A stretch of 64,000 bases of DNA from Terriglobia bacterium (GTDB taxonomy: Bacteria; Acidobacteriota; Terriglobia; 20CM-2-55-15). This document shows, piece by piece, positions 1-64,000 of this stretch. A model generated the notes under the pieces. That model had not been told where the DNA came from. It worked only from the letters and a program-made list of their open reading frames with translations, and did not search any database. Where the stretch lies: contig CAXWPJ010000002.1 in NCBI GenBank assembly GCA_963664115.2, positions 1 to 64,000 on the forward strand, in the 5' to 3' direction. The position numbers and the translations under genes are program-made. Each line of letters starts with the position of its first letter. The first letter of the stretch is position 1.

Positions 1-149
1 TTGGCAATAGTGCCGCCGGTGGCGACGATCTTAACCAGTGGCCGTTGTGGCTGTGCCTCTTGGGCCGCCATCCGATTGACTGTGGCGCTCGGGACTAAGG
101 CCAGCATCAGTGCAGCACTCGATACGCATCTAGGGACAGCAGCATGCAT
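1..149 (-). CDS. Secreted L-asparaginase (type II-like), N-terminal part, runs off window edge
   Basis: Manual translation from ATG 149 with AGGAGG RBS: MHAAVPRCVSSAALMLALVPSATVNRMAAQEAQPQRPLVKIVATGGTIA; ATGGTIA is the asparaginase active-site motif. Not in ORF track. Confidence 0.85.
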   Translation of the reverse strand, partial: MHAAVPRCVSSAALMLALVPSATVNRMAAQEAQPQRPLVKIVATGGTIA

Positions 150-415
150 GGCGTCCTCCTTACTTGGCATCCGGCCAACCGGACAGGTGATTGCCTGGAC
201 CGAAGTGCTCTAGGCACTCACCCGGCTAGCAGCTTCACACAGGAGCAGGTCGGGCCGGGTGCCAAGTCCTGATCCATCAATCCTACATAGCTGTAGGCAA
301 CAGTCATAGCCTCATATGTGCTTCCAGCGCCTCCATAGAGATCTACGTTTGGACGAGAATGCACACAAGTCCCATTCCGGATTGATGATTTAGTGTGTCG
401 CCAAACGGGACACCG

Positions 416-652
416 AAATTCTGCTAAGTCTATCGACAAGGGAAGGTTATTGGCAAGGACAGGGTCAAGTCCCTAAAATTTGCCAATTCCCAAGGTCCGG
501 GAACGGGAATTATCAGGACTCGAGAATCATTTTTCTAGGGCACCGGCACCCGTTCTTTCAGTTCTTCATACCAGATCAGGACGATGTTGATTCATGGGCG
601 CTCGGCTTCTTCCAATTCGGTCCGCTCTTTCAAGAAGACCATGATATATTTT
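416..652 (-). pseudogene. Orphan 3' end of Ser/Thr kinase-PD40/TolB gene plus downstream conserved DNA (copy 1)
   Basis: Reverse strand reads KYIMVFLKERTELEEAERP*INIVLIWYEELKERVPVP* (TAG 535-537, internal TGA); 416-460 matches 5250-5293. Confidence 0.7.
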
Positions 653-728
653 CGAAGCTCTAGAGGACAACGCTCTGGCGATTTGACCCGCACCCACGGG
701 ACGCAACAATTTGAGGAGGACGTCGACT

Positions 729-1580
729 ATGGATCCAATCAGACGCAAAATACTGGCGGCGGGAGCCGCGGCGACGGCGATGGCCGCAGCGCCGCGCTTG
801 TTCGCTCAACAGACGGGGCAGGGGGGCACTGGCTCCTTCTACGAAAGAGGCCCCGTTCGCATCCACTATGAAGAGTTCGGTTCCGGCTTCCCGTTGTTGC
901 TCATCGCCGGCGGGGGATTGAACTCGACGATGTCCGGATTGTTCCGAGGCCCCTTTAACACGATCGAGGAGTTCAGCGGAGAATACCGCTGCATCGGATC
1001 GGACTTGCGCAATGCCATTCCCGGCCAATCCACCGGCCCACTCGAGATCGACCGGCCGTGGGATGCATATACCGATGACCATCTCGGTCTGATGGATCAC
1101 CTGGGCATCGACAAGTTCATGGTGCTGGGCTTCTGCATCGCCGGCCCTTTAATCTGGAACCTGCTGGAGCGGGCTCCGGATCGTGTCGCCGCCGCCGTGC
1201 TGGCGCAGCCCCTTGGGTTCCGCCCGGAAGCGCCCGACCGCTTCTACGAGGGCAACATGAGCGGCTGGGGCTCCGAGATAGTGGAGAGCCGGCCCGAGAT
1301 CACGATGGAGACGGTCGACGCATACCTGACCAAGATGTATCGCAACATCGACTTCGTCATCACCGTGACACGCGATTTCGTGCGCAATTGCCAGACGCCC
1401 GTACTGATCCTGCCCGATGATAGCCCGGCGCACCCCTACGCCGTCGCCATGGAGTCTGCGATGCTCGCGCCGAAAGCCGAACTGAGCATGTACCCATGGA
1501 AGGAGCCTCCCGAGCTAATTCCCCTGGCAGTGCGCCAGATTCGTTCCTTCCTCCGGGCGCATCGGCCTGAATCTGCTTAG
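729..1580 (+). CDS. Tat-exported alpha/beta hydrolase with Cys nucleophile
   Basis: GAGGAGG RBS before ATG 729; IRRKIL twin-arginine signal; GFCIAG nucleophile elbow; C-terminal D and H (DDSPAH). Confidence 0.8.
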   Translation: MDPIRRKILAAGAAATAMAAAPRLFAQQTGQGGTGSFYERGPVRIHYEEFGSGFPLLLIAGGGLNSTMSGLFRGPFNTIEEFSGEYRCIGSDLRNAIPGQSTGPLEIDRPWDAYTDDHLGLMDHLGIDKFMVLGFCIAGPLIWNLLERAPDRVAAAVLAQPLGFRPEAPDRFYEGNMSGWGSEIVESRPEITMETVDAYLTKMYRNIDFVITVTRDFVRNCQTPVLILPDDSPAHPYAVAMESAMLAPKAELSMYPWKEPPELIPLAVRQIRSFLRAHRPESA

Positions 1581-1938
1581 GCGGCGGTGTTTATAAGTCT
1601 GGACGGACGATACTGTCAGCGGGCGCAAGCTAGTGTCGGTGAAGTATAGGTGAAATACGCGCCCTCGGTGGTAGATTCGATTCTCAACTTTCGACTAGAC
1701 GGGTGACCGCAGGCGGTCAATCGAACACTTTACGTGAACGGACAGGTGCAGTGTATGCCCAGGAAATGAAGGAAGTAGGGACAAACTTCTGCGAGTCACG
1801 CCGGCATAGCCGGGGGTCTAGCTGATGAGAATTATCTAGACGTTTGCCCGGCAGCGGGTGCAAAGTATTGGGGAAGTTTGGCCGTGACGCCGGTATTCGC
1901 GCGCGTTTTCCTTTGAATTGAACATGAGAATTAGGACA

Positions 1939-2892
1939 ATGAAAACAATGCAGACAGTAAAATTCATGCTCGTAGTCGCCGTTGTCGTTTCGAACCTGGC
2001 CACCGCCGTTCCCGCGCATGCGCAGGAAGCACCGGCGGTGCAGATGCACGTCGATAAAGCCATAGAACTTGCCGGTACGCGTTACGAGCGAGCAATGACG
2101 CGGCTATGCTTGCCCCGCAACGGCCGCCCCCGGCCCGAGCTTCCCGAAACGGTGGCGCCCGTCCGTGTCTTCGACAACCTCTACTTCCTGGGTCTCCCCA
2201 GGGTCTATTCGTGGGCGGTGGACACACCCGACGGGATTATTCTTCTCGATTCTTTGAACGATGCCCAGGATGCGGAGGTGAAGATTGTCGGGGGCATGGA
2301 ACAGCTCGGCCTCGATCCCTCACGTATCCAGTACGTGGTGATCAGCCACGAACATGGCGATCACTATGGAGGCGCCCGCTACCTTCAGGAACGTTTTGGC
2401 GCGCGAGTGGTGGCGACCGAACTGGCCTGGCGTACGATGGAAGCGAGTACCGAATCGGGCCGCGCGGCACCGCCGGAGCGCGACATGGTGGTAGCCGACG
2501 GTGACACACTGACCCTCGGGGGCACGACCCTGACGTTTTACTCCACGCCGGGGCATACTGACGGAGCGTTGTCTACGATGGTGCCCGTGATGGAAGGTGG
2601 GCAGCCTCACCTCGCCTTTTTCCTGAACGGACCACGGACCGTTTCGCTGGCGACTTCTCGCGAGATGATGGAATCGACCCAGCGGATGGCGACGCTCGCC
2701 AAAGCGGCCGGGGTGGACGTCGAACTCAACAACCACTCCTACATCGACGATTCCCTGCCGACGATCGAAGCAGCGCGGACGCGTCAACCGGGCCAGCCGA
2801 ATCCATTCCTTATTGGTGTGGAGGGTTTCCAGCAATTTGCCGGGTGGCAGATCGAGTGCCTGAGTGCAGATGTGGCGCGTGGGGAATATTGA
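1939..2892 (+). CDS. Secreted metallo-beta-lactamase-fold hydrolase (B3-like)
   Basis: Signal peptide ending AHA-Q; SHEHGDH, TPGHTDG, NNH motifs; RVFDNLYFLG. Start uncertain. Confidence 0.85.
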   Translation: MKTMQTVKFMLVVAVVVSNLATAVPAHAQEAPAVQMHVDKAIELAGTRYERAMTRLCLPRNGRPRPELPETVAPVRVFDNLYFLGLPRVYSWAVDTPDGIILLDSLNDAQDAEVKIVGGMEQLGLDPSRIQYVVISHEHGDHYGGARYLQERFGARVVATELAWRTMEASTESGRAAPPERDMVVADGDTLTLGGTTLTFYSTPGHTDGALSTMVPVMEGGQPHLAFFLNGPRTVSLATSREMMESTQRMATLAKAAGVDVELNNHSYIDDSLPTIEAARTRQPGQPNPFLIGVEGFQQFAGWQIECLSADVARGEY

Positions 2893-3052
2893 TCCAGCCG
2901 GTGCCGCCCGACTGCCGGAGGTCTCATCCGGTGAAGTCCTCGGATACTGAAACTTGAGTAATTCGAAAATGATGTATCTTACGCCGACCCACGATGCGGT
3001 GTTGAAAACCTGAAAACGCGTCTGACATCCACAACTTTTGTAAGGAGGCCGT

Positions 3053-3925
3053 ATGCGTCTGATATGTGCACTGGTGGTGCTGAGTGCAGCGATGGTATCG
3101 ATGTCGCCGTATGGTGGGGCGGAACGAAGAGAGCGAATTCAGGCGGCGAACGAAACCGTGGAACCGTTCCGCGTCATAGGCAATATCTACTATGTGGGCG
3201 GCCAATATGGCTCCTATCTCATCACCACGCCGGAGGGCCACATTCTCCACGACACGGGCAGTGCCGATATGCACGAGCTCATCGTATCGAACGTCGAGAA
3301 ACTCGGATTCAACGTTCGGGACATCCGGATCATGATCTCGAGCCATGCACATTGGGACCACGTCGAGGGGCACGCGGCCATGAAGCGAGTGACCGGTGCG
3401 CAGGTTGTTGCGCTCGGCGGCGACGCCGTGGCGCTCCAATCAGGCCAGGACAACTCGGCTATCGGGGCCCGGAACTTTGAGCCTGTCACGGTGGATCGCG
3501 TGGTCGAGGACGGTGACACAGTCACGCTCGGCGCAGTGACGTTGCGCGCCCTCTGGACGGGGGGCCACACGCAAGGAGCAACGATGTGGATGACAACCGT
3601 CGAGGAGGGTGGGAATACTTATTCCATCGCCTTCCGTGGCGGCGAAATTCCGAACGCGGGGGCTCAGCTCTTCAACAATCCCAGGCACCCGACGGTTGTC
3701 GCCGACACGCAGAGGACTCTTCAAAGGCTGAAGGAGCTCGAACCCCCCGACCTCTTCCTCCACAATCATCCGCAGGATCCGCCCCGCGAGTTGGACCCGG
3801 CTCTTCCCGTCGACCCGAGGTGTGTGACCTGCATTGACGCGGAAGGGTGGAGGAGTTTCGTGCCGGATGTCGAAGCCAGATTCGAAGCGATGCTCCGGGA
3901 GGCGGAGGGGGGACCGGGCCGGTAG
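3053..3925 (+). CDS. Subclass B3 metallo-beta-lactamase-like protein
   Basis: AAGGAGG RBS, signal peptide, EPFRVIGNIYYVG, SSHAHWDHVEG, GGHTQG, LHNHP. Confidence 0.85.
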   Translation: MRLICALVVLSAAMVSMSPYGGAERRERIQAANETVEPFRVIGNIYYVGGQYGSYLITTPEGHILHDTGSADMHELIVSNVEKLGFNVRDIRIMISSHAHWDHVEGHAAMKRVTGAQVVALGGDAVALQSGQDNSAIGARNFEPVTVDRVVEDGDTVTLGAVTLRALWTGGHTQGATMWMTTVEEGGNTYSIAFRGGEIPNAGAQLFNNPRHPTVVADTQRTLQRLKELEPPDLFLHNHPQDPPRELDPALPVDPRCVTCIDAEGWRSFVPDVEARFEAMLREAEGGPGR

Positions 3926-3989
3926 GATCACCATCTACAGGCGGGACTTATAAGCAAGAAAACTGTCAGCGCCTGTAATTCGGGCGATT

Positions 3990-4100
3990 CTCAAGGTCCG
4001 GGAAGATGATTGCTCAGGCCTTGACCTCGAAAATCAGGGCACAGGCACCCATTCCTTCAGTTCTTCAAACCAGTTTAGGACGATGTTGATTCGGATCGCC
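3990..4100 (-). pseudogene. Orphan 3' end of kinase-PD40 gene (copy 2)
   Basis: Reverse strand RINIVLNWFEELKEWVPVP* (TGA 4034-4036); flank AAGGTCCGGGAA also found at about 492. Confidence 0.7.
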
Positions 4101-4204
4101 GGACCAGCCAATAGCTTGAGCCGAATTCCGGTCCGGCCGGTGAGTGCCAGCGCGGCGATCGGGCCAGGGGTCCTATGCATGCGTCGTGTAGTCCTCGCTC
4201 GCGC

Positions 4205-5140
4205 TTACTCCGGAGCGCCGATCGGGAAACCGATGGGATACACATTCTGGTAGTCCCCCACGCCCTGGCTCGGCTCCCTGTAGCGATAGAGATAATCCCA
4301 CATGGAGATGATATTGGCGCGAAGCCAGTTGTCGTAGTTGCCGTAGTCGGAGAAATCCTCCATGGTGACCCGCTCCAGAATCTCCTCGATTGAGGCGCCC
4401 TCCACCATCTCGTCCAGCACCCGCTCCCTGAGAGCGATCAGATACTCACGATAAAAGGTAAACGATTGCTGATCGGCGAGGCCCGCGTGACCGGGAACCA
4501 CGATATCGATGTTATCCAGTTTAGATAATTTCCAGAGCGCCTCGATCATGTTGTTCACGTTCGAGTCGCGGTAGTCGGGCAGTCCGATCGACTTGCCGGC
4601 GCGAACCAGATCCGTCGCGACCATCACGCCTTCGTCTGGGAAGTGAACCTGGACCAGGTTGTCGCTGTGGAGGGGACCGAAATAGTACACGATCGCCCTC
4701 TGGCCACCGAGATAGATCTCCAGGTTATCCCCCTCGAAGACGACATCGGGTACGGATGTATTCCGGCCTTCTCTAATAATGTGCTCTCTGATGTTCTTGT
4801 GGCCGATCGTCACCGCTGTGTCATCGAAGACTTGCAGCCCGCAGATGTGCATCTCGTGGTCGTGACTCAGGATGACGTACTTCACCGGGACGCCAAACCG
4901 GCGATCTAACTCTTCCTTGAGCCACTCCATACCTCCCCCATCGCAAGTGGCATCGACCATGATGATGCCCTCGTCCGTCACCATGAAGACGTTCGAGGTG
5001 GGGCCGCGCCGATAGACGTTATCCGTCAACTGGGTGATCGTATCGACATTGGCGCCCGCGCCCTGCGCGCCCGCCATCTGGGAAAATACGAAGCCGGCAC
5101 CCAGAATCAATAAGCCGACGCTGATTGTCTTTGTGTTCAT
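4205..5140 (-). CDS. Secreted MBL-fold metallohydrolase (glyoxalase II/cyclase-like)
   Basis: GGGGAGG RBS before ATG 5140; signal peptide; SHDHEMH, LHSDN, TDL, VPGH motifs. Confidence 0.8.
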   Translation of the reverse strand: MNTKTISVGLLILGAGFVFSQMAGAQGAGANVDTITQLTDNVYRRGPTSNVFMVTDEGIIMVDATCDGGGMEWLKEELDRRFGVPVKYVILSHDHEMHICGLQVFDDTAVTIGHKNIREHIIREGRNTSVPDVVFEGDNLEIYLGGQRAIVYYFGPLHSDNLVQVHFPDEGVMVATDLVRAGKSIGLPDYRDSNVNNMIEALWKLSKLDNIDIVVPGHAGLADQQSFTFYREYLIALRERVLDEMVEGASIEEILERVTMEDFSDYGNYDNWLRANIISMWDYLYRYREPSQGVGDYQNVYPIGFPIGAPE

Positions 5141-5249
5141 TATTGCCTCCCCGAAGAGATTTCTTATCCGCGGCCGTAGTCTCTCCAGCCGCCGCAATCA
5201 TGTCCGTTGCCGTCGGGCCAGCCCAGGTTTGCCGCCAAAGAGAGCGCCC

Positions 5250-5560
5250 AAATTCTGGTAAGTCTATCTACATGGGAGGGTTATTGGCAAGGAATGCGTC
5301 GATGCCCGACTTTCGACCATTTCTCAATCTCCGAGAAGATGATTTCTCAGAACTTGAGCTTGAAAGTTACGGTACAGGAGCCCGTTCCTTCAGTTCTTCA
5401 AACCAATTTTGGATCTCGACTATCTGTTGGAGCCCCGAAGCCGCTTGCAGGCCGCCCCTGGGATTCACCATGACGAAACGGCGTCATCCGGACGGATATC
5501 ATATATAGTTCGGTTGGGGTCAAATCTGAAGAGGCCTATCGAAGAAAACAGTTCCGTAGA
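5250..5560 (-). pseudogene. Orphan 3' end of kinase-PD40 gene (copy 3, frameshifted)
   Basis: Reverse strand ...NRTIYDIRPD/(frameshift)RRFVMVNPRGGLQAASGLQQIVEIQNWFEELKERAPVP* (TAA 5367-5369). Confidence 0.7.
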
Positions 5561-5653
5561 GCGGCCCGCTAAAACCGACGAACGGCAATGGAGGTTCTCT
5601 CTTCGTCGAGCTCTTCGAGGAGAGGAATCCTTAGCACGCCAGGAGGCGAAATC

Positions 5654-7567
5654 ATGAGAGATATCGTTAGAGACTACATCGAGCAGACGATTCCACGCCG
5701 GTCTTTCGTGAAACGGATGTCGCAGGCTGGGTTCGGAGTGACCGCGGTCGCATCCGTCTTGAAATCGCTGGAACCGTTCGTCCAGGCTCAGAGCGCTCAG
5801 GCGGGGGACGCCCCAGCCGAACTGCTGACTCCGTTCGAAGGGAATGCCGGAGAGGTCTTGGCGGAACAATTGCGGGCCGCTGGCATTAAGTTCCTGTTCC
5901 TCGGAAATGGCTCGGGGCTCGGCCCACTGTGTGATGCGCTCGTCGATCGCCCCGACATGCAACCAATTCTCGCTACCCATGAGGGCCACTGTGTCGCAAT
6001 GGCGGACGGCTACGCGAAAGCGTCGGGAAACCCCGGCTTCGTGATGATCAGTCGTGTGGGATCGCCCAACGCGACGTCAAACATGTACAACGCGATGAAG
6101 GATCGTAGCCCGATCATCGTGACTTCAGATCACTCCGAGACCGATCGCGCTGGACGGGACGGACATGAAGACGTCGAGGACTGGCTGGAAACCGTCGAGC
6201 AGTTCACGAAGTTCCGCTGGCTTGTGTCTGAGCCCGATCGAATTCCCGAGTGGACCACGAAAGCCTTGAAGCTGGCTACGACTATGCCGGGAGGACCGGT
6301 GTATCTTCGTTTTCCCCGCGATGTGCTCTACACAAGTAATATGCGGGCGGGCATCTACCCGTCCCGTACGTTCAGCGTACCCACGACTCTGCAACCCCAC
6401 CCGCAAGACGTGGACGAGGCGGCCCGGATGCTGCTCGAGGCCGAAAGCCCTCTTCTATACGTGGGCCCGGAGGTTACCGCATCTGGCGCTGGGGCATCCG
6501 TTGTCGAGCTTGCGGAACTGTTGGCAATTCCAGTGACCCAGGCGCGGAGCTGGGCCGCCGACTTCCCAACCAAACATCCGCTGTTTCTTGAAGTCTCCGG
6601 TGGCCGCTTTCCTGAAAGCATCGACGTGTACTTGAATTTAGGCGCGCATATGTCGGGCGCGGCGTCGCTCGAAAACGATCGGCTCCGGAACGCAAAGATC
6701 ATACACGGCCGTGTCGAAACGGATCATATCGGAACGGCTTATCCGGTTCACGTCCCCTTGGCCGGAAGCGTCAACGAGACGGCCACGGCCCTGGTGGAAA
6801 GTATCAGGAGTCTGGCGACTAACGAACGTCTGGAGCGGATCCGGCAGCCCCGCCAGGAAGCAACAGCAGAATTTACGCAAAGGATGCGTGAGTCTTTCGA
6901 ATTCGTCGCCCAGCGCCGATTTGATGAGGTTCCCCTGACGTTCGAGTGCGTGGGGTATGAAGTCAACGCTGCCCTAGACCGCGATGCTTACATCGTGGAA
7001 GAGTTTGGAACGCAAGGTCCGAAGGCGCTCCGATGGTTTAATTTTGCCGAGGAAGAGAAGACGAAGATCGGCCGGACCATCGGATATGCGCTGGGATGGG
7101 GTGTTGCGGCGTCCGTCGGGGTCAAGCTCGCACGGCCCGACAATCAGGTGGTGTGTTTGCAAGGGGACGGGGGTTTTCTGTTCGGCCAAATCGAGGCGCT
7201 CTGGAGCATGTCTCGTTACGACGTTCCCGTCATCGTCGTCATTTTCAACAACCGTTCCTACAACGAGACCCGGGCCCGGATGTTCTCGCGAGGCGGACGC
7301 CAGGCCGAAGTAGGAAAAGACATGCTGTCCTACCTGGGTGATCCGAACGTCGATTTCGTTCGCGTGGCCGAGGCCTTCGGCATCCGCGGCGAACAGGTGC
7401 AAAGTCGCGAGCAAGTTCGAGAGGCAATGTCACGGGCCATCAGAACAACGCGTGAGGGGCGGCCGTACTTGATCGATGCCCGTATCGAGAACTCGGGTTC
7501 CGGTGCAGAACAGGCGGGCTCGTACCCAGCGTACTCGGTTGCCGCAGCCCGGACAAGACTCGTGTAA
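5654..7567 (+). CDS. Thiamine diphosphate-dependent enzyme (benzoylformate decarboxylase/AHAS superfamily) with Tat signal
   Basis: AGGAGG RBS, PRRSFVK, THEGHCVAMADGYA, ThDP motif QGDGG...FNN. Confidence 0.88.
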   Translation: MRDIVRDYIEQTIPRRSFVKRMSQAGFGVTAVASVLKSLEPFVQAQSAQAGDAPAELLTPFEGNAGEVLAEQLRAAGIKFLFLGNGSGLGPLCDALVDRPDMQPILATHEGHCVAMADGYAKASGNPGFVMISRVGSPNATSNMYNAMKDRSPIIVTSDHSETDRAGRDGHEDVEDWLETVEQFTKFRWLVSEPDRIPEWTTKALKLATTMPGGPVYLRFPRDVLYTSNMRAGIYPSRTFSVPTTLQPHPQDVDEAARMLLEAESPLLYVGPEVTASGAGASVVELAELLAIPVTQARSWAADFPTKHPLFLEVSGGRFPESIDVYLNLGAHMSGAASLENDRLRNAKIIHGRVETDHIGTAYPVHVPLAGSVNETATALVESIRSLATNERLERIRQPRQEATAEFTQRMRESFEFVAQRRFDEVPLTFECVGYEVNAALDRDAYIVEEFGTQGPKALRWFNFAEEEKTKIGRTIGYALGWGVAASVGVKLARPDNQVVCLQGDGGFLFGQIEALWSMSRYDVPVIVVIFNNRSYNETRARMFSRGGRQAEVGKDMLSYLGDPNVDFVRVAEAFGIRGEQVQSREQVREAMSRAIRTTREGRPYLIDARIENSGSGAEQAGSYPAYSVAAARTRLV

Positions 7568-7650
7568 CTCGGATTGACTGGCCTTGTGCCATCAGGGATA
7601 GGAACTGAGCATCCGCGGCAGGTGAGAGAGGATTTATTGGGAGGAGGGAC

Positions 7651-8163
7651 GTGTATAAGTGGCTAGCGGTGGGATTGGTCGGGTGCATGTGTGTAACTTT
7701 GGTGTTATTAGGCCAAGAACGCGAAGAAGAGTGGACAGAATACCTGCCGCCGGGACAGGGGCAGGAACTCACGGCCCAGTATTGCGGTCAGAGCTGCCAC
7801 AATCTCGAGCGCACGGTGCGGGAGCGAAAGCCGCGAGAAAGATGGGAAGCGACGGTTTACGACATGATCGGGCGAGGCGCTCCGATCTTCCTTAACGAAG
7901 CCGAAGAGATTATCGTTTACCTGACTGACGTGTTCGGCCCAGAGGTGCCTCCACTCGTCGATGTGAATGCGGCATCAGAGGACGAACTAGTCGAGATCCC
8001 CGGAATTACCCGTGAGCAGGCCGCCCGGCTGCTCGCGTACCGCGAATCTAACGGCCTGTTGGCCTCACAACAACAGATTCGCGAAATCCTAGAGCTGGAG
8101 GACGAAGTTTTCGAGAGGATTCGCTATTACCTGCACGCGGGGGCCCCCGCGACGGGTCCGTAG
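7651..8163 (+). CDS. Secreted cytochrome c-like domain fused to ComEA-type helix-hairpin-helix
   Basis: Signal peptide; LPPGQGQE..YCGQSCH (CX3CH) with distal Met (DMIGRGA); VDVNAASEDELVEIPGI HhH motif. Confidence 0.75.
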   Translation: MYKWLAVGLVGCMCVTLVLLGQEREEEWTEYLPPGQGQELTAQYCGQSCHNLERTVRERKPRERWEATVYDMIGRGAPIFLNEAEEIIVYLTDVFGPEVPPLVDVNAASEDELVEIPGITREQAARLLAYRESNGLLASQQQIREILELEDEVFERIRYYLHAGAPATGP

Positions 8164-8268
8164 CAGCGCTTACGTTCCAAGAATGACTGCGGCAGTTGCT
8201 AAGAGAAGTGGACCCCATCGGTTGGACAGCTTGGCAGCCATTTTAAGGTGGATTCCACGGTTAATCAT

Positions 8269-9653
8269 GAGTTATTGTCAAAAGTGGTGTTTAGGAGATT
8301 GATTCAAGCGGCGGCCTGATCGACTTGTGTCGCTTCGACACCATCGTTGAATTTCACTCCGATGATTACCTTGCTCAGATCATCGAATCCTCGTAATCGT
8401 CGCCAATTGTTCTCAGCGCACTGGCCCAGTTTGAACATCATGTGCAGCATGCCATCCCGTGTCAGGCAACCTCTGGATCGCTTCGTTCGGTGTCGAATGG
8501 TGGCAAAGGTCGACTCAATGGGATTCGTCGTTCTGATGCTCTGCCAGTGCTTGGCCGGAAAGTCGTAAAAGGCCAGCAGTTCCTCTCTGTCTTTCTGCAG
8601 GCAGAGTGTGGCTTTCGGATACTTCGGTTCATAGGTTTCAATGAACAAGTCGAATGCCTTCTCGGCGTCTGCCTTCGTCTCGGCCTGCCAGATCGAGTGC
8701 AGGGCCTGTTTCGCCTTCGCCTGGACCGACTTGGGCAGGCAGTTGAGGACGTTCATGACTTTGTGCATCCAGCAACGTTGTTGACGTGTCTCGGGATAGA
8801 TTTCCTCCAGTGCGGCCCAGAACCCCATCGCACCGTCACCGATGGCCAACTTCGGAACATTCATCCCACGGGACTTCAGCTTCAACAAGACCTCGCGCCA
8901 ACTCTGTGTCGATTCCCGTACACCGTCTTCGATCGCCAGGAAACGCTTCTCTCCGCGTTCATTCACGCCGATCACGACCAATGCACACAACTTGGTTTGT
9001 TCCGCCCGAAGTCCGCTGTAGATGCCGTCGGCCCAGACATAGACCCAGCGATCTGCATCCAAACGCTCCTCGCATCCGAGGCGGTACTGTTCGCCCCAAA
9101 CCTGTTTCAACCGCGATACCGTGCTCGCCGACAGACCCTGCGCCTGGGGACCGACAAGAACTTTTAGGGCCTCACCCATCTCGCCGCTGGAAACGCCTTT
9201 CAAATACAACCACGGCACCGCTGCTTCCAGCGACTTCGTCTTCCGAATGTACGGTGGTACCAGGGCCGATCGGAACGTCACAGCTTCGCCCGTCTTGGCA
9301 CGGACCTTCGGGATTTGGACTGTTACCGGACCCAATCCCGTCTGCAGTTCGCGTTCCGGCAGATAACCGTTGCGTACCACCCCGGCGTTTCCTGTCTCAG
9401 TTCGCCGGCCACCGTGCTGGGATAGCAGCTCTGCCAATTCGGCTTCCACTGCGCGTTGGATCAGTTGCTGTGCCCCAACTCGTAGTAGTTCTGTTACTGG
9501 ATCCTCAATCGTTTCTCGACCTTCCGGTCCATTCACGTTACTCTTGCTCACAGTGGCGTATCTCCTATGGTTGCTTTGAAGTTTTGTCACAACAAATCAA
9601 CCAGATACGCCGCTCTTATTCAATCCCTCAAACACCAGATTCGGTTATAACTC
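8269..9653 (-). mobile_element. IS256-family insertion sequence
   Basis: Imperfect TIRs GAGTTAT-N9-TGGTGTTT at both ends; 9-bp target duplication GTTAATCAT at 8260-8268 and 9654-9662. Confidence 0.92.
8304..9590 (-). CDS. IS256-family (Mutator) transposase
   Basis: VRNGYLPER, VYVWADG, IGDGAMGFW, QRCWMH, RTTNPIES; true start probably about 9550. Confidence 0.95.
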   Translation of the reverse strand: MTKLQSNHRRYATVSKSNVNGPEGRETIEDPVTELLRVGAQQLIQRAVEAELAELLSQHGGRRTETGNAGVVRNGYLPERELQTGLGPVTVQIPKVRAKTGEAVTFRSALVPPYIRKTKSLEAAVPWLYLKGVSSGEMGEALKVLVGPQAQGLSASTVSRLKQVWGEQYRLGCEERLDADRWVYVWADGIYSGLRAEQTKLCALVVIGVNERGEKRFLAIEDGVRESTQSWREVLLKLKSRGMNVPKLAIGDGAMGFWAALEEIYPETRQQRCWMHKVMNVLNCLPKSVQAKAKQALHSIWQAETKADAEKAFDLFIETYEPKYPKATLCLQKDREELLAFYDFPAKHWQSIRTTNPIESTFATIRHRTKRSRGCLTRDGMLHMMFKLGQCAENNWRRLRGFDDLSKVIIGVKFNDGVEATQVDQAAA

Positions 9654-9658
9654 GTTAA

Positions 9659-10072
9659 TCATGCTGCCGAAGATACCGTTGTGATTCCGTCGTAGACCTC
9701 GCCCGGGGTGAGATCGCCGAGGGTGGAATGGGGCCGATGGTCATTGTAGTACTCCATCCAATCCCTTATATGAATATCCGCATCTTTGAAATCCTCGAAG
9801 GCGTTCAGGTAGACGCATTCGTATTTCAGTGAGCGCCAGAGACGCTCGATGAACACGTTGTCCATCCACTGGCCTTTGCCGTCCATCGAGATCCGAACGT
9901 TGTGATGCTTTAGAACATCGGTCCAGGCGGTGCTGGTGAACTGGCTGCCCTGATCGGTGTTGAAGATTTCCGGACAGCCGTAGCGTTCGATGGCTTCTTC
10001 CAAAGCTTCGACACACATCGCCGTATCCTGCGTGTTTGAGAGTCGCCAGGCCAGAACCTTGCGGGAATGCCA
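9659..10072 (-). pseudogene. IS3 transposase OrfB, 5'-truncated
   Basis: Only the C-terminal DDE core is present. Confidence 0.85.
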
Positions 10073-10137
10073 AAGTCAGCTAGTGGCAGCAGCGCGTTGA
10101 TGCTTGCCGCCTGATACGGTGTCATTCGCGGCTCTTG

Positions 10138-10989
10138 CTATCGTTCCACACCAGCGGCAGGGTCACCAAACAGCCTGTTATATCTCTCCGTTTCTGACGG
10201 TGAGCACTCCATCTCCCTAATATCGAAATCGGACGGCTGTAACGCCAGAGGTAGCTTGTCGAGTGCTATCCAAGGTTGGGTGTAGAATGTCGGGTCGTCA
10301 ATCGTAATTGTCATTTCCAAGCGATCGTGGTCCAGGCGGCGGTATCGTTCCACTACGCGCAGATCGCTGCTGTGTGGACGCCCTGCATTATCAAGCCAGG
10401 TACTTTCATTGAGCCCGACCGTCTCAGCGACAAACGTGGTGTCGTCCTCCCACCTGCCAACCGAGTACCCCCACCATCTTGGCTCCAGTTCATCCAACTC
10501 GGGCAGTTCTCGTCCGTCAGTCCAAATGACACGCCATTTCTTGTTAAATTCGTACAGGAGGATCACCTGGTTCGCCGTCTGAAAGATCTGGCTTGTTCTG
10601 AAATTATGAAGAACGATGCGCGGAAATCCCTGTGGATCACAAAGAGGCACTGGATCATTGGAAAGCGCCGACGGAACGCCGGTAACGCCCCATGCCGGCT
10701 TGTTGGCATCGAACGCTTCCTCCCCCAACGACGTATAAGGCAGAGTATGCTCAGGTCTGCCGTCTGATGGCATGTTTTGCGCACCATCTGCCCCGATGGC
10801 GTTGACGGCCGGGTCCCAAATCCCAGACAGGTCACGCCGTGGGGCGGGCGCTCGGTTTCGCACCGTATCCGACTCGGCAGGCGGTGCCATTGAATTCCAG
10901 ATGGGTTGAGGCGTCTGAGCCAAAGCGAGGAGGGAAAAGGCCGGTACTACAGCAAGGATGATGATCCAGACTATGCGTCGATTCGGCAT
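10138..10989 (-). CDS. Secreted hypothetical protein (RDLSGIW family)
   Basis: Signal peptide; DLSGIW, CDPQGFPR, WWGYSVGRWE, GRPHS motifs of a family I associate with DUF6152 neighbourhoods. Confidence 0.75.
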   Translation of the reverse strand: MPNRRIVWIIILAVVPAFSLLALAQTPQPIWNSMAPPAESDTVRNRAPAPRRDLSGIWDPAVNAIGADGAQNMPSDGRPEHTLPYTSLGEEAFDANKPAWGVTGVPSALSNDPVPLCDPQGFPRIVLHNFRTSQIFQTANQVILLYEFNKKWRVIWTDGRELPELDELEPRWWGYSVGRWEDDTTFVAETVGLNESTWLDNAGRPHSSDLRVVERYRRLDHDRLEMTITIDDPTFYTQPWIALDKLPLALQPSDFDIREMECSPSETERYNRLFGDPAAGVER

Positions 10990-11152
10990 ACGTGTAACTC
11001 CTTACCCGAAATCCATATTTCGTCGCAACTCAACAAGAGCCGCACTCGTAAACTGTATGATCGACCTGCAATCAAAGCAGACTTGCTTCAAGCGCCGACG
11101 GTTCCATCCTATCTCGAAGGCGGGGCGGCCACATTTCCGGCCCCCTGGGTGC

Positions 11153-11524
11153 CTAATCTAATGTCTGACCATTCGGGAGTACGACTTGCAGCATACGCCC
11201 GAGTGGGCTGCCGTTCTTGACGGGCTCCACTGTCACAGTAACTTCATCGCCGGGCTTCAGTGACTGGTTGCTCCAGCCCTTCCGGGCCATGCCGGGAGGA
11301 TTACTACTTTCAGCAATCCAGTGAACGACGCTGCCATTGTCGTCCCGCACATCGAATATTAAGAAGCAGTGGGGATTGGCCCAAACCCATTCCGTGACGG
11401 TCCCCTGCATCGTAATTTCCTTTCCGGTATCGAAGTTGACGTTACTGTGGTGCGCTACCAGCGGGACTGAAACTATCAGAAGGCCGGCCGCCACCGCGGC
11501 AACCGTCATGAGCCGATATCTCAC
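11153..11524 (-). CDS. DUF6152-like secreted protein
   Basis: GGAGG RBS before GTG 11524; AHHS after signal peptide; WANPH; LKPGDEVTV. Confidence 0.75.
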   Translation of the reverse strand: MRYRLMTVAAVAAGLLIVSVPLVAHHSNVNFDTGKEITMQGTVTEWVWANPHCFLIFDVRDDNGSVVHWIAESSNPPGMARKGWSNQSLKPGDEVTVTVEPVKNGSPLGRMLQVVLPNGQTLD

Positions 11525-11605
11525 AGGGCACCTCCAATCTAAAAGCATGTTCGCGGTATTACCAAACGATGTATGCCATTGGGCCAACATAGCATGACCA
11601 GGCAA

Positions 11606-12106
11606 CTACCTCCAGGATTCTACCGCTTGCCTCGTGAGCGAGCCGGGAACCAGTTCATTCAACTCCAATCGGATCCCGTTAGGATCGGTGACGTTGGCGA
11701 GTTTGGCCCTACTGTTCGAACTGACGCGAGGGTCGGTCACTGTTGCCCTGCCTTGGCGAAGCCGGGCGACCGTGGCGTCCGCGTTTTCGGATTGAATGCC
11801 GATGTGGGTGATGGTGCCTGCGGCTCTATCTGCATTGGCCGGCGCCACTTCCAGGAACGTGTCACGATTGATCTGGAGATACGTGGTCGTCGGTCGGCCA
11901 TCCGGGCTCGGAAACTCGAACGCCACCCGAAAACCCATCACCTTGGTGTAAAACTCTATGGCCTCACCCACGTCTTCCACGGCGATTCCGACGTGGTTCA
12001 GGCGGAGGCCTGTGTTGCTGCTTTCCTGAGCGGCAACCGTCTGCATCGCAACGGCGCCGACTGCGGACCCGGCGACGAAAATAGCTAGTGTGCGCATCCA
12101 CTTCAT
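11606..12106 (-). CDS. Secreted VOC/glyoxalase-family protein
   Basis: GAGGAG RBS; LNHVGIAV, THIGI, DPNGIRLELNE. Confidence 0.85.
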   Translation of the reverse strand: MKWMRTLAIFVAGSAVGAVAMQTVAAQESSNTGLRLNHVGIAVEDVGEAIEFYTKVMGFRVAFEFPSPDGRPTTTYLQINRDTFLEVAPANADRAAGTITHIGIQSENADATVARLRQGRATVTDPRVSSNSRAKLANVTDPNGIRLELNELVPGSLTRQAVESWR

Positions 12107-12240
12107 GTGAATCTCCTCTTGTCGTGCGAGGGAATTCCTCGCTGCATCCTCATTTCGGAACATCTCACTGCAGCATACACAATACAGCGGCCGGATTCAC
12201 GTTCGTTTGTAGTGCTTGAGATGGAGGCCAAGGCCACTAG

Positions 12241-14089
12241 TCCCAAAACAAGCGCATAACCAGTCCGCCGAGGCCCAGTTCGCGCCGATAGAATTCGAGG
12301 CATAGAATCCCGTTCCCGGATGGCCTGTTCCAGGTATCGAGTTTCTGTTGAATCTGTTTCAGTTCAGCCTCGCTGGTGTTGGACGGTTGACAGAAACCGG
12401 GACCTCGATCGCCCGGGCTCAGAGTCATGATCGGGTCAACATCGCAGAGGCTGACGCAACACATCCACCCCGCGGAACAAGACCGGCAACCACCGGTTCC
12501 AGGCCAGGATCCGGAACAGAATGCGCCGCCCGGTGCGCACGAGTTGGCACGGCACAAGCATGAAAGCGTTCAAGAAGGTTTTGAACTCCATGCGCAGCAC
12601 GGTTTGCTTCTCAGCCTGATATTTTTGGCCCCAACGTCCGGTTTCGGGAAGCAGCAATGCAAACCACGCTTTCAGTGTCCAGGCCAGTGACGCGATCACC
12701 ATGTAGGCCCAGTTGCTGGTCTGATCTCCGACCGGCATCCGCAACGCCTGAACGCCGTTCTTCAACTGCTCAATGAGATTCTCCTGATTGCACCGTTGAT
12801 TGGCACGCATCACAATCTGGTCGGCCGGATCCGAACGGTTGGTAATGTAGAAGAAGTACCGGATGTCGTCAAACAACACCTGCTCTCCTTTGGCCACCGA
12901 CAGATTCTTCCGCACCACGACGACACGGTAGTCCCGATCGCAGGCTCCGGGTCGATACCGAAACTCGGCCACATCCTCACCCTGCAAGCGGATATTGTCG
13001 AAACCGCGCTGCCGAACGATCTCTTCCTTCACGTTGTCGGGACGTTGGCGCGGTTCGGTCGCCACGTCGTATTTCGCGGGCCGTTCCAGGCGCTTCCACT
13101 GGCGCGGCTCCAGTTCATCGGCCCGGGCCTTCAGGTTCGCCATCGCGTCAATCCCGAATATGAAACCCACCTGCTGGTCGTCCCATCCGTCCAGATGCCG
13201 GGTCTGGCTGAAGTCCGTGTCCCCGCGCAGCAGGATCTGGCGAAACCCCGCATGCCGGCACAATGCGATGGCTTGGTCGAACCGGACCGCGGCTCCTTCA
13301 TGCGACGGCCGGTTGCCGCTACGATTGACCAGATACAGCGGTTCGGCGGTGTTGGCCAGCGAGATCATCAGCGGGTGATATCCCCACGTCCCGTCGTAGG
13401 CCACGTCCATCCCTTGCTTGCATTCCCCCGTGGTTTCGGCCAGTGTCCCGTCCGCGTCCAACACCGCTTCTTCGAAAAACGCCGCCGGTTGCTGTCGCCA
13501 GACTCCGAGCCGGACTTGATTGGTTGCCTCCATCAGACACTCCACGTCGTCGGCCTCGAATCTCCGGCAGAAGTCTCCCGCCGTCGTCGGATCCGGAATC
13601 CGTTGCGCTCCCAGCGCATCCAGATACACCGCATCGTTGCGCCGCAGTTCGATGTCTTCCAGGCACGTTCCTCCGCTCAAGGCGTTGTAGGCGATGTTCA
13701 GCACGTGATCCGACTCGTGATACGGCAGGTGCCGCTTCAACACATGCACGCCCTTGTCGATGGCTTCGATCAGCCCGGTCCGCCGCGCCACCAGTTGCAT
13801 CGTCCCGATACCACCAACCGATGTGCCCCGCGTCCGCTCTCCCATCTCGTACTGAATGTTGCTCGCCGAAAACATCGGCTCTACCTGATCCGTCCAATGC
13901 CGGTCCCCAAGCCGACGTTCGATTCGCCGCTTGCGGTTCCTCATGTTCTTGCGCGTATAATCGTTCATCTGAAATGCCTCCTTTTCCGAAGAATCTGTTC
14001 AAGGTTTTTTTCGCACGGAGAGGGGGCATTTCGGGTACTTCCGCTCTTATTGCACTATCATTTCCTCGTCAATCACGCTTGTTCAGGGT
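12241..14089 (-). mobile_element. IS1380-family insertion sequence
   Basis: Ends TCCCAAAACAAGCG and (reverse) ACCCTGAACAAGCG, each flanked by CTAG (12237-12240, 14090-14093). Confidence 0.85.
12436..13968 (-). CDS. IS1380-family DDE transposase
   Basis: IPDPTTAGDFCRRF, LDADGT, GYHPL, LRGDTDF, RCNQENLIEQLK. Confidence 0.92.
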   Translation of the reverse strand: MNDYTRKNMRNRKRRIERRLGDRHWTDQVEPMFSASNIQYEMGERTRGTSVGGIGTMQLVARRTGLIEAIDKGVHVLKRHLPYHESDHVLNIAYNALSGGTCLEDIELRRNDAVYLDALGAQRIPDPTTAGDFCRRFEADDVECLMEATNQVRLGVWRQQPAAFFEEAVLDADGTLAETTGECKQGMDVAYDGTWGYHPLMISLANTAEPLYLVNRSGNRPSHEGAAVRFDQAIALCRHAGFRQILLRGDTDFSQTRHLDGWDDQQVGFIFGIDAMANLKARADELEPRQWKRLERPAKYDVATEPRQRPDNVKEEIVRQRGFDNIRLQGEDVAEFRYRPGACDRDYRVVVVRKNLSVAKGEQVLFDDIRYFFYITNRSDPADQIVMRANQRCNQENLIEQLKNGVQALRMPVGDQTSNWAYMVIASLAWTLKAWFALLLPETGRWGQKYQAEKQTVLRMEFKTFLNAFMLVPCQLVRTGRRILFRILAWNRWLPVLFRGVDVLRQPLRC

Positions 14090-14914
14090 CTAGAGCTTGA
14101 TCTGCCAAATGCGTTGGGGGACATCGGGCAAATCGAACAGGTGATTCTGAACCTCCTCGTCAACGCTGAGGACGCCGTTAGGGTTGCCCTGGGTGGAACC
14201 GGTGAGATCGTAATTCGCACGACGGCGCTCAACGACCGCGTGCGACTGGAAATCACAGACAACGGAAGCGGTATTCAAAAACAGGACATGAATCGTATTT
14301 TTGATCCGTTCTTTACGACCAAAGACAACAGCAATAGCACCGGCGGTGTTGGCCTCGGTTTGAACATTTGTGCTGAAATCGTTAAGGATCACGGTGGCGA
14401 ACTCTACGCGTGGAGCACCCTTGGGAGCGGGTCGACGTTCACCATGGAACTGCCAGTCGCGTCACACATCGATGATGTCGAGCGGCAGACGGAAGCACCC
14501 TGTATCGGTGAAGTTCTTCGCGGCAAATCGATCATGGTAATTGATGATGAGGTGACGATCACGGAACTGATCGACGATTATCTCGGGCGGTTTGGCGCGG
14601 ATGTCGAGTTCCTTCACTCAGGAGCTGATGCGTTCGAACGCCTGTGTGCGAAGGCTTACGATGTCGTGGTATGCGACCAGAGGATGCCGGGTGTAAACGG
14701 GCAGAGCCTCTTTCGAATGGTCGAGTCGGTCGACCCGGATCTCGCCCGTCGCTTCATCTTTGTTACTGGAGACGTGTTGAATGACCGAACAAGGCAGTTC
14801 TTTGAACAAACGGGCGCCCCTCATCTAAGAAAGCCGTTCCGGCTGGAAGACCTGTTGCGCGCTGTTGAAAAGATCATAAGGGGCGAAGATTCGAGCACTG
14901 CTGCTGAAATATAG
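14090..14914 (+). pseudogene. Hybrid histidine kinase, 5'-truncated (HATPase + receiver only)
   Basis: Begins at the IS end with LELDLPNALGDIGQIEQVILNL; DNGSG, FFTTK, GLGL boxes; receiver IDDE, CDQRMP, KPF; no HisKA or sensor. Confidence 0.85.
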
Positions 14915-14946
14915 CTCGGGTCAGAATTTGTCTGGAATCGTCCTTC

Positions 14947-15840
14947 CTATTCCTTTTTCACTGCATTTCGTAGTGTTCCCACACCCTCCAGTTCGACTTC
15001 GACAACGTCGCCCGGTTTGAGAAACACCTGAGGTTTGCGACCCACGCCAACTCCACTGGGTGTGCCTGTTGAAATCACGTCGCCCGGTTCCAGCGTCATT
15101 ATCTGTGAAATATAAGACACCAGATCTGGCACTTTGAATATCATGTTTCGCGTGTTGGAATCCTGCATCGTCTCTCCGTTGAGGCGTAGCCGGATGTCGA
15201 GCCCATCGCCATCGCCGAGCACGCTCGTCCCCACCATGCAGGGTCCCATTGGGGCAAAGGTATCGAAGGACTTTCCCCGAATCCATTGGCTATCGGACGA
15301 CTGCAAATCCCGCGCGGAGACGTCGTTGACGATGGTATAGCCGGCGACGTAGTCAATGGCATCCTCGACCTGGATGTGCCTTCCCCTGCGGCCGATGATC
15401 ACTCCGAGTTCAGCCTCGTAGTCGATTTTGTCGCTCATCGCGGGAATCACAATTGCATCGTCGTAACCGATGACAGCATTTGGGTACATTGCGAACAGGA
15501 GAGGTTCAGACGGTAGGGTCTTGCGGACCTCTTTGGCATGGTCATGGTAATTGAGCCCGATACCGATCACTTTTTGGGGAGCGAAGACCGGTTGGCGAGG
15601 CCGGAAGCCTCCCGTGGGGATGACGAATTCCGCCATTGAACTCAGGTTTATGGCCGAGAGCCGTTTTTCCAGATTCTGGAGACCATTGTTCCCTCGGAGG
15701 ACGTCGTCGAGCGAAGTTGCGGTCTCAAGGACGACCTGTTCCCCTGAATGCGCTCCGTTCAGGTCCAGGCATCCTTCCTCCAGCATGAGTCCCAGACGGA
15801 CATCTTCGCTCCCGGGCATCGAAAAATTCATGAATTTCAT
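14947..15840 (-). CDS. Fumarylacetoacetate hydrolase family protein
   Basis: IGLNYHDH, DYEAEL, NDVSARD, GKSFDTF, TGTPSGVG. Confidence 0.93.
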   Translation of the reverse strand: MKFMNFSMPGSEDVRLGLMLEEGCLDLNGAHSGEQVVLETATSLDDVLRGNNGLQNLEKRLSAINLSSMAEFVIPTGGFRPRQPVFAPQKVIGIGLNYHDHAKEVRKTLPSEPLLFAMYPNAVIGYDDAIVIPAMSDKIDYEAELGVIIGRRGRHIQVEDAIDYVAGYTIVNDVSARDLQSSDSQWIRGKSFDTFAPMGPCMVGTSVLGDGDGLDIRLRLNGETMQDSNTRNMIFKVPDLVSYISQIMTLEPGDVISTGTPSGVGVGRKPQVFLKPGDVVEVELEGVGTLRNAVKKE

Positions 15841-15957
15841 GTGCTCCTCCTGTAGAATTCCTCAAGATCCGAGAGTGGTATAAGCGACTAAAGTGTCGGA
15901 TCCGCTCATATCGGCAGTTTTGATCCTAATGATCCGATCGATTTCGCGGGGCCTACA

Positions 15958-17481
15958 ATGAACCCCCCCTCGCAACAATCCTACTTCGAACCAGACGTCG
16001 AAAACCGTCGATCGTTCCTCCTCCTGAGGTGGCTGATTATCATTCTGGCGTCATACCTTACTCTGTTCAGCAACCTCAGGAGTCAGAATTTTATCGGTAT
16101 TTTCATCCTTGTCGTTACCTTTTCCGCGTCCAACATCGTGATAGGTTTCCTGCCGCAGAGGGCTTTCGTGGCGGTGCGTTCGAGTCGTCTGGCCATCCTG
16201 GTCGATGCGATCTTCATCTGTGGGTTTCTCTATCTCCTGCGCGTTTCGGGTCCTCCTATCCATTTCCCCTTGATGGGAATTCTCCTCTTGGCGCTCATCT
16301 GGCGCGATTTGAAGGTTGTTCTCTTTTCACTGCTGGTGGTCAGCGTTCTGTTCGGTGTTTTTTCCTACGTCGATATCCTAGGATCTGCATCTTCGGTGCC
16401 TCTCGAACAATTTCTGGCAATGGCCCTGTTCTTCATCGTTGCTATTTTTTACGTGTTTCTGGTGGACCGGTTCGATAGCGACGCATCGACATCAATGGCC
16501 ATGTTGGAGGAGACGAGGCATTCCGAATTGATGGTGGAAATCGCGCGAACGATGTCGACATTGATGAACAGGAACGAAATCTATCGTGAAATCGTTACGA
16601 GGTTCCGGGACGACATCGATGGAACCACATGTTCCGTAGTACGTGTCGAAGGCGACCAGGTCGTCATACTGGCGAGTTCCAGAGCTCCGGAGGAGACCGG
16701 ACAGAGTTCTCCGTTGGAGGCTAATCCTCCGCTTATGACGGCATATCATGAAAACCGCGTGGTCTATATGGGCGAGCGGAAAGCGGGTGAGGGTGTAAGC
16801 CCCAGCACCATCGCTATTCCCATCGCGGTCCGGGGCGAGATTGAGGCCCTGATCTGTCTTGAAGGGGATGGCTTCGAGACCGAACCTTCGAGCACGAGGA
16901 TTCATTTCTTTGAGGTTGTCGCAAGCACCGCCGGCAACGCCCTGAGGAATGTTCAAATGTTCGAGGAGATGAAGCACCTGGCGCGGACGGATTTTCTGAC
17001 CGCTCTGCCGAACCATCGTTATTTTCAATCCACGCTGTCACGGGAAGTGAGTCGGGCTCAACGACACAACCACGCATTGTCTCTTCTAATAATCGATTTG
17101 GACTTCTTAAAAAACGTAAACGACAGGTTCGGGCACCCGGCGGGTGACGCCGTCATTCGAGGCGTTGCGAAAACGATACAGTCGACCTGCCGGGAGATCG
17201 ATTTTGCTGCGCGTTATGGCGGCGAGGAGTTTGTCATCATTCTACCGGAAACCGATCTTGGCGGTGCGGTCCAGGTTGGGGAGCGTGTCCGAATGAGCAT
17301 AGCAGCGACCGATGTCGGAGTTGTCGGGAAGGTGACCGCGTCAGTTGGCGTGGCGAATTATCCAGTCAATGCGAGTTCCAAGGAAGATTTAATTCGAGTC
17401 GCCGACCAAGCCTTATATGTGGCGAAGAATGGCGGCCGGAACCAGGTCGCCCATTTCAAGTATCAATTGACCACTATGTAG
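15958..17481 (+). CDS. Membrane-bound GAF-GGDEF diguanylate cyclase
   Basis: About five N-terminal TM helices, GAF-like middle, RYGGEEF with RxxD I-site (REID). Confidence 0.92.
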   Translation: MNPPSQQSYFEPDVENRRSFLLLRWLIIILASYLTLFSNLRSQNFIGIFILVVTFSASNIVIGFLPQRAFVAVRSSRLAILVDAIFICGFLYLLRVSGPPIHFPLMGILLLALIWRDLKVVLFSLLVVSVLFGVFSYVDILGSASSVPLEQFLAMALFFIVAIFYVFLVDRFDSDASTSMAMLEETRHSELMVEIARTMSTLMNRNEIYREIVTRFRDDIDGTTCSVVRVEGDQVVILASSRAPEETGQSSPLEANPPLMTAYHENRVVYMGERKAGEGVSPSTIAIPIAVRGEIEALICLEGDGFETEPSSTRIHFFEVVASTAGNALRNVQMFEEMKHLARTDFLTALPNHRYFQSTLSREVSRAQRHNHALSLLIIDLDFLKNVNDRFGHPAGDAVIRGVAKTIQSTCREIDFAARYGGEEFVIILPETDLGGAVQVGERVRMSIAATDVGVVGKVTASVGVANYPVNASSKEDLIRVADQALYVAKNGGRNQVAHFKYQLTTM

Positions 17482-17600
17482 TGCTTATCCCGCCCTGAGG
17501 TTTGCCGATTTTCCAACGATCCTGTATCAAGTTAGAATATTTTGCATAGCCTGGGTCCACCACGGGCTGCTAGCTCCCACGTTGGCTAGTCTGGAATACG

Positions 17601-18353
17601 ATGTCGAATTTTATTGAATTCATCGACGTTCACAAAGCCTTCGATCAGCATATTGTTCTCGACGGCGTGTCGTTCGGTGTCGAAAAGGGATCGACCTTTG
17701 CCATTCTTGGTCCCAGCGGTGTCGGTAAGACGGTCTTGCTGACTCACGTGGTCGGATTCACATTTCCCGAGTCCGGTGAGGTCCTGGTCGACGGTCAGGA
17801 TGTTACTGTCATGACCGAACGGGAGTTGACCCCGGTGCGTAAGAAAGTGCAACTGGTCTTTCAATCCGGCGCATTGTTCGACTCCCTGACCGTTTGGGAA
17901 AATGTGGCTTTCGCTCTCCAGGATATCGGTCTGAGCAATGAAGAGATCGACGATCGCGTTGGAGAAACTCTGAATCTTGTTGAGGTTGAACATCTGGCTC
18001 CACTGATGCCTTCGGAACTCAGTACGGGGATGAAGCGGGCGGTGGCCATCGCCCGCGCGCTCGCCTCCGAACCTGCGGCCATTTTGTACGATGAGCCCAC
18101 TACCATGGTCGACCCACTTCTGTCGCAAACCATAAATAATCTGATTTCGAAGATGCAGGAGAAACTCGGGCTCACCCAGATGGTCGTAACCCACGACATC
18201 GCCAACTGTGCTGAGAAAGTGGCCGATCGTGTCGCACTCCTCCACGCGGGCAAGTTCGTTTTCAATGGGACGATCGATGAACTCTATCGAAGCGACCATC
18301 CTGTAGTGAAAGAGTTCGTGGAGGAGGATCACTTTCGTTTCAAGCATCGATGA
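17601..18353 (+). CDS. ABC transporter ATP-binding protein, MlaF/Ttg2A family
   Basis: GPSGVGKT, VFQSGALFDSLTVWENV, LYDEPT, VVTHD. Confidence 0.88.
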   Translation: MSNFIEFIDVHKAFDQHIVLDGVSFGVEKGSTFAILGPSGVGKTVLLTHVVGFTFPESGEVLVDGQDVTVMTERELTPVRKKVQLVFQSGALFDSLTVWENVAFALQDIGLSNEEIDDRVGETLNLVEVEHLAPLMPSELSTGMKRAVAIARALASEPAAILYDEPTTMVDPLLSQTINNLISKMQEKLGLTQMVVTHDIANCAEKVADRVALLHAGKFVFNGTIDELYRSDHPVVKEFVEEDHFRFKHR

Positions 18354-18453
18354 TCCGTGCCAGTGGCCGGACACTTAACGATTACCGAATCGAGTTGGCG
18401 CGGCGGTCTTCAGATGGGGAACAGTCGTCAAGTGTACGTCCCCAACGTTTTAG

Positions 18454-19107
18454 ATGCCAAAAGAACTCCTGATCATTTTCGATCTCGATGGAACGTTAGT
18501 GGACTCCAAGGCCGATCTATGTCAGTCCGTCAATCACGTCCGAACTGAGTTTGGTCTGAGCACGATGAGTGCGGCGGTGATCGCCGGACTGATCGGCGAT
18601 GGTGCGGCGGCGTTGGTTCGCCGTGCCCTGGAGAACAAAGTTTCGGAGGCCGATCTCGACCGTGGGTTGACGATGTTCCTGAACTACTACAGCGAACACA
18701 TGTTGGACGAGTCCGATCTCTATCCCGGTGTTCGGGAGACGCTCGTGGCCCTCGAAGACGCCAAGCTGGCCGTTCTCACGAACAAACCTTATCGCTTCAC
18801 CTGCAGAATGCTTGAAGGCTTGGGCATTTACGATCGTTTTGAAGCCGTATATGGTGGCAACAGTTTCGAGCAGAAGAAGCCGGATCCCGTCGGTATATTG
18901 CAGATACTGTCAGACACAGAGGGAAGCAAGAACTCGACTTGGATGGTGGGTGATTCCTCTGTGGACGTCAAGACAGGGCGAAACGCCGGCGTCAGGACCT
19001 GCGGCGTGACATACGGTTATGCGCCTGAGAGCTTTCGAGCGGATCCGCCGGATCATTTCATCGATACATTTTCTGAACTTCCGGATCTGGTAAGGGGAGA
19101 TTATTGA
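18454..19107 (+). CDS. gph: HAD hydrolase, phosphoglycolate phosphatase-like
   Basis: FDLDGTLVDS, TNKP, KPDP, VGDS. Confidence 0.8.
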   Translation: MPKELLIIFDLDGTLVDSKADLCQSVNHVRTEFGLSTMSAAVIAGLIGDGAAALVRRALENKVSEADLDRGLTMFLNYYSEHMLDESDLYPGVRETLVALEDAKLAVLTNKPYRFTCRMLEGLGIYDRFEAVYGGNSFEQKKPDPVGILQILSDTEGSKNSTWMVGDSSVDVKTGRNAGVRTCGVTYGYAPESFRADPPDHFIDTFSELPDLVRGDY

Positions 19108-19504
19108 GCCGGGATTCTGGATCGGTAGTGTTGGCGGTCGGAGGTTTTGAACTTATCAGTTTCGTGCGGGTCCGATCGGAGCATTTTTATTACACTGAAC
19201 GCCTCGGCTGCGCAGCTTCTTCTGGAATGCTCCGGCTTCGCCTCTGGGTTCACCCGCAGCGAGGAACGCTGCGGGTTAGTTTAAAGAAACTGCATCAACA
19301 TTCCGAATTCCCCAATACGCCTCTCCATCAGGATGATGGAGAGGGTCGCCGGTCGTTCGGCCCAACGCGCTTGACGCGACAGAGACGGTCGGCCGATTGA
19401 ACGACCGAGCGAAATCCTAGATTTTAGATGTTGATCTCAGGACACTGGACGCAAATCGTCAACAGAAGCGATCTTCGGGAAAATGCTCCGCTCCGAAGTC
19501 CTCC

Positions 19505-21472
19505 TTACATCCGATCCGGAACACTGATGCCCATGAGGTCGAGCGCCCGCGTGAGGCTCTGGCGGACGAAATCCACCACGAGAAGATAGAACATCTGCCG
19601 ATCACGATCCTTTTCGCTTAAGACTCTGTACTTGTGATAGAAGACGTTGAATTTTTGAGCGAGCGTGAATGAAAACTTGGCCATGGTGGCCGGTTCCAGG
19701 CTTGAGGTGACCTGTCCCGCGATTTCATCCAGGCGGGAGGCCGTGTATATCAGTTCCCAGAGGTCGTCGGACTCATCGAGGAGTCCCGGCAGTTTGTCAC
19801 TGCCGAGAATCTTGTCGAGCTGGCTCAGAGAAAAGTCAGGATGATCTGCCTCCATCCGGCGAAAGATGTTTTTCGCTCGTACGGTCGCGTACTGGATATA
19901 TGGACCTGTTTCTCCGTCGAAACTCAGGGCTTCGTCGAAATCAAAGGCGATCACTGACGTTCGTGTAAAGCGAAGTAGAAAGTAGCGCAGGGCACTGACG
20001 GCTATTTGATGGGCGATATCGGCTTGCTCGGTCTTGTCGAAGTCGGGGTGCCGCTTCCGGACTTCCTCGTAAGCCTTGTCTTCGAGGGTATTCAGGAGGT
20101 CATCCGCCTTCACCCCCTGTCCTTTCCGGCCGGACACCTCCACGTAGGTTTTTCCTTGATCTTCGTCCGACAGTTCGATGCCGAGTTGGGCGGCGCATGC
20201 CGGCGTCAGAGCAACCATTTCATAGGAGAAATGAACGGAGCGTTCCGCCGCATCCTCGTAGCCCAGTAAACGCACTCCTTCACGGACTACGGTTTGAGGG
20301 TACGATTGGCGAACGTCGATGACGTTGTAAACTGCCACGCCACGGCCAAAAGCGGGATGATCCTCTTCGAGCGTATCCTTACTGGAGGTCGTGGCCCAGA
20401 CCGGTGTCCGCTGTGAGTCGTACTCGAAGGTCGTATAGTTGAAATCGCGATTCAGTAGGCCCAGTTTCCACAATTGATACGCAATATCTTTTCCTACATA
20501 GGTCACTGTTCGGTTCGATCGAACGATGATCTTTTCTTCGGTGCCGGACTCGGTTTCCAGGCGCATCACCCAGCAACCCTGATTTTTTCCGTGCTCCTCA
20601 AAAAAAATGGCTTTCTTCGCCTTGAGCAGAGAGAAAGCCTCGTCCCAAAACTTCAGATGCAGGATATCGCTCTCGCGGGGAAGCAGGTCGTAGTGGACGT
20701 TAATCCTATCCATAGTCCGCAAGTGACACCGGACGATGGCCATGGCGACGTCTTCGGCCATGGCAGCAGTCTCATTGTCACCCCCTTCGATTTCCTGGAG
20801 GGTCTGCGTTCTTTTCGTGTGTTCAGGGTCCTGCGTTTCATAAAAAGACGCGGCCTTCGCATAGAGATCCCAACAGTAATAATCGAATTTTGTTTCGGGA
20901 TCGTTTATCAGCTCCCGGACCGTCTCGACTGAGTGATTCTCGATAAAGCGGAAGCCGACGATCACGTCCGCGACCTGAACTCCGGTATTGTCGATATAGT
21001 TCTGGACCTCCACTTCGCTGCCAGAAAAACGTAGAGTGCGTACGAAGGAGTCCCCGATCGCCGCGTTTCGGAGGTGTCCAATGTGAGCGGCTTTGTTGGG
21101 ATTTATGTTGGTGTGTTCGACGATCACCTTACCAGTCGATTTGGGAAATCCTTCGAACTTAGAGTTCCGAAACTCTGCCATCGATTGGCCGAGAATTGTC
21201 GCGCGGTCCAAGTAAAAATTGATGTAGCCCGGCCCGGCGATGCTCATCTTGTGGATGCCTTCTATTTTCAGAGTTTCGAGAATTTCTTCAGCGATCACCC
21301 GGGGAGCTTTTTTGAGCGCTTTGGACAGACTGAGACAAAGGGGTGTTGCGAGTTCTCCGAATTCGAGTTTAGGTGTCTGATTGAGGACGATTTCAGGGGC
21401 CTCGATTTGCCATCGTTTCTCCAGTGCAGATCGAAGCGCGTCACGGATACGGGCGTGCAGGGTCAATTGCAT
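19505..21472 (-). CDS. argS: Arginyl-tRNA synthetase
   Basis: NPNKAAHIGH HIGH motif, SGRKG, GETGPYIQYA, DALR anticodon domain. Confidence 0.97.
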   Translation of the reverse strand: MQLTLHARIRDALRSALEKRWQIEAPEIVLNQTPKLEFGELATPLCLSLSKALKKAPRVIAEEILETLKIEGIHKMSIAGPGYINFYLDRATILGQSMAEFRNSKFEGFPKSTGKVIVEHTNINPNKAAHIGHLRNAAIGDSFVRTLRFSGSEVEVQNYIDNTGVQVADVIVGFRFIENHSVETVRELINDPETKFDYYCWDLYAKAASFYETQDPEHTKRTQTLQEIEGGDNETAAMAEDVAMAIVRCHLRTMDRINVHYDLLPRESDILHLKFWDEAFSLLKAKKAIFFEEHGKNQGCWVMRLETESGTEEKIIVRSNRTVTYVGKDIAYQLWKLGLLNRDFNYTTFEYDSQRTPVWATTSSKDTLEEDHPAFGRGVAVYNVIDVRQSYPQTVVREGVRLLGYEDAAERSVHFSYEMVALTPACAAQLGIELSDEDQGKTYVEVSGRKGQGVKADDLLNTLEDKAYEEVRKRHPDFDKTEQADIAHQIAVSALRYFLLRFTRTSVIAFDFDEALSFDGETGPYIQYATVRAKNIFRRMEADHPDFSLSQLDKILGSDKLPGLLDESDDLWELIYTASRLDEIAGQVTSSLEPATMAKFSFTLAQKFNVFYHKYRVLSEKDRDRQMFYLLVVDFVRQSLTRALDLMGISVPDRM

Positions 21473-21625
21473 AGCCGCTCATCATAGCAAAAGCGGTGAC
21501 CGGCTACGAATCATGGACTTGAGCTCGTCTGCCAGTAGTCTGTCTCCATAAGATCAGCCACGACTGCCCGCGATTGCGCCCGCGATTAACGATCGAGTAC
21601 CATGAGAGTTCTGGCCGGAGCGACG

Positions 21626-22947
21626 TGAAGACACTTTACTTTGACTGTTTTTCGGGTATCAGCGGCGATATGACCATCGGCGCTCTGCTGGACCTCGGGG
21701 TGGATTTTGCTTATCTGAAGTCCGAGATCGGGAAGTTACCTTTGCTGGCCGACTCCGGATTCGATGCCGATGTGGACCTGAAGTCTTCCCGGGTGGTCCG
21801 TGCCAACATCAGTGCGATCAAATTCGATGTCGGCGTGGGCGAGGACTCCCGCCACACGCACACGCACACGCATGCCCACTCGCATCCCCACTCGCCTCAG
21901 GGGGCCAATGCTAAGGAACCGAACGGTCGGGAGGAGCATGCCAACAATCATGAACAGGGCCATTTCCACCGCAAGGCGTCGGAGATCATCGGCATGGTCA
22001 AGGCAAGCGCACTCGGGTCTGATGTCCGGGCGCGGGCAGTGGCCATATTCGAAAAGTTGGCGATTTCAGAGGGGCAAGTGCATGACACCCCGCCCGAAGA
22101 CGTCGAGTTTCACGAGGTCGGTGCGATCGATTCCATTGTTGACGTGGTGGGTACAGCGGTTGGTCTCGACGCCCTTCGGGTGAATCGCTTCCTGTGTTCT
22201 CCGATCAACATCGGTGGAGGGTTTATTCATTGTCAACACGGTATCTATCCAGTTCCCGCTCCTGCTTCAGCGAACTTATTGATGCATGCTCCTGTCTATT
22301 CGAAACACGTTGACGTCGAATTGGTCACTCCGACCGGTGCGGCGATTCTGGCCGCAACGGTTGATCGATTCGGTCCGATGGATGGCTTCGAAATTCAAGG
22401 TGTCGGCTATGGAGCCGGCAGCAAGACATTTGATGAGTTTCCCAACTGCCTTCGTGTGTTCGTTGGGGTGGAGGCTCCGTCCGCGGGGCCCGTTCCGAAA
22501 CAGGACATTGTGGCGATTGAAGCCAACATCGACGACATGAGCGCAGAAGAACTGGCATATGCTGCTGAAAAACTACTTTCGATGGGTGCCCTCGACGTCA
22601 TCACGATGCCAGTCGTCATGAAGAAGGGCCGACCAGGACATTTGCTGCAGGTGCTCGCTCTGGGAGAACACGAAGAACTCCTGTCGCGGGCGATCTTTGA
22701 GGACACGACAAGCATTGGCGTGCGCAGCCGGCCCATGTCACGTCGCGTTCTGGACCGTGAAATGGTCACAGTGGAGACAGCTCATGGGAAAATTGGAGTC
22801 AAAGTCGCCCGTTTGGAAGGGCGCGTTGTGAACGTCAGTCCCGAATACGAAGACTGCGCCGGACTGGCGCGGAAAACCGGGTTGAGCTTTCACCAGATAC
22901 GTGATGATGCCTTGAAGAGCTACGAAGCGATAGCAAACAACGGGTGA
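21626..22947 (+). CDS. larC: Nickel pincer cofactor biosynthesis protein LarC
   Basis: GGAG RBS before GTG 21626; DCFSGISGDM, His-rich insert, FHEVGAIDSIVD, TPTGAA, EANIDD, MKKGRPG, PEYEDC. Confidence 0.93.
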
Positions 22948-22957
22948 ACTAAAGACC

Positions 22958-24907
22958 ATGTCTGAATCCTTTTACATCACAACCCCGCTCTACTATGTCA
23001 ACGCGCCGCCCCACCTGGGAGGCACCTATACGACGATCGTGTGCGATGCGATCGCCCGCTACAAACGGATGATGGGATTCGATGTAAAGCTGCTTACCGG
23101 TACGGATGAACATGGGCAAAAGATAGAACGGTCCGCCAGGGAAGAGGGAATCGAACCGAAGGAACTGGCCGACCGCGTTCAATCTCAGTATGCGGACCTC
23201 TGGAAGAGCCTTGGGATGAGTCATGATCTCTCGGTTCGGACGACGGACCCGCGCCATCGGGGCGCTGTGGGAGAAATTTACCTTCGGGCCAAGGCCAACG
23301 GATTCATTTACAAAGGGGAATATTCAGGTTGGTATTGCGTGTCCTGTGAAGCCTACGCCCCGGATTCCGACCCGAAGGAACCGGCCCCGTGCCCGGACTG
23401 TGGACGGGTGACCGAATGGTTCTCGGAAGACAGCTATTTTTTTAAATTGTCCGAATTCCAGGGCCGGCTGCTCGAACACTATGAAAAGAACCCTCAGTTT
23501 GTACGTCCGGAAACGCGAAGAAACGAAGTTTCCTCATTCGTAAAAGGCGGATTGCGGGATCTGTCGATCAGTCGGGCCACACTCAAATGGGGCGTTCCGC
23601 TTCCGGACGATCCCGGCCACGTGTTCTACGTCTGGTTCGATGCCTTGACCGGATATATGACGGGGATCGGCTACCAGTCCGACGAAGCAATGTATTCCAA
23701 GTACTGGCCGGCGGACGTCCATATGGTCGGAAAGGACATTCTGAGATTTCATGCGGTTTACTGGCCGGCGTTCTTGATGGCGGCAGAGTTGCCGTTGCCC
23801 AAGACCATCTTCGGACATGGCTGGTGGCTGTTGAATGACGAGAAGATGTCAAAATCGCGCGGAAATGTTTTTGATCCCGTTCTTTTGCGCGATGTGTTCG
23901 GGATCGAATTGCTTCGTTATTTTCTGTTGCGAGAAATGGTGTTTGGCCAGGACTGTAATCTGAGTTTTGATGCGATCATCGGGCGGGCCAACAGCGACCT
24001 GGCGAACGATCTGGGCAACTTGCTTAGCCGTACCGTCGCCATGGTTAGAAAGTATCGAGACGGCGTTGTCCCTGGACCCGGTAACGCGAAAGGAGACGCT
24101 GACCTTGAAGAACTCGCTGCCCGCGTTGTGACCCAATACAGGGAGCGCTTCGATAACTACGAGTTTTCCCGTGCGCTCGAGAGCGTGTGGGAGTTGGTCG
24201 CGAGAGTGAACAAATACATCGTAGAAAATGAACCCTGGAAGATCGCCAGGGATGAAAAGGAAACCCCGCGTCTGGACGGCGTCCTATTTCATTGCGCGGA
24301 AGCTCTACGGCTGTCGGCTGTGATGCTGGCACCGGTGATGCCTGAGTCTGCACAGACCGTCTGGAAACAGCTGGGACTTGAGGGTCAGGTAGAGGAATCT
24401 GCGCTCAATGAACTTGCCTGGTCCGGACAGATGGCCGGGGTTGGATTGCGTGGTGGAGAAGCCTTGTTTCCCCGGATTGATCCAAAGGCGGTGTACGCGA
24501 AGTTCGAGGCGGAGATTGAAGCCAGGGCTGCGAGCAGCGGAGGTTCGGAGAGCGGCGCGGAGGTGCCTCCTCTGGCGCCTCAGATAACGATCGAGGATTT
24601 CGTGAAGCTCGACCTTCGCGTGGCGACCGTTCTGGAAGCTGAAAAGGTTAAAGGTGCGGACAAGCTTCTGCGGCTCATCGTCGATCTGGGATTCGAAACC
24701 CGACAGGTACTTGCCGGGATCGCCATGTCCTACGACCCCGCCGACCTCATCGGACGCAAGGTGGTTGTCGTCGCGAATCTGAAGCCTAGAAAACTCCGTG
24801 GCCTGGAGTCGAACGGAATGATCGTGGCTGCGTCAGTGGGCCCCGAAGGCAATCCCGCCCTGGTCGGATTCCACGAAGACGTCAGCAATGGATCACGGCT
24901 CACATAG
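22958..24907 (+). CDS. metG: Methionyl-tRNA synthetase with C-terminal tRNA-binding domain
   Basis: YYVNAPPHLG, GTDEHG, KMSKS, DLRVATV OB domain. Confidence 0.97.
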   Translation: MSESFYITTPLYYVNAPPHLGGTYTTIVCDAIARYKRMMGFDVKLLTGTDEHGQKIERSAREEGIEPKELADRVQSQYADLWKSLGMSHDLSVRTTDPRHRGAVGEIYLRAKANGFIYKGEYSGWYCVSCEAYAPDSDPKEPAPCPDCGRVTEWFSEDSYFFKLSEFQGRLLEHYEKNPQFVRPETRRNEVSSFVKGGLRDLSISRATLKWGVPLPDDPGHVFYVWFDALTGYMTGIGYQSDEAMYSKYWPADVHMVGKDILRFHAVYWPAFLMAAELPLPKTIFGHGWWLLNDEKMSKSRGNVFDPVLLRDVFGIELLRYFLLREMVFGQDCNLSFDAIIGRANSDLANDLGNLLSRTVAMVRKYRDGVVPGPGNAKGDADLEELAARVVTQYRERFDNYEFSRALESVWELVARVNKYIVENEPWKIARDEKETPRLDGVLFHCAEALRLSAVMLAPVMPESAQTVWKQLGLEGQVEESALNELAWSGQMAGVGLRGGEALFPRIDPKAVYAKFEAEIEARAASSGGSESGAEVPPLAPQITIEDFVKLDLRVATVLEAEKVKGADKLLRLIVDLGFETRQVLAGIAMSYDPADLIGRKVVVVANLKPRKLRGLESNGMIVAASVGPEGNPALVGFHEDVSNGSRLT

Positions 24908-24913
24908 GGTGCG

Positions 24914-25681
24914 ATGCTGGTCGACTCCCATGCCCATCTGGACGATCCCCGCTTCGAGGACGACAGGGATGCTGTACTGGAACGGGCTCAGAAGGCCGGT
25001 GTCGGTACGATTCTCACCATCGGGAACGGCACCGGTCCGGATGACATGGGCTGTGGCCTTCCCTTTGCCGAGGCGTACGACTGGATCTACACCAGCGTCG
25101 GCGTCCACCCTCACGATGCCGCCCGCGTCGAATCAAGACACTACGAACTCATGAAGGAACTCGTTCGGAGGCCGCGGGTTCTGGCGATCGGAGAGACCGG
25201 GCTCGACTATTACTACGAAAACTCCCCGAGGGATGTCCAGCGCGGTGTTTTTCGCAAACAGATCGAGTTGGCCCGCGAAGCGGAGCTTCCTCTCATCGTT
25301 CACACCCGGGACGCCGACGAAGATACGATTCAGATCCTGGAGGATGAACAGCCAGATCGTGGCGTTATTCACTGCTTTACGGGCGGCGCCGCTCTTGCCG
25401 ACTGTGCGCTGGATTTGGGGTTTATGATTTCGTTCTCCGGAATCGTCACATTCAATCGTGCGGATAGCATTCAATCTATCGCGGCAAGAGTTCCCGAAGA
25501 CAGAATTCTTGTTGAGACCGACTGTCCATACCTGGCACCTGTCCCGCATCGCGGCGACCGCAACGAACCTTCCTTTGTTCGAGATACGGCTCAGAAACTG
25601 GCCACCTTGCGTGGTGTGACAGCTGAAGAAATCGAGAATCAGACCAGCCAGAATTTCCAGAAGCTGTTTGGATTAGCGTAA
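24914..25681 (+). CDS. tatD: TatD family DNase
   Basis: DSHAH, GVHPH, IGETGLD, ETDCP. Confidence 0.95.
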   Translation: MLVDSHAHLDDPRFEDDRDAVLERAQKAGVGTILTIGNGTGPDDMGCGLPFAEAYDWIYTSVGVHPHDAARVESRHYELMKELVRRPRVLAIGETGLDYYYENSPRDVQRGVFRKQIELAREAELPLIVHTRDADEDTIQILEDEQPDRGVIHCFTGGAALADCALDLGFMISFSGIVTFNRADSIQSIAARVPEDRILVETDCPYLAPVPHRGDRNEPSFVRDTAQKLATLRGVTAEEIENQTSQNFQKLFGLA

Positions 25682-25731
25682 ACGTATTGTTGGGGTCTAA
25701 CGCTGGCTACATGTCGTACAATGCACCTTCT

Positions 25732-26718
25732 GTGAAAACCGCACTCACACAGCAAGAAATTTATAGCCTCGTTGCCGCCGACCTGGAGCGTGTTGAAGAG
25801 GAGCTTGAAGGGTATTCGAAATCTTCGGTGGGCCCCATTTCCGAGATAGGCCGGTACCTGATCGACGCTGGCGGCAAACGCGTTCGGCCTGCGCTCTTGC
25901 TTCTGACCGCGCGCATGCTTGGAGAGGTGTCGCCTTCGACGATCCGGATGGCGGCGGTCGTAGAGCTGATTCACAATGCCACGCTGGTCCATGATGATGT
26001 GATCGACGAGTCCGATACACGACGTGGTCGACCCTCTGCCAACACGCGCTGGGGGAATCCGATGGCCGTTCTGGCGGGTGACTGGCTGTATATGCAGTCG
26101 TTTGCCGTCGCGCTTGAGGAAAAGAGCTTCGGCGTTCTTACCACGCTGATCGGTATCACACAGAAAATGGTCGAAGGTGAGCTATTACAGCTGACGGCTC
26201 TGGGACGGTCCGATGTCAGCGCTCAGGAATTGTTGGATATTGCAGAACGCAAGACGGCCTATTTGTTTTCAGGATGTATGCGCTTGCCGGCCATCCTGGC
26301 GGGTGAGGACCCGGTTTCAGTGGAAAACTTGACCCGGATCGGGATGGACCTGGGAATGTCGTTTCAGCTCGTTGACGATTTGCTCGATTTGACGTCGACC
26401 CGGGAGGCTATGGGCAAGCCGGTCGCCAGCGACCTAAAAGAAGGAAAGGTCACGCTGCCTCTGTATTACGCAATGGAAGCCGACCTGCCCGATGTATCGA
26501 CAAAGATTCAACAAGTGCTCGACGAAGGTACGTCGACCACGGTGGCAGTGAAAGAAATTATCGGTTTCGCAGATCGCGTTGGTGCTGTGGACCGTACGAG
26601 GGATCTCGCGACGCAGTATGCGGGGAGCGCCATCGCGGCGCTGGAATCGTTTCCTCAGTCTGTTTATCGCGACGCTATTGTCGCCATTCCGGAATTCATT
26701 CTGAATCGAAGATCTTGA
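25732..26718 (+). CDS. ispB: Polyprenyl (octaprenyl) diphosphate synthase
   Basis: GGKRVRP, HDDVID..RRG, VDDLLD; start at GTG 25732 inferred from TACAAT -10 element. Confidence 0.9.
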   Translation: MKTALTQQEIYSLVAADLERVEEELEGYSKSSVGPISEIGRYLIDAGGKRVRPALLLLTARMLGEVSPSTIRMAAVVELIHNATLVHDDVIDESDTRRGRPSANTRWGNPMAVLAGDWLYMQSFAVALEEKSFGVLTTLIGITQKMVEGELLQLTALGRSDVSAQELLDIAERKTAYLFSGCMRLPAILAGEDPVSVENLTRIGMDLGMSFQLVDDLLDLTSTREAMGKPVASDLKEGKVTLPLYYAMEADLPDVSTKIQQVLDEGTSTTVAVKEIIGFADRVGAVDRTRDLATQYAGSAIAALESFPQSVYRDAIVAIPEFILNRRS

Positions 26719-26739
26719 CGTCCCTTTCAGGCGGTGTCG

Positions 26740-27222
26740 TCAATTCGAGCTCGCGGTCAGTGAGGCGATGACTGCAGTCAGCACGAAAAACACGGCCCCC
26801 TTTTCTTCTTCCTTCAAATCCAGGCCCCCCTTGAGCGCGTCGTGAACCTCGGAAATGACATAGCTGATCAAGCAGCGTTCGTTGTTGAGATTGGATAACG
26901 AAGGCGATTGAACCCCGGTCTCTTCGGCATCGCTCATCCGATGGACCCAGTCTCCGCTCGCCCTGCAAGCATCGGCAATCTCCTCGCTCGTAACTGGTCC
27001 TAAAGACCCATCTCTATCCAGGAGAATAGCTTTATAAACCACGTAGCTCATGTACAGTGCCAGTTCGCCGGCAGAGTGATTTCGGGTCGATGTCAGGTCC
27101 ATTACGAAGTTACAGACTGCCGGCTGGTTCTTGAAGAATTCTTCAAATTCCCTTTCCAGAACATCTTCCGAGCAATCTGCGGTCTCGGTACGGATGGTTT
27201 CGATGATTTGCCTTTCTACCAT
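26740..27222 (-). CDS. Hypothetical acidic helical protein
   Basis: 160-aa ORF with protein-like composition; no recognised motif. Confidence 0.6.
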   Translation of the reverse strand: MVERQIIETIRTETADCSEDVLEREFEEFFKNQPAVCNFVMDLTSTRNHSAGELALYMSYVVYKAILLDRDGSLGPVTSEEIADACRASGDWVHRMSDAEETGVQSPSLSNLNNERCLISYVISEVHDALKGGLDLKEEEKGAVFFVLTAVIASLTASSN

Positions 27223-27333
27223 GGCGGAGTGGGCTGTCGGGGTGGGGGCTTGTGGGAAGCTCAGATTTAACAGTTAAAAGTGCAGAGCTCACAGTCTCGG
27301 AGTGGGTCTTTAACTCATAATTATTAACTTCAT

Positions 27334-27882
27334 CTAAGGTCGTCCCCACCCCGCCGGAGCCCCTGCACGTCTGAGTTCCTGTCGAAGGTCCGCGATAGCT
27401 TGGTTTGCCGCTGCGACGCGGGCTTCTGCTGCCACGAGTTCGTCCTGCATGTTCTGTATTGCCGGCCCCAGTACATTTTCGTTGTTGTAGAAGCCGCTGT
27501 CGGTGAGTAGTCGCTGACTCAGATCGGTCAGCTGCTGTTCGACCAGCTCCAACCACTCCTCGGAGCGTGTCAGTTCATCGCGGGCCTGACTGAACATCTC
27601 GTGCCAGGTGTCTTCTGTTCTTTCTCCCGTGCCCTCTGCGCCTTCCTCACCATCTTCGGCTGGAGAGGCTGCACTCGGGGATACGTCAGAGTCACTCTCA
27701 GTTGGGGCTTCAGCCGCTGAAATCGAGCCACCCGTGGCAACGTTTTCATTTGTGAACACACGCGTTTCGGCGACTTCCTGCTGACGTTCGCGCTCACGCC
27801 GGGCCACATCGGGCAAGGACTGGGCTCCGGACTCAAGACAGAATAATCCCAAAACGAATAAAGCGATGATGCGATTCCTCAT
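27334..27882 (-). CDS. Secreted coiled-coil hypothetical protein
   Basis: Signal peptide, QSLPDVARRER, VFTNEN, C-terminal GAPAGWGR; 4-bp overlap with PBP1A stop. Confidence 0.75.
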   Translation of the reverse strand: MRNRIIALFVLGLFCLESGAQSLPDVARRERERQQEVAETRVFTNENVATGGSISAAEAPTESDSDVSPSAASPAEDGEEGAEGTGERTEDTWHEMFSQARDELTRSEEWLELVEQQLTDLSQRLLTDSGFYNNENVLGPAIQNMQDELVAAEARVAAANQAIADLRQELRRAGAPAGWGRP

Positions 27883-30047
27883 GGCTGACTCCTATCGGTA
27901 ATGCTTGTGCTTTCGAGTACCTCAGTCGCCACCCGATCGAAAGTTTCCACCGGGGTGTCTTCGTAGACCTGTTCCATGAACGAAACCCATATGGGCAGAG
28001 CGGTACGGCCGCCGATCTCTCCACTTCCCAGGGTGAGTCTTTCGTCAAATCCCACCCAGACTCCCGCCGTCAATGATGGAGTGAATCCCATAAACCAGGC
28101 GTCGGTAAAGTCATTGGTGGTTCCAGTCTTTCCCCCAGCAGGCTGGCCGAGTGACTGCGCGCGGACAGCTGTTCCGCTTCGGACGACTTCGCGCAACAGA
28201 TCCACCATTACCGTCGCCAGCTCGGAGGAAATAACGTCATGGGGTTCGGGGAAGTTCTCCTCCAGAATGTCGCCATCGTAGTCGGTAACACGGTTGATTA
28301 AACGGGGTTCCACTCGGACGCCATCGTTCGGAAACGTGGAGTACGCAGAGGTGAGTTCGATCAAATTTATGTCAGTCGCGCCGAGCGCAATCGGCAAATA
28401 AGGCTCGATGAGAGAGCTGATGCCGAATCGTGCAACCATCGGAATCAGAGTATCGAAACCGATTTCATTCAACACCTGAACGGCCGGTATATTCCGCGAC
28501 TCTGCCAGTGCCCGACGCAGTGTGATGGGACCGACATAGCGCTGGTCATAGTTCGAAGGTTTGTAGCCGTCGAAATCCACCGGCTCGTCGCTGATCAGAT
28601 GATCGGGACGCATGCCGTAATCGAGAGCTGCGGTATAGAGCAGCGGTTTGAATGCCGATCCCGTCTGGCGGAGCGCCTGCGTTGCCCGGTTGAATTTGCT
28701 CTGTTCGAAATCGTAGCCGCCGACCATAGCCTTCACTTCGCCCGTGCGTTGATCGATTGCTATGAGTGATCCCTGCACTTCGGGTATCTGCTCAAGCGAG
28801 AGTGCTATCGTTTTCTCTGCCGGATCGATGGCGTTTACGAGGAACTCGGCCACGTCTCCGCGAGAAAATATTGCGCCCGGGGATCGCTCACCGGTCCAGC
28901 TGATATCTGCTCCAGTGACTTCGTACCTGTATGTGCCGACACGGACGGTGGCCGTTGCCGAGTTCGCTTCGAGGACGATGCCGGGAACGATGTCGCCGTC
29001 TCGGAGCGGCCGTTTCCATGCTTCCAGCGAGTGGGTTTCGATGTCGTCAAAGCCGTTGTCGATGAGGTTCACCGTGATTCCTCTCCAGCCGTGACGTTTG
29101 TCGTAGTCCCGGAGTCCGCGCCGCAAGCTGTCCTCCGCAGCGCGCTGCATCCGTGCGTTCAGCGTCGAATAAACCCGAAGCCCCCTTTCGTGTACAGCGT
29201 AGGTGCCATAGGTTTCTTCCAGGTACTGACGCAGTTCCTCGACAAAATACGGTGCGAGTTGGTCCGGATTCTGGGGTGCATTCAGGCGGATAGGCCGCTG
29301 CTTGGCCTGCTCGCCTTCATCTACGGGAACTTTTCCCTCGGCAACCATTCTGTCGATCACGTAGTTGCGCCGCATCAGGCCGCGCGCGGGATTAGCCACA
29401 GGTGAGTACCGTCCCGGAGCACGGGGCAGGGCCGCCAGCATTGCGGCCTCCTCCAGATTCAGGTCCCGGATGTTCTTTCCGAAATAGAAGTCAGAAGCCG
29501 CTGCGAAACCGTACATCCCGTGCCCCAGGTAAATCTGGTTGCTGTACAAGGTGAGGATTTCGTCCTTCGTGTAGCGCCTTTCGATCTGGATGGAAAAAAG
29601 AGCTTCCTGCAGCTTGAGAGCCCATTCTCTTCGAGGCGACAGGAAAAGGTTTTCAGCCAGTTGTTGCGTGATCGTGCTGCCGCCTTCGACGACCCGTCCG
29701 GCCATGATGTTTTTCAGGGCTGCCCGCGATATGCCGTAGAAGTCCAGGCCCCAGTGGCGGTAAAAATTCTGATCCTCTACCGACACGATAGCGTCCTTGA
29801 GAACGGGTGGGATCTGGCTGGCTTCGACGATGAGCCGGTGTTCCAGGGCAAAGGATCCAATGACCTGCCCGTCGTCACCATAGACTTCTGTCACGACGTC
29901 GGGGCGGTAGGCCTCCAGAGATTCGACCTGGGGCAGGTCGCTGTTATAAACGAAAAGGACACCACCGGTTGCACCCAGTGTTATGGAAAACACAAGGAGT
30001 GCCGCAAAGAGGACCGATCCGAAATATCGCCGAAATGCGACTTTCAT
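27879..30047 (-). CDS. mrcA: Penicillin-binding protein 1A
   Basis: EDQNF, GGSTITQQL, transpeptidase SAFK, SRN, KTGT. Confidence 0.95.
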   Translation of the reverse strand: MKVAFRRYFGSVLFAALLVFSITLGATGGVLFVYNSDLPQVESLEAYRPDVVTEVYGDDGQVIGSFALEHRLIVEASQIPPVLKDAIVSVEDQNFYRHWGLDFYGISRAALKNIMAGRVVEGGSTITQQLAENLFLSPRREWALKLQEALFSIQIERRYTKDEILTLYSNQIYLGHGMYGFAAASDFYFGKNIRDLNLEEAAMLAALPRAPGRYSPVANPARGLMRRNYVIDRMVAEGKVPVDEGEQAKQRPIRLNAPQNPDQLAPYFVEELRQYLEETYGTYAVHERGLRVYSTLNARMQRAAEDSLRRGLRDYDKRHGWRGITVNLIDNGFDDIETHSLEAWKRPLRDGDIVPGIVLEANSATATVRVGTYRYEVTGADISWTGERSPGAIFSRGDVAEFLVNAIDPAEKTIALSLEQIPEVQGSLIAIDQRTGEVKAMVGGYDFEQSKFNRATQALRQTGSAFKPLLYTAALDYGMRPDHLISDEPVDFDGYKPSNYDQRYVGPITLRRALAESRNIPAVQVLNEIGFDTLIPMVARFGISSLIEPYLPIALGATDINLIELTSAYSTFPNDGVRVEPRLINRVTDYDGDILEENFPEPHDVISSELATVMVDLLREVVRSGTAVRAQSLGQPAGGKTGTTNDFTDAWFMGFTPSLTAGVWVGFDERLTLGSGEIGGRTALPIWVSFMEQVYEDTPVETFDRVATEVLESTSITDRSQP

Positions 30048-30122
30048 TGCTCATAATTATATCAGTGAGCAGGTAAAGGAACGGAGACTTCATTCTGAAT
30101 TCGGGACAACGGGAGCTGTCCC

Positions 30123-31925
30123 TTATGGAGAGTTGATCTTGAGGACGGCTAGAAAAGCTTCCTGGGGAATGTCCACTTTGCCGACGCGCTTCATTCGTCG
30201 TTTGCCCTCTTTCTGTTTCTCAATTAGCTTGCGTTTCCTCGAGATGTCGCCGCCATAACACTTAGCGACCACATTTTTTCGTATGGCCGGTATCGATTCC
30301 CGAGCGATCACACGGCTTCCAACCGCAGCCTGGATCGCCACTTCGAACATCTGACGGTGAATGAGTTTCTTCATTTTTTCAACCAGGGCCTTGCCCCGCG
30401 GATAAGCAAAGTCGCGATGAATAATCCAGGACAGCGCGTCCACCTGTTCGCCGCCGACCAACATATCGAGTTTGACCAGATCGGCCACACTGTAACCGGA
30501 GAGGTTGTAGTCGAACGACGCGTAGCCTTTGGAGACAGATTTCAGCCGGTCATAGAAATCCAATATGATTTCGTTCAAAGGCAATTCATAGGTGAGAAGG
30601 ACCCGTGAAGAGGAGACGTATTCGAAACCCTTCTGGGTGCCGCGGCGTTCTTCGAGTAGCTTGAGTATCGGCCCCAGATACGCGTCCCCCGTCACTATGA
30701 GAGCCGTGATAATAGGTTCCTCGATGGCCTCGATGTCTCCCGGGTCCGGGAAATGACTCGGGTTGTCAATCTCCACGAGCGCCCCTGTCTTGAGCAGAAT
30801 TCGGTAGCGTACCCCTGGAGCGGTGGTTATCAGCGAGAGCGCGAATTCACGCTCCAGCCGCTCCTGGACGATTTCCATGTGGAGCATGCCGAGGAATCCA
30901 CAACGGAAGCCGAATCCCAGGGCTGTTGATGTTTCGGGTTCATAAAAGAAGGACGAGTCATTCAGTTGGAGTTTATCGAGCGCGTCTCGGAGGCCTTCGT
31001 ACTGGTTCGGTTCGACCGGATACAGTCCCGCAAATACGAGAGGCTTGATTTCCTTGAAGCCCGGAAACGGCGTTTCAGTCGGGCGCTGGTCTTCGGTAAT
31101 CGTGTCGCCGATTTGAGTGTCAGACACCGTCTTGATGTTGGCGATGATGTAGCCGACTTCGCCGGCCTTCAGGCGATCCGTCGACTGCATCTTTGGCGAG
31201 CGGATTCCGATCTCTTCCGCCTGATAGACACTGCCGTTGGCCATCAGACGGATACGCATTCCCTTTTCGATCATTCCGTCGAGCATGCGGACAAGTACGA
31301 TGACGCCCCGGTAGCTGTCGAACCAGGAATCGAATATCAGCGCTTTCAGCGGAGCGTCCGGGTCCCCTTCCGGCGGCGGAACCTGTGACACGATTGCTTC
31401 GAGCACCTCTGCGACGCCATCGCCATGCTTCGCGCTGATGAGCAAGGCGTCCCCCTTCCTGACACCGACCATAGACTGCATCTGTTCCTGAACGCGTTCG
31501 ACCTCGGCGCCAGGCAGGTCGATCTTATTCAGGATCGGAATGATCTCGAGATCGTTGTCCAGAGCAAGATAGGTGTTGGCCAGCGTCTGCGCCTCAACGC
31601 CCTGCGATGCATCCACAACCAGCAGAGCACCCTCGCAAGCGGCAAGGCTTCGGGATACTTCATAGCTGAAATCGACGTGCCCCGGCGTATCAATGAGGTT
31701 CAAAATATACTCGGACCCATTGAGGGCCTTGTAGTTGAGCCGCACAGTTGCGGCCTTGATAGTGATTCCGCGTTCTTTTTCCAGGTCCATTACATCGAGA
31801 ACTTGCTGAGACATCTCACGTTTTGTCAACGCGCCGGTCATTTCCAGCAAGCGGTCGGCTAGCGTGGATTTGCCGTGATCGATGTGGGCAATGATGGAAA
31901 AGTTTCGGATGTGCTCCAACCGCAT
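30123..31925 (-). CDS. lepA: Elongation factor 4
   Basis: [42 protein letters not shown]. Confidence 0.98.
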
Positions 31926-32052
31926 GGACTTCGATTGTAGCCCAAACGGATGAGTGGCCGCTTGCTGGGTAGGGGCCAGATCTTCTCGAAGGTGCTCGAG
32001 AAGACCCAATCAAGATTTGCACTCATAGAGCGCAGCTACAGCAAAGAAGAAT

Positions 32053-32979
32053 TCAGGACGGGTTCATGGAAAGGAGTGCGGCTCCGATGATGCCAGCGTC
32101 GTTTCCGAGTTTGGCAATGGTGATGCGGCAGTCCGCATAGGCCTGTGTGTAAGCGCGTTCCCCGGCTTCGACTCTCGCGGATTTTAGCAGGAGCTCTCCA
32201 GCGGCGGACAGTCCTCCAGCAATCACGATCACTTCCAGATTGAGCAGGTTGATGAGGTTGGCACACGCGATTCCAAGATAGCGTCCGGCTTCGGAAAAGA
32301 CGTCGATGGAGAGCGGATCTCCTTCGAGCGCTGCGTCATGGATGGCTTTTGCTGTTAGCGGGTTCCCCGTGCCATGGAGTGCGGACGATGGTTGGGTGTC
32401 CATCTTTCTTCGCGCCAGGGCGACGACTCCTGTGGCCGATGCGATAGTTTCCAGACAGCCGCGCCCACCACAAACGCAGGGAAGGCCTTCCGGGTCGACG
32501 ATCATATGGCCTGCCTCGGCCGCATACCCGCTATGCCCGGAATAGGGGCGCCCGTCCAATATCAGCCCCGAGCCGACACCTGTTCCGAGAGTCAGGCACG
32601 CCAGGTCCGTAGTTCCCACGCCGGCACCGAAGTTGAATTCTCCCCAGGCGCTCATGTCAGCGTCGTTCCCCCCGACTACGGGCAGAGAGGTTCTTTCCGA
32701 CAACCGTGACTCAAGGTTCACTCCGTTGAGGCATGCCAGGTTCGGGGAGAACTCGATGACGCCCGTAAGTTTTGAACGGAGCCCGGGAATACCCAGTCCC
32801 ACTCCATGGGCTTGTGCCCCTCGCGCAAGCTCTTCGACAAGCGATCCAAGCATGTCGAGAAGCGCCTCGGCGCTTCGAGTGACTGTGGCTCGATCCACGA
32901 CTTTGAGAATTTTGCCGCTGTCATCGACCAGTCCGGCTTTGGTCGTCGTTCCACCGATATCAATACCAATCCCTTGCAT
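32053..32979 (-). CDS. ROK family sugar kinase (glucokinase)
   Basis: GIDIGGT, LTLGTGVG, EAGH, CVCGGRGCLE. Confidence 0.92.
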   Translation of the reverse strand: MQGIGIDIGGTTTKAGLVDDSGKILKVVDRATVTRSAEALLDMLGSLVEELARGAQAHGVGLGIPGLRSKLTGVIEFSPNLACLNGVNLESRLSERTSLPVVGGNDADMSAWGEFNFGAGVGTTDLACLTLGTGVGSGLILDGRPYSGHSGYAAEAGHMIVDPEGLPCVCGGRGCLETIASATGVVALARRKMDTQPSSALHGTGNPLTAKAIHDAALEGDPLSIDVFSEAGRYLGIACANLINLLNLEVIVIAGGLSAAGELLLKSARVEAGERAYTQAYADCRITIAKLGNDAGIIGAALLSMNPS

Positions 32980-33012
32980 CGCGCTTCCATACTACGGGAA
33001 ATCTGAATAATT

Positions 33013-33089
33013 GGGGTCAGAGCCCCTATTTCCGAATTACCACTCGAATCCGATGCTCGCTTTAAATAGGAAATAGGGGCTCTGACCCC
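33013..33089. repeat. REP-like 21-bp perfect inverted repeat
   Basis: GGGGTCAGAGCCCCTATTTCC (33013-33033) and its reverse complement (33069-33089) between divergent genes. Confidence 0.8.
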
Positions 33090-33139
33090 TAATTCCCGAT
33101 TTGTGGCGTACTATCAGACAGTAAGAGGAGGAAAGTCGG

Positions 33140-33586
33140 ATGGGTATCAAGCAAATAGGTGTCGAGGAGGCGCGGAAGGTTATGGAGGCCTCGGGCGAAG
33201 TCGTGTATGTTGACGTTCGAACGCCCCAGGAATTTGAAGAGGGGCACCCGCCCGGCGCTATCAATATTCCGGTGGTGTTCCCCAATCCTGAGTTGGGACA
33301 GATGGAGCCGAATCCGGAGTTCATGAGAGTTGTGGAAGCGCACGTCGGGAAGGATACGCCGGTGGTCGTCGGTTGCAAGATGGGTGGGCGCTCGCAAATG
33401 GCGGCCGATTTGATGAACGGTGCCGGATATGTGGATATTTCCAACATGCAGGGTGGTTTCGGTGGAGCGCGGGATCGCATGAGCGGGGAGATCACAGCGC
33501 CCGGCTGGATACAGATGGAGTTCCCCGTGGAGACGGAAGTGAACGCACAAAACGGCTACGAGGAGCTCAAGAACAGCGCTCTCTAA
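33140..33586 (+). CDS. Rhodanese-like domain protein
   Basis: VDVRTPQEFEEGHPPGA, GCKMGGRS, MQGGF. Confidence 0.92.
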   Translation: MGIKQIGVEEARKVMEASGEVVYVDVRTPQEFEEGHPPGAINIPVVFPNPELGQMEPNPEFMRVVEAHVGKDTPVVVGCKMGGRSQMAADLMNGAGYVDISNMQGGFGGARDRMSGEITAPGWIQMEFPVETEVNAQNGYEELKNSAL

Positions 33587-33591
33587 CAGGT

Positions 33592-34797
33592 TTACAACAA
33601 CATGCCTGCGATCGACGCCGTCATGAATGTTGCCATCGTTCCTCCCAACAACGAGCGCAGGCCGAGGCGGGCCAGATCGTCGCGCCTGTCTGGAGCGATT
33701 CCTCCGATCCCGCCGATCATGATGCCGATCGAGCCCAGGTTCGCGAATCCAGCGAGGGCGTAGGTGACGATAACGACTGATCGCGGATCGAGCGCGCCCG
33801 GGGATTCCATGAGCTGCATCAAACTACTGTAGGCGACGAACTCGTTTAAAACTACTTTCTGGCCAAGCAGGCTGCCGACCGTCAGGACATCGTTCCACGG
33901 TACGCCCAGCGTGAACGCAACGGGTGCGAACAGCACCCCGAGAATCTGCTGGAGAGTGATGCCGACGATCCCGAGGATTCCGTTGGCCAGCGCGATAAGC
34001 GCGACGAAAGCGATCAACATGGCCCCCACGTTGAGGGCCAGCCGCAGTCCGTCGGAGGTGCCGCGTGCGATAGCGTCAATAAAATTGACGTTTTCACGGC
34101 CCATTTTGATCTCAACGCGACCGCGGGTCTCAGGGACTTCTGTTTCCGGGTTCAGCAGCTTTGCGATGACCAGTCCGGCCGGTGCCGCCATGACGCTTGC
34201 GGTCAGCAGGTGCCCCGCGTCGACGCCCATCCGCACATATCCGGCCATGACGCTTCCTGCGATCGTGGCCATGCCTCCAGTCATCAGGGCCATCATTTCC
34301 GACTGCGTCATCTTGGGGACAAATGGTTTGATGACCAGCGGCGCCTCGGTCATGCCCATAAATACGTTTGCTGCGGCTGCCAGCGACTCCGCTCCACTGG
34401 TCCGCATTGTCTTTTCCATCACCTTCGCAAAAATGAAGACCACGCGCTGCATGATGCCGAAGTGATACAGGAGAGAAAATAGTGCTGCCGTGAATATTAT
34501 GATCGGTAGAACCTGGAAAGCGATGATCACACCGAAGGCCTCGGTGTCCGAGGCCAGCGGACCGAACATGAAGACAGAACCCGCGTCGGCGAAGCCGAGC
34601 ATCGTTGTTACCCCCCGGCTGATCGAGTCAAACACGATCGCGCCGGGGCTCGTTTTCAAGATGAACAGAGCAAAGCTCAATTGCAGCGCCAGGCCCCATC
34701 CTACGATACGGAAATCGATCGCCTTCCTGTTGGTGGATAGACCGTATGCGGTCCCCAGCATGAGAAGCAGCCCGCCGGCACTGATGATGTTTGTCAT
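33592..34797 (-). CDS. nupC: NupC/CNT family nucleoside transporter
   Basis: [35 protein letters not shown]. Confidence 0.93.
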
Positions 34798-34868
34798 GGT
34801 TCCCTCGCTTGGGGTTTCGAAGCTCGAAAATTATCCGTGGAATATCCCGGGCAGTATAATCGAAAGCT

Positions 34869-35405
34869 ATGGGACCGAGCGTCGGCGGTGTCCTGTTCCA
34901 TGTAGTTAAAGGCGACATAGCCCGGATGGAGACGGACGCGGTCGTGAATGCAGCCAATAATCATTTCTGGATGGGTGGGGGTGTGGCTGGAGCGATCAAG
35001 CACACCGGTGGAGCGAGTATCGAAATCGACGCGATCCGTCAGGGTCCCGTTCCCGTCGGACAGTCTGTGGTAACCAACGGCGGACGCCTCGGTGCCCGTC
35101 ACGTGATTCATGCGGCTGTCATGGGGCAGGATCTGCAGACAAGTGCCAGCGCGATCCACGACGCGACCCGGAGCGCTTTAGAGTGTGTTCATGCCTTAGG
35201 CATAGAGAGCGTCGCCTTCCCGGCGTTCGGGACGGGTGTCGGCGGTTATCCGCCGGCCGATTCGGCACGCGTCATGGTCGATGCGGTGCTCGGCTTTGTT
35301 CGAGGACGAGACGATCTCGAGCTCAGGGAGATTACTTTCGTTCTGTTTTCAGATGAATTGACAGGAGTTTTCAGAGAGACTCTTGTGAGCGCTATAGCGA
35401 TTTAG
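34869..35405 (+). CDS. Macro domain protein (YmdB-like ADP-ribose hydrolase)
   Basis: GDI, VNAAN, GGGVAGAI, PAFGTGVGG. Confidence 0.92.
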   Translation: MGPSVGGVLFHVVKGDIARMETDAVVNAANNHFWMGGGVAGAIKHTGGASIEIDAIRQGPVPVGQSVVTNGGRLGARHVIHAAVMGQDLQTSASAIHDATRSALECVHALGIESVAFPAFGTGVGGYPPADSARVMVDAVLGFVRGRDDLELREITFVLFSDELTGVFRETLVSAIAI

Positions 35406-35428
35406 GGCATCAAACGGGGAGTCGAAGC

Positions 35429-35785
35429 ATGTTTTGTCCGACCTGTGGATCTGAATACCTTGAGGGAATCACTGAATGTGCGGACTGCGGTGTTGGCTTG
35501 GTGGCCGAGCTACCGAAGTTTGACGATAACGACGAAGCTCTGAAGATCCTCCGGGTTACGGGACCTACCGAGGCTCCGATGATTAAGGAATTGCTCGAGA
35601 ACAACGGAATTGATTCGATTTTGCAAGGCCAGGCTGCCGCGGCGACGATCCCTGCAGCCGGTGATCTCAACGAAGTCCGTATCTGGGTGGCGGCCTCCGT
35701 CCTGACCCGTGCACACGAATTGATCGAGGCATTTTTTGACGACGACAGCGCGGAACTCGAGGAGAATGCCGGACCCATCGAATAG
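35429..35785 (+). CDS. Zinc-ribbon plus DUF2007-like protein
   Basis: MFCPTCGSEY..ECADC; ELLENNGI..VRIWV. Confidence 0.75.
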   Translation: MFCPTCGSEYLEGITECADCGVGLVAELPKFDDNDEALKILRVTGPTEAPMIKELLENNGIDSILQGQAAAATIPAAGDLNEVRIWVAASVLTRAHELIEAFFDDDSAELEENAGPIE

Positions 35786-35826
35786 TCGGTATTGTTCGAG
35801 ACCCACCGAGTATAGGAATATAAGGT

Positions 35827-35961
35827 ATGGATAATTTTACGCTCGCCGTAGTCATAGGAATCGCAGCAATACTTTGCACGCTATTGGGCCTCGTGATCGC
35901 AGACAAGGGCGCACCCGACCCGGTCCAGGATCCCAAGTCTCGAAAGAAGAAGTCGCCATAA
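35827..35961 (+). CDS. Small single-pass membrane protein (44 aa)
   Basis: MDNFTLAVVIGIAAILCTLLGLVIADKGAPDPVQDPKSRKKKSP*; below the ORF track cutoff. Confidence 0.6.
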   Translation: MDNFTLAVVIGIAAILCTLLGLVIADKGAPDPVQDPKSRKKKSP

Positions 35962-36273
35962 AGTTGGGTTGTGCCCTGTTGGGGTTTCCGCCGTCGTTTC
36001 ATCTCATGGAGGAGGATCGGACATCGCTGGAGCGGCCCTGTCCCGGTCCTTAGGGGTACGCCGGAGTAGTCGCCTAGCGTCACCGGTCATGGAGTCCCTC
36101 CCGCGGCGCGTTTCTTGTGCAGATTCTTGCCCTCCCGCGGAGTTCACAAGCAAACAGTGAACTTTCCCTCACAACGGACGCCCGGATTGTCGACCTATTG
36201 CTGAAAAATGGTTTACAGTGTCACCGAGCACTGATCGTAATATCGATGGAAATTCCCCGACGGAGGTTTTGAC

Positions 36274-37359
36274 ATGAGGAATGCCCTGAACCCACGAAGA
36301 ACTCTGTTGGCCTGCCTGGCTGTGTTTCTGTTCGGGGCCTCTCTCTCAGCCCAGAGCGACTCCGTGGTCCGGATTATCCAGACCAATTCTGCAGGCACGA
36401 ACGCCCACCTCATCGACCCGGCGACTCACGAGGTCGTGGCTGTAATTGACGGTATTCCGCAGGCACATGCGGCGGTCAATCATCCTGAGGGCTACTACTA
36501 CTACTTCGCGAACGAGCTGGACCATACAATCGATGTGGTGGATACCAAGACGCTCAGACAGGTCATGCACATCCCTCTCAGGGCCAGGCCCAACAAGCTG
36601 GTGATCAACGAAGCGTTGGGGAAAATGTATGTTGGAATTCGCGACGCGCCGTTTGTCGAGGTCATCGACCTGGACTCCCACGAGGTCGTCAAAAGCATCC
36701 CCATGGTCCGGGGCGTGCACAACGTTTACGTGACGGCTGACTATCGATATATCATCGCCGGCCTGGGTGCAACCCCGGCCACCCCCGATGAGCACACGAT
36801 CCAGGTGATCGATGCCAATACCGACGAGGTGGTGTGGGGTGTAGCACTCGATGGCAATCGCGTGCGCCCCATGGCGATCGAAAACAACCCGGACGGCTCC
36901 CCAAAGCGCGTGTTCGCTCAAGGGACCCGGCTTCACGGGTTCTACGTCCTGGATTGGGATGAGCGAAGAGTCGTCGACTTCATCAGTCCGCCTCCCATAC
37001 CACTGTCGAGGAAGAACTTTGATGGCATCCAGGAGGGTACCGGCCATGGCTTACTGGTGCTCCCCGACCAGTCGGCTCTCTGGTATGCCAGCAGACTCGA
37101 CAGCAGCATCTATGGATGGTCTCTACCCGATCTCGAATTTCTCGGGGGCCTGGAAGTCGGACCTTCCCCGCAGTGGCTCACGGCGACACCGGACAGCCGA
37201 TTCTTATATGTCAGCATTGTCGGCAGCATGGAGACGCTGGCAGTAGACCTGGAGACTCAGGAGATCGTCGCACGGATTCCGGTCGGTCACGCGCCCAAGC
37301 GGAACTCGACCCACGTGATCCCGGCAGACCGGGCAGAAATCCTGGGGGTGACACCATGA
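36274..37359 (+). CDS. Secreted YVTN/YncE-type beta-propeller protein
   Basis: GGAGG RBS, signal peptide, repeated blades (IPVGHAPK, VGPSPQW, TPDSRFLYV). Confidence 0.85.
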   Translation: MRNALNPRRTLLACLAVFLFGASLSAQSDSVVRIIQTNSAGTNAHLIDPATHEVVAVIDGIPQAHAAVNHPEGYYYYFANELDHTIDVVDTKTLRQVMHIPLRARPNKLVINEALGKMYVGIRDAPFVEVIDLDSHEVVKSIPMVRGVHNVYVTADYRYIIAGLGATPATPDEHTIQVIDANTDEVVWGVALDGNRVRPMAIENNPDGSPKRVFAQGTRLHGFYVLDWDERRVVDFISPPPIPLSRKNFDGIQEGTGHGLLVLPDQSALWYASRLDSSIYGWSLPDLEFLGGLEVGPSPQWLTATPDSRFLYVSIVGSMETLAVDLETQEIVARIPVGHAPKRNSTHVIPADRAEILGVTP

Positions 37360-38285
37360 CCCGGCCGGCTCTAACAATTCGGTTTCGAATGGTGCTGGGA
37401 GTGATGGCCGGTGCCGCCATGCTCACCGCTTTCGACCTTTCTTTCGACCTTGCAGGCAGCTTACGGGCGGCACCGGGCCCCGCGGTGCCGCAGGAAAGGC
37501 CCGCTGACACCCAGGGGACGCTTGACTTCGAGTTCTACAGAGACAACGTGGAGCCGATATTCGTGAAGTCCCGCGGCGACTTCCTGCCTCCCGAGCCCGG
37601 TGACCCTTCATGCGTCATGTGTCACACCTGGCAGACCAACACGCCGCTCAAGCTTGCCCCGCTCGAGGAAGACGGCAATGGCGGAGTCTTTTGGACTGAA
37701 GCACAGTCTCGCAGCAACTTCGAGGTCGTCTCACGTCTGGTGGTGCCTGGTGATCCGGAAAACAGCCGGTTCCTGCGGAAGCCGCTCAGGGCAGGGGCAG
37801 GAGGCACGGTGTCCCACACGGGTGGCAAGTTCTGGACTTCCCAGGACGATCCGGAGTGGCAGGTCGTCGCAGATTGGGTGCGCGCCGGGGCCCGATCGCC
37901 CGACCCGAGCCCGGCCGCCCCGGATGTGGATTTTGAGTTTTTCCGGGCCTGCGTGCAGCCGATTTTCCAGGAACCGCTTTCCGACGGTCTGGCGTGTATC
38001 ACCTGTCATTCCTCGGGTGCGGCGGCCTTCGTCGGGCCCGTCCCCGAAGGACGCAGGTTTTGGAACGAGGAGGAGTCGCGCAGCAATTTTCGGGGTGTGA
38101 TGCGCTTGGTCGCGCCGGGAAACCCGACCCAGAGCCGGCTCTTGATGCATCCGCTTCATCCGGACGGAGGCGGCGATTACGCGCACAACGGCGTTCGGCG
38201 ATGGAGGACTCAAGACGATCCTGAGTGGCAGATGTTGGCGGCATGGGTGCGCGGAGAACGAAGCGGTAACAGCTGTCAGCGGTGA
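37356..38285 (+). CDS. Periplasmic diheme c-type cytochrome made of two tandem domains
   Basis: ATGA overlap with upstream gene; CVMCH and CITCH; duplicated DFEF..VxPIF and SRxLxxPL..HxG..W.xQDDPEWQ. Confidence 0.85.
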   Translation: MTRPALTIRFRMVLGVMAGAAMLTAFDLSFDLAGSLRAAPGPAVPQERPADTQGTLDFEFYRDNVEPIFVKSRGDFLPPEPGDPSCVMCHTWQTNTPLKLAPLEEDGNGGVFWTEAQSRSNFEVVSRLVVPGDPENSRFLRKPLRAGAGGTVSHTGGKFWTSQDDPEWQVVADWVRAGARSPDPSPAAPDVDFEFFRACVQPIFQEPLSDGLACITCHSSGAAAFVGPVPEGRRFWNEEESRSNFRGVMRLVAPGNPTQSRLLMHPLHPDGGGDYAHNGVRRWRTQDDPEWQMLAAWVRGERSGNSCQR

Positions 38286-38507
38286 GCTCAGATCGAGGTC
38301 CCGGCACCGAAAGTCCGAGCGGGCGACGTCAACCCTCCCGCGCGCTGTGAACGCCACGCATGATGGCTCCGAGCCTTGTCTACCCAACCGCGATCCGCAC
38401 CACGACCATCGTCTTTGCCGGCCCCACATCGGAACTGGAACTTAATCCAATGAGAGTCGATCCAGTCTCGACCCTTGGCTTTAGACTGCCTCCAGGAAGG
38501 GAGTTCC

Positions 38508-38585
38508 GTGTTGCAAACGCCGGCTAAAGTGAACATATCCGATCTCATCGACGAGAACCGGATCGGCGGTTTTCAGATCGAGTAG
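38508..38585 (+). pseudogene. N-terminal stub of an aromatic-acid MFS transporter
   Basis: GGGAG RBS, VLQTPAKVNISDLIDENRIGGFQIE*; resembles the AAHS MFS N-terminus. Confidence 0.45.
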
Positions 38586-38622
38586 GTGTCAACGTGGGTG
38601 TGCAATCGTCCCCGCGCCTGGG

Positions 38623-40254
38623 TTATTGGATGATTTGCAGAAAATCCTCCCAATCGAGTGGCTGACCGTGGATGGGCACTATAGTATCGACGTCGAGTCC
38701 GAGGCGCTCGACCTGGGCGTAGAGCGCTCGGTTGGCTGGGGTGGCCGTGGTCGGGAGCGGCTCGTAGTTGTCCAGCAGATCGGCTTCGATGATGAGTTTT
38801 TCATCGGGCAAATAGGCCATCAGCATGCCTTCCACATGCTCGAGCGGTTGAACATAGTAAATGTGCATGTTCCGACTGCCGTCGCTTAGCACGTAGTTTT
38901 CCGTTACACGTTCGTATTGGTAACCCTCCGCAAGTTCGGTTGGTGGCCAGAGCGAGAGCATGTCGGGTGCGAGCGTCCGCTGATCGTAATTTAAGACGTC
39001 ACCGGTATAGAAATCGAAGTTCTTCCAGTGTGTGATGATCGTTGCCCCGATGTGCATATAGGTCCGCAGTCCGCCCATGTGGTCGTGGTGCTGGTGCGTG
39101 TTGACGAGATAGCGAATCGGCCGGTCTGGAACAAGGTTCACGATTTCTTCAATGACGGCAAGATTTCGCTTTTCATCGAGCGGTGCCTCGACGACAGCCA
39201 CAAAATCGTCGAATCGAATAGCGACGCTGTTGTGGGAGGCGCCTCCTAACAGGTACACGCCGTCGGCAAGTTCGGTTGTTTCAACGTCGACCGGGAATGT
39301 CGCCTGTTGCACGGATTCGGGAACGCTTACCGGATCGGCACATACATTGGGCCGGATGTCGTTCAATTCGCCGCCGAAAGCGTTATGGCCCGCAGTCACG
39401 CTCTGCGCTCCGAAGTTGTCGTCCCATCCTTCGTGATGGTGCCACCCGGTGGGAAAGCGGACGCCGTCGCCGACGTCGATATAGCTCGCATTGGTGAATT
39501 CGTGTTCATAGTTCATGTCCCCGAGGACGGGGTCAGGAACCCACGTATGAATCCGCTGCAGCATATTTTCGCTGTTTATCGTGGCGTCCACCCGGTATTT
39601 TCCGAGCACTGTGATCGAGACCACCGTCACCTTCTCGGGCGTGGTCGTCGGCCCGTCGCGGCCCATCTCACCGAGCTCCCAGCGCCACACAGCCTTGGGG
39701 TTGGCGCCGGGCAGGGCGGCCGCCTTGAGAAATCCATGGGGGTTGAGCCACAAGTCCAGTTGCCAGCGCTCTGCATCCTCGGGTGAGGCTGCCACCGGAG
39801 AACTGCCCCGTCCGTCGATGTGCCACGCGTAGTTCCCATTGACCACGAATGTCTGGTGCAGGTTCTGTTGCGTCGGTGTTCCACCCACCCAGCCCAGCCC
39901 GTGTTTCCACGATGCCGGGTTGTGCCCCGGCGTCCGGTCGAACTCTTCCTTCATGGTCCCGGTTTGCCAGTTCATGGTGCGCGTGTAGTTCATCAATGGC
40001 TCGCCGCCCGGCCAGTCGACATTCGTGTCGTGCATACGCTGCTGGCCGACGATGTCCGCTGAAGCCGTCCCGGAAATTGTGACGCATCTGAGTCCATCGG
40101 TCCCGATGGCCATGGCTGCCGCTTCAAGAACGGGTCCGGGATCTACATATCCCGGTTCTAACTCTTCGATAGTCGTCTGCAAGGCAGCCGGGGAGGAGCC
40201 GACCATCGCCACGAGAACCACGGAAACAATAAGAACGCCAACTCTGTCGGTCAT
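38623..40254 (-). CDS. Large secreted MBL-fold metallohydrolase
   Basis: GGAGG RBS; C-terminal NTHQHHDH, EHVEG, EADL, VPIHG. Confidence 0.85.
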   Translation of the reverse strand: MTDRVGVLIVSVVLVAMVGSSPAALQTTIEELEPGYVDPGPVLEAAAMAIGTDGLRCVTISGTASADIVGQQRMHDTNVDWPGGEPLMNYTRTMNWQTGTMKEEFDRTPGHNPASWKHGLGWVGGTPTQQNLHQTFVVNGNYAWHIDGRGSSPVAASPEDAERWQLDLWLNPHGFLKAAALPGANPKAVWRWELGEMGRDGPTTTPEKVTVVSITVLGKYRVDATINSENMLQRIHTWVPDPVLGDMNYEHEFTNASYIDVGDGVRFPTGWHHHEGWDDNFGAQSVTAGHNAFGGELNDIRPNVCADPVSVPESVQQATFPVDVETTELADGVYLLGGASHNSVAIRFDDFVAVVEAPLDEKRNLAVIEEIVNLVPDRPIRYLVNTHQHHDHMGGLRTYMHIGATIITHWKNFDFYTGDVLNYDQRTLAPDMLSLWPPTELAEGYQYERVTENYVLSDGSRNMHIYYVQPLEHVEGMLMAYLPDEKLIIEADLLDNYEPLPTTATPANRALYAQVERLGLDVDTIVPIHGQPLDWEDFLQIIQ

Positions 40255-40270
40255 GCGACCTCCTTCATAT

Positions 40271-41227
40271 CTAACGGTAGGTGATCCCGTCCGGGCCTCG
40301 GCCGACACCGACCTTTCCGGACACTTCCAGCGTGGCGGTGTCGATGACATACACGGCGCTTTCCCCGGCGGATGCCACGTAAGCTTTCGAGCCGTCGTCG
40401 GAGAAGACGATACCCCCGGGGTTATCACCGACCGGAATCATTTTTAGGAGTTCTCGGGATTCGGCGTCATAGACCCAGACATCGTCTGAAGAGGCATTCG
40501 GAATGTAGACCCGCGCCCCGTCCGGACTGAATGCTGCCCTTATCGGCGAATCGCCCGTCGGCATCTGCCCGACGACCTGTCGGCTCTCGGTGTCGACGAC
40601 AGTCACGGTGTTGTCGTTGCGATTTCCGGTCCAGACGTACCTACCGTCCGGCGAGATGGCAATTGCTTCGGCTCCATCGCCCACCCTGATGGCGGCGACC
40701 AGGCTGTAGTCGTTCAAATCCATGACCGAAATCGAATTGGAATCCCGGTTGCTGAAATAGGCCCAACGTCCCGTTACATCGATGACGACCATGTGTGTCC
40801 CTTCTTCAGGCGTATCGATCGATCGCAGTATTTCGTCTGTTTCGGCGTCGATGATGATGATCTTCTGTGTGTTTTCGCTCGTAACCACGGCGATTTCTGC
40901 GTCCGGCGTGAAAGCAATTCCGTGAGGGAATGAAAAGTCAGGGGTCGTGATCGTCTTTGTTTCTCGGCGGGTGGCCAAGTCGACGACGGAAAGGGAATTG
41001 TCCCCGACATTCGCGACGTACGCCTTGTCACCGCCCGGAACGATGGCCAGTTCGTGGGGCTGCGATCCGACGGGGATCGTCGCCACCACCTCCAGCGATG
41101 AGGCGTCGACGATCGACATCGAGGCGGCCTGCTTGTTCAGCACATAGATGCGGTGATCCGATTGCGCCAGGCCACGACCGGCAAACAGAGACAGCACCAA
41201 CGTCAATGTCACGAGGGATTTCTTCAT
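40271..41227 (-). CDS. Secreted YVTN beta-propeller repeat protein
   Basis: Signal peptide; repeated YVAN / IPVG..P blades. Confidence 0.88.
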   Translation of the reverse strand: MKKSLVTLTLVLSLFAGRGLAQSDHRIYVLNKQAASMSIVDASSLEVVATIPVGSQPHELAIVPGGDKAYVANVGDNSLSVVDLATRRETKTITTPDFSFPHGIAFTPDAEIAVVTSENTQKIIIIDAETDEILRSIDTPEEGTHMVVIDVTGRWAYFSNRDSNSISVMDLNDYSLVAAIRVGDGAEAIAISPDGRYVWTGNRNDNTVTVVDTESRQVVGQMPTGDSPIRAAFSPDGARVYIPNASSDDVWVYDAESRELLKMIPVGDNPGGIVFSDDGSKAYVASAGESAVYVIDTATLEVSGKVGVGRGPDGITYR

Positions 41228-41352
41228 GATGTTTTTGCCTTCCAGGAAAAAATTAGATATTTGCGCAAGCATACCCCAGGCCGAGCCGGAACCCTAGCGG
41301 GCCGTGCCGGATGGATGCGACCGAGGGACAGACAATTTGTGAAAAATGCGGG

Positions 41353-41514
41353 TTAGTCCTGTTCAGGCCGTGGGTCGCTGTCATCGGTCTCGGAGAGTCG
41401 TGTCCGCAACTCGTCAATGCGGCGGTCGAGGTCTTTCTGTTTGAGCGACATGCGGATCGTATATAGAAAGAAGATCACGAAGAAAGCGGAATAGGCTGCG
41501 ACTAGCCACGTCAT
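41353..41514 (-). CDS. ccmD: Heme exporter protein CcmD
   Basis: MTWLVAAYSAFFVIFFLYTIRMSLKQKDLDRRIDELR..., ATGA overlap with ccmC; not in ORF track. Confidence 0.8.
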   Translation of the reverse strand: MTWLVAAYSAFFVIFFLYTIRMSLKQKDLDRRIDELRTRLSETDDSDPRPEQD

Positions 41515-42185
41515 TGTGAAAGCACCACCTGCTCGAAGTATTCGACTTGCTGGCTGCTTCGTTCCACTGCGAGGCGGCGGCGAAGTAGATAGGTGTAGAG
41601 CAGCAAAAGGGACAGAATCGCCCCAAAGAGAACCAGCTGCATGTCGGGATCGAGTCCGGAGCCTTCACCTCCGGCAATGACTGGAGACGGATGTTGCGTT
41701 CTCCACCAGCGAATCGCCATGTAATTGATCGGGACGTCGGCAGCTCCCAGGATTCCGAACGCGGCTTGTAAGGATGCGCGTTTCATGGGATCGGTGACAT
41801 AAGCGCCGAGCATCAGGTAGGAGATGAAGATTAGTGCCAGCAACAACTGCAAGGTCAGTCGCGCGTCCCACGTCCACCAGATCCCCCAGACGGGTTTCGC
41901 CCAGAGCATACCCATGGAAATATTCGTTGCGATAAACAGGATACCGATCTCGGCAGAGCAATAGGCCAGTCGGTCCCACTTTAGCTTTCTGTTATAGAGG
42001 AACATGATGCTGGAGAAGCCCACGACCATGAACGCAAAGTAGGAAATGACTCCTGCGGGCATATGGATGTAAAAAATCCGTTGAACCGTCCCCATGCTGG
42101 CTTCGGTCGGGGCGTATATGAAGGCGCCATAGAAAGTGGCCAGCATTCCTGCCAGCATCGCGAATCCCAATTTGCGATCAGCCAT
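41511..42185 (-). CDS. ccmC: Cytochrome c biogenesis protein CcmC
   Basis: RIFYIH, WAKPVWGIWWTWDARLT (WWD), RTQHP. Confidence 0.95.
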   Translation of the reverse strand: MADRKLGFAMLAGMLATFYGAFIYAPTEASMGTVQRIFYIHMPAGVISYFAFMVVGFSSIMFLYNRKLKWDRLAYCSAEIGILFIATNISMGMLWAKPVWGIWWTWDARLTLQLLLALIFISYLMLGAYVTDPMKRASLQAAFGILGAADVPINYMAIRWWRTQHPSPVIAGGEGSGLDPDMQLVLFGAILSLLLLYTYLLRRRLAVERSSQQVEYFEQVVLSQ

Positions 42186-42203
42186 AATCGAATTCTTCTC
42201 CTC

Positions 42204-42869
42204 TTATTCCTCGACGACGTATTCGAAGACCAGATACGAGATGGTGAAAAAGATGATATCAAAACCGATCACTAAGTTCACCCACGACGAATACCCGTCG
42301 CCCGTGTCACCGAGCGCTGCGGCAGTCGCCGAGACGGCAGCCAGAATGAGCGGAAGCGTCAGCGGTATTTGGAGGACAGGCAGCATGACCTCACTCATGC
42401 GCGTGTGCGACGAGATCATGGACAGGATCGTCCCGACCGCGGCAAACCCCAGCGTGCCAAGGATCATGATCAGAATGATCCAAAGCAGCCGTGTATCCAC
42501 TGGAAGATCATAGAAGACCACGAAGAATACGAATATCACGACGTCGGATAGCATCATGAAAAGGAAGTTGCTTATGACCTTTCCGGTATACAGCGTTCCC
42601 CGGTCTATGGGTGCCAGCAGCAAACCCTGTAGGGAATCGTTGTCGAGATCGATCGCAAGCGAGCGGTTCAAGCCGAGAATTCCTGCAAACGTCAGGGCGA
42701 CCCAGAGCACACCGGGCGCGATGAGCACCCGTTGCGTTCCCGCAGGTTCAAACGCGAAATTGAAGATCACCATGACAAGGAGTCCGAACATCATCATTGA
42801 CGCGACGGTCTCCTTCCGGCGCAACTCGAGCGCAATATCTTTCCGGACCAGGGCGATCAGCGCGTTCAT
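42204..42869 (-). CDS. ccmB: Heme exporter CcmB
   Basis: KDIALELR, GVLWVA, LLAPIDR, LPVLQIP. Confidence 0.9.
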   Translation of the reverse strand: MNALIALVRKDIALELRRKETVASMMMFGLLVMVIFNFAFEPAGTQRVLIAPGVLWVALTFAGILGLNRSLAIDLDNDSLQGLLLAPIDRGTLYTGKVISNFLFMMLSDVVIFVFFVVFYDLPVDTRLLWIILIMILGTLGFAAVGTILSMISSHTRMSEVMLPVLQIPLTLPLILAAVSATAAALGDTGDGYSSWVNLVIGFDIIFFTISYLVFEYVVEE

Positions 42870-43582
42870 TGCGGATCCTTTCCCCGAACATATTGCCGGT
42901 AGGCCTCTCGTATGCCCGGATCCGTTCCTTCTCCCGAATGAACGATTTTGCCCCGGTCGATAATGTGGACATGGTTCGCACCTCGCAGGCCCAGCTCGAG
43001 GTCGTGTGTCGTCAGAACGACCGTGCGTCCTTCCTCGACTGCTTCATCCAGCATCCGGTTCAGTATTTCAACTGCGTTGGCATCCAGACCGGTGTAGGGT
43101 TCGTCGAGAAGAAGAACGCGTGGATTGTGCAGCATGACACGTGCGAGGCCGACCCTCTGCAGGAGGCCACGGGAAAACGAACGCACTGCGTCGTTCCGTC
43201 TTCGGTGGAGTCCGACTCTCTGAATCAAGCCGTCGATGGTGTCTCCCGTGAGGTCGAGTCCGTAGAGCTTTGAAAAAAAAGCCAGGTTCTCTCGCGGTGT
43301 CAGGTCCCGATAAACGTAGGTACTGTGGGTGAGGAGTCCGATCGATCGCCGCACCTGCTCAGGTTTCTTTTCGGTATCGAATCCGTGGATTGAGAGTGTT
43401 CCATGACTCGGTTTCGCCAGCGTCGCTGCGATTTTAAGAAAGGTTGTCTTGCCGGCCCCGTTTCTGCCAAAGAGAGTCACGGACACGCCCCGGGGCACCT
43501 CCAGATCGATGCTTCGGAGGGCGGGGAAGTGACCGTAGGTTTTGGATATACCGCGGGCTTCGACAGCGAGGGTGTCATTCAT
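42866..43582 (-). CDS. ccmA: Heme exporter ATP-binding protein CcmA
   Basis: GRNGAGKT, FSRG, LLDEPYTGLD; cluster context. Confidence 0.9.
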   Translation of the reverse strand: MNDTLAVEARGISKTYGHFPALRSIDLEVPRGVSVTLFGRNGAGKTTFLKIAATLAKPSHGTLSIHGFDTEKKPEQVRRSIGLLTHSTYVYRDLTPRENLAFFSKLYGLDLTGDTIDGLIQRVGLHRRRNDAVRSFSRGLLQRVGLARVMLHNPRVLLLDEPYTGLDANAVEILNRMLDEAVEEGRTVVLTTHDLELGLRGANHVHIIDRGKIVHSGEGTDPGIREAYRQYVRGKDPQ

Positions 43583-43703
43583 AGGTAATGGGAAATGAAC
43601 CGTGACGAGAGATCGGGAAAGTTAATTGTCGAGAGCTAAAAGCTCCTTTCTCTTAACTATGAATACTTCACTCGTAACTTCAGGTGTCACCGGATACTTT
43701 CTT

Positions 43704-44078
43704 CTAGGCGTGCTTCTTTTCCCCCGATGATGAGGATTGAAGTTTATCGATCACGCGTGACAGCTCCCCTCGCAGCTGTCTCATCCGCCTCTTGTGGCTT
43801 TCCTTATTGAGGGTACCCGATTCGCGGGTCGTTTCGAGTTCCGTGATCTTGTCGAGGACGGTTTCGCGGTGCTGGCGCAGGGCCTGGCGTTCCTTTCGAT
43901 GGGTCTGCTCCTTCATGGTCTGGATGGAGAGGCTCGCAGCCCAGGCGAGGAACGCCGCGGTGATCAATACGATGAAAAGTGTGTGTGCGGCCATCGGGTT
44001 GGGTACCTGAATCGGTCCCTGCGCGTGAGCCGGGATCGCGAAGATGAGCCAGAGGAGGACGGCTGTCAGTCTGCGCAT
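43704..44078 (-). CDS. Membrane-anchored ccm-cluster accessory protein
   Basis: Signal peptide, TM helix, coiled coil with a CcmI-like LDKITELE..GTL motif. Confidence 0.6.
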   Translation of the reverse strand: MRRLTAVLLWLIFAIPAHAQGPIQVPNPMAAHTLFIVLITAAFLAWAASLSIQTMKEQTHRKERQALRQHRETVLDKITELETTRESGTLNKESHKRRMRQLRGELSRVIDKLQSSSSGEKKHA

Positions 44079-44083
44079 CCTAT

Positions 44084-44503
44084 TTAATCTAGATTCGTTC
44101 CGCAGTCTGCGCAGAACTTGTTCTGAGGGGAATTCCTGTGGCCGCAACCGGAACAGATACGGGAGCCGGCCACGCGTTCTTTCCTCGAGCTGACTTCATG
44201 TCGAATCAAAGCATCGAGATCCTGGGACGATTCGATTTCATCAATGCTCTCGAGCACCACTGCTATTTCGGCAGTCATTTCCTCTCGGATTAATTTGTAG
44301 TCTTCGTCCGAGAGCTTGCCGCACTTGTACTCAAAATCGAGATCCTGAATGTTGCCCAGGATGACATCCTTTTTTCGCTGAAGCAGATCCCACTGGGTTT
44401 CCTCAAGAATCGTGGAATCGAGAGAATCGGTTTTCGCGAAGAGGGGCCAGCAGATTGCGGTGAGAATGCCTCCACCGAGCAGTCCAGAAAATAAATAGAT
44501 CAT
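44084..44503 (-). CDS. CcmI-like protein with zinc ribbon
   Basis: N-terminal TM, IQDLDFEYKCGKLSDEDY, CSGC..FCADC. Confidence 0.75.
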   Translation of the reverse strand: MIYLFSGLLGGGILTAICWPLFAKTDSLDSTILEETQWDLLQRKKDVILGNIQDLDFEYKCGKLSDEDYKLIREEMTAEIAVVLESIDEIESSQDLDALIRHEVSSRKERVAGSRICSGCGHRNSPQNKFCADCGTNLD

Positions 44504-44533
44504 GACGCGGTGGGAACCGAAAGTCCTTCGACC

Positions 44534-45034
44534 TCAGTCTTCGGGAATAAAGTCCTCTAATTCGTCTTCAAGGCGCTGCTGGAAATCAGTCCCCGCCTGC
44601 TCCCCGAGTGCCGGCGCAACTTTGCTCCACCGGTTGCGGGAGCGAAGCGCGTAAAACGCGACCAGTCCGAACCCCACAGTCAGTGCGACGAAAGGCATCA
44701 ACCAGGAAGCGATGTTGAACCAGCCTGCCGTGGGCGGAGCTGCCAGGATGTTCAGACCATATTTCTCAGCGAAACGAGTAAGGATCGTCTCCTGGTCCAT
44801 GCCGTCTTCAATAAAGGCATCGACTTCGGCCCGCATCGGGTTCGCGTTCGGACAGCCAATATGGCTGCATACACCCAAGGTCTGATTGCAGCCGCCGCAG
44901 TTACACATCAACTCGCCGTAGACAACCTCAGGTTCCACCGTGTCGGCCTCCAGGCGCAAACACCCTGCAGCAGTTAGAAGAACCAGGAGGAGCGGAAAGC
45001 TAAGCGTGTACCTTTTCAGTCTTGCGAGTTTCAT
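44534..45034 (-). CDS. ccmH: Cytochrome c biogenesis protein CcmH
   Basis: LMCNCGGCNQTL, EKYG..ILAAPP, C-terminal TM. Confidence 0.88.
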   Translation of the reverse strand: MKLARLKRYTLSFPLLLVLLTAAGCLRLEADTVEPEVVYGELMCNCGGCNQTLGVCSHIGCPNANPMRAEVDAFIEDGMDQETILTRFAEKYGLNILAAPPTAGWFNIASWLMPFVALTVGFGLVAFYALRSRNRWSKVAPALGEQAGTDFQQRLEDELEDFIPED

Positions 45035-47048
45035 CTGTTTCCTTCTGATGTGCGACCTTTTCCTTCTTTTCCTTCCTCGACGTTCCGGGACCCTTGTTTG
45101 GAAGCAATGCGATCAGAGTTCCCAGCCCGATCACGAAACCGCCGATCCAGACCCAGCTCACCAGTGGGTTTCGATAGACCTGCATGATGGCGCGATTGTT
45201 TTCGGAAACACCGGCAAAGACTAAATAGAGGTCGTCCTGAAGAGTGGCTCGGATGGAAACCTCGTGGGTCTGTTGTTCGAGCGCCCTGTAGAAGCGGATC
45301 TCAGGGAACATGTTGGCGACCTGGACACCGTTCTTGAACAGACTGACTTCGGCCCAGGTGCGGTCGTAGTTCACCATTTCTTGTGAGCCGAAGTTGTCAG
45401 CTCGCAGGAGATATGGACCGATCGTGATCGTATCCCCGACATCGACTTCTTCCTGGACTTCAACGGTAAACGCCTGCCCTGTGAAACCGATAAATATGAG
45501 AACAATGCCGAAGTGAACTATGTAACCGCCGTAACGCCGCGTATTCCGAAGCGTGAGGTTGATCAATGCTTCGATGAGACCCTCGCCGGTGGTAGACCGC
45601 CGCGCGCGAGCCCCCTTGTAAAACTCCTGGAAAATCGTCATCGCCACGAAAATCGCCAGCGTGAGCGATATCAAGGCGTAGGCGTTATCGACACCCGAAA
45701 TTCCCAGTGCGATGCCTCCCATCAGGGCAACAGTGACCGGGAACAAGAATGCCCGCTTCAGGCTGCTCGGCGAAGAGCGTCTCCATGCAAGCAGCGGTCC
45801 CACGCCGGTCATAAACAGCAGACCCAATCCGATCGGGATCATGATGGTGTTGAACCAGGGTGTGGCTACGGTGACCTTCACGCCCTGAATCCATTCTGAA
45901 AACACCGGAAGCATCGTGCCGAAGAGAACCGCGAAACACGCGGCCACGAAGAGCAGGTTGTTCAGCATGAAACCGCTTTCTCGGGAGACAAGAGATTCCA
46001 TGGTGTTTTCGGTTTTCAAGTAGCTCAAGCGGCCAAACAGGAGGTAAAAGGATCCCGCTACAATGAGAATGATAAACGCCAGAAAGTAGCCGCCGATCGA
46101 CGACTGTGCAAAGGCGTGCACCGAAGAAACAATGCCGCTGCGGGTGAGGAAGGTGCCAAAAATGGCCGCGGTGTAGGTCAGAATCACCAGGACCATGTTC
46201 CAGACTTTCATCATGCCCTTTTTTTCCTGGATCATCACCGAGTGGAGGAATGCCGTTCCCAGGAGCCAGGGCATCAAAGACGCATTTTCTACCGGATCCC
46301 AGGCCCAGTACCCGCCCCAACCCAACTCCACGTAGGCCCACGCGCCGCCCAGTACGACGCCGGTGCCCAGGAAGAACCAGGAGATCATCGTCCACCGCCG
46401 GGTCGTCCGGATCCAAGTGTCGCCCAATTGCCGGCTTGCCATGGCGGCCATGGCAAATGCGAATGGGACCGAAAATCCGACGAGCCCCAGATAGAGTATG
46501 GGCGGGTGGATTACCATCATGAAATACTGCAGCAGGGGATTGAGTCCGCGGCCATCCGCAGCCGTAAATGCCCGCATGGTTCCATCGCCGGCGACGGTGA
46601 CGAGCTCATTGAACGGGTTTGCGACGAACAGGTTCAGTGATGTAAAGAAGATCGAAGTCGCCATCAGGACGGCGACGACGTAGGGCATCATCGCGGTGTG
46701 CCGTTTGCGGTTCTGGATGAAGACCAGGCTTGCGTAGAAACTCAGCAACCAGCCCCAAAGCAGGAGCGATCCTTCCTGTCCGCCCCAAATACCCGCGATC
46801 TTGTAGAACAGAGGCAGATCGCGATTCGAGTTACCCTGGATGTATCCGATCGAGAAATCGCTTACAAGAAAAAGATATCCCAGGCATGCGATGGCGACGG
46901 TCAGAGAGGCGAACACGCCGATGCCTGCGTTGCGGCCGCTTGCAATCAGCCTGTCGTTTTTGATGCGTATGCCGTACAACGACGCAGCGATCGCGTAAAC
47001 CGTTACCGTAAAGGCAAGGGCCAGGGCAAACTGCCCGAGTTGAGCCAT
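45000..47048 (-). CDS. ccmF: Heme lyase CcmF
   Basis: GQEGSLLLW, IHPP, WGGYWAWDPVENASL, SVHAF. Confidence 0.97.
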   Translation of the reverse strand: MAQLGQFALALAFTVTVYAIAASLYGIRIKNDRLIASGRNAGIGVFASLTVAIACLGYLFLVSDFSIGYIQGNSNRDLPLFYKIAGIWGGQEGSLLLWGWLLSFYASLVFIQNRKRHTAMMPYVVAVLMATSIFFTSLNLFVANPFNELVTVAGDGTMRAFTAADGRGLNPLLQYFMMVIHPPILYLGLVGFSVPFAFAMAAMASRQLGDTWIRTTRRWTMISWFFLGTGVVLGGAWAYVELGWGGYWAWDPVENASLMPWLLGTAFLHSVMIQEKKGMMKVWNMVLVILTYTAAIFGTFLTRSGIVSSVHAFAQSSIGGYFLAFIILIVAGSFYLLFGRLSYLKTENTMESLVSRESGFMLNNLLFVAACFAVLFGTMLPVFSEWIQGVKVTVATPWFNTIMIPIGLGLLFMTGVGPLLAWRRSSPSSLKRAFLFPVTVALMGGIALGISGVDNAYALISLTLAIFVAMTIFQEFYKGARARRSTTGEGLIEALINLTLRNTRRYGGYIVHFGIVLIFIGFTGQAFTVEVQEEVDVGDTITIGPYLLRADNFGSQEMVNYDRTWAEVSLFKNGVQVANMFPEIRFYRALEQQTHEVSIRATLQDDLYLVFAGVSENNRAIMQVYRNPLVSWVWIGGFVIGLGTLIALLPNKGPGTSRKEKKEKVAHQKETDETRKTEKVHA

Positions 47049-47060
47049 GAATTCCGGTCT

Positions 47061-47522
47061 CTAGAGTCCGCTTCCGATGTTCGGGGCGGAGGGGACTAAC
47101 TGGGTGGTTTCCGGAATCACGATGCCGGCTTCGGTTTCGCGTTCATATTTGGACGCGCACTTTGCCTGCAACTTGGTAGCCGTGAAAACACCGTTCCCGT
47201 TGTATGCTCCGTCGACGACAGCTTCAGCATAATCTCTGAACGTGTCCGGAAGGGGATCAGTCCCGACGTAATGGACGGTGAGCAACTGGTCGCCTTCACT
47301 GATCACGAAGTCGACCTGGCCCGCGCCTTTCTGGATCGACCCGGGAACTACCTCGCCTACAACCTTCAACCTCTCGTTACCGAGTGTGTCCGCCATCGCA
47401 TACAGCTCGGATACCGTCTGGAAGTACGCCCGTGTTTCCTGGAACGCCGAATAGCCGATCCACGTGAGGGCGAGTACGATTACGCTCGGCCCCAAAATAA
47501 ACTTTAATTGTTTGCGCGACAT
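47061..47522 (-). CDS. ccmE: Heme chaperone CcmE (CxxxY variant)
   Basis: VVPGSI, PDTF, AKCASKY. Confidence 0.9.
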   Translation of the reverse strand: MSRKQLKFILGPSVIVLALTWIGYSAFQETRAYFQTVSELYAMADTLGNERLKVVGEVVPGSIQKGAGQVDFVISEGDQLLTVHYVGTDPLPDTFRDYAEAVVDGAYNGNGVFTATKLQAKCASKYERETEAGIVIPETTQLVPSAPNIGSGL

Positions 47523-47626
47523 GAGCTTGCCTCTCCTCTCTGGCAGTTGCCATCCTAATCAGCACACTGAGAAAGTACACTGTAACGACCGCTACCGAGT
47601 ATTCTACCCAAAGCGAGTGGCGAAAC

Positions 47627-48051
47627 TTAAGTTTTTTCGTCCTTTTTTAAGAAATGTGAGGACCCCCGGATGCCCAGTGCGAGTAAGAAAATTGCTGTGG
47701 ACAGCCCCGCTGAGGTGAGACAGTACTCGCAATAAGGACGAACACCTGGATTCCGGTCAGGATCGCCGAAACCGCAAGCGCTGCGGCCGCCGGCCAGAAC
47801 ACGAGTCTGATGCTAATGCGTCGCCCGAACACTTCGAATACCGCCGCAGAGAAGACCGCGACATAAAAGGCCAGGCCGAACCAGGATACGGGAATCGGGC
47901 CCACTTCCGAATACACGCTGTTGAGAACGTCTCCGCAGCCTTCAGTGATGTGGCAGGGGACGGGTCCGGAATCGCGGGACAAGTACAGGTACAGCGTGTC
48001 GACCATCCCTGTAAACGATAGAGCAAGAACCCCTACCGGGCTGAGGTTCAT
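47627..48051 (-). pseudogene. Vitamin K epoxide reductase (VKOR), frameshifted
   Basis: CHITEGCGDVLNSVYS..GPIPVS..G; the catalytic YCEYCLTSA lies in another frame from about 47734, ending TAA 47627. Confidence 0.8.
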
Positions 48052-48770
48052 CCGGCGTCTTCTATAGCCGCGGCGATCGCGTTTTCAAACTCGCTTAAAG
48101 ACCGGGGCAATGCGATCATCTGGCCGTTGACGAAGAAGGTCGGCGTACCTGGAAGCTGCATCTGTTGTGCGCGTTCGGCGTCTGCCAGGACTCGAGCTTC
48201 GGGGCCGCCGGATCGATACGCGGTCTCAAACAGCTCCGGGTCCATTCCTAAGCGCTCGGCGTAAATGGTGAACACTTCGGCGGGGTTCGAATGGGTCGCC
48301 CATTGGCTTTGAAGCTCGAACAGCAGGTCATGCATTTCCCAGAAACCGTCCTGTTCAGCGGCGGCTTCGGTGGCGATTGCCGCAGCGAGGGCGTTCGGAT
48401 GGACCGAGACCAGCGGATAGTGATGGAATTCGAGTTGCAATTGGTCTGGGAACCGGTCCATCAACTGGGCGACGACTGGATGAAATGCCCCACAAGTCGG
48501 GCATTGGAAATCGCCGTATTCCATCAAGGTGACCACTGCGTTTTCCGGACCCTTGATCCGCAGGTCGTTTGTCGGCGTCAGGTCGGTGTTCCCGAGTGTG
48601 AGCGCGGTGCTGGGCCCTTGCTCGGCAGCGCTCCGGGAAAGGAATGCAGCCAGGGCAATGGCCGCAAACACGCCAAGTACGAGGATGGCTATTGGCTTCG
48701 TGTTTGATCGACGGGACGATCTCCTCGAAGGTTTCTTCGACGACGGGTTCGGGCTCGCTGTTTTGGTCAT
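48048..48770 (-). CDS. DsbA/DsbG-like thioredoxin-fold protein
   Basis: EYGDFQCPTC, HYPL, GTPTFFVNG. Confidence 0.92.
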   Translation of the reverse strand: MTKTASPNPSSKKPSRRSSRRSNTKPIAILVLGVFAAIALAAFLSRSAAEQGPSTALTLGNTDLTPTNDLRIKGPENAVVTLMEYGDFQCPTCGAFHPVVAQLMDRFPDQLQLEFHHYPLVSVHPNALAAAIATEAAAEQDGFWEMHDLLFELQSQWATHSNPAEVFTIYAERLGMDPELFETAYRSGGPEARVLADAERAQQMQLPGTPTFFVNGQMIALPRSLSEFENAIAAAIEDAG

Positions 48771-49132
48771 GGCCCTATACTAATTTCTGATGCGCTCGAT
48801 GGCAACCTTCACGAGCGTGGGTTCGTGCCTCAGTTTGAAAATCAGAAATTCCGTCCTTAACGTAAATTTCGCCCTGTCGTTCAGACGTCCGACCACCCCT
48901 GTCGCGTCAATACGAGTGGGTCGGAACGAGAAGCGACCCTCGTAATCTTCCCGACCCCCAGGGTCTCTTGAGCATACCGGTCTGTTAAAACAGGTCCCGG
49001 AACGTCTGCCATCCACTTCAGCGGAGCGTTTAGTATTTAATCTCATGAAGTCTGCGGCGGTGTCCTAGGGGCGGCAATGGGGCACGCGAGGGAGAAGCGG
49101 AGAAAAAAATACGAAGAAGGTGAAAAAAACCA

Positions 49133-49161
49133 TTGATATTTCTTCGTCACACATCAACAAT
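49133..49161 (+). promoter_or_regulatory. Putative sigma70 promoter of sRNA
   Basis: TTGATA-17-AACAAT preceded by A-tracts. Confidence 0.5.
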
Positions 49162-49167
49162 GGTTTC

Positions 49168-49370
49168 GTCTCTGACAAGAGACAAGAATTCTTCTAGTGA
49201 GTACAAGGCTACTCCAGCCAGGGACGGTAGTCGGCTACATCGGGTCAAAGGACGACTGAGGCGGGACGGACCCCGGGCGAAAAGGATTTCGTAATCGGAG
49301 CCAGATGTAGACGGTGAAGGAGACTAGAGGAAAAAGCCTCACAGCGCAGGACGCGTTGTGAGGCTTTTCT
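49168..49370 (+). ncRNA. Candidate structured sRNA with nine GGA motifs (CsrB/Rsm-like)
   Basis: Promoter upstream, intrinsic terminator downstream, closing helix TTCTTCTAGT/ACTAGAGGAA, GGA in hairpin loops. Confidence 0.6.
49331..49370 (+). terminator. Intrinsic terminator
   Basis: AAAAGCCTCACAGCGC-AGGAC-GCGTTGTGAGGCTTTT. Confidence 0.8.
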
Positions 49371-49466
49371 CATTATTCGGGCTCGACACCTCAGCGGTAA
49401 CCCCTGCCGTGTCGTCGGGCCAAGCCCTTGATAAGGTGTCGCTTGAGTGCTGTGCTATAGTCGGGC

Positions 49467-49856
49467 GTGGCCGAGTATACCGAAGAACACGCCCGTGCGG
49501 GTATCGAGGCGCCGTTGCCGGCTATCGAGTCCTGGCCGAACCAGTTTCCCGGATACGAGATCAGCATATCGATACCCGAGTTCACGTCGATCTGTCCCAA
49601 GACCGGGCTTCCCGACTTCGGAGTGCTTAGCCTTCGCTATCGTCCCGACGCGCTCTGCCTTGAACTGAAATCACTGAAGAATTACTTCCTCGCCTACCGG
49701 AATCTTGGAATTTTCTATGAGAACGTCGTCAACCGTGTGTTGCAGGACGTAGTCGACGCCTGCTCCCCGGTGGAGATTGAGGTGGTGGGAGAATTTAATG
49801 CCCGCGGTGGCATGCGAGCTGTCGTGAGAGCCGAGCATCAGAAAGTTAAAAGTTAA
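49467..49856 (+). CDS. queF: NADPH-dependent 7-cyano-7-deazaguanine reductase (short QueF)
   Basis: PEFTSICPKTGLPDFG, ELKSLK, RGG. Confidence 0.95.
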   Translation: MAEYTEEHARAGIEAPLPAIESWPNQFPGYEISISIPEFTSICPKTGLPDFGVLSLRYRPDALCLELKSLKNYFLAYRNLGIFYENVVNRVLQDVVDACSPVEIEVVGEFNARGGMRAVVRAEHQKVKS

Positions 49857-49899
49857 GTGCCAAGGGCTAAGCAATAGGATCGTTTAACTCTTAACTTTT
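49842..49899. terminator. Bidirectional hairpin between convergent queF and tkt
   Basis: AAAGTTAAAAGTTAA ... TTAACTCTTAACTTT. Confidence 0.5.
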
Positions 49900-51735
49900 G
49901 ACCATCCCAACAACTGCACGCACCCGCTCCGCTATTGCTGCCGCTCCGATACCAAAGGCTTCAATGAGTTCTTCCGGTTTGCCTGAGCGGGGCACACCGC
50001 GCACTGCGATCTTATGGACCGGAGCCTGATTGCCGACCGCATTCAAAACCGCATCGCCAATACCGCCGTCCCAATTGTGGTCTTCGACAACGACGATATG
50101 TCCTGTTTCTTTCGCAGCCGTGGCCAGAGTTCGAACGTCAATGGGTTTCACGGAATAGGCGTCGATGACTCGGATGTTTAAGCCTTCGGCTTCAAGCACA
50201 GCCTGTGCTTTTAGGGCTTCATGCAGCGTCACTCCAGCACCTACGATCGTCGCTTGATCGGACGGGGAGCTTCGAAGTACCTTGGACCCCCCGATCTCGA
50301 AGCTCTCATCGGAGGGATAGAGCACAGGGGCCTTCGGCCGCGTCGTTCTGAGATAGGAAATGCCCGCGTGGTCCGCCATTGCCGCAACGAGGTGTTCGGT
50401 TGAGACCGCGTCACTGGGATACAGCACCACAGAATCCGGTATTGCCCGGAACATCGCGATGTCTTCCAGGCCCATCTGTGAAGGGCCGTCCTGTCCGATC
50501 GACACCCCACAATGGGATCCAACGAAATTGATATTGGCCTGCGAAATCCGGGCCATGCGGATCTGGTCAAAAGCTCGCGTTAAGAATGCGGCAAAAGTCG
50601 ATATGAAAGGAATCTTGCCGCAAGCGGCCATGCCGGCCGCTACGCCCACCATGTTTTGTTCGGCAATAAACATTTCGAAGAAGTGGTCGGCGTGCTTGTC
50701 GATTAGCTTCTGAGAGAACGTGGAATTTTTCGTGTCTCCATCGAGCGCCACTACACGGGGATCCTGGTCGACGAGCTTCACCAGTGCGTCCCCGTATGCC
50801 TCGCGGGTGGCTGTTTGGCTTCCGAGTTCCCTGGAAACCTGAATACGGTGCGAAGCGGGTCCGGATGCCGAAGCAACAGGCTTCCGAGGCGAGGGGGTGA
50901 AACCGTCCCCGGCGTAAGGCTGGGACAGCTCTTTGAGCGCTGCTTCGAGTTCGGCTTCAGGGACAGGTTTTCCGTGCCAGTTGTCCTTGTCTTCAAATAG
51001 GGAGACTCCCTTGCCCTTGAGGGTCCTCGCCACGATCGCTCGGGGCTTCTCCCCGCCCTTGGCCCGGCACTCCTTGAAGGCATCGACAATCTGATCGTAG
51101 TCATGGCCGTCGACTGTGACGGCATACCATCCAAAGGCCCGGAAGATCTCGGCATACCGATCGACATCGAAGCCATACATGGTCCGCTGGCTTTGGCCCT
51201 GCCCGTTGACATCGACGATTGCAAACAGGTTGTCGGCTTTGTAATAACTCGCCAGTGCTGCGGCTTCCCACACCGATCCTTCGGCGCATTCGCCGTCTCC
51301 CAACAGGGCGAAGGTGTCGTATCCGGCACCGTCGAGTCTGGAAGCCAAAGCGATACCCAGAGCTGCCGACAGGCCCTGACCGAGCGATCCGGTCGCGACG
51401 TCAACCCAGGGTATTCGAGGCGTCGGATGGCCCTCAAAATCGCTGTCGAATTTCCGCAGCGTCATGGGCGCATCGGGAGCGATCATGCCGGCTTCCGCAT
51501 ACGCTGCCCAGAGTAGAGGCGCCGCGTGACCCTTCGAGAGAACAAAACGATCGTTCGCACCATTGCCCGGATCGGCCGGGTCGTATCGCATCTCCTGGAA
51601 AAACATCACCGACGCGAGGTCGGCTGCGGACAGGCATGACGAGGGGTGCCCCGAGCCCGCCTCAGTCGTGCTTCTTATGGACGATACGCGCATACGACGC
51701 GCCTTTTCTTTCAGGAACTCGATCGATGGTGTCAT
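49891..51735 (-). CDS. tkt: Transketolase (single-chain form)
   Basis: SGHP, LSKGHA, ATGSLGQG, GDGE, IAEQNM, DGPSQ. Confidence 0.95.
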   Translation of the reverse strand: MTPSIEFLKEKARRMRVSSIRSTTEAGSGHPSSCLSAADLASVMFFQEMRYDPADPGNGANDRFVLSKGHAAPLLWAAYAEAGMIAPDAPMTLRKFDSDFEGHPTPRIPWVDVATGSLGQGLSAALGIALASRLDGAGYDTFALLGDGECAEGSVWEAAALASYYKADNLFAIVDVNGQGQSQRTMYGFDVDRYAEIFRAFGWYAVTVDGHDYDQIVDAFKECRAKGGEKPRAIVARTLKGKGVSLFEDKDNWHGKPVPEAELEAALKELSQPYAGDGFTPSPRKPVASASGPASHRIQVSRELGSQTATREAYGDALVKLVDQDPRVVALDGDTKNSTFSQKLIDKHADHFFEMFIAEQNMVGVAAGMAACGKIPFISTFAAFLTRAFDQIRMARISQANINFVGSHCGVSIGQDGPSQMGLEDIAMFRAIPDSVVLYPSDAVSTEHLVAAMADHAGISYLRTTRPKAPVLYPSDESFEIGGSKVLRSSPSDQATIVGAGVTLHEALKAQAVLEAEGLNIRVIDAYSVKPIDVRTLATAAKETGHIVVVEDHNWDGGIGDAVLNAVGNQAPVHKIAVRGVPRSGKPEELIEAFGIGAAAIAERVRAVVGMVKS

Positions 51736-51972
51736 AGCTGCGGTGTGCTCTCTTAGTGAAGGTTCAAGAACGAATGTTGCGACAAAAGATCGGCAAGTCG
51801 TGGGGATTATACGATGCTTCAATGGCCAGATGCGGGGCAAATCGAGGTGTGAATGGCAGACGGGTCGATAAATTTGTTCCGGGTCGGAGGAGCAGACACT
51901 TTGGCCGGGAATTCGCAGGTTTTTCGTAATTAGTATGCTTAGACTTTAACTATAAAAACTATAACAAATGTA

Positions 51973-52001
51973 TTGACAGCAGGCGGTGTTCTCGTCACAA
52001 T
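51973..52001 (+). promoter_or_regulatory. Near-consensus sigma70 promoter
   Basis: TTGACA-17-CACAAT with AT-rich upstream region containing AACTATA direct repeats. Confidence 0.7.
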
Positions 52002-52007
52002 TAAGCT

Positions 52008-52066
52008 TATCTCATTAATTTGAGCGTTCCCCATACTTGAGGCCCTGTTAACGCGGGGCCTTTTTT
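52008..52066 (+). ncRNA. Candidate about 60-nt sRNA
   Basis: Promoter immediately followed by a short hairpin, a TTCCCCATAC linker and terminator AGGCCCTG-TTAACG-CGGGGCCTTTTTT. Confidence 0.55.
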
Positions 52067-52380
52067 CGTCTCCGACCTCCAGTCCGCGCTGATTGGACCT
52101 GATTGAACTGCCTGGTTTATCCGAGAATTCCAAAAAGAACCACAGAGGCGCAGAACCACAGTAGGAATTAGCTAAGAGCTAATGGTTCGTTAACTTCTGC
52201 GTGTCGTCCGCTTTCGTCTGACTGGTACATGTGCCCGCCGACAGCTGTGCCAGTCCGCCGACGTTACGGTCTCTGCTACGTCAGAAATCAGACGCAATAA
52301 ATCGGATTCAGAACGGATTACCCGACAATTCTTACCTCAAACTAGGTCAATTCTTCCCCATTTATAGTTATTCCATAAAC

Positions 52381-52395
52381 TGGCGTTCTAATTGC
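52381..52395 (+). promoter_or_regulatory. Possible sigma54 promoter
   Basis: TGGCGTTCTAATTGC has the GG-N10-GC spacing. Confidence 0.45.
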
Positions 52396-52486
52396 GAACT
52401 GGTTCGAAGAGTTTCAGAAGCGGCAATTTACTGAACCGCCTGTGAACTCAAACGAAAACTGTTGCCCATGACAAACGGAGGATCCG

Positions 52487-53727
52487 ATGCCTGTTACTCC
52501 CAGATTGACTCGAAATATCGTATCGATCGGCCTGTTGGTGCTGCTGATGGGTGCGCCCGTTGCTTTTTCCCAGGAACAGACGTCCGAAGTGCAAGAACTA
52601 CGTGAGCGAGTCCAAGTACTGTAGAGCCTCGTACGGCAGCTTGCCGAACGCCAAGAGACAGGCGCAAACGCCGAGTTCGTACCTGCGGTTCTGACGAGGG
52701 TGTAAGCGATCACTGAAAAGTGAAGAAATCTGGACGAGTGCCGGAATTCGTGGACGTCATCGTCATCGCCGAGGCCCTGCCGAGGCCGCTTCAGTCCGTA
52801 TCCACGGGGCTTGGACAACGCTCGAAAGATTTTACATTTGCATCGCGCAAGCTTGAGAATCCGCCCCCCGTACGTCGAAGAATCAGCGACTTGGTGGGTC
52901 GGCTCGGGTTCAAAAAACTTCACTTTCTGGCGATCGCCAACAGACGAGGGAAACAGAATCAGCACAACCGGTTGTGCCGCCTGCGCGTAGACCGGTTCCT
53001 GCCGCAGCGATTCGTTCCACCTATATCCGTGAATTGCTTCCGGAAATAGGAAAGATTGGTGCGCAAATTGGAGTACTGGCCGGTGGATCGTTCAATCCCT
53101 GGAAACTCAATGAGGGTGCCTATGCCGGCGGGTTCATTGATCTGCCGTTGAAGCGAGTGCCGGGCGGCAAGTTGTCCTATGAAATATTAGTCGGACTGTC
53201 GCAGTCTCGATCGAAATTCGAGACAACGTCCCAGGTCGCCGCCGTCGCCAATCTGGCTGCGGGAGCGTCGCTATTCGGATGCACTGGCCGGAGCGCCGAA
53301 CGCTCCTTTTCCGACGAAGCAAATGACACGGACCCGTCTGCGCCTGCTCGAAGTCAGTCCGGTCTTGTTCAAGTACACGATTACAAATCTCGACCGGTAT
53401 CGAATTCGGCCATATATCGTTGGGGGCGGTGGCATATTCGTCACAATCACTAACCAAAACCCGCTGGAAGACAATTCCGCTTTGTTCACCGGCACCGCGC
53501 CCTTCGACGCGCCCCTTCTCGGCGGACAGATTTCTCAATCCCCGGAACTGGTTGCGCGCGGCATCCCCCAGGGACAAGGCAATATCGACTTCGGTTGGAC
53601 CATCGGCTTCGGTAATGAATGGCGCGCAACAGACTTGCTGAGCTTCGGTATGGAATATCGCAGCCGACAGATTGCGGGTGGCGGTAGCCTGCAGACATTG
53701 AGCAGCAAGTTTGGCTTTCACTGGTAG
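52487..53727 (+). pseudogene. Outer-membrane beta-barrel protein, disrupted
   Basis: GGAGG RBS, signal peptide, coiled coil with in-frame TAG 52622 and TAA 52703, frameshift near 53280, C-terminal beta-strands ending KFGFHW. Confidence 0.7.
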
Positions 53728-53737
53728 GAGGATACTG

Positions 53738-54253
53738 ATGCGTAGCAAATCGTTATCACGACGCGAACTGTTGGTCGGTGGAGGCCTTGCTGTGGCCTCA
53801 GTCGCCACCCCGGCCCTGGGGTGGACCCAGAGCGCAGCGCCCGAGGACGTTCCGGATGAAGCCATTCTGATTGCGGCTTTGGCAATGGAAGAAAGCACTA
53901 TTGGAACCTACGAAGGCATCTGCGATCTTCAGGTTCTCGGCAATAGCAATCAAGCGCTGGCCGAACAGATCAGCAAAAACCACGAAGCACACGCGGAGAG
54001 CCTCAGGAAATGGCTGCGTGAGTTTGGTCCGCTTCCTGACTCTACTCGAAGTGAGGGAAGGGGCCAGATTCCTACGGCCAACAACGCCTTGCAACTTCTA
54101 GTCGACGCCGAGAATACCGCTATAAACACGTATCTGACCCATGCGGCCAGTCTCCACTACCGGGGAGTGCTCGCCGACGCTGTCCGTATTCTTGTGGATG
54201 AGGTAAAACATCACACGATCCTGTCCGCACAACTCGCACAGCGCATTGCCTGA
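53738..54253 (+). CDS. Tat-exported ferritin-like protein
   Basis: AGGAGG RBS; SRRELL; E..HEAH..E..DEVKH four-helix pattern. Confidence 0.8.
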   Translation: MRSKSLSRRELLVGGGLAVASVATPALGWTQSAAPEDVPDEAILIAALAMEESTIGTYEGICDLQVLGNSNQALAEQISKNHEAHAESLRKWLREFGPLPDSTRSEGRGQIPTANNALQLLVDAENTAINTYLTHAASLHYRGVLADAVRILVDEVKHHTILSAQLAQRIA

Positions 54254-54266
54254 GGAGGAAATCGAC

Positions 54267-54797
54267 ATGTCAAGAACGAGCTTACGCTTGAACAGCAGAC
54301 AGTGTTTCGGGCGCCTGACAGGAGTCATAGCCCTCGTCGCAGCCACCATGACTCTCGGATTTACACCCATCCTCGGAGCACAGTCGAGGGAAGGCGACCT
54401 GGGAATCCTCAGTGCTGCGGCGGCGCTGGAATTGCAGGCAATCGCAGCCTACCAGGCGGGGGCTGCGACCGGTCACCTGAGTCCCCCCATACTTCAGGCA
54501 GCCGTCGGTTTTCTCGAGGAGCACCAGGCCCATGCTCAGGCATTAAACGACACGCTTGAAGCCCTGGGTGGGGAACGTGTCGAAGCCCATCAGCAGCATA
54601 ATTTTTCTGCCTTACCCGATGAGCAGGCAATTCTGGAGCTCGCCCTCGAGCTGGAAGAAGGCGCCGCCAGCGCCTACACAGCATTAGCAGCGAACCTGGA
54701 AAACAAGGATGTCTTAGTCGCTGCTGCCGGCATTCTGGTGGACGAGGTGCGACATGTGACGACATTGCGGTCCGTGCTGGGCCTCCCCGTGCTGTGA
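54267..54797 (+). CDS. Secreted ferritin-like protein (paralog)
   Basis: GAGGAGG RBS; LELQAIAAY, HQAH, ELEE..AY, DEVRH. Confidence 0.82.
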   Translation: MSRTSLRLNSRQCFGRLTGVIALVAATMTLGFTPILGAQSREGDLGILSAAAALELQAIAAYQAGAATGHLSPPILQAAVGFLEEHQAHAQALNDTLEALGGERVEAHQQHNFSALPDEQAILELALELEEGAASAYTALAANLENKDVLVAAAGILVDEVRHVTTLRSVLGLPVL

Positions 54798-54886
54798 GGT
54801 AGAGGGGAACAGAGCGAGCGGAGGGGGTGGGACGAATTAGTGGGCCGCCCCAACCCGCAACCTTTAGTCACGAATCACTTAACTGA

Positions 54887-54946
54887 GCAGAGGACTCAAG
54901 CTCTGCCGAGACCTGGTCTCGTGGGGGTTCAAGTCTCCCTCCGGCA
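54887..54946 (+). pseudogene. tRNA-Leu-like 3' relic (CAA-type loop)
   Basis: GCAGAG-GACTCAAG-CTCTGC, long variable arm CGAGAC-CTG-GTCTCG, T arm GGGGG-TTCAAGT-CTCCC, 3' CCGGCA; no 5' half. Confidence 0.55.
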
Positions 54947-54975
54947 TGCTCCTTCTGCCATCTTCAGCAGCGTAC

Positions 54976-54994
54976 TACCATAACTGATATGGTA
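54976..54994. promoter_or_regulatory. vapBC operator palindrome
   Basis: TACCATA-ACTGA-TATGGTA overlapping a TAATAT -10 element. Confidence 0.6.
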
Positions 54995-55007
54995 ATATGG
55001 CTGCACT

Positions 55008-55295
55008 ATGGCAACCAAGGTTACGTTTACTCTGGACGACGAAACCATCGAACGCCTCAGGCAAGCGGCCGAACGCATCCAGAAGCCCAAGAGTCAGGTC
55101 GTACGGGAAGCTATTCGAGACTTTGCGGATCGACTGGGCAAACTGTCTGAAAGGGAACGGGTCGAGATGCTCAAGGTCTTCGACCAGGTCATCCCGGCAA
55201 TTCCAAAGCGACCGCTGGCCCAGGTCCAGTCTGAATTAAAACGTATCCGGGAGTCGAGGCGTAGCGGAGGTCGACGGACCGCAACGAAACCGTGA
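55008..55295 (+). CDS. vapB: CopG/RHH antitoxin
   Basis: KVTFTLDDET...KSQVVREAI ribbon-helix-helix; GTGA overlap with the PIN gene. Confidence 0.8.
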   Translation: MATKVTFTLDDETIERLRQAAERIQKPKSQVVREAIRDFADRLGKLSERERVEMLKVFDQVIPAIPKRPLAQVQSELKRIRESRRSGGRRTATKP

Positions 55296-55663
55296 TTCAT
55301 CTGGATACTTCGGTGCTGGTCGATGCCCTGTCTGGTCCCCAACGATCGGCCACCCAACTTCGCGATTTGTTCGACGCTCACGAACGAATATCGATCAGCA
55401 CACTAGTCCTGTTCGAATGGCTTCGTGGACCACGAATCCCACAGGAACTCGCCGCCCAGGATCTTCTGTTTCCGGGGCGTGAGGCAATACCGTTCGGTTC
55501 AGATGAAGCGGAATTGGCCGCAAGCCTCTACGGCTCAGTCCGGCGGGGAAGGGGCCGGGAGATCGACCTCGCCATTGCCGCGTGCGCCATCATGCACGAC
55601 GCCTCCCTGTGGACGCTCAACATAGCTGATTTCGAAGACATCCCCGGACTGTGGTTGACCTGA
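55292..55663 (+). CDS. vapC: PIN-domain toxin
   Basis: LDTSVLVD, FE, DLAIAA, TLNIADF. Confidence 0.9.
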   Translation: MIHLDTSVLVDALSGPQRSATQLRDLFDAHERISISTLVLFEWLRGPRIPQELAAQDLLFPGREAIPFGSDEAELAASLYGSVRRGRGREIDLAIAACAIMHDASLWTLNIADFEDIPGLWLT

Positions 55664-55896
55664 ACCGGGACGGGTCGGAACATGCGTGCCGGTGTCTAAG
55701 AGAATCCTTGAATCGCCCCGGCTTTCCCGGCGCGATTCTACAAGCGGAGGTCATCAGCATCACGAGAATCCCATCCCGTGAGCGTCTGGCAATCGATCGC
55801 TCCATTGCGGTTATGCGCACTCTCTGCAGACTCAAAAGATGGTGCGAACAATCAGAAGTCTGATGCGCAGGGAGATTTCTAGCAGTTAGACCTCAA

Positions 55897-55980
55897 GCCG
55901 GTGTGTCGGAACCGACAGATGCAGCGGACCTAAAAACCGGTCTCCGCAAGGGGGTGTAGGTTCAAGTCCCACCACCAGCA
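55897..55980 (+). pseudogene. Degenerate full-length tRNA-Leu(UAA)
   Basis: Acceptor GCCGGTG/CACCAGC with one mismatch, loop CCTAAAA, GCAA variable arm, GGTTCAAGTCC; anticodon stem broken, D-loop GG lost, no CCA. Confidence 0.7.
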
Positions 55981-56184
55981 CTAATCCTTCTCTCACCTTC
56001 CTCAAGCCGAGACCAGCGGGGCACCATGATCCCGCCTCGGCGTCAAGGGGATGGAACCATCCCCCTTCTTGAAGGATTGCAGCCTGGGCAGCAGAAGCTT
56101 GCCACCCTCCCGTATCCCCGACGGAACGGGAACCGTCCGCAAGGCCATCTTCATTCCGAACGGTATCGTAGGAATATCCTCCTA

Positions 56185-56213
56185 TTGACGCGTGTACCGA
56201 TACGCGGTACAAT
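56185..56213 (+). promoter_or_regulatory. higBA promoter and operator
   Basis: TTGACG-17-TACAAT with internal palindrome GTACCG-ATACG-CGGTAC; ATG 5 nt later. Confidence 0.75.
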
Positions 56214-56218
56214 CAAAT

Positions 56219-56497
56219 ATGATAGAGACATTCCGACATCGGGGCTTGAAGCGTCTCTATGAAAAGGGCGATGCCAGCAAACTCCGAACAGATCAGGTGA
56301 AAAGAATCGAGGATGTTCTGGCTCACCTGGACGTGGCGAGCAAGCCCTCCGAGATGGATTTTCCCGGATATCGTCTGCACCGCTTGAAGGGCGATCTCAA
56401 GAATGTCTGGAGTGTCAGCATCTCCGGTAACTGGCGCATTACGTTCCGCTTTGAAGACGGTGACGCATTCGACATTAATTTAGTGGATTACCACTAG
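56219..56497 (+). CDS. higB: HigB (RelE/ParE) toxin
   Basis: MIETFRHRGLKRLY...LHRLKG...WSVSISGNWRITFRF...VDYH. Confidence 0.93.
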   Translation: MIETFRHRGLKRLYEKGDASKLRTDQVKRIEDVLAHLDVASKPSEMDFPGYRLHRLKGDLKNVWSVSISGNWRITFRFEDGDAFDINLVDYH

Positions 56498-56511
56498 AAA
56501 GGAGACAAACA

Positions 56512-56805
56512 ATGCCCATGAAGAATCCGCCCCATCCGGGCCGCTCGGTTAAAAACGCCTGTCTTGATCCGCTCGACCTTGACGTGACAACCGCAGCCAA
56601 GGTGCTTGGCGTTGCTCGGCATACGTTGTCCCGCGTCATTCACGGACATTCCGGCATTTCGCCGGACATGGCGATCAGGCTAGAAAAGGCCGGATGGTCC
56701 ACAGCCGATCATTGGCTCCGCCTACAGACGGCTCACGATCTTGCTCAGGCGCGGCGCAATCAGGATCAGATCAAGGTTGAACGCTATGAGCCGCATCATG
56801 TCTGA
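56512..56805 (+). CDS. higA: HigA antitoxin
   Basis: PPHPG, HTH, ISPDMAIRL, WLRLQ. Confidence 0.93.
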   Translation: MPMKNPPHPGRSVKNACLDPLDLDVTTAAKVLGVARHTLSRVIHGHSGISPDMAIRLEKAGWSTADHWLRLQTAHDLAQARRNQDQIKVERYEPHHV

Positions 56806-56905
56806 TAATTCGATTCTAGTTGAATCCGTGGAAAGACTTGCCGCTGATCTTACCCTCACTGGTCGGTTACGGTATCGATAACGCACCGATAGAGAGGTAC
56901 GGCAC

Positions 56906-58177
56906 ATGACTAATTTCTCGTTCATTCACGCGGCGGACATTCATCTCGACAGTCCCCTTTCAGGCCTGTCCGCCTATGAGGGGGCTCCTGTCGAACTGTT
57001 GCGCAACGCGACCAGAGCGGCCTTTAGCAATCTGATTGATGAGGCAATTAGCGAACGCGTTGATTTCATGGTGATTGCTGGCGACCTCTATGACGGGAAC
57101 TGGAAAGACTTCAACACCGGATTGTTTTTCGTCAGTGAAATGGGACGCTTGAAGCGGGAGGACATCCCGGTCTTCATCGTGCAGGGCAATCACGATGCGG
57201 AGAGTGAGTTAACCAAGCAGCTAACTCTCCCTGACAACGTGACCGTGTTTTCAACGCGGAAAGCCGAAACCCATCAACTGGAAAATATTGGCGTCGCCCT
57301 GCATGGCCGGAGTTTCCGCGACGCGAAAACAGAAGAAAACCTTGCCGTCGATTACCCGGCAGCCGTGACTGATTGTTTCAATATCGGTGTCCTGCATACG
57401 GCGGTGGAAGGGCACGCCGAACACGCGTCATACGCGCCATGTTCACTGTCGGACCTCACCGGTAAGGAGTACGATTACTGGGCTCTGGGCCATGTTCACG
57501 AGCACATAATTCTGAGCGAAGTTCCGCTTATCACGTTTCCTGGCAATCTCCAGGGACGCCACATTCGTGAGACTGGACCGCGCGGGGCGCTGTTGGTTAC
57601 GGTGGAAGATGGCAAGCCTACCATCGAGCGCCTGTTCGTTGACACCGTTCGTTGGCATCGAATTGAAATAGACGCAGGGGAGGCCCATTCCCTGCAAGAT
57701 GTTGTGCTTCTAGCGCGTGACAGGCTGGAAACGCTGCTCCGCGACGATGCCGACGGACGACCTCTTGCGGTGCGTGTCATTTTCACGGGACGATCCCGAG
57801 CCCACGGCGAGCTGTTTGGCTTAGAGGCTCAAATGCGCCAAGAAATCCTCGCCGTGGCCAATGCACTGGGAGACAACGCCCTTTGGATCGAAAAGGTCAT
57901 CCTTAGCACTACACCCAAACTGGATGCTGCTGCTATTGAGGGCCGCTCCGATGCTATAGCAGATTTACAAAGCATCCTGGCCAAGGCCGGAAGCTCTCCG
58001 GAAATTCGGCAACGCATTATCGACGACTTGATGGTACTGGTCACCAAAGCCCCTCTTGAGTTGATCGATAAAGTATCTGAACTCGGCGCAATTAGGACAG
58101 GAAATATTGAAGATCAACTGGAGAAAGTCTCTCGGGATCTGATTGCTCATTTGGTCAGCGAAGGGGGGACACGATAA
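56906..58177 (+). CDS. Mre11/SbcD-like metallophosphoesterase (YhaO family)
   Basis: ADIHLDSP, AGDLYD, GNHD, LHT, ALGHVH. Confidence 0.92.
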   Translation: MTNFSFIHAADIHLDSPLSGLSAYEGAPVELLRNATRAAFSNLIDEAISERVDFMVIAGDLYDGNWKDFNTGLFFVSEMGRLKREDIPVFIVQGNHDAESELTKQLTLPDNVTVFSTRKAETHQLENIGVALHGRSFRDAKTEENLAVDYPAAVTDCFNIGVLHTAVEGHAEHASYAPCSLSDLTGKEYDYWALGHVHEHIILSEVPLITFPGNLQGRHIRETGPRGALLVTVEDGKPTIERLFVDTVRWHRIEIDAGEAHSLQDVVLLARDRLETLLRDDADGRPLAVRVIFTGRSRAHGELFGLEAQMRQEILAVANALGDNALWIEKVILSTTPKLDAAAIEGRSDAIADLQSILAKAGSSPEIRQRIIDDLMVLVTKAPLELIDKVSELGAIRTGNIEDQLEKVSRDLIAHLVSEGGTR

Positions 58178-58179
58178 TC

Positions 58180-61100
58180 ATGCGTTTTAGTCGCCTCGAC
58201 CTTATACGTTACGGCATATTTACAGATCATTCGATTGACCTTCCCGGTCCGGACGGATCGGGAGCACCAGATTTTCACCTGATCGTCGGCCCGAACGAGG
58301 CAGGTAAGTCCACCATTCGCCACGCCATTTCCGACCTTCTTTTCGGCATTGAAGGCCGTTCCCGTTTTGACTTCCTGCACGGCAAAAGTGAAATGCGCCT
58401 GGGTGCTCTGCTGGAAAATGCTGACGCCCGGCTTGATTTCCATCGGCTGAAACGTAACAAGCAGCCACTTCGAAGGCCAGATGACGGCTTGCTGCCCGAT
58501 GACGCACTGGCTCCATATACAGGCAATGCGGATCGCATGTCGTTCGAACGGGAATTCTGCCTCGATCATGCTCGACTGGCGGCGGGTGGACAGAGCATTC
58601 TGAACTCCAAGGACGACGTGGGCCGCATGCTGTTCGAGGCGTCTGCCGGAGTTGGTGTGTTCGGCGAGCTTCTCGACCGTCTGGATCAGGAAGCGGCAGC
58701 TCTGTGGAGCCGTCACCGCTCAAAGGACCGAGAATATTACAAGGCACTTGACGCTTTCAATAACGCAAAGAGAGCAGTCAGGGAAGCCACCGCTCGAACC
58801 AAGGAGTGGAAAGACAAGAACATGAAGGTCGCCGAGGCGTCGGGAGCTCTGGCCTCCGCTAAGTACCTCCACGACGAACTGGAACAAACGCGAACGCGAC
58901 TCGACCGGGTCCGCCGTGTCGCGCCGCACCTTCAGACCCGTAAATCGAGAATCGACGACTGCGCCGCACTCGGTGACGTCATTGTTCTACCTGAAGACGC
59001 CGCCGAGGACCTGAACGCCGTCAAGAAAGATATGAAGGATGCCGACCGGTTGCTTCTCGAACACCAGGCGCTGATCGACAAGGCCGTCAAGGACAGAGAT
59101 GACGTTTCGGTGGACGATGCTGTTCTGGCTCGCAAGGAAGACATCAATAATCTGCGCGACGAAAACAGTCGTACCAAGAATCACACACTCGATATCGCCA
59201 AACGCGAGGCCGAATCTTTGGCTCTGAGCAAGAACATCAAAGCGCTTGTCAGAGATCTCGGTTGGGACATGGCTGAGGAGGAAAGCCTTGACGGAGCACT
59301 TCCATCGGCGGTGTTACGCAAAGACATCGAGACCCTGGCCAACACGCATGGGGGACTCGACCAAGCGCTGACCAGCGCAGCAGAGAACGTAAAACGGAAA
59401 GAACACGACATCGTCGGTGTATCCGATGACCTTAAATCCGTGCCCGACATTCAGCTTCCGCCAGACATCAAATTGTCGCTGGCTGGAGCCCGCACTCTCG
59501 GTAATACCGAAGACTCTAGAGTCGAGCTCAAAAAACGTATTGAACGTGCTAATGACCAGATTCAAGTCCAATTCGCCAGAATGCGCCCCTGGACGGGCTC
59601 GGTTTCGGATTTGCGCCAGTTGGCTGTTCCGAGTGATGAAGAGGTCCAGGAGTTCAAGAACAAGGAGCACACCATTGTCAGCGAACAAAAAAGTGTCAAG
59701 GATCAACGCGAGGAAACTGACGGCGAGTTAAAGGCCCTTGAACTCAGGGAAAGTAGTTTCCAGAAAAGTCATCAACCAATAACGCCCGAGGATATCGCGT
59801 CCTCGCGCCAGGACAGAGACGAATTGTGGGCAGAAATACGATCAGGAACAAAAGCACTGGATGCAGCTGGCGACGATTACGAAGCTCGCCTTACGGCTTC
59901 CGATGACTTGACGGACCGTCGGTACCTGAACGCAGAACAAGCAAAGGAACTGGAACATATTCGCAGCGAAATCACTAGCCGGAAGCACAAATGTGAAAGA
60001 CAAGACGGAAAGATCAAGGAAATTGACGAGCAACACACAAGACTGATGGCCGACTGGGGGGAGATTACAAAGAGACTTGGTCTGGGCGACAAAGGAATCT
60101 CGCCAATCCAGACATGGCTCGGCAATTATCGAAGCGCCTTGATCGAAGCCGAGAAGCTGGCAAACGAAGAAAGAGACCTTCGCGACGTAGAAAGCAAGGA
60201 AGCGGCGGCAACGACAGACCTTCGCCAGGCCCTCGTGCAAGCCGGTATTCAAGAGGAGACGATCGCAGCATTCGCACTACAAAGACTGATTGACGAGGCT
60301 GAAGCCATGGTTTCAGAAGCAGAAACTACAAAAGCCCGGCGCGACCAGCTAGAAGAACAACTCAAACGGGATCGCAAAGATCTGCTGGACCTCAAGGACG
60401 AGGCCGCCGACTCCCAGCAACAACTGGACGTTTGGAACGCGGCGTGGTCCGAGAAAACCAAGGCCGCCGGGTTACCTGATAAGGTTACCCCGCAGACTGC
60501 AATCACAGCGCTGGCTCTAATGACCGAGCTAAAAGAGAAACTTAAGGAAAATCGAGATTTGAAGCAATCCCGAATCGAGGCTATGCAACGTGATATCGAG
60601 AACTTCGAACACAACGCACAGACTTTGGCGCAAGCCATCGCGCCGGACTTGACCAAACATCCCGTAGCAGACGTCAGCACCACACTTTACCAACAACTAA
60701 CCAAGACTGAACAGGCGAGAGATATTCAGGAAAAAGCGAAAAGCGATCTTGAGGAAAACACGGAACGACATGCGAAAGCGCAACTTTTGAAGAACGAAGC
60801 AGAAGCTCGACTCGCTCCCCACATGGAGTTGGCGAAGACCACCAGCATCGCCGACCTTGAAACGGCGATCGGGCGCTCACAAAGGTTTCGCCAACTGACC
60901 GGTGACATTGAGGATGCGACTGCCACGGTTCTAGAACTGGGTGATGGTCTGTCCATGGATGAGCTTGAAGCTGAAGCTGCTGATGAAGACTTGCCTACCA
61001 TCCAAGTACGCCTCAACGAAGTAAAAGAACAGAGCAATGCGGCAATGACTAACCGCGACGACTGCCTATCACAACTGAAAGACGCCAAAATGGAATTAGC

Positions 61101-61656
61101 CAAGATTCACGGCCAAGCAGATGCGGCGTCGGCTGAAGCCGATCGCCAGGCAGCCTTAGCACGAATGGCGGAAGTCACAGAGAGATTTATAAAGGTTCAC
61201 ATGGGTGCGCGCCTGTTACGGTGGTCGATTGAACGTTACCGCGATGAAAAGCGTGGCCCCTTACTGGAGCGGGCCAGCGGAATATTTTCAACTTTGACCC
61301 TGGGGTCATTCCAAAACCTGCAAATCGATTACGACGGCAACACGCCGCAGCTCATGGGCCGCCGTCCGGATGGAAAGCATGTAGATTTCGACGGACTGAG
61401 CGAAGGCACCGGAGATCAGCTCTTCCTGTCCCTCCGTCTCGCCGCCGTTGAGATGCAGTTGCAACACGCCCAACCCCTCCCCTTTATCGCCGACGACCTT
61501 TTCATCAAGTACAGCGATGATCGCGCCACCCAGGGCTTCAAGGCACTTGGCGAACTGGCAACGAAATCCCAGGTCATTTACTTCACCCATCACGACCACT
61601 TGGTCGACATTGCGCGTGGAGCCATCGGCGAAGAGCTGAACGTGACCCGGCTTTAG
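58180..61656 (+). CDS. SMC/Rad50-like coiled-coil ATPase (YhaN/AAA_27 family)
   Basis: GPNEAGKST Walker A, long coiled coil, LSEGTGDQL signature, IADD Walker B, FTHH. Confidence 0.92.
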   Translation: MRFSRLDLIRYGIFTDHSIDLPGPDGSGAPDFHLIVGPNEAGKSTIRHAISDLLFGIEGRSRFDFLHGKSEMRLGALLENADARLDFHRLKRNKQPLRRPDDGLLPDDALAPYTGNADRMSFEREFCLDHARLAAGGQSILNSKDDVGRMLFEASAGVGVFGELLDRLDQEAAALWSRHRSKDREYYKALDAFNNAKRAVREATARTKEWKDKNMKVAEASGALASAKYLHDELEQTRTRLDRVRRVAPHLQTRKSRIDDCAALGDVIVLPEDAAEDLNAVKKDMKDADRLLLEHQALIDKAVKDRDDVSVDDAVLARKEDINNLRDENSRTKNHTLDIAKREAESLALSKNIKALVRDLGWDMAEEESLDGALPSAVLRKDIETLANTHGGLDQALTSAAENVKRKEHDIVGVSDDLKSVPDIQLPPDIKLSLAGARTLGNTEDSRVELKKRIERANDQIQVQFARMRPWTGSVSDLRQLAVPSDEEVQEFKNKEHTIVSEQKSVKDQREETDGELKALELRESSFQKSHQPITPEDIASSRQDRDELWAEIRSGTKALDAAGDDYEARLTASDDLTDRRYLNAEQAKELEHIRSEITSRKHKCERQDGKIKEIDEQHTRLMADWGEITKRLGLGDKGISPIQTWLGNYRSALIEAEKLANEERDLRDVESKEAAATTDLRQALVQAGIQEETIAAFALQRLIDEAEAMVSEAETTKARRDQLEEQLKRDRKDLLDLKDEAADSQQQLDVWNAAWSEKTKAAGLPDKVTPQTAITALALMTELKEKLKENRDLKQSRIEAMQRDIENFEHNAQTLAQAIAPDLTKHPVADVSTTLYQQLTKTEQARDIQEKAKSDLEENTERHAKAQLLKNEAEARLAPHMELAKTTSIADLETAIGRSQRFRQLTGDIEDATATVLELGDGLSMDELEAEAADEDLPTIQVRLNEVKEQSNAAMTNRDDCLSQLKDAKMELAKIHGQADAASAEADRQAALARMAEVTERFIKVHMGARLLRWSIERYRDEKRGPLLERASGIFSTLTLGSFQNLQIDYDGNTPQLMGRRPDGKHVDFDGLSEGTGDQLFLSLRLAAVEMQLQHAQPLPFIADDLFIKYSDDRATQGFKALGELATKSQVIYFTHHDHLVDIARGAIGEELNVTRL

Positions 61657-61949
61657 TCCGAGGCTCGTTGTATCCCCCACACAATCTCTGTTTCCAGGCG
61701 GCCAACAACAGACTGACCTCGTTTTTCTGGCGGTTGAGCTTCAAGCCCGATTAGGCACTCATGGACATGAGGTGTCTGACCATGCACCAAACAACTAACG
61801 TTCGCAAACGCCATTCAGTTGATCGCTGGCCGACGCCGGATGATCCTGTAGAAATCGTCTGTTGTTTCTGGAGCGTTCGACGGCATATTCGCATGATTTG
61901 ATGCGGTGACTGACTCCGGCAACGTGTCGATCGCGAAACCAGTCCGCGA

Positions 61950-62894
61950 CTATTTCAACAAGTGTGTCAGCTGGAGATTCTTCAACAAGCGGTGTATGCA
62001 CTTGGGATGCAGCCCGAGTAAGGCGGCGGCTTCGTTGTAGTCTCCGTCGGCACGGTGGAAAGCGGTCTCGAAGAGGCGGCGCTTCGTCCGGTGGAGGACT
62101 TCGTGGTACGTCCCCATATCACGGTCGGGGGAGCGGGGCGCCTCATCGAACAGATCCTCGGGAAGATCTCCGGGCAACAGGACGTCCGACGCCCCCAGGA
62201 CGATGGCCCGTTCAATCACGTTTTCGAGTTGCCGCACGTTGCCGGGCCAGTCGTATTCGGTCAGGATTGATTCAGCCCTGGATGAGATGCCCTGCACCGC
62301 GCGCCCAAGCTCCCGGCCATGTTTAGAAGCAAAGTGCCACGCCAGCGCCAGGATGTCTTTCCGTCGTTCCCTTAGCGGAGGTGTTCTCACCGTGAGCACC
62401 TTGAGCCGATAGTAGAGGTCCTCGCGAAACTCCCCTGCAGTTACAGCTGTCTTCAGGTCGCGGTTGGTCGCCGCACTGACACGCACGTCCACCGCTATAG
62501 GTTCGACGCCCCCAATCCGGTCGACAGCCCTCTCCTGAAGGGCCCGCAGCAGCTTGGCTTGAAGGGGGAGGCCGAGTTCCCCGATCTCATCCAGAAACAG
62601 GGTGCCTCCGGTGGCCAGCTCGAACTTGCCTTTTTTGGCGCGGACCGCGCCGGTAAACGCGCCGCTTTCATAACCGAATAACTCACTTTCCAGAAGGTTT
62701 TCCGGCAGGGCCGCGCAGTTAACGGCGACCAAACGCCGTCCGGATCGCCTGCTCTGCCGGTGAAGCGACTGGGCGACCAGTTCCTTCCCGGTCCCGCTCT
62801 CGCCCTCGATGAGGACCGTGGAGTTTGTAGGCGCAACCAGGGCGATGAATCGTGCCAGTTCGGCCATCGGGGCGCTGTCGCCGATCATCATCAT
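61950..62894 (-). CDS. Sigma54 enhancer-binding protein lacking an N-terminal regulatory domain
   Basis: [31 protein letters not shown]-terminal Fis HTH; the AAA+ domain starts at residue 4. Confidence 0.92.
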
Positions 62895-63472
62895 TTTCTC
62901 TCAGAGAAGGGGTTCTTGTTGTGAATCCAGAACACCAATATTCCAAGCAACAGGACAAACACCGTCGCCCTTGCCAGACCCGGCGGGACCGCAGCCCCTG
63001 GAACCCATGTCAGAAAGAAGAGGATCCCCGCCTGAACTGCGAGCAAGGTGCCCGACAAGACCCGTGCACATGCGTGCCAGGCCGGCGTTTGCCGAAGCCA
63101 GTGGACGGTAACGAGCGCGCCGATTAACAACAAGACAGGTTCCGGATGGGGTCCCGGTGCAGTGTCTGGAGCATTCGGCAGGAGGAACAATGGGATTAAT
63201 GTCGCCGCCAGTATCAAACGAAACCGACGCGATATCAGGGTCTGGGTCTGGAACGAGTCCACAGGAGGCGTCGAGAGCCACACACGGATCCGCTCTGCCA
63301 GGATGAAAGGGATTGTCTGGTATAGATCCCTGAGATATCCGAGCCGGGACACATACTCTTCGCGCATGTCGCCTATGACATGCTCGCGGGAGGCGGGAGG
63401 CAGCGTGCGCCGGACAATCGCTTCAATGAATCGGGGCGGCCGTGGGCTTATCTTGCCGGATTGGGTTTCCAT
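62891..63472 (-). CDS. Membrane protein with permease-prefix-like N-terminus
   Basis: PRPPRFIE..LPPASREHVIGDMREEY then about four TM helices; overlaps padR and the activator start. Start uncertain (63472 or 63502). Confidence 0.7.
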   Translation of the reverse strand: METQSGKISPRPPRFIEAIVRRTLPPASREHVIGDMREEYVSRLGYLRDLYQTIPFILAERIRVWLSTPPVDSFQTQTLISRRFRLILAATLIPLFLLPNAPDTAPGPHPEPVLLLIGALVTVHWLRQTPAWHACARVLSGTLLAVQAGILFFLTWVPGAAVPPGLARATVFVLLLGILVFWIHNKNPFSERK

Positions 63473-63816
63473 TTTCTGGATCTCCCATTGCCGGGTATCC
63501 ATGCCCGAACCGCGTCGTAAACGCGCTTGGCGGTTTCCGCTGACTCTTTCAACGCACGTTCGCCCAGGGGTTCCAGGCGGAAATAACGCTTGGACTTCCC
63601 GCCGCGCTCCGGAGTCGGGTCGGCGAGCCACGACCGAACATAGCCCTTTTCTTCCAGCCGCATCAGTGTGACCGACACCGGTCCCCGTTTGACCGGCTTA
63701 CCGGCGAGGTCTGTGACGGTGTGCTGAATCGGTACCGTGTAGGCCTCTTCGCCCAGGGTCACGATGGCCGTGAGAACGAGCTGTTCAAACTGTCCAAGTG
63801 TATCCTTTGTCGTCAT
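63448..63816 (-). CDS. PadR-family transcriptional regulator
   Basis: LGQFEQLVL, TLMRLEEKGYV, PTPERGGKSKRYF. Confidence 0.92.
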   Translation of the reverse strand: MTTKDTLGQFEQLVLTAIVTLGEEAYTVPIQHTVTDLAGKPVKRGPVSVTLMRLEEKGYVRSWLADPTPERGGKSKRYFRLEPLGERALKESAETAKRVYDAVRAWIPGNGRSRKWKPNPAR

Positions 63817-63821
63817 TATCG

Positions 63822-63853
63822 CTACATTGTAGTTAAATGGCTTTGGGCGTCAA
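63822..63853 (-). promoter_or_regulatory. padR promoter with overlapping palindrome
   Basis: TTGACG-16-TACAAT; CTACATTGTAG palindrome over the -10. Confidence 0.65.
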
Positions 63854-63871
63854 CCTTTTTTTCGCCCAAAC

Positions 63872-63978
63872 GGGTAGCCTGATGGTTACCCCAGTAGCCG
63901 GAAAGCTACTGGAACAATTCCTTCCAGCTCCGCTTTCACACACCCTATCAATACCTTAGTGAATGGCGCATCGCATGC
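63872..63978 (+). promoter_or_regulatory. Putative sigma54 promoter with two upstream palindromic activator sites
   Basis: GGGTAGCC-TGAT-GGTTACCC and CCAGTAGC-CGGAAA-GCTACTGG, then TGGCGCATCGCATGC (GG-N10-GC) and AAAGGAG RBS at the window end. Confidence 0.6.
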
Positions 63979-64000
63979 CTTAAGCGGTCGTTGAAAGGAG

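Follow-up and report, generated by a model that had tools for sequence, protein, structure and literature searches.

The RNA described here lies on the forward strand of the window, the whole 64,000-nucleotide stretch of DNA that was analysed, between a divergent gene for a DsbA/thioredoxin-like protein and queF. The features of the locus are as follows.

48048..48770, minus strand: DsbA/thioredoxin-like gene, divergent neighbour, scoring below family cut-offs
49133..49161, plus strand: sigma70-type promoter-like site (-35 TTGATA, 17 nt, -10 AACAAT; start predicted at about 49168)
49168..49183, plus strand: 5' hairpin predicted for class 1 copies, outside the RNA model (R1); homologues are similar by eye
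49190..49331, plus strand: RNA body with nested helices P1-P4, from the predicted fold and the comparative structure
49190-49198/49323-49331: helix P1
49212-49215/49319-49322: helix P2
49230-49241/49304-49315: helix P3
49256-49259/49295-49298: helix P4
49217..49228, plus strand: SL1, 3-bp stem with an AGGGAC hexaloop, a canonical ANGGAN site
49244..49256, plus strand: SL2, AGGA loop on a weak, variable stem
49263..49273, plus strand: SL3, ACGGA loop
49278..49291, plus strand: SL4, AAGGAU loop
49332..49368, plus strand: intrinsic terminator of 16 pairs, with a conserved A(N)NGA site, the fifth, in its loop
49453..49461, plus strand: extended -10 element of queF, read from the sequence, roughly 5 nt upstream of the start codon
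49467..49856, plus strand: queF, preQ1 synthase, above the TIGR03139 cut-off

On the other side, a cytochrome c maturation-like cluster (42866-48770, minus strand) adjoins the RNA; it includes what we take to be VKOR-like and DsbA-like genes.

The first-pass annotation had proposed a promoter-to-terminator unit of about 200 nt with no convincing open reading frame, and both ends could be located. The frames overlapping 49133-49372 are of 20-53 aa, barring one of 90 aa that begins in the terminator, and the alignment of homologues contains numerous indels of 1-2 nt. A search of the 64-kb window for tRNA and tmRNA found none. All nine GGA triplets that had been counted are present (49222, 49250, 49264, 49268, 49284, 49297, 49319, 49329 and 49349). 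Their raw density is only moderately rare, nine or more GGA being found in 0.18% of the genome's 130-nt windows. In the comparative structure five of the nine are displayed in loops (49222, 49250, 49268 and 49284 in the side loops and 49349 in the terminator loop) and it is these that count; the other four are partly or wholly embedded in stems, and to that extent the earlier claim had to be narrowed. A scan of the unit for A(N)GGA in hairpin loops returns exactly the same five. At least five such hairpin sites within 170 nt occur at two loci in the 4.9-Mb genome, and as the second is inside the coding region of a primary sigma factor the RNA is the sole non-coding one.

The fold has a z-score of -4.08 and none of 200 shuffled sequences was equally stable. 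The long-range helices that had been suggested are part of this predicted fold and covary among homologues. For the window copy the comparative fold lies 6.8 kcal/mol above the minimum free energy (MFE), and the SL1 loop is 19-41% unpaired in the single-sequence ensemble (mean of 42% across copies). The stem beneath the SL2 loop is weak, with 47% of alignment cells paired.

No match to a known family was found for the unit in Rfam. Searching 48000-50500 gave nothing at E<=10, the unit alone gave one terminator match that we read as chance, and five homologous loci had no match on the RNA. The covariance models of CsrB and CsrC, and of RsmX, RsmY and RsmZ, do not match it. 6S RNA (RF00013) has no match at the unit either; the 6S RNA of this genome is on another contig (G000:C10:140135-140317).

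Distribution, covariation and loop conservation of the family

The RNA is a conserved, probably stand-alone non-coding gene, absent from the sampled Terriglobia outside one family, here termed f1. Full-length copies, from none to four per genome, were found in 31 of the 35 f1 genomes, whereas the 26 genomes from elsewhere in the class had none. By BLAST at E<1e-3 the unit is in 30 of 34 f1 relatives and 0 of the 26, and with the RNA model copies are in 31 of the 34 (G032 having a truncated one only) and again in none of the 26; the model found no copy in G016, G022 or G025. A weak match in G016 contains the SL1 string in another context. Searching metagenome loci, the model matched 74 of 80. 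Scanning GTDB with an exact pattern returned 30 stretches; the titles of 27 name Terriglobia, Acidobacteria ('gp5' in several cases) or a family or genus of acidobacteria. The other three are in other phyla and were rejected as chance, the rest of the RNA being absent there. The core pattern had no matches in viral contigs. In a sample of 150 genomes from the phylum, with 17 candidates scored per genome, six gave weak matches of at most 23.7 bits, and the three of these that were inspected are terminator-like or apparently coding sequence. G083, which is marked as unpublished, counts in this tally alone.

Of 47 collected copies 43 were aligned; the four left out were three whose terminator is replaced and one that is divergent. 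RNAalifold recovered P1, P2, SL1, SL3 and the terminator from this alignment; P3, P4, SL2 and SL4 were added to the consensus structure by hand. The covariation score, taken on an unfitted MAFFT alignment and inflated by kinship, was 0.350, as against 0.195 after shuffling and no more than 0.109 when the partners were slid, and in the same unfitted alignment 85% of cells pair. In P2 the pair 49212/49322 changes from C-G to G-C in 16 of the 43 sequences. A pair scan for further helices or a pseudoknot revealed nothing consistent. Among the homologues, then, the helices covary and the loop GGA are kept.

Among 56 distinct full-length genome copies GGA is present in 214 of 224 side loops. By loop, it is found in 53 of 56 for SL1 (a count helped in part by the way the set was built, since this loop served as the anchor for seed copies), 54 for SL2, 54 for SL3 and 53 for SL4. 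In a held-out set of 67 distinct metagenome copies that were outside model building, where SL1 was fixed by the search pattern and a few sequences may overlap with the genome set, the counts are 62 of 67 for SL2, 62 for SL3 and 51 for SL4, and 14 of the 16 SL4 loops without GGA retain A(N)HGA. The contrast with the surroundings is clearest in SL2, where the AGGA columns are 96-100% identical and the flanking columns 34-66%. Across the RNA, 21 unpaired columns are conserved at 85% or more and 16 of them are in the four GGA loops. Among the side loops without GGA, 22 of the 28 distinct strings (which are non-independent) retain A(N)HGA, so that the first G alone has changed. In the terminator loop GGA is found in 31 of 53 intact loops from genomes and 5 of 66 from metagenomes, and all the others have A(N)HGA. 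As background, A(N)NGA occurs in 4 of 44 distinct loops of the genome's terminator-like hairpins.

Copy classes, promoters and transcripts

Class 1 copies lie between the dsbA-like gene (28 of 30 loci) and queF (29 of 30). Of 30 class 1 copies 26 are preceded by a sigma70-type pattern, which in one case is at an atypical distance; of 19 class 2 copies none is. Class 2 is one clade (98/99), the only class that the tree of copies resolves as such, and occurs singly or in tandem arrays of two or three; the genome's own copy is at G000:C10:548637-548822. Motif scans used the consensus patterns of sigma54, IHF and sigma28. A sigma54-type TGG-N9-TGC is found 35-39 nt upstream of the model start in 19 of 20 class 2 copies, an IHF-like site in 15 of 20 and, farther upstream, a conserved element with inverted arms in 13 of 20; none of the three is found at any of 30 class 1 copies. 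The right half of the upstream element also fits the sigma28 pattern in 15 of the 20. rpoN is present in the genome, where the inverted-arm element, enhancer-like in appearance, is at G000:C10:548459-548499 (L047). As a regulon marker the element was unrewarding, with a sigma54 motif downstream at just one of its 17 genome matches. Class 3 comprises seven divergent copies in mixed contexts, and both class 2 and class 3 copies are away from dsbA and queF.

Several rearrangements were seen at these loci. In the genus g3 (L181-L185) queF is inverted in place, and in G028 one breakpoint is at the 3' end of the RNA. Insertion sequences interrupt class 1 copies (L014:1707-3194, L017:541-1490); an ISL3-type element is in one class 1 5' end and an IS1595-type element in one class 1 terminator loop. 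In G007 a class 2 copy is split at CTAG by two transposase genes (L036:3633-6501, L153:1-2223). Class 2 copies often converge on a gene of 112-125 aa (L036, L037, L041, L042, L045, L153), for which two copies scanned against Pfam gave no match.

Transcript evidence comes from contigs over the RNA body, which carry no strand, ends or level. Positions 49176-49323 are covered by contigs with 0-1 differences in all four of the sponge metatranscriptomes examined, which are from one study, the runs, all of RNA, having been chosen for containing part of 48700-49900. Run X2 has an exact 141-nt contig on the RNA at a depth of 195 and an exact 177-nt contig 2 kb away at a depth of 3.3, the latter indicating that the organism is in the run. 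The bins flanking the RNA on both sides have no depth. Almost none of the sequence words of this locus occurred in three RNA runs from a second study. For the genome's own class 2 copy, X2 gave two short diverged contigs and X1, X3 and X11 none.

CsrA proteins and their co-occurrence with the RNA

A check for csrA and fliW, which the first-pass annotation had advised, revealed two csrA genes plus fliW. The first, type A, adjoins fliW and a gene with a flagellin domain. Its product scores above the TIGR00202 and PRK01712 cut-offs, keeps Arg44 and Asn55 and is nearly invariant within f1, so that judged by its sequence the genome encodes a CsrA of the RNA-binding-competent type. The second, type B, is an orphan gene (G000:C9:507310-507534; L002:1402-1629). 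Residues 1-43 alone match, the score is below both cut-offs and Arg44 is absent: all 119 top homologues have Thr44 followed by Arg or Lys45, with no HREE-type motif. An AlphaFold2 monomer of this Thr44 CsrA, weak with a pLDDT of 66.6 and a tail below 50, has strands and no helix and was given no weight. According to the accessible text of one review (PMC7366521), binding requires Arg44, the residue that reads the first G in GGA, and there and in PMC4894983, likewise available in part, CsrA is described as preferring GGA in loops. Type A is therefore the safe partner for the RNA and type B would be either a non-binder or a binder of relaxed specificity.

By profile score type B is in 28 of the 35 f1 genomes and in none of the 150 phylum genomes, of which 28 have some CsrA. 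csrA as a whole was found in 32 of 34 f1 relatives, as compared with 2 of the 26 genomes from the rest of the class. Of the 35 f1 genomes 28 encode FliW, and 27 have it together with a full-length RNA. Full-length RNA is present in 27 of 28 genomes with type B as against 4 of 7 without.

Individual genomes speak both for and against a link. Within g3, G028 has both CsrAs, FliW, a class 1 body without its terminator and one class 2 copy. In G006, G022 and G025 the interval between dsbA and queF is contiguous and lacks the RNA. G022 (99% complete) and G025 (85%) have a CsrA of the canonical type and no RNA. In these two proteins (L168:1501-1746 and L167:1501-1746) the Asn55 region is lost, and neither FliW nor flagellin accompanies them. 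csrA was not found in G006, which is complete, or in G016. G006 nevertheless has a 72-bit class 2 copy with GGA in three of four side loops, that of SL1 being lost, which counts against a strict dependence on CsrA. It is the only one of 20 class 2 copies without the sigma54 motif. G005 has type B and two intact copies of the RNA, with no canonical CsrA, FliW or flagellin. An RNA with no type B found is seen in G020 (68% complete), G026 (92%) and G019 (88%; SL1 and SL2 altered), and G032 has both CsrAs and the truncated RNA only. These cases are few independent events, and since a single event may account for the losses in g3 the co-occurrence is statistically weak.

The genome has six flagellin genes (G000:C9:633093, C9:73312, C9:629490, C2:992104, C9:22514 and C4:31607). 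ACGGAU or AAGGAU is found in four of the six leaders, in two of them within a hairpin loop of the MFE structure. Four of the six genes have a match to a TAAA-N16-CCGATA-type promoter, and three of the leaders share a GGGGCTA..GAAC motif.

Function of the RNA and relation to known systems

We consider it likely that the RNA is a CsrA-titrating sRNA, resembling RsmY and RsmZ in action and non-homologous to them. The Csr-type titration put forward at the outset is supported by the conserved loop GGA and the two csrA genes; no known family was matched, and GGA conservation, transcript contigs and csrA were all found. In such a scheme the nested rod, with its four GGA side loops and terminator loop, would sequester CsrA-family dimers from mRNA leaders. 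The class 1 copy with its sigma70-type promoter would provide a standing level of decoy, and class 2 copies, with a sigma54-type promoter, IHF-like site and upstream element, would supply extra decoy once their activator is on. FliW would hold the canonical CsrA in parallel with the RNA, and the flagellin leaders with ACGGAU or AAGGAU hairpins may be among the targets released. Two features count against this reading. The SL1-P2 core is near-invariant, and this core and the nested rod are more constrained than a simple sponge requires; and the paralogue that tracks the RNA best, type B, is the one without Arg44.

A further, more speculative scheme is that the RNA co-evolved with the Thr44 paralogue, which would read relaxed A(N)NGA loops, so that one RNA would titrate both CsrAs. 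Strict GGA loops would then serve the FliW-controlled flagellar CsrA and all loops, including that of the terminator, the Thr44 paralogue; here too a sigma70 copy would set the baseline and sigma54 copies would be inducible. The loops that have lost GGA change mainly the first G, the base read by Arg44, which hints at the Thr44 paralogue as a partner, and this tolerance together with the case of G005 favours reading type B as a binder of relaxed specificity. We nonetheless regard this two-CsrA scheme as tentative and on the whole doubtful.

It would seem unlikely that the A(N)NGA loops are shown to a protein other than CsrA, or that the RNA scaffolds a ribonucleoprotein with another job. The mostly intact copy in G006, without csrA, would fit such a role, as would a common denominator of the loops that is A(N)NGA and not strict GGA, and an architecture more rigid than that of CsrB-type RNAs. 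On the other hand the copy in G006 has no promoter motif, GGA predominates in SL1-SL4, and f1 is the chief csrA-bearing group among the 60 relatives searched. We know of no other protein that binds loops of this kind.

A trans-acting sRNA that base-pairs with the aid of Hfq, with the conserved segment as its seed, is improbable. Hfq is present in the genome, the RNA has an intrinsic terminator and class 1 copies share a near-invariant stretch of 25 nt, but this stretch is internally paired, P2 has a compensatory change, and the conserved unpaired columns are nearly all loop GGA, leaving no conserved single-stranded seed.

We give still less weight to a dispersed mobile repeat like TwoAYGGAY (RF01731), in which the loops would be incidental. 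SL3 and SL4 on a shared stem do recall the TwoAYGGAY core, whose architecture is described in the accessible part of the Minerva preprint, and copies are both tandem and scattered. In some class 1 copies each of the two loops reads ACGGAY, and elsewhere other ANGGA variants mostly occur. However, RF01731 matches none of five genomes at E<=5 (none of 14 control genomes passed the cut-off either), full-length copies are few in each genome with class 1 fixed at one locus, and the copies have promoter motifs of their own.

That the RNA acts in cis on queF, as its leader or as a preQ1-type riboswitch, is hardly credible, for although the RNA is upstream of queF at most class 1 loci with a terminator at its end, no preQ1 riboswitch family gave a covariance-model match to it, a conserved -10 element belongs to queF itself, no class 2 or class 3 locus is near queF, and queF is inverted in g3. 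That queF has a promoter of its own had been suggested from the window and is upheld by a -10-like hexamer, matched loosely, that lies no more than 25 nt from the start of queF at 23 of the 25 loci with a recognised start. The gene looks leaderless, with a similar spacing from -10 to start in many relatives, and its transcript is probably separate from the RNA.

Returning to a CsrA-titrating sRNA, the RNA is like CsrB/CsrC and RsmX/RsmY/RsmZ in being a probable stand-alone unit with a terminator and with GGA in loops, including an ANGGAN hexaloop, in having redundant paralogues and in its occurrence in a genome with csrA. Unlike them it has no Rfam similarity, its loops branch off a nested long-range rod, its host belongs to the Acidobacteriota and encodes FliW and a second CsrA without Arg44, and its copies fall into classes with sigma70-type and sigma54-type promoter motifs, which would set it apart from RNAs under BarA/UvrY control.

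The idea of Csr-type RNAs outside the Gammaproteobacteria is already in print, as predictions. TwoAYGGAY and Bacillaceae-1 (RF01690) are predicted CsrA binders there (PMC4333381, in the part available), and in both, as here, two GGA hairpins on a shared stem are seen and the role of CsrA is predicted; the present RNA differs in matching neither model, in its low copy number and fixed locus and in having its own promoter and terminator. Soil-1 and Solibacter-1 (Weinberg 2010), in so far as they are accessible there, differ from the RNA by eye. As in the CsrA-FliW-flagellin systems of Bacillus, Campylobacter and Geobacter, taken from the available portions of PMC4894983 and PMC11934962, csrA adjoins fliW and a flagellin-domain gene, Asn55 is kept and GGA hairpins occur in flagellin leaders. 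The same portions give the flaA mRNA as the sponge in Campylobacter, with no dedicated sRNA (PMC4894983), and the Csr sRNAs beside FliW in Geobacter as software predictions (PMC11934962), whereas here there is a dedicated RNA family with comparative and transcript support. Antagonists of the sRNA kind have been proposed for Gammaproteobacteria, with FliW in that role in Acidobacteria and some other groups (Zere 2015, PMC4682653, available in part), and control of CsrA by sRNA and by FliW is termed mutually exclusive in the accessible text of PMC7366521. Weinberg 2010, PMC9029176, PMC3627812, PMC11882849 and PMC5668361 were also compared, each for its available portion. The literature searched, which covers few subscription papers, contains no account of this RNA family or of any Csr sRNA in Acidobacteria.

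The family is real, has no description in the literature searched and is probably a Csr-type sponge that arose by convergence. Beyond the earlier predictions it offers covariation across a whole family, evidence of transcripts, FliW in the same genomes, promoters of two classes and a CsrA without Arg44. Should the binding prove true, RNA mimicry of CsrA targets would have arisen independently in a lineage that bears FliW. The Thr44 paralogue is also a naturally occurring variant with which the reading of the first G in GGA by CsrA can be probed.
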